64,000 nt of DNA, from assembly GCA_964016885.1 (NCBI GenBank), contig CAXHJY010001225.1, positions 1 to 64,000 of the forward strand, read 5' to 3'. The translations under genes and the position numbers were made by a program. Shown here in pieces: positions 1-64,000 of this stretch. Positions within the stretch are counted from its first letter, which is position 1; each line of letters begins with the position of its first letter. Under the pieces are notes generated by a model. It was not told where the DNA came from. It made no database searches and worked only from the letters and a program-made list of their open reading frames with translations. The stretch is from Eledone cirrhosa (taxonomy: Eukaryota).

Positions 1-1580
1 AACTTGCTTCTCCTCTTGCCAATCTGTGGCGGAACTCACTGGATGCTGGATATGTGCCAGAAAACCTTCTATCCCAGTCTGTTGTCCCAGTTTTCAAAAA
101 GGGAAACAAATCCCTTGCCGTGAATTACCGTCCAATCTCACTCACCTCTCATCTCATTAAGGTATTTGAGCGAGTGGTGAGATCGCGAATGACCCACTTC
201 CTTGAGAGTAACAATATGCTGAACTCCAACCAGCATGGATTCCGTAATGGAAGGGATTGCCTGACGCAACTACTGCATCACTTTGATGACATTTTGAGAG
301 CCTTGGGAGAGGGTTCCAACACTGATGTTATCTACCTTGATTTCAGCAAGGCCTTTGACAGGGTTGATCATAACATTCTACTGAGAAAGCTGTCCAATAT
401 TGGTGTCACTGGAAAGCTGCTGCAGTGGATCAAGAGCTTCCTGTCAAACAGAACCCAACATGTTGTAGTTGAGGGAGTCAAATCAAGCCCAGCCAAAGTC
501 AGTAGTGGAGTCCCACAAGGCACTGTGTTGGGCCCACTTCTCTTCATCATCTATATTAATGACATCACTGACATCATCAAACACAGCAACATTAAAATTT
601 TCGCTGATGATTCCAAGCTCCAAAAGGTCATCAATGGCGTGGATGACCGGATAAGCCTTCAGTCAGACCTACTGGCTGTTACCCAATGGGCAGAAAAGAA
701 CAACATGCTACTGAACGAAGACAAATTCGAACTGATCCACTTTGGAAAAGAGGATGCTCTGAAACTCCCGTACTCCCTTCCCTCCGGGGAAACTCTCGTG
801 GCATCTAACAACATCAGAGACTTGGGAGTAACCGTGGACAGCAACATAAGCTGGACCACGCATATAAGCAGCAAAGTTGACATGGCCCGCAGAATGTGTT
901 CCTGGATCCTCAGAACCTTCCAGTCGAGAGATTCCCGCACCATTATCCTTCTCTTCTCTACTTTCGCCCGACCACACCTTGAATACTGTTGTCCACTGTG
1001 GTCTCCCCACACGAAACAAAGTATCATGAAACTTGAAGCTCCTCAAAGGGCAATCACGAAAAAGATAGATGGCATGTCAGACCTTGACTACTGGGGTCGA
1101 TTGGAAAACCTGAAACTTTACTCACTCCAACGTCGCCGTGAGCGTTATATTATCTGCATGATGTGGAAAATGTTCCATCATCACTGCCCAAATGATGTTG
1201 GCATCGCCTTCAAGATACACCCAAGGCTTGGGCCCCGTGCTATCCGTCCCATTCAAAAATCTAAATCGCAACTCATAACAACAATACGGCACAATTATTT
1301 CACCTCAATCGGCCCTGCTCTCTTCAACATCACACCAGGACACGTCAAAACAGAAACTGACCACACAAAATTCAAGAAGTCTTTGGACAAATTCCTCCAA
1401 GTAATCCCGGACAAACCACCCACACCCGGATATGTCTCCGCAAACAGTAATTCTCTTCTCGAATGGGCCATGGTGCCCAAATCCTGAATTGAAAGACTTC
1501 GCCAGGTGGTGCTATTAAGTTAGACATGGCCTGGGCCAATACTGGCCAAAACATTTCAAAGTTATTCAAAGTTCAAAGTT
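1..1580 (+). mobile_element. CR1-group LINE, 3' portion (RT domain, 3' UTR, short tandem tail)
   Basis: ORF 54-1487 has NYRPISLTS, QHGFR, DFSKAFDRVDH, GVPQGTVLGP, FADD and LEYCCPLWSP motifs. It ends in a TTCAAAG-type repeated tail (1555-1580) that runs into (TA)n. Confidence 0.9.
54..1487 (+). CDS. LINE reverse transcriptase (ORF2 C-terminal part; 5' part runs off the window)
   Basis: Non-LTR RT motifs listed above, with no stops over 477 aa. Confidence 0.88.
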   Translation: MPENLLSQSVVPVFKKGNKSLAVNYRPISLTSHLIKVFERVVRSRMTHFLESNNMLNSNQHGFRNGRDCLTQLLHHFDDILRALGEGSNTDVIYLDFSKAFDRVDHNILLRKLSNIGVTGKLLQWIKSFLSNRTQHVVVEGVKSSPAKVSSGVPQGTVLGPLLFIIYINDITDIIKHSNIKIFADDSKLQKVINGVDDRISLQSDLLAVTQWAEKNNMLLNEDKFELIHFGKEDALKLPYSLPSGETLVASNNIRDLGVTVDSNISWTTHISSKVDMARRMCSWILRTFQSRDSRTIILLFSTFARPHLEYCCPLWSPHTKQSIMKLEAPQRAITKKIDGMSDLDYWGRLENLKLYSLQRRRERYIICMMWKMFHHHCPNDVGIAFKIHPRLGPRAIRPIQKSKSQLITTIRHNYFTSIGPALFNITPGHVKTETDHTKFKKSLDKFLQVIPDKPPTPGYVSANSNSLLEWAMVPKS

Positions 1581-1611
1581 ATATATATATACATATATAT
1601 ACATATATATA

Positions 1612-1669
<58 letters not shown>

Positions 1670-1676
1670 TATATAC

Positions 1677-1707
<31 letters not shown>

Positions 1708-1720
1708 CATATATATATAC

Positions 1721-1751
<31 letters not shown>

Positions 1752-1790
1752 CATATATATATATGCATATATATATATATATACATATAT
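1581..1790. repeat. (TA)n microsatellite with TACA variants
   Basis: Seen directly. Confidence 0.97.
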
Positions 1791-1914
1791 GTAGGAGGTG
1801 AGTTTTATTGTAGTACAATAAAGCAATGCAGATATCGGATAAGAAGCACTCTACAGTTTGTGGGACTGGAGTATGCATAATATAAGATCAAAAGATGGTT
1901 AAAGGAGTTCCATA

Positions 1915-1985
1915 TATTTTATTATTCGCATTTCAAAAACAAACATCATCATGCAATAATATTTGTGTTTTCATCAGATAAAATA
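1915..1985 (-). ncRNA. Type I hammerhead ribozyme, family A (loop III GCGA variant)
   Basis: Minus strand reads tattttat-CTGATGA-stem II-GAAA-tgcgaa-TA-ataaaata. Confidence 0.75.
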
Positions 1986-2126
1986 GGAGAACATGATATG
2001 AAGGCTAAAAAACACTTGTGGATAGTGCAGTTTTAAATCAACATATGAATCTAAAACCACTTTTCATATGTTGATTTAAAACTGCACTATCCACAAGTGT
2101 TTTTTAGCCTTCATATCATGTTCTCC

Positions 2127-2197
2127 TATTTTATCTGATGAAAACACAAATATTATTGCATGATAATGTTTGTTTTTGAAATGCGCATAATAAAATA
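2127..2197 (+). ncRNA. Type I hammerhead ribozyme, family A
   Basis: tattttat CTGATGA [~15-bp stem II] GAAA t-gcgc-a TA ataaaata. Perfect 8-bp stem I and palindromic stem III. Predicted cleavage after 2189. Confidence 0.85.
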
Positions 2198-2235
2198 TAT
2201 GGAACTCCTTTAACCATCTTTTGATCTAATATTAT

Positions 2236-3932
<1,697 letters not shown>

Positions 3933-4024
3933 ACGAAGGAAATGTGGTAAGGAACCAGGTGGACCATAACGCACCAAAGTACTCAATACTTGAGGTAGTA
4001 GAGTGGGTAATAGGAACCAGTAAG

Positions 4025-4118
4025 ACCCCGACAGCTGAGCTCAAGCCGTTTCGACGGCTAATTCTGGACTAAATGAACATTTATCCTGGTATTTAAATAG
4101 CCGATCTTCTCAAGGGGT
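4025..4118 (-). ncRNA. Hammerhead ribozyme, U3-A8 variant (mirror copy)
   Basis: Reverse complement of 4294-4387 in the left arm. Confidence 0.7.
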
Positions 4119-4293
4119 AATTCCATATATGGTCAAAGTGATTGTCAAAAATCAGTAGTAATTCTGTGGTTGCAAATTAGTAGGGGAGATGGTGGCTAAA
4201 CCTGCCGCAGGTTTAGCCACCATCTCCCCTACTAATTTGCAACCACAGAATTACTACTGATTTTTGACAATCACTTTGACCATATATGGAATT

Positions 4294-4387
4294 ACCCCTT
4301 GAGAAGATCGGCTATTTAAATACCAGGATAAATGTTCATTTAGTCCAGAATTAGCCGTCGAAACGGCTTGAGCTCAGCTGTCGGGGT
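4294..4387 (+). ncRNA. Type I hammerhead ribozyme with U3-A8 core variant, family B
   Basis: acccc TTGAGAA gatcggcta...tagccgtc GAAA cggct-tgagctc-agctg TC ggggt. Stems I, II and III all close. GUC cleavage triplet at 4380-4382. Confidence 0.72.
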
Positions 4388-4398
4388 CTTACTGGTTC

Positions 4399-4457
<59 letters not shown>

Positions 4458-4656
4458 TATAAGAGGGTGTTAAAGTTTGCTTGAAGCATTGTGAAATGTG
4501 TAAAAATACGTATTTAAGAAAGCCACAACAATGCAAAGGGAAATCTCGAGGTAGGAAGTGAAATATAGATAGGAAAAACAGGTGAAAGTGAAAGTTGAGA
4601 GAGACAAAGATGAAAACAAAACAAAGGTAGAAGGGTTACCGTAGTAGAGATTTTAA

Positions 4657-4692
4657 TCCCAATATTTCGGGCTCACGCCCATCAACGGGGGA
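4657..4692 (-). ncRNA. Degenerate minimal hammerhead-like motif in the PLE1 3' region
   Basis: tccc CCGTTGA t-gggc-gtga-gccc GAAA TA TT ggga. Topology and strand fit a PLE HHR, but the core differs at positions 4 and 6. Confidence 0.45.
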
Positions 4693-4949
4693 AAAGTTCC
4701 AAAAGGGGGGAAAACAGGCCAAGCGGAGAAAGTGTTGATGTCGTTAAGACAGGAATGCCGTTATGGGGAGAAAAATATTTAAAATTTAAACGAGGGAGAG
4801 AATGCGCGTGCGCGTGATAAGCTGTGGCAAAAGCTACTGACCAAATGGGTTAAATCAAGAGGGTGCGTTAGCGTGTGAAAGCCTTAAGATATGTGTATGT
4901 GAATATATATGTGTGTGTGACTGTGTGTGTATAGGTGTAAGTGTGTATA

Positions 4950-5240
4950 TGTGTGAGTGTGTGTGTGTGTGAAAGGTAGTGGGCTGTAGAAGTTGGAAAT
5001 CAAAGGGTGTGAAAGGTGGTAGGTTGTAAAATATGTGTGCGTGTATAAATATAGAAGTGTGTGTGTGTAGGCGTATGGGTATACATGTGTGTGTGTAACT
5101 GTGTATGTATATGTGTGAGTGCGTTTGTGTGTGAAAGATAGTGGGCTGTAGAAGCTGGAAATCAAAGGGTGTGAAAGGTGGTAGGTTGTAAAAACATGTG
5201 TGCGTGTAAAATATAGAAGTGTGTGTGCATGCGTATGGGT
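4950..5240. repeat. Tandem duplication (~165-bp period) in the PLE1 3' region
   Basis: tagtgggctgtagaag(t/c)tggaaatcaaagggtgtgaaaggtggtaggttgtaaaa occurs at ~4977 and ~5139. Confidence 0.85.
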
Positions 5241-5300
5241 ATGCATATACGTGCGTGTGTGTGAATATAACAGGCCGTAGGCTGTGAATGGTCATTATGG

Positions 5301-7050
5301 TTAAATTAGCCATGTCAGCTCATTTCTCTCGGCCCGGTTGTTAAGTGGGGGTCTGAGGTTCTTAATAACAAGTGCTTCCTTTATCCTTAAGGATCCGATG
5401 CTGCGTTCAGTCGCTAGGACTGTGGCCAAGGGTCTACCCTGTGGGTTTCCGCATTTGAGGATATGTTTACGGAAGGAAGATGCGTTGGTGTTGATATGTT
5501 CCTTGATACGAACATGTAGGGGTCGGATGGTGCTACCTATGTAAAACTTGTTACATTTATCGCATTGAATCTTATATACGACATAGGTGCGTAGGCAATC
5601 TGCCCCCCGTATCGGGCAGTTGCTGAGGGAACAAGTCCTATCTGCCTCGTAGGGTTTGTTGGAGAGGCATCTTCGCAGCGAAGGTCCTGTGTGGGCCAAA
5701 TGTATGTCAAGTCCCTCCGTACGTATGGCCCTGCGGATGGCGTTCGTGGTACATTCACTCAGGTGGGGGATTTTAAAGAAGCACCTGCTAATATTAAGTT
5801 TTCTAGTGGGTGTCGGTCTACTGGGTCTGGGGTCTCTAATTCCGTTAATCAGTCGCTTGGGATAACCATTAGATCTGAGTAGATTACGGAATTGCGTGGT
5901 ATGGGTGAGACCACCCATCGGGTCGCTGCATCTGTTAGTGATCCGTGTCAGTTCATTTAGGACATAGCCTCTCTTAGCGTTGTTGGGGAGGGCTGAGTTA
6001 TAATGCACAAATAGGTCCTTGCACGCTGCTTTGCGGTAGAAAGTGGTGTTTATGTCTCCATGTTCCGAGATGTTGATACGGAAGTCGAGGAGGGCGAGTG
6101 ACCCGTCTTCCTCCGGGTGTTCGATGGTGAAATCGATGTGTTGGTCAGTATCGTTGAAGATTTGGTGAATTTCATTCGCCATCTCCCGGGAAGAAGTCAG
6201 TATCAGGATATCATCAACGTATCTGGAGTAGAAGGCGACGGCGTTGGGTTGGCAGGTATTGAGTGCCTTGCGCTCCAGGTGGTCCATGTACGAGATCGCA
6301 AGTATGCCGGACAGACTAGAGCCCATAGGTAGCCCAGAGATTTGTTTGTACGTGTGGCCAAGGAAATTGAAGAGTGCATTATCCACAACGAAGGAGAGGA
6401 GTTGGTGGATGTCCGTGTGTGTGAGTCCGAAGCAGTGTAGGTTAGATGCTCGGACTCGTTCGGTCAACAGGTCGACAGCTGGGGATGCTGGTACGGAGGT
6501 ATAAAGGGAGACCACATCAAGACTGAAGGCATAACCGTTGTCCTTTCTGGTGTTGGGCGCCAGATGGTGTAGTCGCTCCAAGACTTCCATTGAGCTGCAG
6601 ACGTGGGCTGGTAGTGTGTGTAGAATAGGTTTCAGTAGTGTGGAGAGCAGCCACGATATTTTATAGAGTGGGCCCTCCACGCTAGAGACAATGGGCCTGA
6701 TTTTCAAATCGGGTCCTTGTTTATGTGTTTTGACCAAGTGGTAGAAGGTGGGTAATTTGCTGTTTCGAGTCATTATGTTGTTTTTTACCTTCTTTGGCAG
6801 TTTTCGTTGGACACAGATGTTAGTCCATATGGTGTTAATGCCTTCCTCGATTAGAGTCGAGGAGGTCCCTGTGACTTTGGAGTAGAGGCTGTGGTCATTA
6901 AGATGTTGGAGAGCTAAGTTGTTGTAGGTCTCTCTCGAGATGACACAGAATTCTTTCCCCTTGTCAGAGGGAAGGTACACAAGGTTCCTGGATCTTAGGT
7001 TGGTGAGAGTATTAAATTGTGCATTGGTGAGGTTGCGTTTGTTGTGTGTG
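5301..7050 (-). CDS. Penelope RT + GIY-YIG endonuclease (start uncertain; N-terminus of the 866-aa ORF call is microsatellite)
   Basis: Uninterrupted RT and GIY-YIG motifs. Confidence 0.88.
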
Positions 7051-7080
7051 TGTGTGTGTTGGGAAAGGATGTTAGATATA

Positions 7081-7905
<825 letters not shown>

Positions 7906-8350
7906 GTAGGAGGTGAGTTTTATTGTAGTACAATAAAGCAATGCAGATATCGGATAAGAAGCACTCTACAGTTTGTGGGACTGGAGTATGCATAATATAA
8001 GATCAAAAGATGGTTAAAGGAGTTCCATATATTTTATTATTCGCATTTCAAAAACAAACATCATCATGCAATAATATTTGTGTTTTCATCAGATAAAATA
8101 GGAGAACATGATATGAAGGCTAAAAAACACTTGTGGATAGTGCAGTTTTAAATCAACATATGAATCTAAAACCACTTTTCATATGTTGATTTAAAACTGC
8201 ACTATCCACAAGTGTTTTTTAGCCTTCATATCATGTTCTCCTATTTTATCTGATGAAAACACAAATATTATTGCATGATAATGTTTGTTTTTGAAATGCG
8301 CATAATAAAATATATGGAACTCCTTTAACCATCTTTTGATCTAATATTAT
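7906..8350. mobile_element. Fold-back cassette family A copy 2 (HHRs at 8030-8100 minus and 8242-8312 plus)
   Basis: Appears identical by eye to 1791-2235 at an offset of 6115. Confidence 0.82.
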
Positions 8351-8418
8351 ATATACATATATATATATACATATATATATACATATATATATATATACAT
8401 ATATATATACATATATAT

Positions 8419-8461
<43 letters not shown>

Positions 8462-8530
8462 TATACATATATATATACATATATATACATATATATATAT
8501 ACATATATATATATATACATATATATATAC

Positions 8531-8593
<63 letters not shown>

Positions 8594-8654
8594 CATATAT
8601 ATATATACATATATATATATACATATATATATACATATATATATACATATATAT

Positions 8655-8685
<31 letters not shown>

Positions 8686-8814
8686 TACATATATATACAT
8701 ATATATACATATATATATATACATATATATATATACATATATATATATACATATATATACATATATATATATACATATATATATATACATATATATATAT
8801 ACATATATATATAC

Positions 8815-8909
<95 letters not shown>

Positions 8910-8918
8910 TATATAATT

Positions 8919-8987
<69 letters not shown>
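8351..8987. repeat. (TA)n compound microsatellite
   Basis: Seen directly. Confidence 0.97.
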
Positions 8988-10363
8988 AACGCAACATGGC
9001 TTCCGCCCAGGAAGATGCTGCCTTACACAGCTGCTACATCACTACTACTGGGTGCTGAGACAACTACTAGACAGCTCACATGTAGACGTGATATATCCTG
9101 ACTTTGCGAAGGCCTTTGACAAGGTCGACCACGGAATGATATGTCACAAACTACACGGACTCGGCATAACTGGAAAAGTAGGTGAGTGGCTGCATGGCTT
9201 CCTAAGGGACAGAAGCCAGGCAGTCGCAGCAAATGGGGCCCTCTCGAGGGAAACACCGATAACAAATGGGGTGCCTCAGGGGACAGTCCTGGGACCACTA
9301 CTGTTTTTGGTGGCTCTCTCGGACATGCCCTCTGTGGTGCATGCAACAACATCCCTCACTAGCTATGCTGATGACACTAAGGTAGCACAGGCAATCAAAA
9401 ACCCGGCTGACGCTGCCCTCTAACAGCAGGATCTGGATGCCATGTACAGATGGGCGGAAGAAAACAACATGCAGTTTAATGCTGGCAAATTCCAAGCCCT
9501 ACAATACAAACCTGCAAACACAAACACAAATATAGCGGAACACAGCTACACAGGACCAGGAGGGACCGATATCCCCGTGTCAAAATCGATACGAGACCTG
9601 GGCATAGACATGAGCGATGATGCATCTTTTTCTTCACACATCATGAAGGTGGCGACAGCATGTAGACGATTCGCTGGCTGGATCTTGAGGACTTTCCTTA
9701 CAAGAGATCGAGACACCATGTTGACACTGTGGAGGACTTTTGTCCTGAGCCGCCTGGACTACTGCTCCCAGCTGTGGTCACCCCATAGTGTCAAACTAAC
9801 CACGGAGCTTGAGGCAATCCAGCAAAGCTACACCAAGAGGATTGCCAAGATGAGGGAGATAAGCTACTGGGAGAGGCTGAAGGAACTGAAACTCTACTCC
9901 TTGGAGCGAAGACGGGAGAGATACGCAGTGATCTACATGTGGAAAATCCTGGAGGGACTAGCACCAAACTTTGGCATTGGGAGCTGGACCAACCGTCGAA
10001 CAGGACGTCACTGTGTGGTGCCAAAGGTCCCGTCTTCCACATCTAGAATAAGGAGCAGGTATTGCAATAGCCTGGGATTCAAGGGCCCTCAACTCTTCAA
10101 CAGGCTGCCGAGGCATCTGCGAGACTTGCATGACGTGGAGGTGGATGTCTTTAAGAAACATCTCGACACCTTATTATCCAGGATCCCGGATGAGCCCACA
10201 GCAAGACACGAGGGAAACCTAAGGGCAGCAGCAACAAACTCCCTCCTACACCAGTGGCCAACCTATACAGGCTGGAGATAAAATGTGTAGCAACAAGGGC
10301 GGTGCCCCAGCATGGCCTCAGCCGGATGGCTGAAACAGTTAAAAGAAAAAAAAAGTAAAAGAA
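8988..10363 (+). mobile_element. CR1-group LINE, 5'-truncated, RT with an in-frame stop
   Basis: [33 protein letters not shown] and LDYCSQLWSP motifs. TAA at 9421-9423 splits the ORF. A-rich tail, with (TA)n on both flanks. Confidence 0.9.
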
Positions 10364-10371
10364 ATATATAC

Positions 10372-10414
<43 letters not shown>

Positions 10415-10422
10415 TCTATATA

Positions 10423-10506
<84 letters not shown>

Positions 10507-10567
10507 CATATATACATATATATATATATATACATATATACATATATATATATATATACATATATAC

Positions 10568-10696
<129 letters not shown>

Positions 10697-11013
10697 CATA
10701 TATATATAAATTGAAACAAAATGAAAACGAAATTTCATTTCTCACTCTTAGTATGGCACTTACTTAAATGTAAGTATGCATGTATACGTACATACATATA
10801 TGTATACAGACGTACAGTAGCATGCACATATATATATATATATATACACATATACATACATATGCATACAGGTACACATACATATATGCACGTATCAGTT
10901 TAGCGGCGCTTATTATAACGTCGCTTTGTTCGTTTGTAAACAAACTGAACAGCCTGAATTTATGCCATACGGCATATATACTTTCGAACGTTCAACTATC
11001 TGGCAGATGGGTA

Positions 11014-11058
11014 AACGGTGCTGATGATAGCTAACAAGCTTGAAACTAGTACATCGTT
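11014..11058 (+). ncRNA. Minimal type I hammerhead ribozyme, family C copy 1
   Basis: aacggtg CTGATGA t-agct-aaca-agct-t GAAA ctag TA catcgtt. Palindromic ACTAGT stem III. Cleavage after 11051. Confidence 0.88.
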
Positions 11059-11487
11059 CCTGTGTCAGTGTTGAACAAAAAGGTGACGTGGTTGCCTTAA
11101 CACCGTATGGCATAAATTCAGGCTGTCCAGTTTGTTTACAAACGAACAAAGCGACGTTATAATAAGCGCCGCTAAACTGATACGTGCATATATGTATGTG
11201 TACCTGTATGCATATGTATGTATATGTGTATATATATATATATATATGTGCATGCTACTGTACGTCTGTATACATATATGTATGTACGTATACATGCATA
11301 CTTACATTTAAGTAAGTGCCATACTAAGAGTGAGAAATGAAATTTCGTTTTCATTTTGTTTCAATTTATCGTTTTCGGTATGCCTGACCGATTTAACTCA
11401 CTCAATATGCAAATTAGGCTGCTCAGCCGTTAATTTTCATAAGGAAAGTATATACTTTCGAACGTTCAACTATCTGGCAGATGGGTA

Positions 11488-11532
11488 AACGGTGCTGATG
11501 ATAGCTAACAAGCTTGAAACTAGTACATCGTT
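11488..11532 (+). ncRNA. Minimal type I hammerhead ribozyme, family C copy 2
   Basis: Identical to 11014-11058. Cleavage after 11525. Confidence 0.88.
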
Positions 11533-11657
11533 CCTGTGTCAGTGTTGAACAAAAAGGTGACGTGGTTGCCTTAACACCGTATGGCATAAATTCAGGCTGT
11601 TCAGTTTGTTTACAAACGAACAAAGCGACGTTATAATAAGCGCCGCTAAACTGATAC

Positions 11658-11748
<91 letters not shown>

Positions 11749-11773
11749 TATATACACACATATATATATATAC

Positions 11774-11848
<75 letters not shown>

Positions 11849-11883
11849 TATATACATATATATATATATATACATTTATACAC

Positions 11884-11948
<65 letters not shown>

Positions 11949-12089
11949 TATATACATATACATATATATATATATATATAGTAATAACAATAAAATTGAA
12001 GACTAAAATCCAAAGAGGGCTCGATAAGGAAAATATATATCAAATATATAAGAACCGAAGAGCAAAAATTTATTAAAATAACAGATTAA

Positions 12090-12140
12090 AGTTTAAGCAA
12101 AGAATCGCTGCTTTCACCCTTAACGGGATCTTCTGAAACT
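12090..12140 (-). ncRNA. Hammerhead ribozyme (U4A variant) in the PLE2 3' pLTR
   Basis: agttt CAGAAGA t-ccc-gttaa-ggg-t GAAA gca-gcgattctt-tgc TT aaact, on the element's sense strand. Confidence 0.68.
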
Positions 12141-12933
12141 AACAAAGTCAATCTGTAAACGCATATTTCAAAAAACGTTGCAACCGGAGGAAGACAGGAA
12201 GACGATACTTTGGTTCATGGTGACGTTCGCTGGCAAAGAACGGGAAAAAACGAATAATACGTCATTAATAGGAGCGGTGAAAAACAATTACGCGCAAAGA
12301 CAGAACCACGTTTATGGTATAAAAGAGGTCGTAGACTAATGTTCTCTAAGTGGTGCATAGAGACGTTCTCTGGCAATGAACGAAAAAACGAAGATAATAA
12401 GTCATATGTGGAGCGTTGAGAACGTTGAGAAACAAATAAATACATACACGCAAAGAGATACTTACATACACAAGCATACGCAAAACCTTACCATAGGTAT
12501 ACAAAACCACGCACATATAAATATGTGTATGTGTGTATGCTTGTGTACAAATAAATAAATAATTCTATAAACGTATATAAGTAAATAAATACGTATATAA
12601 CAAGCGCACACACATACCTACAAATAAATACACGAAGGTTCGGAGACGTAAGTCAACTAAAACAAGAAGTACACATATACACACACCCACCATACGTACG
12701 AAACTGCATACTAACGCAGACGCAAAACTCCCATATACACATAACCGAACCCTAAATACCAGAATATGTAAAAATGATACGCCATAACAGTCAAATATAC
12801 GTACGAGAAGGTATACATACCTTCACAAAACATACGGGTAATATATACTTACCTATGCAAATAAGTAAAGGAATAAACAAAACATATACTTAGCTCCCAC
12901 ATCAAGACGTAAAATATCCACGTATAGATCGTG

Positions 12934-15085
12934 CTATCCGTTAGGGTATAACGTGGGGCTGTAATACAGGAAAGTTTTGTGCAATTTATGTTTACAAGCC
13001 GAAATTGCCTCAGATTTTTTGTTTAAGATGTGGTCTGTGGCGTAGAGTATTTCCAGGGCCTCAGCGGCGCAGAGGTCACATGGTCTTTTATTTCCGTTAT
13101 ACGATCTAGCCCTAGCTAGGATCTCCCAGTGTAACTTATATTGGGTGTGGTTGTCTTTTAGACTCCAGATATGAGCTGAAAGTGACGTCATATTCCTTCT
13201 TAGAGGGTAACGAAAAGAATGGGTATGCATGTAAAGAGGCTGCTTGAAACTATTGGCGATTACCCCTATGTAGGCCCTACGGGACGTGGGTGTTACAACC
13301 TTACATTTGTAGACAATGTTACTAGAGAGGCATTTCCCGGATAGGGGACAAACAGCCCGATTCCTACAATTACAGTTAGTACTAACTACAGGGTTGCACG
13401 TGTTCCTACGGCTAGGTAGTTTAGCTAAATTTGAAGCTGTGATGTTATGTGCAAGGTTAGGAGTCGTAGAGTAAGAAATTTTAATAGTGTTTCTATTAAA
13501 CATTTTACTATATTTATGTGTAGGGGGAAAATGCTTCGTAATAAGGGAAAGAAAGGTCTTAGCTAAAGGTGTGGCCACCTCCATATTATATAGTGGGTTA
13601 AACCAACAAATGCGACGGGATCTATTTCTTCTAGGTCTATTCTCGTACTCTGTATATGCTACCTTAACGACAAATCCACTTCGAGCAAGAGCTTCATTGT
13701 AATAAGTGGAATGGTCGTTGAAAATGCGCTCGTTGGTGGAAAGACGGGAAAGCCTCAACGAAACGTTTTTTACCAGGTTCTTGGTTATGCTGGCAGGATG
13801 GTTGGAATGCTTACTTATGTAATTAAGCGTATCGTTCGGCTTTCTATACGGGTAATACAACCCATTCAATAAATTGAGGGTAACGTCTAGGTAATTAACG
13901 ACCGAGAGATTGGCCTCAACCTGTATAGAGAGGTTGAAGCCTTTAAAGAAGGCTGTGAGTTCTTTCCTGAATCTGTCGCAAGCACGAGGTCCGCACTTAG
14001 TCCTGGTCAAAAGACCATCGTCACGGTACAAACCACCGCCCGTGTTGGGGAATTCGTCCTTGATAGAGAAAAGAAGGAAAAGACCAATAAGATCAGTAAC
14101 CTCCGCAGAGTCACTGGCGCCCATACTCACGTCGAATGGGGTACTATTGGATTTTTTAATCCAAATAGAGTCGTCGAAATTAATCACCGACTTTCGGGCA
14201 TTAAGGATGACATCAACTTCGAAATCCTTAACCACTGTGAGTGTTTTAGCGAAATTGATAGCTCTAAGGAGAAGTGGTAAAGTGATGGAGGAGTAGTAAT
14301 TGTTGATGTCGAATTGGATAAAACGGCAATGTTCCTTGTTACATATGCCGTTGAACCAATCAATCACCGCGAAAGAATTGTTCCACAGTGCGAGAGGGGC
14401 CAAACTTCTAATTTCAGGTATAATTCTATCAAGAATCTTTTTACTAAGTCTACCTAAATCGGACTTCGTAGGGTTAATAAGCCGAATAGAGGGGTTGTTC
14501 GGAAAATTGGATTTGTGATCCTTCAGGGTAAAGTGGGGAGAGATAGGGTCCAGAAGTTCGGTCGGGTCCAGGATGTTGAGATCAGATGTGATTTTAAACC
14601 CAGCATCGTTGATTTCATTGATGACACACCGATTAGTTTTACGGTAATCCTTAGTTACAGCATTATGTAGTAGTTGATGGTAAGTACTGCGCTCCACTTG
14701 ATATAGGTTGCCAGTTTTGTCGGAATGGACGTTCACGGCGTTAGAATCCTTAATAGAACGAATTCTATTCTTCAGGTCTTGCTGGAAGGAATTGCTCCTA
14801 TTCCGAAATTTGATACTCCGAATGAGTTCCAATACATCATTTTCGAAGGGTAGCAATGCTGGGTTCCACGGAGGCTTATTATAGGTTTTAAATCCAAATT
14901 TGTCCTGTTTGTTGTCTGCTTTTCGCGGATTATCGAAATAAATGGCACGCCAACGCAACCTTTTAATGAACGCGTCTGTTTTCTGTATCAGGAGTTTTAG
15001 GTATGTTTTCCTGCTTGGTACGGGTATGTTTTTGTAGAAATATTCAGATGTTGTTTCTGCATGATGAATATAAGTCAGTAGAGTG
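12934..15085 (-). CDS. Penelope RT + zinc-binding region + GIY-YIG (YRDD type; probably 'Hydra'-like clade)
   Basis: KNIPVPS, TLKDHK, RLINPTKSDLG, FIQFDI, FDVSMG, GLYRDDGL, CNCR..CPLSGKCL, IVYKC..YIG and CDLC..E motifs, with no stops. The ORF call upstream of ~15085 runs into the inverted pLTR. Confidence 0.88.
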
Positions 15086-15588
15086 CTCAACCGAAGGTAC
15101 CTATGGTAAGGTTTTGCGTATGCTTGTGTATGTACGTATCTGTTTGCGTGTATGTATTTATTTGTTTCTATTACTTCTGTATTGTATTTATTTACTTTGT
15201 TCTTAACTCTGTAGCGGAGATTCATTCGGTCTCCTAGTTAGAATGTTAGTCTACAACTTCTGCTATACCATTTACGTGGTTTTGTCTTTGTGCTATTATT
15301 CTCAACGCTCCACATATGACTTATTATCTTCGTTTTTTCGTTCATTGCCAGAGAACGTCTCTATGCACCACTTAGAGAACATTAGTCTACGACCTCTTTT
15401 ATACCATAAACGTGGTTCTGTCTTTGCGCGTAATTGTTTTTCACCGCTCCTATTAATGACGTATTATTCGTTTTTTCCCGTTCTTTGCCAGCGAACGTCA
15501 CCACGAACCAAAGTATCGTCTTCCTGTCTTCCTCCGGTTGCAACGTTTTTTGAAATATCCAGTTCTGCGTTTACAGATTGACTTTGTT

Positions 15589-15639
15589 AGTTTCAGAAGA
15601 TCCCGTTAAGGGTGAAAGCAGCGATTCTTTGCTTAAACT
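15589..15639 (+). ncRNA. Hammerhead ribozyme (U4A variant) in the PLE2 inverted pLTR
   Basis: Mirror of 12090-12140. Confidence 0.68.
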
Positions 15640-15659
15640 TTAATCTGTTATTTTAATAA

Positions 15660-15690
<31 letters not shown>

Positions 15691-15717
15691 TACATACATA
15701 TACATATATATATACAT

Positions 15718-15754
<37 letters not shown>

Positions 15755-16034
15755 TATACACATATACATATATAGTTGCTGACCATTGGAAAGATACATA
15801 GGTCATGGCACGTTGATAGATAGGTCGGTGGTTAGATTGTGAAGGAGGAAGAGAGACAGATAGATAGACAGATAAATAGATAGATAGATATAAATAGATA
15901 GAGAGAGAGAAAGTAAATGCGAGAAATCTATCTATCTATTGCTCTTGCAATAGTTCATATGCTACCCAAGATACGCTCATGGAATGACTAAATGAGATTT
16001 ATTTTTCAATATAGAACATAGAAAGAAACAATGC

Positions 16035-16312
16035 ACTTAATATTAATTGTTTCTACTTTTGACACAAGGCCAGCAATTATCTCAGTGTATTACTGGTACT
16101 TTATTTTATCGACCCCGTAAGGATGAAAGGCAAAGTTAACCGCGGTGGGATTTGAACTCAGACGATAAAGGGCCGTAACTCTTTGCTGCAAAGCATGGCG
16201 TCCGTCACTCTACTGATACTGCCAATCCACCGCCCTTAACAATGCACTTAATATTAATTGTTTCTACTTTTGGCACAAGGCCAGCAATTAACCAGTGTAT
16301 TACTGGTACTTT
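16035..16312 (-). mobile_element. tRNA-derived octopod-type SINE (one full copy plus a partial duplicate)
   Basis: Minus strand ggcggtggattggcag..gagttcaaatcc (B box)..gcctttcatccttacggggtcgataaaataaagtaccag..tgctggccttgtg. Confidence 0.8.
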
Positions 16313-16493
16313 TAAAATTAATTCAAGCAAGATTTCACAGCTCAAGGAAATCATGTCATATACGCTTGGGCCAATACTGGCCGAAACCTATCAAAGTTAT
16401 ACTAAGACTTGTGTGCACTTACGCATACACATATACATATACACACATACCCAAACATACAAACACACATGTACACACATATACACGGACTCT

Positions 16494-16862
<369 letters not shown>

Positions 16863-17458
16863 CTAAACTATAAGAAAGGAAGGTCTACGGGACTGCGTAT
16901 TGTTTATTTTTTTTTATCCCGTTAGTAAAATAAGTTGGATTAATTTGAATAAATAATGAATGAATTTTACATAATTTATCTACTAAATTTCGTAAATAAA
17001 AATAATTTTGTAAAAATAAATAATTTAAAATTGACTTCTTTTCAAAGTAGCACTTCCGGTATATAGTTGCCACCACCACTACTTCAACTACCATATATAT
17101 AAAAAGAGATAGTGTGTGATGTCAACACTTCCGGTGGCGATCACTTAAATAAACATACTAATTTTCTGTCACTAACTTTCTCCTAATGCAGTTTATATAT
17201 AATATCGTCTTTTTTTAATGTATCATGGATTACGTTACTGATTACATAAGACAGTGTAACAACGTCTTCGTTCAATTTCCGTTTACATTGTCAATTACGA
17301 TTTTATTTGATGGATCATATCTACATGTATATATACTTGCGTATAATATCAATATACACACTACACATGCTAGCAGAAAACCACCCGAGGGTGGTTTTTC
17401 TGCTTCTATATATAATAATACAATACGATTTTTGAAGCCTTCATTACGTTTATTGATT

Positions 17459-17543
17459 GGTGACGTGCGTTTCGCTATTGAACAGCTCAAGTTTCGATCT
17501 GTATCTATCTGACCCGACTCTGGAATCAAATCCTTGTCGGACC
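17459..17543 (-). ncRNA. Degenerate hammerhead-like motif with long stem II, family E
   Basis: ggt CCGACAA ...gattccagagtcggg...ttgagctg..agc GAAA cgcacg TC acc. Homologous to 24267-24353. Confidence 0.4.
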
Positions 17544-17599
17544 TCTGCTGTTGTGTTCGCCTGGATGAACCTGCAGCAACTTCACGTTACACTCCCTGG

Positions 17600-17698
<99 letters not shown>

Positions 17699-18895
17699 CA
17701 ACCCACGATGCTCTTATTAATCCTCTTTATTTTATGAAATAACTGCAGTTGATTATATGGTCATCATTAATTTATATCCTGAGTTGAACATTTGTTGTTG
17801 TTTATCCACAGATCTAACAGATGTATGCTCAAATGCAGCGAGACATTGTTAAAGATATTTCGACCCATAACATTGTTGTTTGTAAGAAATTAGGTTGCTA
17901 TTGGTAGTATGTTTATCCACCATTTTATGACCAACTTTCTATCGTTGTTTTTGTTGCAACAAAACATATTTAACTGTTAAAACATACTTTACTATTCAAA
18001 CATACTTTACTGTTAAATAACCAAATTATTCTTCATTTTCATGAAAAATTAAAATTTGATTTCTGTGAGATTTGGCTACTATATCATGACAGCCGTACAT
18101 CAAAGTAATGGTTACCGATTTGACTGAATTTTCTTTATTTATTAAACAAATTTAAACAAACGTAGAGTGTTAATAACCATTGACCCATTAGAGACCTATC
18201 TAATACTCTCATAACTAAGATACAAAAATGAGAGAGAAAGAGAGTAAAGATAAACGAAAGAAAAGGAAACCAAAGGAAAAAGGAGTCAAAATAAGACACA
18301 GGGTGGAAAATATGGACTGCTGTAAAGCAGTTAAATATTTCTGGTGTTGAATGCTTTCGTCGCCTCTATCTACTGGAAAATTTTGTTTATGGTTGACAGT
18401 ATAATGCACGTTCAAACTTAATAGTCTTTTAAAGACCAGTTTCAAGAGGTTCCCTCTTGTAGTTTTTAAACTGGAACAATTTGTTTTTGTTATTTTTGTT
18501 GCTTCTGTTGTTATTGTTGTTGCTGTGTTTGCCGCTGCTATTGTTATTGTTGTTGTTGTTATAGTTATTTTTAACTATTTGTTGTTGTTTAATGCTGTTT
18601 TTAATTATCTTCTCTTTGCTTTGTAGTGATATCGTTGTGTCCATTTTGAACTGGCATGTTTGAAGTAATTCGTTAGTATTGCGGCTGGTGTATTTATGTT
18701 GAGTCATGGTTTTGAAACTTCTTTGACTTTGTGGAGCACAGAAGATCAAATAAAATCATTGACGCTCTTCGTATAGAAAAATAAAAGAAAATGTTTAAAA
18801 CGTAGAAAAAATATAGAAGACCAAAGCACACTTTGCTTTGTTAATCTTATTTGTGTATAATAAAATAATGGATAGCACGTTTTGAAAGATGCTTA

Positions 18896-19238
18896 AGCAT
18901 TAGCATGAATTTTATATATGCTTTGATTTCACTTTTTAATGAAATTTCACACTTCTAGATAACCTCTGTGATGCACCAATGCGTAGCGGTGCACCTTTTG
19001 TGAACGACTGAAATAAAGTGTCTCTAGTAACCCCGAGTGGGGTGTGAAATCAAAACCTTTTCAGTAGTCATTCTAAGCTAATATTAAGATTTATTTTTTC
19101 TATTTTTACTGTCATTTTCCCGCACCTCATTTTTTAACCACTTCATTTCTTCACTACCACCACCAAGGGTTATCTAGAAGTGACAAATTTTATAAAACAA
19201 AATGTAATCAAAGTATTTATAAAATTCATGCTAATGTT
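18896..19238. mobile_element. MITE-like element with ~75-bp imperfect terminal inverted repeats
   Basis: agcattagcatgaattttata...cacttctagataacc pairs with ggttatctagaagtg...tataaaattcatgctaatgtt. Confidence 0.6.
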
Positions 19239-19598
19239 AAACGTCAACCAGTCCAACAGACATTCTTTATAGATCAATGATTGCACAATAAAGTCTTCCT
19301 ACTGTAAGCAATGACCTTCTCTTATCATATCAAATATTTTCTAACTACAAAAAGAAAATATTTTAAATATGCACACCGTTGTCCAACAAAAATAAACAGC
19401 AGCAGCTGTAACGACGCCTACATTAACAACAGCAGCAATATCAACAGCAAAAACAATAATCAGCAACAACAGCAAAATAAATACCAACAGCAACAACATT
19501 AATACCTAGAGTAACAACAACAATATTGTCATGGCGGAACTATATATATAGACTCACACATACATACATACATACATACATACATACATACATACATA

Positions 19599-20970
19599 AC
19601 AACATCGGAACACCATACTAAACAACACCGGAAACTTCCACATCAACAGTGACATAGACCGCCTTTACTTGAAACGTAAGCAGGGAGGCAGAAGCCTAAC
19701 ATCAGTCCAGACAACATTTGAATGTCGCATCATATCTCTCCGACAACATCTACGAACCTCGAAGTATAGGAGCCCGTTTCTCGAGCAAGTCTATCTGCAT
19801 GAAACAGGTAAGATCAAGAGAGTTGGGAAGGAACTCCTCGAGAGATATTGCCTGTGTGATAATCAAAAACTCACACCCAGGGATGTCACTCAGCAGTATC
19901 GCAGCGAATTCATGGATAAAAAACTACATGCTTATGAGCAAATAATCATGCATGGATATGTTGCTAGGAAACTCCAGAGTGAGAGTAATATAGATAAGGA
20001 AAGTAGTCTATCTTGGACCAACAACCTCTATATTGGCTCCCACTTTGAAGGATACGCTTTTGCAATCCAGGAACAGGAGATTAGCACGAAATACCTGATT
20101 CACAAAAGAGATAAAGATGCAGGCAAAACACCTAAATGTGATAACAAGTGCAGACTCTGCAGAACTAACATCGAGAATATCATCCATATCATCAGCAGAT
20201 GTCCAAAGATGTCATTGCTGTACTATCTACCTATGAGGCATGATCTAGTGGCCAAAACACTGTACAATGCAGCTCGTAAAAAAGATAGCCCCGATAATAA
20301 ACACATTAAAAGCTACAGCAATGTGGAAGGCATCCATGTACATAATATGAAAGAGTACTGGTGGAATGTTCCAGTAAAAACCCCAAAAGAATGCAGGCAT
20401 AACAGACCAGTTATTATGATATGGGACAGGGAGAAGAAAGCATGCACAGTAGTGGAAATTAGCTGCCCAGCAGACGCCAATATAATATCAAAGATTAGAG
20501 AAAAGGAGAATATTTATGCAGAATTGATGAGAAATCTGCAGATACTCCACCCTGATTACACCTTCAGATTTATGCCTGTGATTATTGGGGCACTGGGGTA
20601 TGTTAGTAACTGCCTCAATACAAATCTTGAGAAGCTAGGCTTCACAGGAGCAGGAAGAACACAACTAGTTAGGAAATTACAAGTACAATACATTAGTGGA
20701 ACAGTAAAAATATGTAAAACATTCCTAAAATGTTGCATCTAATAACTGCATATACACCTGTACAGATGCAAAGCATATAAACATGCACACATACAACTCA
20801 AAACCTACACATCCACACATACAATAACATCCATATCTACACATGCATGCATACATACATATCTACCTAGTTGATGTTGTGTAAATTCCAATGAGAGAGT
20901 CTTGTGTCTATGTTAGAAACCGACTCTCTCGCTATTGGTAAAACTTTGTGAAATTATAAAACCAGAAGAA
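19599..20970 (+). mobile_element. R4/Dong-type (RLE) non-LTR retrotransposon, 5'-truncated
   Basis: H...DRLYLKRKQGGRSL, CRLC..E..HIISRC zinc knuckle, RHD, NRPxIMIWD..EISCP, KENIY and PVIIGALG motifs. Flanked on both sides by (CATA)n. Confidence 0.88.
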
Positions 20971-20992
20971 CATACATACATACATACATGCA

Positions 20993-21063
<71 letters not shown>

Positions 21064-21153
21064 TACTTTATAATATAAACATACTCTCCTACCCCAAGTT
21101 TAGAGTACTCTGTTGAGTAATGGTCTAACCAGTTTCTAACTGATTCTACACTG

Positions 21154-21533
<380 letters not shown>

Positions 21534-21968
21534 CATGTGAGATTAGCACCCTTATAGTATGGAAATAAACTGTCTGAAGATCTAATTTTTTCCATTGGAA
21601 ATTCTCTGGATTTCCAATCTTTGGATTAGTGAAACCGTCGGTAACAGCAACAGAACAGGTGATCATTTAAATCGTTTTTTAATTTATTTAAAGGATTGTT
21701 TGATAATTGTTTGCTCAGCTCATTTTTATATATATATTATATATATATTTATATATATACATGTATATATATAAATATGTATACAAATATATTACACAGA
21801 GAGTAGTGTGTTACACATTGAGATGTGTGTAAACAATTATTACATGTGAGTTTAACCGATACTGTATGGAGAACAATAACTACAGGTTAGCAATTAAATA
21901 GAACAAAACCTAAGTCAGAATCAAATCTCTGAAGTAGAGTTTTAAATTACTAACCTTATAACTATAAT

Positions 21969-22044
21969 CTTGCTGATACGAATTTAGTTCGTTTCACCAC
22001 CGAAATGTGCAGTATAACAGCCCATAGGATCCTCAATCAGCAAG
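21969..22044 (-). ncRNA. Hammerhead ribozyme family D, C3U-altered mirror copy
   Basis: cttgctga TTGAGGA ... GAAA cgaactaaattcg TA tcagcaag. Confidence 0.6.
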
Positions 22045-22304
22045 TATGGGTACTGTCCACCACACATCTAGCCTAATGGATAGAGAGAAAGCTAATAACA
22101 TGCTGCCCAGAGTAGGGCGAAATCACGTGTTATATGCGTCAAATAACGACTCTCATGAATTGGGGAAAATGGTAGAGAGAGCAGGCCAATTCATGAGAGC
22201 CGTTATTTGACGCATATAACACGTGATTTCGTCCTACTCTGGGCAGCATGTTATTAGCTTTCTCTCTATCCATTAGGCTAGATGTTTGGTGAACAGTACC
22301 CATA

Positions 22305-22380
22305 CTTGCTGACTGAGGAACCTATGGGCTGTTATACTGCACATTTCGGTGGTGAAACGAACTAAATTCGTATCAGCAAG
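22305..22380 (+). ncRNA. Type I hammerhead ribozyme, family D
   Basis: cttgctga CTGAGGA acc...ggt GAAA cgaa-ctaaa-ttcg TA tcagcaag. 8-bp stem I and a fully closed stem III. Cleavage after 22372. Confidence 0.85.
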
Positions 22381-22628
22381 ACTATAGTTATAAGGTTAGT
22401 AATTTAAAACTCTACTTCAGAGATTTGATTCTGACTTAGGTTTTGTTCTATTTAATTGCTAACCTGTAGTTATTGTTCTCCATACAGTATCGGTTAAACT
22501 CACATGTAATAATGTTTTACACACATCTCACTGTGTAACACACTTCTCTCTGTGTAATATATTTGTATTTGAGCTCAGATGAAAATTCTCTGTTCTTCTT
22601 CGAGCTAGTATTATTATTATTACTGTAA

Positions 22629-22822
22629 GGCGGTGGATTGCCAGTATCGGTAGAGGGTCGGACGCCATGCTTTGACGCATAGAGTTACGGCCCTTGCCAT
22701 TCTGAGTTCAAATCCCGCCGAAGTTAACTTTGCCTTTCATCCTTACGGGGTCGATAAAATAAAGTACCAGTAATACACTGTAAATTGCTGGCCTTGTGCC
22801 TAACGTAGATACAATTATTATT
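22629..22822 (+). mobile_element. tRNA-derived SINE
   Basis: Same family as 16035-16312. Confidence 0.82.
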
Positions 22823-22926
22823 ACTGTGAACTACAGAATAACTTAATTCCGATCTTCGTATATATATATGTATATATATATACATATATACATATATATA
22901 TATGTATATATATATCTGTATGTGTG

Positions 22927-23010
<84 letters not shown>

Positions 23011-23375
23011 ATATATATATATATATATATATTTATCATTTATATGTGTATTTGCAAAACAACACGAGAGCGCGCACAGAAGAGCAAAGCTTCGTCTTAT
23101 CTTTTGTATAATAACATTGTTGGCCACACGTACTCCTGTCTACCCAGACCTATAGAAATCCTTACCTGGTTTTACATACATATTCACTCACACAAACACA
23201 CACGCATGCATACACACACACATATATACTCACACAAATATATGTACATACGTATATATGAACGTGAGTCTATCTAAATAGCTATTTATCTATCGTTATA
23301 GGTCTATGTATATACACGCATATTTTCTCTTCGTGAATGTTTGAATATATAAGCTTTTGTACTTGTATATATACG

Positions 23376-23470
<95 letters not shown>

Positions 23471-23914
23471 ATGCACGCACGCGCGCGCGCACACATATAT
23501 ATATATATATGTATATATGTATTACGTATGTATGCATCAGAAATCCAATAAAGAAAAAAACCACGGAAGAACAAAGACGTTGGTGGTATATATTAGTCTA
23601 ATGCTTGATATATTGGAAAAAGTTACCTAACGCCTTGTCCGACACTTCTTCATCGGAAGATAGAGTGAAAGAGAGAAAAGTGGGATATTTGGGCGAATAG
23701 AGAAATAGGAAAACAGTCGAGGATAATAAGAGTAAGTAACGTAGAAAAGATCTGTGCAGTTATTGAGACATTATGTATGTATATATACATATATACATAT
23801 ATATTTCTTGGTGAGGAGGGTGACTTTGGACATCGTGAAGGACTAAAAACAAAACCTGTCAAAGGGCAAAGGAGCTCTTAAGAGTCAATGGCCATCCAAA
23901 ATCAACGGGAGAGA

Positions 23915-24205
23915 TGACCCCTTAACCTTTGTCAAGGCAGAATTCTAGGAGAAGGAAAACTCTGATATAACACCTTCAACTCTGATGGTATCCAATGATG
24001 TTGACTTGTACTTCTTTTTCGTAAATATCATCTTGGTTAAGAGAGTGGGACTGGCTTTGTGCAGTGCCTTTGCTCACTATAAAAGGTTCACGGCACAGGC
24101 ATTGCTTTATATCTGGAGATCTCTCTGCACTTGTCAGCGCATCGGTAGGGGTTCTCCTATGGATATAAAATAGTGGCCGTACTCGAAAACGAGTTGGCAG
24201 CCACC
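23915..24205 (+). repeat. Dispersed repeat resembling an RTE 5' UTR or RTE-derived SINE, copy 1
   Basis: ctaggagaaggaaaactctgatataa...agagagtggga...gcacaggcattgc...tggccgtactcga. Diverged second copy at 24800-25075. Confidence 0.55.
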
Positions 24206-24266
24206 ATATATATATATATATATATCCAAGGAGTGGATATATATATATATCCATTTCTACTACAGA

Positions 24267-24353
24267 GGTCCGACGAGCTTTTGATTCCAGAGTCGGGCCA
24301 AATCGATGCAGATCGAACCTTGAGCTGATCAGTAGCGAAACACGCGCGTCATC
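24267..24353 (+). ncRNA. Hammerhead-like motif with long stem II, family E
   Basis: ggt CCGACGA gct...agc GAAA cacgcgcg TC atc, between (TA)n tracts. Confidence 0.5.
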
Positions 24354-24799
24354 AACCAATAAATGTAATATATATATATATATACCTGTGTGTGTATGTA
24401 TGTATGTATGTATGTATGTATGTATGTATGTATGTATGTATGCAGTATGTATGTATGTACGCCAAGTATTGTCTTTTGTCCTGCAGGGTGTTCAAAATCA
24501 CGCCCCTCACCAAGTAAACTTGGTGGGGTTGCCGGTTTAGTCGCCGACGACCCGACCATGCGACCGGTTGTACTTGCTTACATGTTACCAGTAGCACACA
24601 AGAGTTATCCGAGTATGGGCGGAAGAACTCATGAGAGTCAACGGCAATCCAAAAGTGTGTAATTATGTATATGCACATGTACATATGTATGTTTACGTAT
24701 ATGTGTATATGCATGGGTGCATGTGTATGTATATGCGCTGGGACATAGAAATAGTCGGGCTGGACACCAGATCGCGTGGTTAAACCACTGGGAGTGAAG

Positions 24800-25075
24800 G
24801 GTCCCTCGCCTTTGTCAGGGCATTCTTCTAGGAGAAGGCAACTCGGGAAACTGGACTAACTCCGATATAAAACCTGCGGCTCAGTAGTTACCGATGATGT
24901 TGATCTTTTCTTCTTTTCGGTTTATAGCTACTGTCGCTCAGAGAGTGGGATTGGCTCAGTGACAGTCTTTCCTCACTTTAAAAAATATCTTCACGCACAG
25001 GCATTGCTCAATAGAATGAATTAATAATGGTATATCGTGTAATGGCCATACTCGATAACGAGGGGGAAGCCATCA
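24800..25075 (+). repeat. Dispersed repeat resembling an RTE 5' UTR or RTE-derived SINE, copy 2
   Basis: Homology to 23915-24205. Confidence 0.55.
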
Positions 25076-25496
25076 TATATGTATGCATGTATGTAATCAC
25101 TCGCGTACAACAGATGGACATACTAAAATTTAAATATTAGACTGAACAGCAATGTTTCGATGGGGTAATCATTTTTGTATGATGCACATATCAAAACACA
25201 CATCGTGCTGAACACTTTACCGAGAAATCCTTGAAAAGTCGGAGTGTTTATGATGTTTGTATGCATTGAAACAAATCACATTTAATTGAGAGCCAAGGCT
25301 AGCCTTTTATGGTTTAGGTCAAAGCTGTACAAGTCCAATACTTGAATAATACTTTATATTATCGACCACGGATGGATGTAGGGCGTAGTCGAATTAAACG
25401 AAATTTGAACTCAGAATGTAAAGTGGCCAAACAATTATCACAATGGCCTTTTATCCGGCACTCAACCAATTCTGCCAATCCACCATCATTTATGCA

Positions 25497-25687
25497 TTGG
25501 ATTGGCAGTATAGGTAAAGGGTCAGATGCTATGCTTTGCAGCATAGAGTTACGGCCCATTATGATCTGAGTTCAAATCCCGCCGAAGTTAACTTTGCCTT
25601 TCATCCTTACGGGGTCGACAAAATAAAGTACCAGTAATGAGCTGGGATAATTGCTGGCCTTGTGCCAAAAATAGATACAATTATTAA
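25497..25687 (+). mobile_element. tRNA-derived SINE (a decayed head-to-head copy lies at ~25364-25486, minus)
   Basis: Family core motif present. Confidence 0.78.
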
Positions 25688-26548
25688 TGCATTGATTAAA
25701 AGTACAATTTAACCCCGAACATTAATATGAGATTGAAGCATGTTAAGAAGGTCTCATTTCCTTAAACCTTATTGATCTAACGATAATATACTGTAATTAT
25801 GAGATATATGTGTGTGCTTGAAAAAATATAAGGGCATATATGTGTGTGTGTGTGTGTGTGTGTGTTTGTGTGTGTGCATGTGTGTATGTGTGTATGTGTG
25901 TTTGTGTATGCGTGTGAGTGTTTGTGTATGAGTGTATGTGTTTCCGTATGTGTGTGTATGTGTGTGTATGTGTGTGTTTGGGTGTCTGTATGTTCATGTG
26001 TGTGTGTCTGTTTGTGTGTATGTGTGTGTGTGCAGATGGGTAGATAGAAAGAGAGAGAGATAGACATTTCTATCATGACAAACAATGAATACAATAGAGA
26101 CAGAGATGGATATAAAATGACCCACAAACATGGCGGATAATGGGATTCATGGAGGAAGGGGAAGTGATGACGCGACGAAGCATGTAAAATCAATAGAAGG
26201 TGATTTATTCAGCCGACAGGAAGTACAGATAAAGACCACCCAATATTCTAAACTATGTATTGGTTATTCAAAAGGGTAATATTAGCTTAAAAACCTATGT
26301 ATTACGTAGAAAACAGGAGCACAAAGGAAAAATATTCCTTGCACAAGCGCTCTGGCGTTCTGGTCACGAATCCCGCCAAAAATTGCCGACTGGTTGTGTT
26401 TTAAAATACTATTACCTACTCACACAATCTACAATCCTAGATTTCACAAAATCTTTTTCGTTGGTAAGATGTGAGAAGTAATAGCATAATTTGATATTGA
26501 TACTATCTGATAATAATAGATTCACACAAAAAAGCAAAGCGACATGTG

Positions 26549-26627
<79 letters not shown>

Positions 26628-26659
26628 GTGTCGGTAGAAGATCGGACAATATACGTGAG

Positions 26660-26830
26660 GCATAGAGTTACGGCCCTTTACGTTCTGGGTTCAAATACCG
26701 CCAAGGTTATCTTTGCCTTTCATCCTTACGGGGTCGATAAAATAAAGCACCAGTAATGTACTGGGGCCGATTTAATTAACTGTTCTTTCCCCAAAAATGG
26801 TTGGCCATGTACCAAAATCAGAAACTATTA
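26660..26830 (+). mobile_element. tRNA-derived SINE, 5'-truncated
   Basis: Family core motif present. Confidence 0.75.
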
Positions 26831-28767
26831 TGAAGGCACATTAAATCCCAAAGCAGGAATTGTCCACGGCCTCCAATTTTGAATAGTTTTCACATCCTCT
26901 GCAAAAGGCCTTGCTCAAGTGAAATATATTATTGCTGTTTAAGAGATTATTGCTCTCTTGGCAGTCATCGATCTTAACACCCTCTCAAGTACTTAAATGA
27001 TATAAGTGTCAAGTGAGATCGGACAATACTAATTTTCCCTGTACTTCGTTAAAATAGGATGAGATACTAGGATAGATATTGTACAGATGTATAGCTTGCA
27101 TTTAGAGATATTCTCCATAGATTAGTTAAAGGAGCTGCACCTTGATGTTGATAACATTTCAGGACACTGGCCGCCGTGAATTTACCGGGCCGAAATAGCT
27201 AGTGCTGACTCAACATCACATTCCACATTTGATTTCGGCGTCTTGTAGAGAACCGTTTACTGAGGGTGTGTTTGAGCATGATAGATGACACGTAAACTGC
27301 ACATGTTTATTATGGAAGGAGTCCCGCGAATTTGGGTGGCTGTTGCAGCGTGTTCCCGGAAATGCCTTTTTCTCATTTTGTCTGCAGGGTGAGGCCAAAT
27401 CGACGCTCTGAACTAGGTGTAGAGTCCCCCCCCCCCTTTACCCCTTCCTTGGTCTATTAGTCCTTGCTCTTCCCCTCCTTTTCTTCGCATCTATGCCCTT
27501 TATAGTCCATTCCAATACTGCTTTATTTTTCTGTTTGTTTAACCAAATAAAAGTAAATTCTACGTTTATGGTACATATTTATTAAATATAAGTTTATAAA
27601 TTTAATAAAAACACATTACCAATAAAAATGGAAGTAATATGGAATAAACCAATGCTAGATTTAAAATTATCAGACTCTCTTGCTAAATAATGTGTATATA
27701 TATATTTATATATATTAAGATGTCTAGTGTACTGAAAGTTATACAAGAGATGACATATTATTAGATTACTTCAATAATACTGCTTAAATCAACCACGTCG
27801 TGATCAATGAGAACAGATGGGTATTGATTGATCGTTAGAATATATGGAATTATTGCTGAGAATACCAGTTAATCAATGAATGGAACTGCGTCTCTGTCAT
27901 TTTCGTTTTCGTTTTCGTGGATCCGGAAAGATATTTGCAGAACACGTTACAGTGAAGTATAGTTTCTTGAAAGATCCAGCCTTCCATTGTGGTTTTATTA
28001 TTTCGATAAAATTTAAACTGTATATAAGACGCTTTCCCCTATGTAATTTCCTACGTTTCAGAAAAAAAACACACAAAAAAACTTTAATTATTCCCACCCC
28101 CTTCCCCACCCATAACAAGTCCCAAATCTGTCTGTCTTACTACTTTTAACACAATCCATTTCCAAATATTTAAATCAATCGCGTACCTCAATATATCTAA
28201 CGTCTCTTTCATACTGGTACAAGTGATTTGAGAAATAATCTGGAACATGATAATTTGTACCCTGGTATTTAAAGTTCTAAAATAATCTGACACACGGAAG
28301 AGCCGAATTCCCACTGTCATCGCCTCCATATCTCTCGCCCTCCCCTCTCTGTATTATGAGCAGATGGGGTCCCACATGCTCACCGCCCCACAGCCGCGGC
28401 GGACAGAATGGAGAAGGCGTTTGTCGGAGGATGTTAAAGGTTTGCGCATCAAGAGCCATTCGCACATTTTGATTAACTCACCCAAAGGATTCTTTTCGTC
28501 TGCCTTACACTATATAAATTTCCCGTTCTATTAACTATTTTCTCATCTTCACTATTTTCGCTTGTTACCTAAATGATATTATGCGTGCGATAACTATTCA
28601 AACGACAATCACCACAATTTAATGAGTCGTACGATGAAACCATAGTAAATGTAATCCTTAGTCTTTACTGATTTATAGTTTTAGAAAATATAAATATAAC
28701 TCATCCTGCGGCATTGAGTTATTTGTACTCGCTGTTTGTCTGTGCTCTTGTATATTAACTTTATTAT

Positions 28768-28798
<31 letters not shown>

Positions 28799-28955
28799 CA
28801 TATATATAAATATTGATATACTTATAAGTATTTATGTAGTATGCATGTAAATATGTAGGTATATGTATATATATGTGCGTGTGTGTATGTATATATACAT
28901 ATATCTGTATATATGTGTGTGTGTAAACACACACACATATAGATATATGTATATG

Positions 28956-29020
<65 letters not shown>

Positions 29021-29952
29021 TCGTATACAATTACTTGATGTCCAACAATCCAACAATATATAAAAACATAAATATTAAAAAAGGTAGAAAATTGCTTTGT
29101 TGTATGTTTACATGTTTTCTATATATTCTTCTAAGTTTATATTTATAAAACAAATAGAGGAGTTCAATGGAATTCAATAACATCGCTATATATGTCGTTA
29201 AACATAAATATTCTCACACATAACTACATGCGTTGTATACACTTTTATATTACTACGTCTTCTAATTGAAGAATGTCATAAATGTCATAAATAGAATTGC
29301 GTAAGATGAATACCATATTTACGAGCGAAAAGAATTTAGTTTGTCAATAACTTTGGAGATTGAGCGTCTTACATTTGACCTTCGACATTTGACATTTGAC
29401 ATCAAAAAAATATCAACACAAAAACATACAATAAAGAAAAGTGTCAGCATATTTATGACTGGCGCATTTTTACTGACACATATTTCAATTGTTACACACA
29501 TTCACACACAGATATGCACACACACACATTCACACAAACGTCGCATTGACACATATACAGACAGACTAAGGGGACATTGTCAATGAATCATACAGCATAT
29601 GTAATATTATATATGTGTGTGTATATATATACATGTGTGTGTGTGCGTGTGTGTGTCTTTGGCGCGTGCGTGCCAACTTTAACCGATTTTAATTATTTGA
29701 CAATGGCTTTGCATGAGAAATGTCTTGAAGATATTTTCAGCCGATCGGATTGAGCCAAATTCGTATTTAGTTCAAAGACCAATCTATCTTTTATTGATTT
29801 CAGTTTGTCGAACCGCGAATTCTCACCTCCTTTCAATCCTTCTTTGGAAGAAATCAACTGTATTCAGGCCGCATATAACTTAAGAGGAAAGGGCTTATAG
29901 ACATGGACAGTCACACATATACACACACACAAGGGCTTACAGACATGGACAG

Positions 29953-30017
<65 letters not shown>

Positions 30018-30462
30018 CACACACACACATGTATTCACACCTATCTATATACTATATACACATATGCCTGAGTTTGTGTGAGGTCATTCTGAGGAGGCAA
30101 TATTTTCCACTGTTTCCGGAGCTTCAGTATGTGATGCACTAGAAACAGCAGCTTCTGTGACCTGTTCTTAGTTGCAGTCTCTGCTGCTCAACTTTTTTTT
30201 GTTTTGTATTTCTCGTTCGTCTGACTGGTGTCTTCGTCGAGGATGTCTTAGTTACTAAAGTGCCTTTGTGGTTTTCTTTCGTGTTCTCATGTGATTTTGA
30301 GTTTTGGGTACCCATATTGCTAATTTCCGAACAGAAGATAATATTTGTTTCGCATACAGAAGAGGAAAGAACACCAAAAGCCACTTTATATAGGTTGACG
30401 TTTAAAATACTTTTTTAGTGAATTTCATCTAAGTTATCAAGAATAGGGCAAAGGTGTTCAAA

Positions 30463-30519
<57 letters not shown>

Positions 30520-30548
30520 CTATATATATACATACATATATATATGGT

Positions 30549-30670
30549 GAAGGCGTGTGGCTGAGTGGTTGGAGAATTGGATTCGCAATCGTGAGGCTGT
30601 GAGCTCGGTTCCTGGACTGGGCGATGCGTTATGTCCTTGATCAAGACACTTTATTTCACTTTGCTCCTTC
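30549..30670 (+). mobile_element. Second tRNA-derived SINE family, 5' fragment
   Basis: ggcgtgtggctgagtggtt (A box)...ggttcctggac (B-box-like)...tgtccttgatcaagacactt. Confidence 0.6.
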
Positions 30671-30833
30671 TACTTGGAATTGCGACCGATAGATAGTAAT
30701 AGCAATTGGAAAGACCAAAGGAAACATTGTTTCCTCGGACCGCTTTAACGAAAGTCGATCGATCCTTTATATATAGTAGTACTAGCATGACAATTTATGA
30801 CAGATAAGCTAATGAAGAAATATAAAATAGACA

Positions 30834-31347
30834 TATTATGATCGTTTCTACGTTTGGCACTAGGCCAGCAATTTGAAAGTCGATTAAATTGAGACCGTTA
30901 CTACTGCTTTATTTTATCGACCATGTAAGGATGAAAGGTAAAGCTAACCTCAGCGGGATTTGAACTCAGAACGCAAAGAAGCGTAACTATACGTCCAATA
31001 CTCTACCGATACTAGCAGTCATACCATACATAATAATTGTTTCTAATTTTGGCACAAAGCCAGCAATTACACCAGTGTATTACTGGTACTTTATTTTATC
31101 TACCCCTCAAGGTTGAATAGCAAAGTTAACCTCTACTGATTCTGCCAATCCACCGCCATATCATATATAATAATTGTTTCGACATTTTGCACAAGGCCAG
31201 AAATTATATCAGTGTATTACTGGTACTTTATTTTAATGAATAGCAAAGTTAACCTCGGCGGCATTTGAACTCAGACCATAAAGGGCCGTAACTCTTTGCT
31301 ACAAAACATGGCGTCCGACCCTCTACCGATACTGCCAATCCACCGCC
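30834..31347 (-). mobile_element. Three tandem copies of the tRNA-derived SINE
   Basis: Three successive attgtttc...ggccagcaatt...ccaatccaccgcc units, some internally deleted. Confidence 0.78.
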
Positions 31348-31534
31348 ATGTCTCGCTATAAATCTCACAGGTAACTCAGTAGACATCTGAGATTGAAATT
31401 ATATAATGTTTGTATTTAAAAGTCTTGCTGGGCATGCTTATTTACATATAGTGCTTATTCCACTTGACTCGGATTTTACAGATCTATCTATCTATCTATC
31501 TATATATCTATCACTTTCATAGCGTCCGTCATCT

Positions 31535-31918
31535 ACTACAATTGATTCCATTCTTTAAGTATCACTTTAGAAGGAGAATCAGGGTGGAGAGAGAGGCACT
31601 GCACCCCAGTAAATTTACTGAAAGGTGGGTGAATGAAGCGAAAACGGCCCGAGTGATTGGGCCTTCTCTGTTTATAAGCCTGTAGGTTGAGGAAGAGAGC
31701 AAAAGGAAGAAAGGAGCACTTGCACAACACGCTCCTTGAGTTGAGGGTTGTTCTATCGACGGGGTATTAAACAACCCATTTGTGGCGCCTCCCCCCTATT
31801 GGGGATTTCGATTGTTGAAATTGTTTGTTTTTATATTTTTTACACGACTGTATGTAAAATCCCCGGCATGTCTTTGTATTGTCCCCTTTCTTGTTGCGCC
31901 CTTGTGGCTAATAAAGAA
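31535..31918 (+). mobile_element. Tx1-type L1 3' fragment
   Basis: Near-identical to 36948-37308. (TCTA)n upstream (~31482-31500) and downstream (31919-31982). Confidence 0.85.
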
Positions 31919-31982
<64 letters not shown>

Positions 31983-32189
31983 GCCTGACCCGTGGAACAT
32001 CGCCGGTAAGATTTTTTGTAAATTTATATACGAAAAACAGAACAAATTGTTTGAAAAAACATATCATTTTGTATATTAATCCCCAAGGTGAATTGTCAGC
32101 TGGGTGGTAATCCCATTTTTCGCCCCTTTAGGGGCGAAAATTTGATTTTAAAATTGTTTTAAAAAATCAAATTTTGCCAACAATAAAAC

Positions 32190-33800
32190 ATGAATAACTT
32201 GAAAAGAACGCTAGAGAACGTCGACAGAGAGAAGAGAGGTAAAGAGGCAGGTATTAACGTTATATCTGCTTCTGCTACTATGGACGTCGCCATAGATACG
32301 ACTGTTAACAAAGAGAACAAAATATTACCACTTGAAGATTTTAAAATTTCTACCGTCGAAGCGGAGAAAAATAACACACAGCATACATGAATTAAACCTA
32401 TTAATATACATACACATGAAAAAGACAACAACTCTATAGATACATCTACACATAAAGTTTCACCTCGTCAAGGAACTGAGATTTCCAACACCGAGGCTAA
32501 CAACGATAACAACAACAACAACAACTGCAACACCACACAAAAAAAAAAAGTCTTTCGCTGAAACAGTGAACAAAAAACACGATTTTATAAATCTTAACAT
32601 CACCAATGCAAGAGATGTGCTCCAGCAAGGGAAAAAATGTGTAACTTTCGAAGACAAGGGTGGGTTTAGAATTAACTCACCCCTCGAAATAAAAGAAGAG
32701 ACAGTTCGGAGGACCGTGCCCTTCAACGAGAAAGCCGATATTTGTTAGTCAAGAAGCTACATTGAAGGAAATTCTAGCAAATATTGACTTTCTGCAATGA
32801 GGAAAACAGTACGGAAGTGTTTCCGTATTGTTTAAAAGCGAGGCACTCGCCCAAAAACATTCTGTGACACCAATAGTGTCAAAAGCATTCACCTTTTTCC
32901 CTACGTACATGGGAAAAAGGACACAAAAAATAAGAATAAAAAATATACCACCAAACATTAACATCTGGTGGATCTTGGCTGGCTTCGTAGCGCCAGAGAC
33001 TGATATGATTATTTCGATACGAAAAGCTATTAGACAAAGGTGGGCGGGTACTGATTTGCAGATTCTGATGCAAATGAGGCCGGAGAGAATCTCCAAAATA
33101 ACCGAAAAAGTCGTCATCGACGACAACAACAAAATAAACATTTCGGTAGAAGGGTGTAAAATTCATTGCTTTCGCTGTGGTAGCACAGCACACCTAAAAG
33201 CGTTCTGTCCTTCACAAACACACCACAACAACATCATTAAAAAAACACTATTACCAACACCAAAACAACCACCACCACAAGTACAACAACAGAAGAAACG
33301 AGCAAACACATCAAAACAAACAGCCACTCAACCAACAACAACAGAAAAAAACGCTACCACAAACACACACACGGAAACACCACCACCACACAAAACACCC
33401 CTACCCCACACTCCTGACGATGATTATTCATCGGCAGATGAGGCTGCTTCTCCTTCTTTATGTGGAGAAGAGGGAAAGCCTCGGCAATCTAAAAAACAAT
33501 AAAAGAGACACCACAAAACTCCAATCACTAACACCAGCACACAACCACAGACACAAACAACAACACAAACAACACCACAGTCAAACATACCCCTACCAAC
33601 AAAACCAACACCAACACCACCCCAAACACAAGCATCCACCATAAAAAGAAAACTCCCGGACGAACAACAAACTAAAACAACACAACAAAAACACAAACAA
33701 CAATACGCAAACATTAACACAAACAACAAGAGTCTGATGGAAGTCATCTCCCAAAACCCCAAGGTGGAGACGTCAAAGCAGAATCGTCTTCACACCTTAA
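32190..33800 (+). pseudogene. Tx1 ORF1 (gag-like CCHC), disrupted
   Basis: Fragmented ORFs 32190-32390, 32566-32748 and 32828-33502, the last with a zinc knuckle and a Pro/Thr-rich tail. Confidence 0.72.
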
Positions 33801-34010
33801 ACTTATAAGGGTTTCTATGGAAACCTATAGTGACCTAAAAAATAAATTTTCACAGGACGTGGGCAACCCCTACCAGAAACCCATCAACCGCGCCCTGTTA
33901 AAATGTTTCCCCACCCCACCCAACACCCCATCCAGCACCCAAATGGAGATTGAACAGCTCGATCTCCAGGAAACCTTTTCGTCCTTTTTCTCCAAATCTT
34001 CTTCACCAAC

Positions 34011-37000
34011 ATGGCTAGTTTACGAGTTGGAAGCGTGAATGTGTGTGGCCTAGGGATGCCCTGGAAACAGGGCCAACGTTTAAACGACCTGAGGTCACAC
34101 GGTATGGATGTGATAGCCATTACCGAGTCCAGGATCCACAACAGGCAGCAAATAACCCCCATCTTCGACGAATTTGGGGCCTACGCAACTCTCTGTCAGC
34201 CAGGAGGTGGAGGGGGTGGGGTGGCTGTCATGTTTCGGAAGAACCTGGGCGTCGAAGTACAGTAAGTACACTTGGACCCGGAGGGTAGACTGGTAGTCCT
34301 AGACGTGAACAGTATTGGAGGTGGAGCCTTCAGACTGGTGGCCGTATATGCCCCGACCGGGCAATCGCAATCACGGCCAGACTTCTTTAAGCGTCTAGAG
34401 TCTTTTATGGGAACGTCTCGCACTTTTAGTGGGGGACTGGAATGGTATTCTAGATGCACGATGGGACTATGTGGGAGCATGTCCCAGTAGAGGGGGGTGC
34501 AACAGCTTCCAAATTTTAATCGGCCAATTCCAACTGGCCGATAGGTATCGACTGGATTTCCCGACTGCACCACAGTGGACGTGGGCAAACGCAGCGGGAC
34601 ATCTAGATCGTATTTAGATAGGTTCTTCATTAGAGAAAGGGACAAGGAGATGTTAAGTTGTCCACGAATAGAAAGAAGAACAAGTAGCCAAGGTAGAGGA
34701 GGCACTTAGAAGTGGCAACGCGGCTAGAGTGTTAGCGTCGAGAACGGTACTGGACCAGTTCTTCGATGCGAAACACGGAGGCAGCGTGGTCAGAAGCAAA
34801 ACACGTGCTCTAGGAAACGAAGGAACGAAAGCTGTCAGCTGGGCCCGAGTGGCGGAGGCAAAAAGTGGCAACAAGTCGACGATTCGGTCTTTGAAAGTCC
34901 AAAACGGACGCGTGCTACTTGACCCCAAGCAAATGTGCGCGGCCTTTCAGCAGCACTTTGCGCGACTGATTGAGCAGAACGACGGTGAGCCGAACGGGGC
35001 AATGGACTTTAGTTCATACCTCGACGGCCGCGTCTCTCGAACACGGACGTCGAGTTCTGCAAAAGACCGATCACGGACACTGAGATACGGGACGCTCTGG
35101 GCCGCTGCGGGAAACTCAAGTCACCCGGTCTAGATGGTCTACCCTATGAGTTTTACATAGGCATGTCGGACTTGTTCTCTGGCGTCCTCGAAGCCGACTA
35201 CTGCAATTGGCAGCAGAACGGGAAAATTCCTAGTTCTGCAGGCAAGGGCGTAGTAACGCTGATCAGGAAAGACGAGAACAAAGGGTACTAAATTAACAAC
35301 TTCAGACCCATAACACTGCTCAACACAGAGTTAAAGATTTTGGCCAAGGTGCTAGCGGCGAGGTTGGCGCTTGTCGTCGAGAACCTGGTAGGGAAAGCGC
35401 AAATGTGTGCAATCCCGACCAGGTCCATACGCGACAACCTCTACCTCATGCGATACATCATAGAGAGAGTGTGTAGTAAACCCGGCTTCGGTGGGGCTCT
35501 GAGCAATTTGGATAAGTCTAAGGCATTCGATAGAGTCGACCATCGATACTTGGAAGCGGTTCTCAAGGCGGCCAGTTTCGGTCCCGTTTTCAGAGGCTGG
35601 ATCGAGGCGATGCACACCAGCATCTGCTCGAGGGTCAAGGTGAATGGCTACCTATCGGAGCCGTTCGCAATCAAGCGTTCCATTCGACAGGGGTGCCCTC
35701 TCTCCTCCATTCTGTATGCATTGATTCTAGAGCCACTACTGCGGAAATTGGAGCTGTTGCAGGGCATCCCTCTCGAAACGGAACTGCGCAAAGCGGCGTC
35801 GGCTTTAGCCGACGACGGGACGGTAATGGTGTCGAGCACCTCGGAAATCGGGGTGATCGGCAACTTACTGAAAGAATACGAAACACTGACGGGAGCAAAA
35901 CTAAACCCGGACAAGTCTGTCGGTTTGCAACTCGGTACGTGGAGAGGCAAACCGATGACGTCCGACAGCGTCGTTGGACACTGGACGGACGGACCGGTGA
36001 AATTGCTCCGGGTCTGGTTCGGTGCAGACCTCCAGGTGGAGAAAAACTGGAACGAGGTCACGGCCAAGGTGTTTGCGCTCTCCCAGAAGTGGGCAGAGTG
36101 CAAACTGTCCTTGAAAGGTCGAGCGGAGGTGGCGAAGACTTTCATAGTGTCCGTCATCTACTACAGCTTTACTGTCGTGCCTTGTCCCCGTGAACACCTC
36201 GCCAAGATGGAACACATGCTCTTCCAGTTTCTATGGAAGAAGCAGGCTCCGCTGGTGAGGAGATCCGTCTGCTGTCAGCACCCTTCTAACTGAGGGCTGG
36301 GAATGCCGTGACTGATCATGCACAAACATGCGTTGAGGCTGCGGCATCTCCAGGTATTCTTCACCGAACCCAAACCGATGTGGGCACCGTTTGTGAGACA
36401 AGCTTTACCACAGCTCGTCTCGCTGACGGAGCTGCAGTCCTGGACAATGAAAAGACCGAAAACGATGGGCGCCTGGCACATTGAATGCGCTCAGGCGCTC
36501 ACAGTCCTCTGGCAAGCGGGCGCAGTAATCAGTGGAGACTCCACTTCGACATTCTATAGAGGGATTTACGTTACAAGGGCGACGAACGACGGGCTCAGAG
36601 ATACTCTGGGCGTCGAAGACGAAGAGCTCACCAGTCTGTTTGGTAGGACTTTCCGCCCGGGACCTATGGACAACTTCCAGAGGTCCCGGGCCTGGCAGTG
36701 CTACAGAGCTCTACCGGTTCGTGACAAGATCTACAGGCACGGACGCCCCGGCAGGGATCCTTCCGAGAGGATGTGTCCAAGATGCGCGCAGGACATTGAA
36801 ACAGTCCTGTACGCAATTGTACACTGCCCGGGCGTAACCGACCTGTGGAACTACGCAGAACAACTGTCACGTATGGGACAAATCCAGTTGACTGCCGAGT
36901 CCATAGTTTGGATCAAACCGCCTTTCTCTCCGCCTTTCTCTCCGGACAACAATTGATTCCCTTCTTTAAGTATCACTTTAGAAGGATAATCAGAGTGGAG

Positions 37001-37095
37001 AGAGAGGCACTGCACCCCAGTAAATTTACTAAAGGTGGGTGAATGAAGCGAAAATGGCCCGAGTGATTGGGCCTTCTCTGTTTATAAGCCTGTAG
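34011..37095 (+). pseudogene. Tx1 ORF2 (APE-RT), disrupted
   Basis: APE and RT motifs are spread over several frames. Confidence 0.85.
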
Positions 37096-37528
37096 GTCAA
37101 AGAAGAGAGCAAAAGGAAGAAGGGAGCACTTGCACAACACGCTCCTGAAGTTCAGGTATTAAACAACCCATTTGTGACGTTTCCCCCATAATGGGATTTC
37201 GATTGTTGTAATTGTTTGTTTTATATTTTTTTACACGACTGTATGTAAAATCCCCGGCTTGTCTTTGTATTTTCCATTTTTCTTGTGCGCCCTTGTGGCA
37301 AATAAGAAATCTATCTATCTATCTATCTCTAATAAAGAAACATATCTATATATATGTATATTATAAAATAACAGGAGGCTGGACTGGTGTAATTCCTTAA
37401 AAGGTTTATTATACTATGATCATTTCAGTGCCCGGGTCGGGTTCAGTATGAATCTGGTGACATCATTAGGTATTCGAAATATGACAAAGGAATATAATAG
37501 ACAAAATCCATGGGGCTGAAAATCAGAG

Positions 37529-37567
<39 letters not shown>

Positions 37568-37736
37568 CATATAAATTAGAATTTGACAAAGGGCAATAAC
37601 CCAGAAAAAACGTTGTCTATTTCCCTATTCCACTGCTTAAACAAACGAATGATGGCAGTCATCTAAGAAAACAGCGTAATGAAACTGTTTGCTTGCAAAA
37701 GAATCGAATATTGATACCATTATTCGATACAAAACT

Positions 37737-37786
<50 letters not shown>

Positions 37787-37867
37787 GACATATACATAAA
37801 TATATATATATATATATACCCCCCAAAAAAAAGAGAATCAGTGTTGCGACGAATGGAATTTATTGGA

Positions 37868-37958
37868 CATATTACAATCGTTTCTCTGGCGACCAGCTCG
37901 AGGCACGATAGATGTGATGATCGAACCTGACTCTGAAAATCGCAACGTCCTCAGTTAC
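37868..37958 (-). ncRNA. Decayed family E hammerhead-like motif
   Basis: CTGAGGA ...gattttcagagtcagg...ctcgagctgg... GAAA cgattg TA. Stem I is poorly paired. Confidence 0.35.
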
Positions 37959-38348
37959 TTCTTGATTCTACGAAGCAGATTTTCCAGAGCATCGAGTGCT
38001 CAAACGGCCTACCGTATACGAACGCTTTAAGCATCCAACACCAATTATATATATATATATGCAGGAACATATGCAAGCACATGTACGCATCCTTCATTTC
38101 TTTCTCTCACGCATACACTCGCGCACATATTAACACGTGGTCTACCTCCTATAACTCTGACTTTAACGTCATTTTCACCCAATTATCAGTTATTTCTACC
38201 GTTCCCAGTCACAAAACCTACCATCGAATTCATTATTGTTGACATCACAACTGCTGGCATTCCTCAAATACTTTCATGTCAGTATTTATGACTGTGCTTA
38301 TGTGTGTGTGTGTGTTTGTGTTTCTACGTATATGTGTTTATCTTCGGG

Positions 38349-38405
<57 letters not shown>

Positions 38406-38518
38406 TCTTTCGCTTTCTTACTAAATGTGTGTGAATATATTGTTGTGTATGTGGCCATTGAATATATGCACATGTTTGTACTTGTGTATTCGTGTATGTG
38501 TGTGTGTGTGTGTGTTTG

Positions 38519-38932
38519 TACGAGGGTCGGCTGAAATATTCATAAGCTGAAAAGTCATAGGTTGTCCAAGATTCTCTCATGGAATGACTAAATGAGGTTT
38601 ATTTACCCGGGAAAGAAACTATGCAGTTAATAATAATTGTTTCTACTTTTGGCACAAGGCCAGCAATTAAACAGTGTATTACTGGTACTTTATTTTATCG
38701 ACCCCGTAAGGATGAAAGGCAAAGTTAACCTCGGTTAGATTTGAACTCAGAATGGCAAAGGCCGTAACTCTATACATCAAAGCATGGCGTCCGACCCTCT
38801 ACCGATACTGCCAATACACCGCCCTGTATGTAGTTAATAATAATATGAGTTGAAATTAATGCATGCAATATCTCACAACTCTATCATCACTCCTTCGCGG
38901 TTAGCTGATGAACTTTTCAGCCTACCCTCGTA
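38519..38932. mobile_element. Tc1/mariner MITE carrying a SINE (38626-38823, minus)
   Basis: TIRs TAcgagggtcggctgaaatattcat / atgaacttttcagcctaccctcgTA with TA ends. Confidence 0.78.
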
Positions 38933-39835
38933 TTTTATCTGCCGCTGTCTATTACTGCATATGCATAATATCCAACAAAGAAATCTCTACTAGTCGTTTG
39001 GCCTGTTAGACATAACTGGCAAATTCCTTCCAATAACACACCACCGTCGTCATAGTGGAAAGGATCTATGTTAAATGGACTATTGAATTGGATCGTCTAT
39101 GAAATACAGTTTCATAAATAAGATCTGAAATGGGGCTAAACACATTGTGACTGTGCGCATATTTGTGTGTCTTTTTCTATTCCTTCACATGTGCGTAGAT
39201 ATCAATGTATGAATATATAGATATAATTGTTTGTTTATGTATCCATACATAGATTTTTGTATATGTGTATGTGAATATTAAAGATCCATAAAGATCATAT
39301 TAAAGACCCTACTACTAGGGTCGATTCTTCCTCTACATAGTATTCTCACTTCCATTCTCTCTTTCTAACCTGGGGAGGAGTTGGGCTAGGAAAGCCGTAT
39401 TTTAATATGGCGCCCCGAAAATAGATGTATGTGTATATGTATGTATACAAAGTGTCCTATAAGCAATAGTGTATTATACTTTTATTTCTATTAATGTAAA
39501 CGCGACAGAGTAAAGTTACATTAACTCTACTCCTGTATTTTCATGTCTCCTCAATTTTCTAGTTATGTTTTTTTTTATATAATGAATTATGTGTGATTGT
39601 TGTTTGTTTCATTTCTTTTTTGTTTTTTTTGTTATCACATTTTCAACATTTAAATTTTTTGTTTTGTTTTTGGTGTTGCTATTATTAGCAGTGAAATATT
39701 GTTTGTATTTAGTTTCTATTGTTTCTATTTAGTTTGTAATGCAGTCCGATGATGATATACTATCAATCTGAGAACTTACTATCTACGTCTACCATACATG
39801 ATTCAATCTCTCTTAATTATTTATGAGGGTAATAG

Positions 39836-40056
39836 GGTAGTGGATTGGCAGTTTAGTAGAGGGTCGAACGCCATGCTTTGCAGCATAGACTTACGGTCTT
39901 TTATTATCTAAGTTAAAATCCCGTCGAGGTTAACTTTGCCTTTCATCCTTACCATGTCGATAAATAAAGTACGAGTCACGCACTGGGGTCGATTTAATCG
40001 ACTTTCCCCTCCCCCAAAATTACTTGCCTTGTGCCTATATAAGAAACCATTATTTA
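39836..40056 (+). mobile_element. tRNA-derived SINE, full-length type
   Basis: Core motif plus cactggggtcgatttaatcgact. Decayed minus copies at ~40465-40690. Confidence 0.75.
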
Positions 40057-40962
40057 TGAGTGTAATGAATGGTTTGAAGAAGAAACGGAAGTTATTTCTA
40101 GTCGTCGGAAAGTCTGGCACTTATATATATTGAGAGATATTATCATTCCTAATTGATCAGACCTATCATAAAAGGCATTTCAAATATAACTTTCCCGGCC
40201 TTTGTCCACACATTTTGTACTCTTGACCACATTAATTGTCACTGTTTCTTTGCTGGTAGAGTGTGTTTACAGGTAGATTCGGCTACTATCTCCGTTGTCG
40301 ACTCCTCAGCCACACTCATGGTATATTCTCCACTCTACTAATTTTGATACCAAAATGCCTTCGACAGGAGCGGCATGCTACGGTGTGTCATCTGTTTAGA
40401 TTAGTTCATCCTAACTTCATTAACGATTCATCAGGAGAACTGAATTTGTTACCTGTTTCATAATATCTTTTTCTGATACTGACGCAAGGTCAGCAATTTG
40501 GGGGAAGGGGAAAGTGGATTATATCGATCTCGGTACGAGAAAAGGTAAGCTGAGCGCAGCGCTGTGCTCGACGCCCTACCGATATTGCTATACCACCGTA
40601 CTCGCTATTCCGTAATAAGAAATTCTAATAAAGCACAAGGCCAAATATCTTTGTGAGAGTGGCAAAAGTCGATTAAATCGACCCCAGTACTTAAAACGTG
40701 CTTTATGTGGTGTATGGGCTATTAGGGTTACGTCATCTGCAAATTTAAGGTGACATATGAGTTAACCACCTCTGTTGATAGCCTTCTTCTCTCAGTTGTC
40801 TTTGTTGATGACTTGCGCTTCTTTCTAACATGATTTTGTTACTAGGCAAACACGGAAAAAGATAATTTTATATATGTGCGGTTGTGTTTTTGCGAAAAGG
40901 TGCAGGTGTACCTGAATGCGGATGTGTATGAGTGATAAGCGTATATATAGTATTTATATATA

Positions 40963-43045
40963 CTCTTCTTCTTCTTCGTCGTCATCGTTCACTTATGTCA
41001 GAGATGGTTGGGGGGGGGGGGGGGGAGTCTTCAAACACTCATTCCAGAGGCTCTTTTCAGAAGCAACCGTCTCCAACTTATCCGGCTGTATGCCCAAGCG
41101 AGAACAGCTAAGCTCATGAATGTTATCCAAGCATCGTGCTCGTGGTCTACCCGGTTGGTTTTGCCCGTAAATTTTGTCCAATTCTTTCCTGAGACATTCT
41201 AACCACATGACCATAGTAACGGAGCTGTAAACTCTCAATTCGGAAAAGTAGTGGCTCTACCTGGAGGGAATCTCTGATCTCTGAGCTACACACTCTATCA
41301 AGAAACGTTACTCCAATCACCCTTTGGAGTAACCCCATTTCGGCCGCTCGTATTCACGATCGTATTCTTTCAGTCATTACCCAAGATTCATGACCATGGT
41401 TAAGAGTTGACATGAATATCTAATTAAAGCCAGTGAGTTTGGTTTTAACGACTATTGTTCTTCTGATAACTGATTGCTGAAGCGGGCATATTCCTGCAAA
41501 GCTCCTGCAATTCTTGCACTTAATTTAGCCTCTCGCCTTCAATCACTCGTGAATACGGCCCCGAGATACTTGAACTTCTCCACTTGCTTCAGTGGAACTC
41601 CATTCTTATAAAGAGTGCACTATGCGGGTTTCCTTGCGAGGACGTGTGTGTCAGTTTTTGCAGCACTGATTTTCATTCCAGCCATGCAGCACGCGGCATC
41701 GAACCTATCATGTGCCAATCTGAGATAACCTTCTGTCGTGTTAATTAACACCATGTCGTCGCAAATTCCAGCCAACTGACTTTCCACCCACCATTCATGA
41801 TATCACTTCTAACCCGATTGCATATGCCAATCCTGTTCATGTAAATAACAAACAGGAGAGGAGAGGTGACAGTTCGCACCCTTGGCGGAGTCCGACTCTC
41901 ACAGGGAATGGTGCCCATTTAGCACCATTTATGCAAATACAAATACTATGGCATTAGTATAGGGACATCAGGACAGCAAGATGCTGATCATCGATCCCAT
42001 GCTCCTGCACAACCTTCCACAACAGGTCTCGAGGAACACAGTCATTTGCCTTTTCAAGGTTGACAAAACAAGAATATACCTCTTGGCATTACTCCCAAGA
42101 TTACTCGTGTATTTGCAGCAGTGTGAATATTTGGTTGGCTGTGCTGTGTCTGGTGCAAAACCACACTGGTCATCAGCTAGCCTGGACTCAGCAATCTTCT
42201 TGCATCTCTTTGCCAGACACTAAGCAAATACTTTACCGGGGAGGCTTAACAAAGAGATCCTTCTATAATTGGAACAATCTGTCTTGTCCCCCTGTTTCAA
42301 AATTGGGATTATCACTCCCGATTGCCATTACTTAGGTGACTTTCCAGAGATCCAGACCACCCGGGACACGCGAGTCAGCCAGAGAATACCTTCTCTATTT
42401 AAGGCTTTTAACATCTTGGGCCAGATTTAATCTTCCTCCTGCACTTGTGACCTCAGCCTCGGAGATATTAGTCCCCGCTCCCAGATGCACTTCGTGGACA
42501 TCCGAAAATGCTCTTGTGAGCGGGATAGGAGATCAGCTAAGTATTCTCTCCACCTCACGCGTATGTACCGCTCCGAATATAGAATGTGGAAGGGGGCTTC
42601 TCATTACGAAGTCGGCGGATGGTCTACCAGAACACTTTATTTGCTGATCTAGAGTCGGATTCCAGCTTAACAGCAAAGTCATACCACGTCTTAATTTCGG
42701 ACGCCTCCTTGTGGCGCAAGTGCAAGAAAGAGGACTTATTTCCAAGCCAAGCTTTGTAAGCACCTTTCTTTATTCGGATGGCATCTTTGGCCCCTTGGTT
42801 GAACTAAAGGGTCCTCCTGCCATCCTGTGTCATATCAAGCCTCTTTCGCTCGCAGCATTTAACAGCTGAAGCAGAAACTGCTGAACAATGTCCACTTTGT
42901 CTCAACATCTATCGTTTACTCAGAGAGTTCTCTGAATTTGGATGCAGTAGTATCTGCATACCTGGTCCTGAATTCCTTACCAACCAATGGTTCCCAATTT
43001 AACCTGTAGGTCGCCCTGGACCTGCCAGTTTTGTGAACTTCGTTG
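40963..43045 (-). mobile_element. RTE-clade LINE remnant
   Basis: Minus strand encodes PFPVRVGLRQGC, VEKFKYLG and DRVCSSEIRDSLQVEPLL fragments. GAA/GAC trinucleotide tail near 40965. Confidence 0.8.
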
Positions 43046-43115
43046 GTTTATTTGGCGTTATTATATATATATGTGTGTGTGTCTGTGTGTGTGTGTATAT
43101 ATGTGTATATATATG

Positions 43116-43168
<53 letters not shown>

Positions 43169-43295
43169 AAAGTTATATTTAAATTGTTGGGTTACAACTA
43201 GTAAATATTTATAACTGATATAAAAGCACTCGACAAGTATTTGGAGTATATTTACGATATTAAATAAATGGAAACTATATTTATAAAACCATATT

Positions 43296-43361
43296 TATTT
43301 CATTATATATATTTCAGGGATATCATATTAACAATATGCTATGCCTTCCTCAGACAAAATA
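43296..43361 (-). ncRNA. Hammerhead ribozyme in the PLE3 inverted pLTR
   Basis: Mirror of 46865-46930, with stem II closing agg/cct. Confidence 0.8.
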
Positions 43362-43802
43362 CAATATAAACAGTTTTATAGATAAATAGATTCGACATAC
43401 CGTAACAACATCGACTTGTATTTGAAAGAGTTGAATTGGCAGTGAAAAAATTGTACACAGAGAGAAAGAAAGAGAGAAAAAAGGAAAGAAAGACAGAAAA
43501 CGAAGAAAAAGAAGAAAAAGAAGAAATACATGGAACAAAATAGAGAGATGGAAAGATAGATAAAGAGAAGAACTTCATGTAAAGAAGCAGAGAGAGATAT
43601 ATATATAGAGAGAGAGAGGAAATAGAGATAGATACATATATATAGAAAACTAGGTAGTGGGACGTCCGTTGAGTAAACGTATCAATGATATATTTATTTA
43701 TTTATTTATTTATTTATTTAGCTCTAGTATTAATGTAAGGGAGATATATGGAGAGAAACCAGCTGTTATATAGAGAGAAAAATTTAAAAAGCATCTTGTA
43801 TA

Positions 43803-45532
43803 ATGCACGAGTTGGAAATTGAGAACAGAACACAACCTTTCGTGCCCAGGAAACCGAAGATCAATATGAAAGATCACAAGAGGAATTTTGAAAATGACTT
43901 GCCAGTTAGATTGATCGCACCATCAAAATCGGACCTGGGCAAATTAAGCAAAAACATTCTTGACAGGGTGATACAGCAAATTAAGAACTTGGATTGTTTA
44001 TCTAACCTGAGCTTGTGGAAGGTAACTGGAGAGGTTGTTGAGTGGTTTAAGCAAATTAGATATAACAATAATAATAAGTTTATTCAACTTGATATAGCTA
44101 ACTATTATTCTTCTATTACCCCTAATCTACTAAATAAGGCACTAAATTACGCATTCAAACATACTGACCTAACTAGCAATGAAATGCATATTATATTATC
44201 GGCTAGGAAAACTTTGATAGAATTTAATGACCAACTATGGACCAGAGCAGATAGAGATAGCAATTTTGACATTACTATGGGATCATCCGACTCAGCTCAG
44301 GTAACTGACCTTGTGGGCTTATTTTTAATCAATTCGCTACATAGGAAAATACCTGGTACTACCGGAGGTTTATATAGAGATGACATGCTTTTACTTATTG
44401 ATAATAATAACTCTGAACTAAATAGAAAATGTAAACAAATTACACAATTTTTTAATTACTTTAATCTTAAAATAGAAATTGAGAACAACCATAGAATAGT
44501 CAATTTCCTAGATATAACATTAAATCTCAACACATGTCTTCACTATCCTTTTCACAAGTTGAATGAAAACTTAAACTATGTCAACTTTAACTCTAACCAC
44601 CCCAGATCTGTCAAAAACACTATAGTAAACTCTGTTCAAAAACGTATCTCTAGGATCTCGTCGAATAGAAAGATTTTCGACGAAAAAGCCCAATACTACA
44701 ATGAAACATTAGCTAGAGCAGGATATGCTGATAAGATTGTGTACATAGATAATGATAGACAAACTAAACAAAATAACAACTATTTTAATTACGGCAACAA
44801 CCTTAACAACTATAATAGAAAGCATTACAATAATTCCAAAGGCCAAAAAAGAAATAGAACTAGGAACATAATTTGGTTTGCCCCCCTTTCTCACTAAACA
44901 TTAAAACCCACATCGCTAAACTATTTTTTAAAGCTCTTGATAATCGCTTCCCTAGAACACATAGGTATCACTCAATTTTCAATAGACATACAATAAAATT
45001 AACCTACTCATCCACCAAAAATTTAGCACAAAATATTAATAGAATAAATAATAGGAACTTAAAACCTAGTGATAATAGCATAAATAATATACAAGTTAAC
45101 AAATGTAACTGTAGAGATAGATCTAAATGTCCGTTAAATAACAACTGCTTAGTTAAAAATATAGTATACAATTGTAATGTTAATACTGACTCTAATTCTT
45201 TTAACTACGTCGGTTCCACATCGACGGAATTTAAACTTCGCTATAATAACCACAAGAATTCTTTCACAGATCCAAGCAAAAAATCTTCAACGGCACTATC
45301 AGGCGTACTCTGGCAACTTAAGCTAGATAACGTTAGATATTCGACGGCTTGGAATATAGTCTCAAGAGGGATTCCTTTTAATTCATCCTCTGAGACATGT
45401 GACCTCTGCGCAGAGGAGATATTCTTTATACTAAAATCTAAAAATTCCCTTAATCTACGGACAAATTTATTCAGTTGCTGCAAACATAGATTAAACTCAA
45501 CGTTTAAATATAAATTTAAATTTAAAATGTAG
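43803..45532 (+). pseudogene. Penelope RT + GIY-YIG with one frameshift near 44885
   Basis: KDHK, PSKSDLG, FIQLDI, FDITMG and GLYRDD, then CNCR..CPL..CL, IVYNC..YVGST..FKLRYNNH after the frameshift at a C-run (IWFAPP/FS). Confidence 0.88.
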
Positions 45533-46864
45533 TATATTTAGTTTGATTTATAATTATATGGGAAACTAGCCGATAAATCTTTGATTTCTTCTTTTTATTC
45601 TTTTTATTTTTATTTTTATTTTTATTTAAATATTCTTCATGAAAAATTAAGCTACCCTAAAAGTTGATGCTCCAAATATTTCGAATAAACGTTACACTAG
45701 ATAAACTTCTATATTAAATATAAGAACACATGTAGACCAAATGGGCATCCTAAACTTTTTGAAATGATCTTTGCTAGATGCGATTTGATAGATAATTTTT
45801 GGCTTTATCTGTTTTTCGACTCTGATGCTTATAATGAACTTGGCAATATATTGTCAATTAATTTTGAAGGGTTGATCTTTGTGGTTTATTTTTATTTTTA
45901 TTATTGTAGTATTTTCTAATATTTTTATTTTAATATTTTTAATATGTAATATTTTTAATATGTAATATTCTTTCGTAATATTTTTTAGTTTTCTATTTTA
46001 TTATTACTTATTATTATTATTGTTATTTTTTAGTTTTGTTTCTGATATATATTTTTATTAGTATATTGAAATCTGCTCTCTATTTCTGCTTGATAGATAA
46101 TCTTGTAGAGTAAAGACAGGAATAGTACTAATATTGACTCTATATATATTTGTGTGTATATATATACACATATATGTATACTTAAATATTTATACCACAA
46201 TGAGAATGTTTTCCGTGAACTTAGGGTTTGCAGAGTTGATCATGTAAATTCACATAGATGTTTGTAGTTATCACATAAACATATGAATTTTTTAAAAAAA
46301 CTAAACATAAGATCATTAATTTTCACACATATTGGATACATGTCTCATTCAGGAATACTGATATTTACAATATAGTGGCTGGTTTTTATACATACTAATA
46401 CCTCTACATTAAAACATAGGGTTTTTACGCCTCGCCTATGTCTGGTTATTTTTAAATTTTTCTCTATATATAACAGCTGGTTTCTCTCCATATATCTCCC
46501 TTACATTAATACTAGAGCTAAATAAATAAATAAATAAATAAATGTATCATTGATACGTTTACTCAACGGACATCCCACTACCTAGTTTTCTATATATATG
46601 TATCTATCTCTATTTCCTCTCTCTCTCTATATATATATCTCTCTCTGTTTCTTTACATGGAGTTCTTCTCTTTATCTATCTTTCCATCTCTCTATTTTGT
46701 TCCATGCATTTCTTCTTTTTCTTCGTTTACTGTCTTTCTTTCCTTTTTTCTCTCTTTCTTTCTCTCTGTGTACAATTTTTTCACTGCCAATTCAACTCTT
46801 TCAAATACAAGTCGATGTTGTTACGGTATGTCGAATCTATTTATCTATAAAACTGTTTATATTG

Positions 46865-46930
46865 TATTTTGTCTGAGGAAGGCATAGCATATTGTTAATA
46901 TGATATCCGTGAAATATATATAATGAAATA
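46865..46930 (+). ncRNA. Type I hammerhead ribozyme in the PLE3 3' pLTR
   Basis: tattttgt CTGAGGA aggcatagcatattgttaatatgatatccgt GAAA tatata TA atgaaata. Palindromic stem III. Confidence 0.8.
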
Positions 46931-46967
46931 AATATGGTTTTATAAATATAGTTTCCATTTATTTAAT

Positions 46968-47029
<62 letters not shown>

Positions 47030-47135
47030 CGTGTACATATATATATATAAATATATATACTAGATATATATACATATATGTCTGTATATATATATATATA
47101 TATAAATATATATACTATATATATATACATATATG

Positions 47136-47296
<161 letters not shown>

Positions 47297-47306
47297 TAAA
47301 TATATA

Positions 47307-47348
<42 letters not shown>

Positions 47349-47371
47349 GTATATATATTTGTGTATGTATG

Positions 47372-47405
<34 letters not shown>

Positions 47406-47513
47406 TGTGCGTGTACATATATATATATAAATATATATACTATATATATATACATATATGTCTGTATATATATATATATAAATATATATATACTATATAT
47501 ATATACATATATG

Positions 47514-47571
<58 letters not shown>

Positions 47572-47618
47572 TATATACTATATATATATATATATATGTG
47601 TATATATATTTGTGTATG

Positions 47619-47654
<36 letters not shown>

Positions 47655-47656
47655 TA

Positions 47657-48132
47657 TATTGTTATACTTTGGGAGGGTCATGTTGCCAATAAGAAACACA
47701 CGCACCAGTTGCTTTCACTTCAATTTATTATATATTTATAAATTTATAAATTTATAAATCTATAAATTTCTGGTTGGTTGGTTGGTTCCACAACCAGATA
47801 GTTGTTTATATATAGTCATAGTTCTTTCGTCACACACTCTGTGACCTCTTCAGTGACTGGGGATTCCTTTCTTTGTTTCTGTGCCTCTCCTTTGTTCTGT
47901 CCTACACAGAGTGTGTGACGAAAGAACTATGACTATATATAAACAACTATCTGGTTGTGGAACCAACCAACCAACCAGAAACTTATAGATTTATAAATTT
48001 ATAAATTTATAAATATATAATAAATTGAAGTGAAAGCAACTGGTGCGTGTGTTTCTTATTGGCAACATGACCCTCCCAAATATAACAATACCGGTTTCAA
48101 CACACGATTTCAGATAAAGAATCTTGCTAAAC
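47657..48132. mobile_element. Fold-back cassette family F
   Basis: Arms 47657-47843 / 47905-48090, with (TA)n flanks. A short related piece lies at ~54786-54876. Confidence 0.8.
47814..47858 (-). ncRNA. Minimal type I hammerhead ribozyme, family F
   Basis: agtca CTGAAGA g-gtcaca-gagtg-tgtgac GAAA gaac TA tgact. Confidence 0.78.
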
Positions 48133-48145
48133 AAATTCAGAAACG

Positions 48146-48184
<39 letters not shown>

Positions 48185-49344
48185 CATACATACATACATA
48201 CACAGATACATGCATATCTGAGTTTATGTTTATCTTTGTGCGAATGTTTGTATGTGCATGATAGGGAGAGTAGAGTGGAATGAAATGAGTGACAGCAGGT
48301 GGGATTGAATGCTTCTCTCTGTAAGAAGGTGAGATACATATGAACGTAACTACAGATAAAATTCCATTGCAACTGCTGCTGCTGTTATTATTGTTGCCGT
48401 TGCTGTTGTTGTTGTTTTTGTTTACCTGGTTGTTATCGTTGTTGTCGTCCGTGTTTTTGTTGTTCTTATTTTAAAGGAAGTTGTTAATCATTAACTCAGC
48501 CAGTTGTTTGGAATAGTTTATCACTTGGAATGCCATTGGCTGGCTACCTACCTCCGTACATTGCAATACGGATGTTGAATGCGGCAAATAAAACATCATT
48601 AGTTAAAAGATTGTGGGACAACGCACGAATTAGACAGTCTAGACAAACAACAAACACACTAACTAGCACAACAAACAAATCACAACAGACTAGTAAATGA
48701 GCGAGTCCTCGTGTGGTCTTGTACAATTCTAGAAAAAGTCATCACATTTCTAAATTTTTCTTATGGTCAGACATATTGGATATTTAAGCCAGAGATACAG
48801 GGTCTTCGACATTAAATAATGGAATTTACACGTCCAGAACGACTTTTTTTATAGTCTGCATAATCAGTGATGACCGGGGGCTAAATATACAAGAAAAGCA
48901 GGCGCAAGGATAAATCCGTAACAATACAAAACTTCACTTTCTCAATCTGCATCAACCCCGACAACTTTCCGAATATCTTCGTTTCCCTTCACAATCCCAG
49001 CAGCATGTTTAGCCACGACTCCCACTCTTTCATCAATTTTACTTCATCTCATATCAAACACTGCATTCATTAATTAGTCCCTTTGATTTGCCTCCACTAC
49101 GTCTACAACCATGATCATAATCTGACATAATTATTTGAGCAATCCCTCACAACATGTGCGTATTACTAGTCCCTAGCTAGCACCAAACATCTTGGGTAAA
49201 AGGGAACACGTATAGTTGATTAATATAGCCCCATTACTTGGTGTGTGCATTACGTTTTCGACACTTAGAAGGATGGGAATTAATTTAACCCAGACACGAT
49301 GGACTTTAACAAAGAACCCATTGAATATATGTATATATATATAT

Positions 49345-49440
<96 letters not shown>

Positions 49441-51047
49441 GATAATATGTATAATAATATATATATATAAATATGTAAATAAATAAATGCCTTTTTGCTT
49501 TGATTTCATGCTTCAGAAAAGGTTTGACATTACAAAAGGAAACACAGATAAGCTATAGCCATCTGTTATGAAAATCCTTTTTATTTTCATTTTTTAGGTT
49601 GTGCGGTTTAGAAGTAGACGTCACTATCATGTTGTTCCTTGTTAATTTCATTGCATTGCATGTTGGACATGCGTCTTATACCATAGCTGTGTCAAAACGA
49701 AGCCTTATGAACGAAACTGTGTAGTCAGAATCTGCGGGAAAATGAGTCGGTTGGCTTGTGTATGTTTTTGTTTGGTCTATAAATAGTCTAAACTTCGAAA
49801 TTAAAGGTACACCACGCCAAACTCCAATCCAAATTCTTGACAGGACATCAGTCCTTCAAAATGTTAAACTCATACCTGTTCATTTTTTAAAATTTTAGTT
49901 GAGTGGGTGGAGAAATGTGAAAGGGCCTTGCGCGTGGACAAATCACGCCGCCTGTTTTAGGAATGGAAACCCTGACTTTACATGAGGCTACCACTATATT
50001 CATTACGTCACGTGCTATACATGGCAGAGTTACTTAATCGAGCATCCAGTTATCCGCACTACCTCGCTTATCGTTTCCTTCAACTGAATATACATAAATC
50101 TTTCTTCAACCATTTACGCAGGTCATGCAAATGCATCACAGGCGCTGTCATTTCTTGCACCATAAAAACAACATAACATTTCAAATTGCTGCAGTGATTG
50201 CCATGGATATGTAGGAGGTTAGATAGTATATAAAATATAATAGGAATCGTTTTATTATTTCCAGAGCATTTGCAACTTGTTGGCCACTCATTCTATCATT
50301 ACCCATATTGTTTCAGTCTATCTAGACGTGTACTAACCACCACCTAAGACCACCGGCTTTTGGAATTTCCTTAGCGCATATATTTTCCCTGACAGACCCC
50401 AATTTATGACTATTTAAAAGGATATCTAACTGTGTCGGTATTACCGGTCAGGAAGGTCTGGGGGGTGTATTTGATTCAGCCTGAAAATTGTATTTGCATG
50501 AAACCTTCAGATAAACCCAATTTTTAAAAACGTACGATGGCTTGACAGAAAAGGTAGAGTGATGAATGAAATATGTTGACGTATATAAGGTGTGAAGCAA
50601 TGAAATGAACCGGAAAACACGCGAGAGTAACGTCTGCTTCGAAAACATTCGAACTATAAAAAGTATGTTCATAACAACAAATATCTATAGCTATGTGTAT
50701 GTCTCTCTGTGTGAAGTCGTAACTCTCTTGGACCATGAAATCAAAGCAAAAATATATTTCTTTCTTTATGTATATATGTTATAAATATTAATATATTTAT
50801 TATATGTATCTATTCAATGGGTCCGATGATAAAACTGAGCATATCTGGGTCAACTTTAACTTTCATCGGTCTGTTGACGGTAAAATAAAATGCACATCAA
50901 GTAACAGGGCCGGATTAATCAACTATACACATTTACTAATACCCAATTTGGTAGAAATCAGTAATACTTCCCTGTGTATAATTTTGAGGGCTGAATTGAA
51001 TTTACTCAACTATACCCACCTCGAAACGTGCTTCAACACTATCATTA

Positions 51048-51332
51048 TGGCAGTATCAGTAGAGCGTCGGACGCCATGCTTTCCAGCATAGTTACGGCCC
51101 TTTACGATCTGAGTTCAAATCCGGCCGAGGTTAACTTTGCCTTTCATCCTTACGGGGTCGATAAAATAAAGTACCAGTAATGCACTGGGTAATTGCTGGC
51201 CTTGTGCCAAAAGTAGAAACAATTATTATGGCAGTATCGGTAGAGGGTCGAGCGCCATGCTTTGTAGCTAGAGTTACAGCCTTTTATGATCTGAGTTCAT
51301 ATCCCGACGTGGAAAACTTTGCCTTTCATCCT
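51048..51332 (+). mobile_element. tRNA-derived SINE, tandem dimer
   Basis: Two successive copies starting tggcagtatc(a/g)gtagag. Confidence 0.8.
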
Positions 51333-51452
51333 TGTCTATTTGGCTGAGCTGCACACGTGGGTCAACCGAAACCGCGACTAAAACACCACGCCTTGTGTTG
51401 CGCATGATTAAGTATCAATCGATACGATTATTCGAAATCGAGTTAAACCGTC

Positions 51453-51483
<31 letters not shown>

Positions 51484-51772
51484 ACATATATGTAATGTAG
51501 CGATGTGAACATTCTCAAATTGAGATTACTCATGCAACAAGCTCGTAAAATCTCCAGCTACAGGACTAGAACTGTTTCATTCGTATGAACGTATGGAATA
51601 ATCAAGAATGTTTGATGATGTCATAGGAATGAAATATTTCTAGACTTCTAGAAGTCCTTTCTATATCAACTAATTGTGTTTCCACTCTACTAATGTAATG
51701 AGTACCATTTTTAACTGTGTTTACTCCAGAATTTACCCAGAATTTACACACACACACACACACATACACACA

Positions 51773-51843
<71 letters not shown>

Positions 51844-51871
51844 TTATATATATTTATATATATATATACAC

Positions 51872-51964
<93 letters not shown>

Positions 51965-52396
51965 CAGGTGTGTTCGTGTGGGTATGTGAGAGACTATGTG
52001 TGTATACGTATATATAACCCATATATATGTAAATACACACAGAGATGAGTATGTAGATACATAGGCTGTAGGCAAGACACACAAATCGAAAGATAAACAG
52101 AAGTTTGTACATTGTTGATTCTGTTTTATTTCATATTAAAGCTGGTTATTTGAAACTTTAATGGACATTTCTGTAGCAGCCTTATAGATGGGATGTAACC
52201 CAATCTTTCTTTGTCTCGGGACATGACACTGGAAATGCAGGCTGCTGTATTAAACTATGGCCACTGAACTCTCAGTTTGAACTGACTTCCAATATACCAG
52301 CTGGAAGTGGCGGGAAAAACAACAATAGGTTAGTAAGCTATGTCAGTAAAGCAGAGCGGTAGATAGACAGACAGACAGAAAAACAAGCTGACAAAC

Positions 52397-52440
<44 letters not shown>

Positions 52441-52441
<1 letters not shown>

Positions 52442-53708
52442 TGTTTCTTTTATTTGCCACCAGGGCATCAAAAGTGGGACAAGTACAAAGGGGGGAGTTT
52501 ACACAAAAAGGCGTCCTCAATAAGGAGGAGGCAATAACAAAATATAAAAATAAAATAAAATATAACAAAAAATAAAATTTATAACAAAATCCTCAATAGA
52601 GAGGAGGCGCCTTGGGGGTCGCACACACCCCCGAAAAAAGTGTGCAACCCTTTTCCTCAGGAGCACAGAGAGGGGGTGCTCCCTCGTTCCTTCCTCTTTT
52701 CCACCTACAGGCTTATGTAAAGTGAAGGCCCATTCACACGGGCCATTCTCGCCACTTTCACCCACCTTTCATAAAAACGACTGGGGTGGAGCACCTCTCT
52801 CTCCATCCTGATCCTTCTTCCGAAATGATATCGGAAGAAACGGACCAGTTGTTGGCCAGAGAGAAAGGTGCCTGACCTCAGTCCTTTCAGACGCGTCCAC
52901 CATACAACCTCTTTCGCCATGGCTATTACGCACAGAAACACCGCCTCTGCTTCATCTTTGAATGGGGGAGGCGGCTTGATCATTACAATAGACTCGGTGG
53001 TCAACCGGATCGGTCCCACCCTTGACAGCAGTTGTTCGACATAGCCCCACAGATCGGCTACGCCCGAGCAGTGTACCAATGCGTGTGCAACGGTTTCCTC
53101 GTCGCACACGCATCTAGGACAGATCTTTTTGGCGGGGTCCCTACCCGGGCGCCCGTGTCTGTAGAGCCTTTCTCGAATGGGTAAAGACCCTCGGTAGCAC
53201 TGCCAGGCCAGGGACTTCTGGAAGTTGTCCATAGGTCCCGGGCTGAATGTCCTACCGAACAGGCTGGCCAGTTCGTCCTCCTCCATGTCTAGGGCTTCTC
53301 CGAGGGCGTCGTCGCACCTGCTGCGTACCAGCCCTCTATAGAATGTTGCGGTGGAGTCTCCACTGATAACCCGATCCGCCTGCCAGAGGGCGGTGAGCGC
53401 CTGGGCACACTCAGTGTGCCAGGCGCCCAGTTTTCTCGGTCTTTGCTTGACCCAGGATTGCAGCTCGGTGAGTGAGACGAGTCTGGGAAAGGTTCGTCTC
53501 ACAAACGAGGCCCACACCGGTTGACCGGTGAGGAATACGTAGAGGTGCCGTAGCCTTAATGCGTGTTTACGCATCATTAGCCACGGCATCCCCAGCCCTC
53601 CTTTCGAAGGGTGTTGACAGCAGATGGATCTCCTCACCATAGGAGCCCGCCTCTTCCAAAGGAATTGGAAGAGTGCGCGCTCCATCTTGGTGAGGGTTTC
53701 CCTTGGGC
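52441..53708 (-). mobile_element. Tx1-type L1 3' fragment (related subfamily)
   Basis: ORF 52705-53708 is homologous to 36180-37095 (FLWK..VRRSICCQHP..GGLGMP, CPRC..ETVAHALVHC). (GATA/GACA)n on both sides. Confidence 0.88.
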
Positions 53709-53883
53709 ATAGACAGACAGATACGTAGATAGATACATACATACATGCACATACAAACATACATACATACTTACATACATACATGCATACATACATCAAG
53801 AAATTCGTAGATACAAACATATATTCATGCAAGCATATATATATATATATGTTTGTTTCATTCATTAATTATATTATATATAA

Positions 53884-53947
<64 letters not shown>

Positions 53948-53950
<3 letters not shown>

Positions 53951-54140
53951 AAAGGAATTGTGGCAAGAAACCAGATGGACCATAACGCACCAGAATACTC
54001 AATACTTAGGGTATTAGAGTAGGAAATAGGAAAAAGTATGAACCCGACAGCAGAGCTCAAGCCGTTTCGACGGATATTTCAGTCCAGAAATAGCCGTCGA
54101 AACGGCTTGAGCTCTGCCGTCGGGGTCATACTTTTTCCTA
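53948..54140. mobile_element. Fold-back cassette family B, short copy 3
   Basis: Homologous to 3932-4070. Palindrome centred near 54083. (TA)n flanks. Confidence 0.78.
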
Positions 54141-54506
54141 TATATATATATATATGAAAAATTTGGGGAGAAGAATACTGCATGGTTGCACATGGATTAC
54201 ATGTTATAAAATGAGTCCCTCATCAGTGATTTGCCAACGATCATTGGTATTTCATCGCATTATATATATATATATATATATATTACATTTATTATTATTA
54301 CTATATATATATATTACATTTATTATAATTACTATATATATATATTACATTTATTATAATTACTATATATACATAGAGAGAGAACGAATGTGGTGCTGAG
54401 ACAGAGGGGACCACCAATCATTGGTGTAGTCAATGAGTGGGGAACTGCAGGGCGGGTATGATATATGTAAAATTCCCAACCACGGCGCCAAGCGATCGGA
54501 AATTTA

Positions 54507-54595
<89 letters not shown>

Positions 54596-54597
<2 letters not shown>

Positions 54598-54771
54598 GGA
54601 AAATGTTTAACCCCGACGGCAGAGCTCACGCCGTTTCGACGGCTATGAGAAATAGCCGTCGAAACGGCTTGAGCTCTGCCGTCGGGGTTAAACATTTTCC
54701 TATTACCCACTCTACTACCTACTCTGTATGCGTTATGGTCCATCTGGTTCCTTACCACACTTCCTTCATTA
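54596..54771. mobile_element. Fold-back cassette family B, short copy 4 (opposite orientation)
   Basis: gtttcgacggctat-gagaa-atagccgtcgaaac centre. (TA)n flanks. Confidence 0.78.
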
Positions 54772-54894
54772 TATATATATATATAGTTATACTTGGGGAG
54801 GGTCATATTTGTGTAATATTGCCAGAATTAATATTTGTTTCGACACACGATTTCATATAAAAAATCTCGCTAAACTATACACATATATATATAC

Positions 54895-54937
<43 letters not shown>

Positions 54938-54986
54938 AATATATATATACATATATATACATATATATATATATACATATATATAC

Positions 54987-55039
<53 letters not shown>

Positions 55040-55050
55040 TATATATATAT

Positions 55051-55250
55051 ATAATATAAGATCAAAAGATGGTTAAAAGAGTTCCAAGTATTTTATTATG
55101 CGCATTTCAAAAACAAATATCATCCTGGGATGATATCTGCGTTTTCATCAGATAAAATAGGGAAACATGACATGAAGCTTAAAAAACACTTGTGAATAGT
55201 AAAGTTTTAAATCAACATTGCTTTATTGTGCGACAATAAAACTCACCTCC

Positions 55251-55253
<3 letters not shown>
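55051..55253 (-). mobile_element. Family A cassette, diverged non-palindromic copy 3
   Basis: Homologous to 1877-2043 joined to the reverse complement of 1790-1828. (TA)n flanks. Confidence 0.78.
55089..55159 (-). ncRNA. Type I hammerhead ribozyme, family A diverged copy
   Basis: tattttat CTGATGA aaacgcagatatcatc-ccag-gatgatatttgttttt GAAA tgcgca TA ataaaata. Confidence 0.85.
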
Positions 55254-55332
<79 letters not shown>

Positions 55333-55454
55333 AGATGGAACTGCGGCTCCAGAGGGGGGGGGGGGACATGGTTCCCTCAAAAACTATATTTTTCTCCCCA
55401 AACTAACATTACGCAAATTTATTCATTTATTTGCTATGCGCTACATTTTATGTC

Positions 55455-56050
55455 GAGACAGATGGGGGATAGATATAGATATAGAGCGGGGGAGAATTTA
55501 GTGATAAGGAATAGAGTGGGAGGATTGATAGAGATAGGTATTGATAGATATAGAAACGGGCAGATGTTGGTAGTCATGGGATAAAGTGAGATGGAATGAT
55601 GAAGAGTTTCGTATGGCAGATATATAGAGGGGGATGTTTGGTGGTAATTGATATAGAGAAGGGTGTGGAAAGTGTGTTGTATATTAGATATGGAGAGGGG
55701 GAGAGATTGATGTTTATTGATATAGAGAGGGGGATATTTTGGTTTTAATTGATATAGAGAGTGTGAATGGAAGAGAGTTCCATATAGTAGATGTAGAGAG
55801 GGGTGTAGTTTAGTGTTAATTCATATAGAGAGGTGTATTAAAAGTGCATTGGAAGAGGTGTATTAGAAAAGGAGGAAAGGGAGAGTATCGTGTAGTAGAT
55901 ATAGATAGAGTAGGAGTGTGCGTTAGTCTGAGAGATAGAGAGTGGGATAAGAGAGGCGGTTCATTGTATATATAGAGAGGGGTAAAGTTTGGTTTTAGTG
56001 GATACAGAGAGGGGGATTAAAAGAGAGTTTTGTGTGATAGACATCGAGAT
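55455..56050. repeat. Degenerate purine-rich tandem repeat (gatatagagaggg-like unit)
   Basis: The unit recurs at roughly 30-35 bp spacing. Confidence 0.6.
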
Positions 56051-56466
56051 TAGAAGAATTTCGTGGCACGCTCAGGTCCCAAATAATAGGAGGGGTGGCA
56101 ATAATGGGATGGGGGTTGGGGTTCTTGAGAAATCAGTTATTGTATAGTGTACGTTCGTAAATATGGGAATTCTTGAAATGTTCTTTTGTCATACATAATA
56201 TTTTTAATGTAAAATAAAATGTATATATACAAGATGAATAAATTGGATATAATACCAGTTTCTTACCAAATGCGAAGAAGCTCGATATATTAACACCTTA
56301 GGAAAGGGCACAGAGCATAATGTATTCTTTAATTATATATATACAGTGACGGTAGAATTGAGGTAGGGGGAGGGGGGGGGGGGGGGGCATGCCTTCCTCC
56401 AATAATTAGATTTTCTCCCCAAACTATTAAGACACACATATATTTGAATATGCTGTACAGTGTATG

Positions 56467-56618
56467 TACCGTATTTCCTGGAGCCGAAGACGCACCCTAA
56501 TTTTGACAACCAAAAATTTGAAAAAAATTATAAACAACCATCGGCCTCCAGGACGCATGGTAGATTTTTGACATTTATTTTAGGAAAAAAAGTAGTGTCT
56601 TCGCCGGGAAATACGGTA
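56467..56618. mobile_element. Small Tc1/mariner/pogo-type MITE
   Basis: TIRs TAccgtatttcc.g..gccgaagac / gtcttcgccgggaaatacggTA. Confidence 0.72.
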
Positions 56619-56932
56619 TATGTTATGTTTATCACATATCGAAGTTTTCTCACCATTTTAGAGTGCAAAGAGTTAAACTAATCACTACAACTAAATTGCC
56701 CCCCCCATATTCAGAAATGTTTCCAGCGCCCATGGAATATATGTATATATGCTGGGGTGCGTATCCATCTGTTTACGTGTGGCGCTACTGTGGAGGGACG
56801 TGTGCGCTTACTTATGGTTGTGTCATTAGGAAGTCTGCATCAAAACAAGGACTTCAGAAGAAATGGCTTAAACCTATATACTCTACTGCCTTGTGTACCT
56901 TACTTACTGTAGTTACTCCATTGAACCCAGGA

Positions 56933-56989
<57 letters not shown>

Positions 56990-56990
56990 A

Positions 56991-57042
<52 letters not shown>

Positions 57043-57179
57043 GTACATATATACACTAATAAGCCTACGCGTAGATTAGGGACAGAAATCACAGTATTTA
57101 GTAAATATAAACTGAAGAAAATGATATTACTATTAGGCACACGGCTAGACAACAGCAACCGACCAAAAGTGAAGCAGTA

Positions 57180-58345
57180 GTAAGTTGGTTTAGAAAGGTG
57201 AAAATAAGAATCAACTCAAATTCCCCCACTTCGATATCTATATCCCTGATAGACGTTACTAGAACATACGTCGGACAAACATGGTATTTACTCTTCTGAA
57301 AAGTCTCAGCATAGTTAGAATCGATCCTTCACTTTAGGCTTATATGATGTTAGTATTGGAACTTTTGGCAACGTGGACATTTAAGATTCGGCTAGCCTAT
57401 ATATACTGGACCAATTTAAGTGTAAGTTTTCAAATTTTAGCGTAGACCTATACCGAGATGACTGTTAGCGCTAACTCGCCATGAAGTTGACCAAAGTTTA
57501 GTTCCTTCTCTATAATCCTTGTAACATCCTTTAAAGAGAATTTTAATAATATATTTCAGCAATGAGCATGCTGGGTAAATAGATATAAGCACTGGAACAA
57601 TACTTGACTATCTGGACTAAATTCAAAACTACGTGCCACACAAAACCAGAAAAATCTAGAGTTCATTACTTTTACTCAACAGAAACGATGCATTTCTTTA
57701 TGGCATCGGGACGTGCAATGAAATGTGTATGCTGCTCAGCAACCGGTAGTGCTCAGTACAGTGTTTGAACCGAGAAGAATCTCCTACGCACTTTCCAAGT
57801 TCGTCGTTGCACCAAAGGAAAGTGATGTGATTGTTTGATGGCCCGCAGCCGGATTAATCCACTACTGCTTTTCTGAAATCCGGTAAAATAATCTCAACAG
57901 TGACGTATTTTTTACTAAATCGATGAAATACATTAAAAGACTCAGCGTATGTATCCAGAATTGGTCACAAGAACAGGTGCAGTCCTCTATCACGATAACG
58001 CTAAGCTATGTATCACAAAATCATCACTTTAGAAGTTGAACGAATTGAGCTACGAAACTGTCTAAACCAACGTATTCGCCGGAGCATTTTGTCAAACGGC
58101 TACACATTCTTCCAAGGAAAAGGCTTCAAAAAACAAACGCACGCAAAAAGGCCTTCGGAGAATTTCCCACATTCAGGGCTTTAGCATAAAATATTACCAG
58201 AATATATAGACTTGTGCCTTGTTGTTACAAACATGTATCTTCTAATGTTTTCTATTTTGGACAATAAATTTTATTCTGGATTGAGATATGAAGTTTTAAA
58301 ATTATTGTTTAAAAACCTGTATTAATTTCGGAACCACACGTATTA
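57180..58345 (+). mobile_element. Highly decayed mariner transposon
   Basis: Remnants of the HDNA (cacgataacgct) and YSP (tattcgccg) motifs. The length of about 1.2 kb fits a mariner. Confidence 0.6.
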
Positions 58346-58783
58346 AAATAATTTCGGATACTGAAAAAGATGATTGTGGTAGTGGTAGTGATGGTATCGT
58401 TGCTGCTGTCGATAGTGGTGGTGATGGTATTATGGTGGTAAGTTTGTTAGCCGTAGTGGTGGTTATTGTTGTAATAAAAGTCATGGTAATAATCATGATT
58501 AAAATGTTAGCGTATAGGTTATGTTTGTGTTGCTGTTGCCGTCGTAACAGTGGCAGCAGTTGTAAGACGACATCTGGAGGTCTAGTATATGGGTTAAAAT
58601 CACCTGCTGTTTGCTGTCCTGACTCTAGTTACCTGAGATAACTTTTGTTTGTCCCAGCGTGCTCCTCTCGATTTTGCCACATTTTTTCTACACACAAACA
58701 GACATATTCACACGTACATACACACAGAGATATATTATGTGTGTATGTGTATACATGTATAGATAAGTATGCACACACACACA

Positions 58784-58827
<44 letters not shown>

Positions 58828-58888
58828 TATGTATGTATGTACACATATATGTACACATACATGAACATAAAACATGTACAAAGACACG

Positions 58889-58932
<44 letters not shown>

Positions 58933-60372
58933 TGTATACGTATGCAAACACAAACACACACACACACACATATATATATCTGTGTGTGTGTGTGAGTCTT
59001 TGTATGTATATGCTTTGTGTGTATTTGTTTCTCCTTTTGTTTGTATGTGTTTGTATGTGTTTGTTTGTGTATAGTTACCTACACAGAAACACTAAGACTA
59101 AATGCAAAACCTATATTGAATATATAGAAACAAAATGCTAGTTCAGATCAGACGAATATACAGAGTTTCATGTCCCTATCTTTACAAAGGTACAGTACAG
59201 CTGGTGGAATAATATTTCTGTAGGTCAGAGTTACTCAGCAGGTTTTGGCGCATAATTGACCCTCTCCCCACGTACCAATTGTGATTTGTGCACTGGATAC
59301 TTTTCTGTGGACCTCCAGCTTTTAGCATGAATTGTACACATACGAAACACATATATATCCATTCATGTATATACGCATACACACATATATTCACATTCAT
59401 ATATGTGTGTGAGTTTGTCTGTCTACTCATACAGATACCATTATAGGCACACATGTTAGTAATGGGTACAGAATGAGTCTATGGACTTTGGTGGGTGGCT
59501 TTTGATAGCTCAGCTACTTTAAAAGAATGAACATAATTTCATGATGGCACTTAGAGATTAATTTTTTGTTGTAGCTGTCTGTCATTGTGGTGCAGATGAA
59601 ATATCTAACATTATCACAATGGATGGCATTGGGCTGGCGATTCGTTTAGAACGCGGGACAAAATGTTTAATCTGTCGAAATATAGATCTAGACATATCTA
59701 AGACGAATAAACCAATTGAATCACTAGTACCATCTCTGTGAAATCAAACCAATGGGACATCACAGAAGGCCATCACTGAAGTTTCTTGAATGCATGATTA
59801 TATCTACATCACAGTTGACACAATGACAATAAATCATTCTAAATTCTAAGTCTTTAGTAAGAAGGAATTTGAAGATTTATGGATATAATTCGAAAATATC
59901 GAACCGGGTGAATTTACAAATACTTTCATGACTAATAATGTTGAGCAGGTTTACTCTGCTGTTATTAGAGGTATTCATAATTGTGTCATTTACGTGATCT
60001 TATATATGTTTGCTAATTTATTCAACCCAAGTTTAGCAGGATTAACTTGCATTATGAGGTCATGGCGAGATTCTCCTTGAAATAATTAACGATTACGTAT
60101 AATATACGTTTGGTTAAAGACTTCACATTCTTATCAGGTTTAAGTGTCGTGAATGTTTACGCTTCGTGGTTAATGGTATCGTAGGCATTTGTGTTATCTT
60201 TCTCGTATTTTTGTATGATATTGTTCATTAAGAGTTTAGCAGATGTGTCCTTGTCTAGTTTGTACAGGATTTTATTTTATCTTATCTGAAAAATGTGAAG
60301 ATTGAGTTAGAGTACTTAATGGTCGTGTTGTCAGACAATGATATATAAGCACTCAGACACACAAACACTTAT

Positions 60373-60456
<84 letters not shown>

Positions 60457-60476
60457 ACACACACACACACACACAT

Positions 60477-60512
<36 letters not shown>

Positions 60513-60779
60513 AACATGTATAATATTTATTAGGGTTTTCTTTACGACCAAAGTCTATACTGCCGAATATGGAGCAACACGATTTAAGGTAAACGGCCAA
60601 AATACCCATACGAAATCTATTAAGATCAATATGAAGCACACATTGGAGAAGAGAGATGATACAGTTAGACATATGTGAAGGAAAGGCTTTCCATATCTTG
60701 ACTAAAATTGCGTTGTCTCTCTTACCTCTTCGGTATTAAGACATGCAAGGACTAAAAGCCATGTGAATTCAAACATCAA

Positions 60780-61170
60780 GGGCTAAAATTTATCATGGGT
60801 GTTTGCCAATACAGACTTCTACCCACTCATACAGACTTCTACCCTACCGCGTAGAAGTCTGTATGAGTAGATCGAGAAGTTTAAGAGTGGTCGGACAAGC
60901 GTGATGCACGAAGAAGGAGCAGGACATCTGTCAACCTCCACCATTGACGAGAAGATTCAGCAAGCCCGACAGATGGTAATGGCAAACCGGCGAGTTATCA
61001 TCGATGAGGTAGCATGTTCTCTGCAGATTATTTATGGTGCTGCCTATCAAATCATCAACGACGAGCCCGGTTTCCATAAAGTCTGTCGGAAATGGGTGGA
61101 AAGAGAGTCAACGGTAGAGCTAAAGCGCAAACGAATTGAGGTCTGCCAATGGTTCTTTCACCACTACAAC
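60780..61170 (+). mobile_element. Mariner transposase N-terminal remnant
   Basis: KFKSGRTSV..EGAG..STS..RQMVMANRRVIIDEVA..KVCRKWV is a typical mariner HTH/linker region. Confidence 0.75.
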
Positions 61171-61623
61171 TGTCGCCGTTTTGTGTTAAAAGCCTCCGAT
61201 GATTTACAGCCACTGACACTTTCCAATCAGAGAAATCGGATCACTGCTCTTTGGTCCTGCATGCTGCACACGGCTAGCGGAGCAGCCATGTTTACACTGT
61301 AACAGCAGCAAGAAAACTGGAACAATCAAAAACAATAATAATGATATTGATAATAATCGTTATAATTATCATCACCTTCAACATCGATTATAATAATAAT
61401 ACTGATGGTGAACCAATCAGGAAAATTTGTGAAACCGGTAAAGTTAAAAATGATTGCAAATAAAGACTTCAATGGAAGACTCCAATTGCATTTATGTATA
61501 TATGTGTGTGTGTATATATATATATATATTGTCACTGCCTCTGTCTTCATATATATATGAGGGCAGAGGCAGTGACAAACCTAACCTAAAGATATGTTAT
61601 GACAAAAGCGTTGCCATAACCTT

Positions 61624-61802
<179 letters not shown>

Positions 61803-61873
61803 CTGTCGTGTAGCGCTGATCATCGATACCTAATATCGATTTACTAAATAACAGAAGCTATGACATATAAGAA

Positions 61874-61979
<106 letters not shown>

Positions 61980-62554
61980 GTGTGTGTGTATATATGCCTG
62001 AAAGCATATGACTCTATTACATTTCGATTTCAGATCTCCTTTCCAATATGAAATCTGGGATTAATTAGATTATGTCTTTTTAAAGATTACTATATTTAAA
62101 TGAGTAAATCATATAATAGAAAAAAAGCGAAATGCGTTAGAAATGAATGTAAAACCTGTTCAACTGAACCGTGGGAAAGAGGAAAAGGTGCAATTTCTAT
62201 AGATGTGTTACAGTACTATTCAGACTAATTAAAATCATGTCCCCTCAGGTCATTTTATGGTGAATTAATATTTCTTCCCTGTTGTATTTTGCTTCAGAGA
62301 ACCATAGGTGTCGTATTGGTCTGTCAGCATTCTATTTCTCTGCAAGAGATTATTCTCTAACAATTTCCCTTTTTATTGTGGCAAGATGTTCTCGCCGTTT
62401 TAAGTAAGTTCTACATCAATCAGCCAGTCGGACTATTTTGAATGTTATTGTTACAGTAGCATAGATAGAACCGTTGTAAAAAAAGGAAATTTAACAAATA
62501 GTTACGGAGGTCGAAAAAGTTGTATTTGAAGATATTGGGCTATAAGTGAAGATA

Positions 62555-62644
<90 letters not shown>

Positions 62645-62681
62645 GATAAAGAACACAAGAGCGTCTACAACATCAAAATAT

Positions 62682-62741
62682 TTTTATTGGCTTACAATGT
62701 TTCTTCCTTACGTAACCGTAGGATTCGTCAGAGCTATAAAA
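62682..62741 (-). ncRNA. Type I hammerhead ribozyme, family G (orphan pLTR-like fragment)
   Basis: ttttatagct CTGACGA a-tcctacg-gtta-cgtaagga-a GAAA cattg TA agccaataaaa, adjacent to (TA)n. Confidence 0.68.
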
Positions 62742-63410
62742 GGGCTTTGATTGGTGTTATGGACCAACCAAACATTCAAGAACAAAGAGTAAAGAGAGTA
62801 AAGAGCAAAAGTAGGGGACGATAAGTCTAATTTTGGTGCGGGAGGGCGGGGTGTGGGTCCTTGTTTACTAGCTGCGGTCATATTCATTCCCGGGAGTCGA
62901 GTGGTTAGCTGAACCATAGATGGGGTGGCGTCGATAGTATGGTGCAGGGGGTGTGCAGAGGCTACACAAACACAAAGGGCATACAATATATATATATAAC
63001 GGAGGAGAAAGTACATGAGGTAATTAGAAATGGAAAAAGAGTAATAATAATAATCTATAATTAATAATGTATAATAAGGCATGGGGAAGATTACACTATA
63101 ATAAGGTATGAAAGTAAGAATAAGGTAAAATATAAAGTAGGATAAAAGTGAAAATAAGAATAAAGATAAAAAATATATATATAAAAAAATATATAGAGAA
63201 TATGTAAAGAAATATAAGCGAGTATTTGGAGGGGAAAACAATGTAAAAAACCGATTTTTTCAAATAAAAATAAAAATATTATAATTATGGGGGGAGAAAA
63301 CGGGATAGAGAAATATTATCAAATGTGATTAGTTGAGAGAATATAAGATGATAATAGTTATATATATATATATATATTGAAAATTGCAAACTAGACTGTC
63401 ACCACAGAAT

Positions 63411-63451
63411 TTGAACCTGAAGATTGCGAAAGCATGAAAGTACTTGTTCAA
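63411..63451 (+). ncRNA. Minimal type I hammerhead ribozyme, family H
   Basis: ttgaac CTGAAGA t-tgc-gaaa-gca-t GAAA gtac TT gttcaa. Palindromic AGTACT stem III. Within a ~220-bp island between (TA)n tracts. Confidence 0.85.
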
Positions 63452-63901
63452 TTAACACTTAACATTTAATATTCTACCAAACTATTTCATTCTAATGCCA
63501 TTATACATTTTAACGGATTGTAAATAAAACGAGTAAATCAGACAAAGTTGGAATTCCTTTTATTAATATATATTCTATACACAATCATACACACCCGTGT
63601 ATATATATATATATGTCTGATTCTTTCCTCACGCACACTTTGACCAGGTCGGATGGTCTTTATTCTCTCTCGTCTACGATTTCACAGAACTTATGTTCAT
63701 TGATTTCAGGGACTTGACTCCTTCTTCCTCACTTTTCGTTGCTTTACCATCTTTGATTGTTTACTGTCCGGCTCGTTCCCCTTATTTACGTGTCCCAACG
63801 ACTTTCTTTAGCCGTTGCTCGCACCAACCGGAGGTATATAGTCTTTAAAGCGATGAAATACCAATGAAGGTTGGAAGATCACTGATGAAGGACTAAATTT
63901 A

Positions 63902-63943
<42 letters not shown>

Positions 63944-64000
63944 GAGGGATTCATTTTGAAACTGATTAGACCATTACTCATTAGAATACTCGATACATTA

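Follow-up and report, generated by a model that had tools for sequence, protein, structure and literature searches.

Two identical hammerhead motifs lie 474 nt apart on the forward strand of Eledone cirrhosa contig CAXHJY010001225.1 (assembly GCA_964016885.1), of which positions 1 to 64,000 were analysed here as the window. They raise the question of whether the locus is a retrozyme, from which a small RNA able to circularise would be excised, or a piece of a Penelope-like retrotransposon (PLE). The best explanation, in our opinion, is that the locus is a truncated copy of a protein-free tandem family, likely a non-LTR retrozyme that borrows the RT and endonuclease of PLEs; we assign this reading a probability of about 0.75. 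That the family is non-autonomous and PLE-mobilised is very probable. Because its insertions bear the marks of Penelope-like retrotransposons, it is likely to be a small parasitic retroelement of the retrozyme kind.

Layout of the locus

Both hammerheads are on the + strand, each with a CTGATGA core (at 11021 and 11495) followed by stem II, GAAA and ACTAGT. H17 falls at 11051 and 11525, after which cleavage is predicted, and the spacing of 474 nt and the cut positions given in a preliminary description of the locus are thus confirmed. The sequence 10975-11193 recurs directly at 11449-11667 with one mismatch (11127). We define the unit as 10975-11448 (+ strand, 36% GC) and number its positions 1-474. 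The locus then reads, in order, as an inverted arm (unit 129-395), two bases, a full unit (1-474) and a partial unit (1-219), with TA-rich microsatellite all round; the left flank (10364-10705) is the (TA)n-rich target microsatellite, and the right flank (11668-11981) is likewise (TA)n-rich. The inverted arm in front, 267 bp long as described before, occupies 10706-10972 on the - strand and, apart from one mismatch, equals 11103-11369 in reverse complement. It is 5'-truncated and carries the "long" 3' end, with a 59-nt tail fused to (TA)n. The two junction bases (10973-10974), at which the arms meet head to head, match neither arm, and this junction is single-copy in the assembly.

Within the full unit, hammerhead 1 with its extended helix I spans 10990-11076. 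The predicted cut-to-cut monomer would extend from 11052 to 11525 on the + strand, and folding predicts that its ends pair with one another. Variation in unit length resides in a TA-rich, self-complementary hairpin at 11188-11310 (82-224 nt in other copies), the last base of which, unit 336, is the "short" 3' end. It is followed by the 59-nt tail that separates the two fixed 3' ends (11311-11369, unit 337-395) and by a segment past the long end (11370-11448), which contains ATGCAAAT (11407) and a 22-nt motif. The partial second unit (11449-11667) includes hammerhead 2, and its 3' end is lost in (TA)n.

No sense ATG ORF longer than 60 aa is present in the unit, in agreement with the earlier statement that no ORF lies between the hammerheads; when the unit is treated as a circle, its four longest frames all lie on the antisense strand (76 and 60 aa). 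No promoter was identified for the unit. Its octamer, which differs in some copies, was considered as an snRNA-type promoter on the model of newt satellite 2. Read-through transcription might come from the 3' part of a non-LTR retrotransposon RT at 8989-10340 (+), which has an A-rich run at its end and abuts the left TA tract. For a read-through RNA of the locus, folding predicts a long duplex between the inverted arm and 267 nt of the monomer, in which the cut product would remain. Arm-free arrays elsewhere are, as far as predicted folding goes, better candidates for the RNA source than the locus in the window.

Other PLE-type insertions occur in the window. A hairpin insertion of another family at 4015-4461 has a hammerhead-like motif with a U3-A8 core (TTGAGAA...GAAA), read by eye; a core of this kind is described for Cercyon (PMC4209133), and the family is frequent near other PLE insertions. 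Inverted-arm insertions at 1794-2232, 7909-8347 and 55054-55218 belong to a further hammerhead family with the palindrome ATGCGCAT and a long helix II, the first two being 100% identical over 439 nt, possibly through assembly duplication. More PLE-type inverted insertions are found at 21781-22568, 43257-46969 and 47657-48090, a hammerhead with a full helix III at 22313, and a second Hydra-like ORF, split by a frameshift, at 43788-45532. An RT and GIY-YIG ORF of another PLE clade (DKG motif) lies at 5304-7070 (-), its 5' end cut by TA repeats. It should be noted that TA repeats overwhelmed the scans of the window for repeats and Rfam families, and that no hammerhead appears among the 150 of 287 Rfam matches listed for the whole window.

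The family and the ends of its insertions

The 3.0-Gb genome contains 10,391 exact copies of the 36-nt ribozyme and none of its reversed control, so the motif pair is not a product of chance. A 17-nt marker of an older subfamily has 5,371 copies against 5 for its control. The family is dispersed, with matches on many contigs, and comprises a young subfamily with units of about 454-540 nt, which vary in the internal TA hairpin, and two older subfamilies with units of about 393-427 nt. The sample studied here consists of 180 loci (127 young, 29 and 24 old) with 516 motifs, overlapping fetches having been dropped before counting. It is a non-random choice from thousands, made up of top hits, the first-listed matches on one contig (C1) and hits to long arrays and rare variants. 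Unit sequence was also seen in runs with other organism codes (X4, X5 and X6), in X4 and X5 as one low-depth contig spanning the unit junction.

The sampled loci contain ORF-free head-to-tail arrays with a hammerhead in each unit and no LTR arrangement. One locus, L191, has 15+4 ribozymes, another, L233, has 11+4 units, and a third, L286, has at least 21 ribozymes in one stretch. The retrozyme-like, ORF-free tandem unit proposed from the window is therefore borne out, and the multimeric arrays without PLE ORFs that the preliminary description suggested looking for in the genome do exist.

Insertions have two fixed 3' ends, 59 nt apart and fused to (TA)n. Among the 127 young loci, 95 ends lie at or just before unit 395 (86 then run into TA repeats) and 63 at unit 336 (59 then run into TA repeats); TA repeats adjoin 145 of the 158 ends. 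Where both ends of a two-armed insertion are resolved, 41 of 43 insertions have one end of each kind, against about 48% expected at random, and the other two have two long ends. Partial tandems with inverted, 5'-truncated, head-to-head arms are found across the loci. Features described for PLEs include partial tandems, truncated copies in inverted orientation, a tail that is often confined to one end and, in the case of Hydra, (TA)n targets (PMC8557442). For the anole PLE Poseidon PAc, in vitro work shows that the RT starts at two internal sites which bound the tail, that both strands of an AT-rich target are cut, and that the enzyme mainly uses uncut RNA; PAc hammerhead mutants insert normally, and the ribozyme requires protein (PMC11167929). 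We infer that a PLE enzyme acting in trans starts reverse transcription at unit 336 and at unit 395. The insertion ends strongly indicate mobilisation by PLE machinery, and to that extent the earlier proposal of PLE RT involvement stands.

The same two-end rule shows how the window locus departs from the family. Its right arm, 5'-truncated and 1.46 units long, fades into (TA)n at unit 219 short of the family's normal end, which the rule predicts at unit 336, so that about 117 nt have been lost, to the microsatellite or in assembly. Taken at first for the most complete unit in the window, the locus is one truncated copy of the family.

The following course of events would account for these insertions. 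Arrays would be transcribed into multi-unit RNA, and a PLE protein would nick both strands of a (TA)n target. Reverse transcription would start inside the unit, at 336 for one strand and at 395 for the other; each cDNA would run backwards through any number of units, across ribozyme sites, to a random stop, and the two cDNA products would be joined head to head. At least some templates would be multi-unit RNAs with differing units. The hammerheads would likely cut as dimers via ACUAGU, and part of the RNA would probably end up as monomers and circles, as it does in axolotl, coral and mussel. The insertions can, however, be explained without a monomer circle.

The template RNA and the role of the hammerhead

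In the preliminary description, cleavage would yield a 474-nt RNA able to circularise and to serve as a template for PLE RT; on this model, the arrays would be written by PLE RT rolling round the monomer circle. None of 105 scored 5' ends (78 loci; ends inside the TA hairpin were excluded) falls within 3 nt of the cut, where 2.1 would be expected from a uniform distribution, and 175 segments cross the cut site; a cut linear monomer was thus not the usual template, which leaves a circle or an uncut multimer. Some arrays are uniform over up to 15 units, and many young ones perfectly so (L233, L236, L241, L243 and L290 among them), with a median of 1 substitution between units within arrays against 15 between loci. 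This uniformity fits a monomer circle and a multi-unit template alike. In a nearest-neighbour test, which is weak, 24 of 73 units were closest to a unit of their own array, with 25 ties. The predicted pairing of the monomer ends is also in keeping with a circle, as are the circles documented in other animal retrozymes (PMC7229834).

Rare variants on opposite arms speak against the monomer circle as the sole template. Both arms of L191 contain two rare features, a variant of stem II (20 copies in the genome) and a short hairpin (17 copies); one arm has the pair twice and the other once, always in the same order. Both arms of L246, which end at 336 and 395, respectively, show hairpin 102, a variant ribozyme (the 20-copy variant), hairpin 110 and a normal ribozyme. 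Such ordered variants are impossible from one monomer circle. In L289, two units (A and B) that are 13 substitutions apart alternate across nine units, and the opposite arm has three of the six B-specific variants within its span, which likewise cannot derive from a single monomer circle. As assembled, variant order is thus conserved between arms at two of the three loci and in part at L289, and the sharing of rare variants implies that the templates at these loci were multi-unit RNAs. The alternation, seen in L293 as in L289, could come from multimeric circles, DNA-level duplication or assembly; the A/B pair of L289 was not found elsewhere among 16 loci of the same subfamily. Variant sharing between arms is harder to explain by duplication or assembly than alternation is, although it, too, rests on assembled sequence. 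Moreover, uncut RNA is the substrate of the sole PLE tested in vitro (PMC11167929).

Of the proposal that a 474-nt circle templates PLE RT, then, the absence of 5' ends at the cut is in favour, and the rare variants shared by both arms are not. We consider the scheme as a whole unlikely, and doubt that the monomer circle was the main template. By analogy with other animals, the odds that circles are made in vivo are slightly better than even. A wider proposal, that PLE RT writes whole multi-kilobase arrays in one event by rolling round hammerhead-made circles, with dimers and higher multimers among them besides monomers, is less likely than not. If it were true, such circles would have left their footprints in the strict A/B alternation of L289 and L293 and in the longer repeated blocks, and the circular intermediate that has been proposed for PLEs since 2014 would have direct genomic evidence in this family.

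The preferred reading, that PLE machinery copies multi-unit RNAs, also takes the hammerheads as likely to cut. They might instead be kept as a fold for protein binding or rare protein-assisted cutting, with little role in mobility. The motif has a helix I of 6 bp followed by a 3-nt bulge and about 17 further pairs, a helix II of 4 bp and a 2-bp helix III at the palindrome ACUAGU; by the definitions of PMC4209133 this is the canonical metazoan type I layout, and the label "minimal", applied to it before, does not fit. Rfam Hammerhead_HH9 scores 18.5 bits on a 216-nt stretch (gathering score 52; E 0.031). Conservation was scored on the older subfamilies, and motif-selected loci were dropped, since selection by motif makes the test circular. 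In 58 motifs (36 loci, mostly of older subfamilies), positions 10.1/11.1, which in the window hammerheads form a U-U mismatch rather than G-C, are unpaired throughout (U-U 28, C-A 26, C-C 4). This points to an inactive fold, as does the non-catalytic minimum free energy (MFE) fold of the monomer. The PAc hammerhead, being protein-dependent and dispensable for insertion in vitro (PMC11167929), and the low activity of PLE hammerheads (PMC4209133) point the same way.

On the other side, the core letters are conserved in the same 58 motifs, with changes there scattered as singletons or pairs, while N7, H17 and loop II differ by subfamily, and U10.1-U11.1 is a natural variant and the best-tolerated mismatch (PMC3088659). 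The dimeric catalytic fold, at -21.0 kcal/mol, is close to the dimer MFE of -21.9 kcal/mol. In 22 distinct copies from the three subfamilies, 98% of cells pair in 29 named pairs, and stem pairing thus appears to be maintained across subfamilies. Changes on both sides affect 3 of the 29 pairs, a count that 111 of 500 shuffles reach; covariation is higher than in any of the 500 shuffles. The copies are related, however, and these sequences also served to draw the structure. Two small hairpins 3' of the ribozyme (11147-11175 and 11083-11097) likewise keep their pairing across subfamilies while their stem letters change, and their loop ATAATA is constant. The folding z-score of the monomer, -7.8, probably owes much to the TA hairpin and was left out of account. 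As far as folding models can tell, the ribozyme is probably active as a dimer, and a fold kept for protein binding or rare assisted cutting, with little role in mobility, is rather improbable.

Array growth at the DNA level, a scenario discussed in bioRxiv 10.64898/2026.07.22.740005, would confine retrotransposition to the seeding of single units, which unequal crossing-over would then multiply as in a minisatellite. It could explain the repeated blocks of period 2, 3 and 6 within single arms (L289, L293, L130, L191 and L284), which could be DNA-level duplications or assembly errors, and the six perfect alternating units of L289, where the last three units of the array are off by 2-5 changes. 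It does not accord with arms that are often both multimeric and have complementary PLE ends, nor with variants that recur on the opposite arm but not in mirror register, and we regard it as improbable. Least probable by far is an origin of the unit as an ordinary pLTR remnant left by an autonomous PLE: its end anatomy is PLE-like and PLE-ORF sequence is close by in 35 of 180 loci, but the unit is the terminal repeat of a complete PLE ORF in none of the 180, unit ends pass straight into the next unit in all three subfamilies, and of the 8 loci with a same-strand ORF fragment at most 1.5 kb upstream, 7 have TA-type repeats in between and L091 has a cut-off endonuclease fragment fused mid-codon-run to the middle of the unit, so that the sample already contradicts this reading. 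Searching with a degenerate pattern for the C-terminus of a PLE adjoining the unit gave 0 matches, and tblastn of four PLE proteins of the window and 10 of 120 listed relatives against the 180 loci revealed no pLTR arrangement. Among the rows listed for loose ends in public contigs, there were subfamily variants and flanks and no recurring ORF junction.

The helper question and known systems

If the unit is moved in trans, the nearest candidate for the source of RT and endonuclease is the neighbour at 11981-15662 (-), after the inverted arm. It is a separate element, and its open frame (12937-15237, about 700 aa) is not the unit's own ORF. This frame contains the motifs RWR95, DKT173, YRDD404 and CNCRNRAVC622 (CxCx5C) and a C-terminal YIG656, and the Hydra clade is described as having RWK-like, DKT and CxCx5C motifs, a C-terminal GIY-YIG and a (TA)n target (PMC8557442). 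By its motifs and TA-repeat ends, rather than by a tree, the neighbour is assigned to the Hydra-clade PLEs; Naiad and then Neptune were considered and ruled out by the ORF motifs. Relatives of about 700 aa cover 97% of the ORF, which Pfam did not recognise. A 34-nt piece of the neighbour's end has 18,432 exact copies, and its family, too, ends on TA repeats at two points, separated by about 90 nt. In most fetched copies the hammerhead-like motif of the neighbour is CAGAAGA (U4 -> A), with U-U at 10.1/11.1. The family is very successful, and its ribozyme core is probably dead.

The sole sequence link between the unit and a PLE is the 22-nt motif (11436-11457), which resembles a motif of the Hydra 3' UTR (12833-12862) about 75 nt past the Hydra stop codon. 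The match was equalled in 0 of 200 shuffles, in one of 16 comparisons; BLAST found no match between the unit and the neighbour's family. In one subfamily the motif reads AAGGTAAGT, which has the form of a 5' splice site (AAG/GTAAGT). The chance that the Hydra clade is the helper seems to us not quite even, and no autonomous parent or helper element was identified in the 180-locus sample. Head-to-head junctions of the unit with other PLE families were seen with Hydra at L020:683-1126 and with the 4015-4461 family at L052:2175-2280 and L105:4520-4650. They were rejected as proof of a helper, as two families are involved and L020 and L052 have tails on both arms. L072 is a tandem fusion of two other families.

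A literature search found no description of the family, or of tail-type ends on retrozymes; Repbase, Dfam and the supplements of PMC8557442 and PMC7229834 were outside its scope, and the family may already be catalogued somewhere. With the minimal hammerheads of PLEs (PMC4209133) the unit's motif shares a type I core and the predicted action as a dimer. It differs from the minimal hammerheads, which have a helix II of 7-8 bp, a helix I of 4-5 bp, an absent or minimal helix III and G10.1-C11.1, whereas the unit has a helix II of 4 bp, a helix I of 6 bp with extension, a helix III, and U-U, C-A or C-C at 10.1/11.1. With EN+ PLEs (the Hydra clade, PMC8557442; Poseidon PAc, PMC11167929) the family shares partial tandems, an inverted 5'-truncated copy, a one-end tail, (TA)n targets and a hammerhead in the repeat. 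Unlike them, it has no RT-endonuclease ORF, its ends lie 259 and 318 nt past the cut, and its tail measures 59 nt against 30-40 nt (about 90 nt in the neighbouring Hydra family). Chlamys elements such as MRC1 (PMC8557442) are likewise ORF-less PLE dependants with multicopy head-to-tail insertions; they resemble their autonomous partner at the 3' end and mostly lack hammerheads, whereas no such 3' similarity was found for the unit.

The closest likeness is to the metazoan non-LTR retrozymes, which were defined, with PLEs named as likely helpers, by Cervera and de la Pena (2020, PMC7229834), who showed circles in coral, mussel and axolotl, and which Li, Clavereau and Pollet (bioRxiv 10.64898/2026.07.22.740005) linked to pLTRs; of the Xenopus dimers in the latter preprint, 1/9 was cleaved in vitro and 8/9 were not. 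Shared features are tandem units (short, low in GC, free of ORFs and each with a type I hammerhead), thousands of copies, arrays from dimers to long multimers and co-occurrence with PLEs, and the short palindromic helix III is like that of amphibian retrozyme motifs. The unit length of 474 nt compares with 150-450 nt in the 2020 paper and 51-972 nt in the preprint. The family differs in the U-U at 10.1/11.1, in the internal TA hairpin and in that no parent pLTR was found; the two fixed ends, the tail rule and the head-to-head arms are features unreported for retrozymes in the text of these two sources. By every sequence-level criterion for non-LTR retrozymes, the family, known here from DNA sequence alone, belongs with them, and it would add to the animal non-LTR retrozymes as one likely mobilised by PLE enzymes.

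The retrozyme concept itself is already published in these two sources; the family is of a known kind, and what it contributes is evidence on mechanism rather than a new class. As far as these sources go, support for retrozymes moved by PLEs via circular RNAs consists of co-occurrence and pLTR similarity. The present family shows a mechanical signature, namely two fixed start sites, one tail per insertion, (TA)n targeting and an ORF-free unit, and it suggests that some templates were multi-unit, so that a monomer circle was not the sole template. The choice between a circle and an uncut multimer becomes testable in this family, since its copies number more than 10,000, its young arrays are near-identical and its variants serve as built-in barcodes; it constitutes a large natural record of how retrozyme arrays are written.
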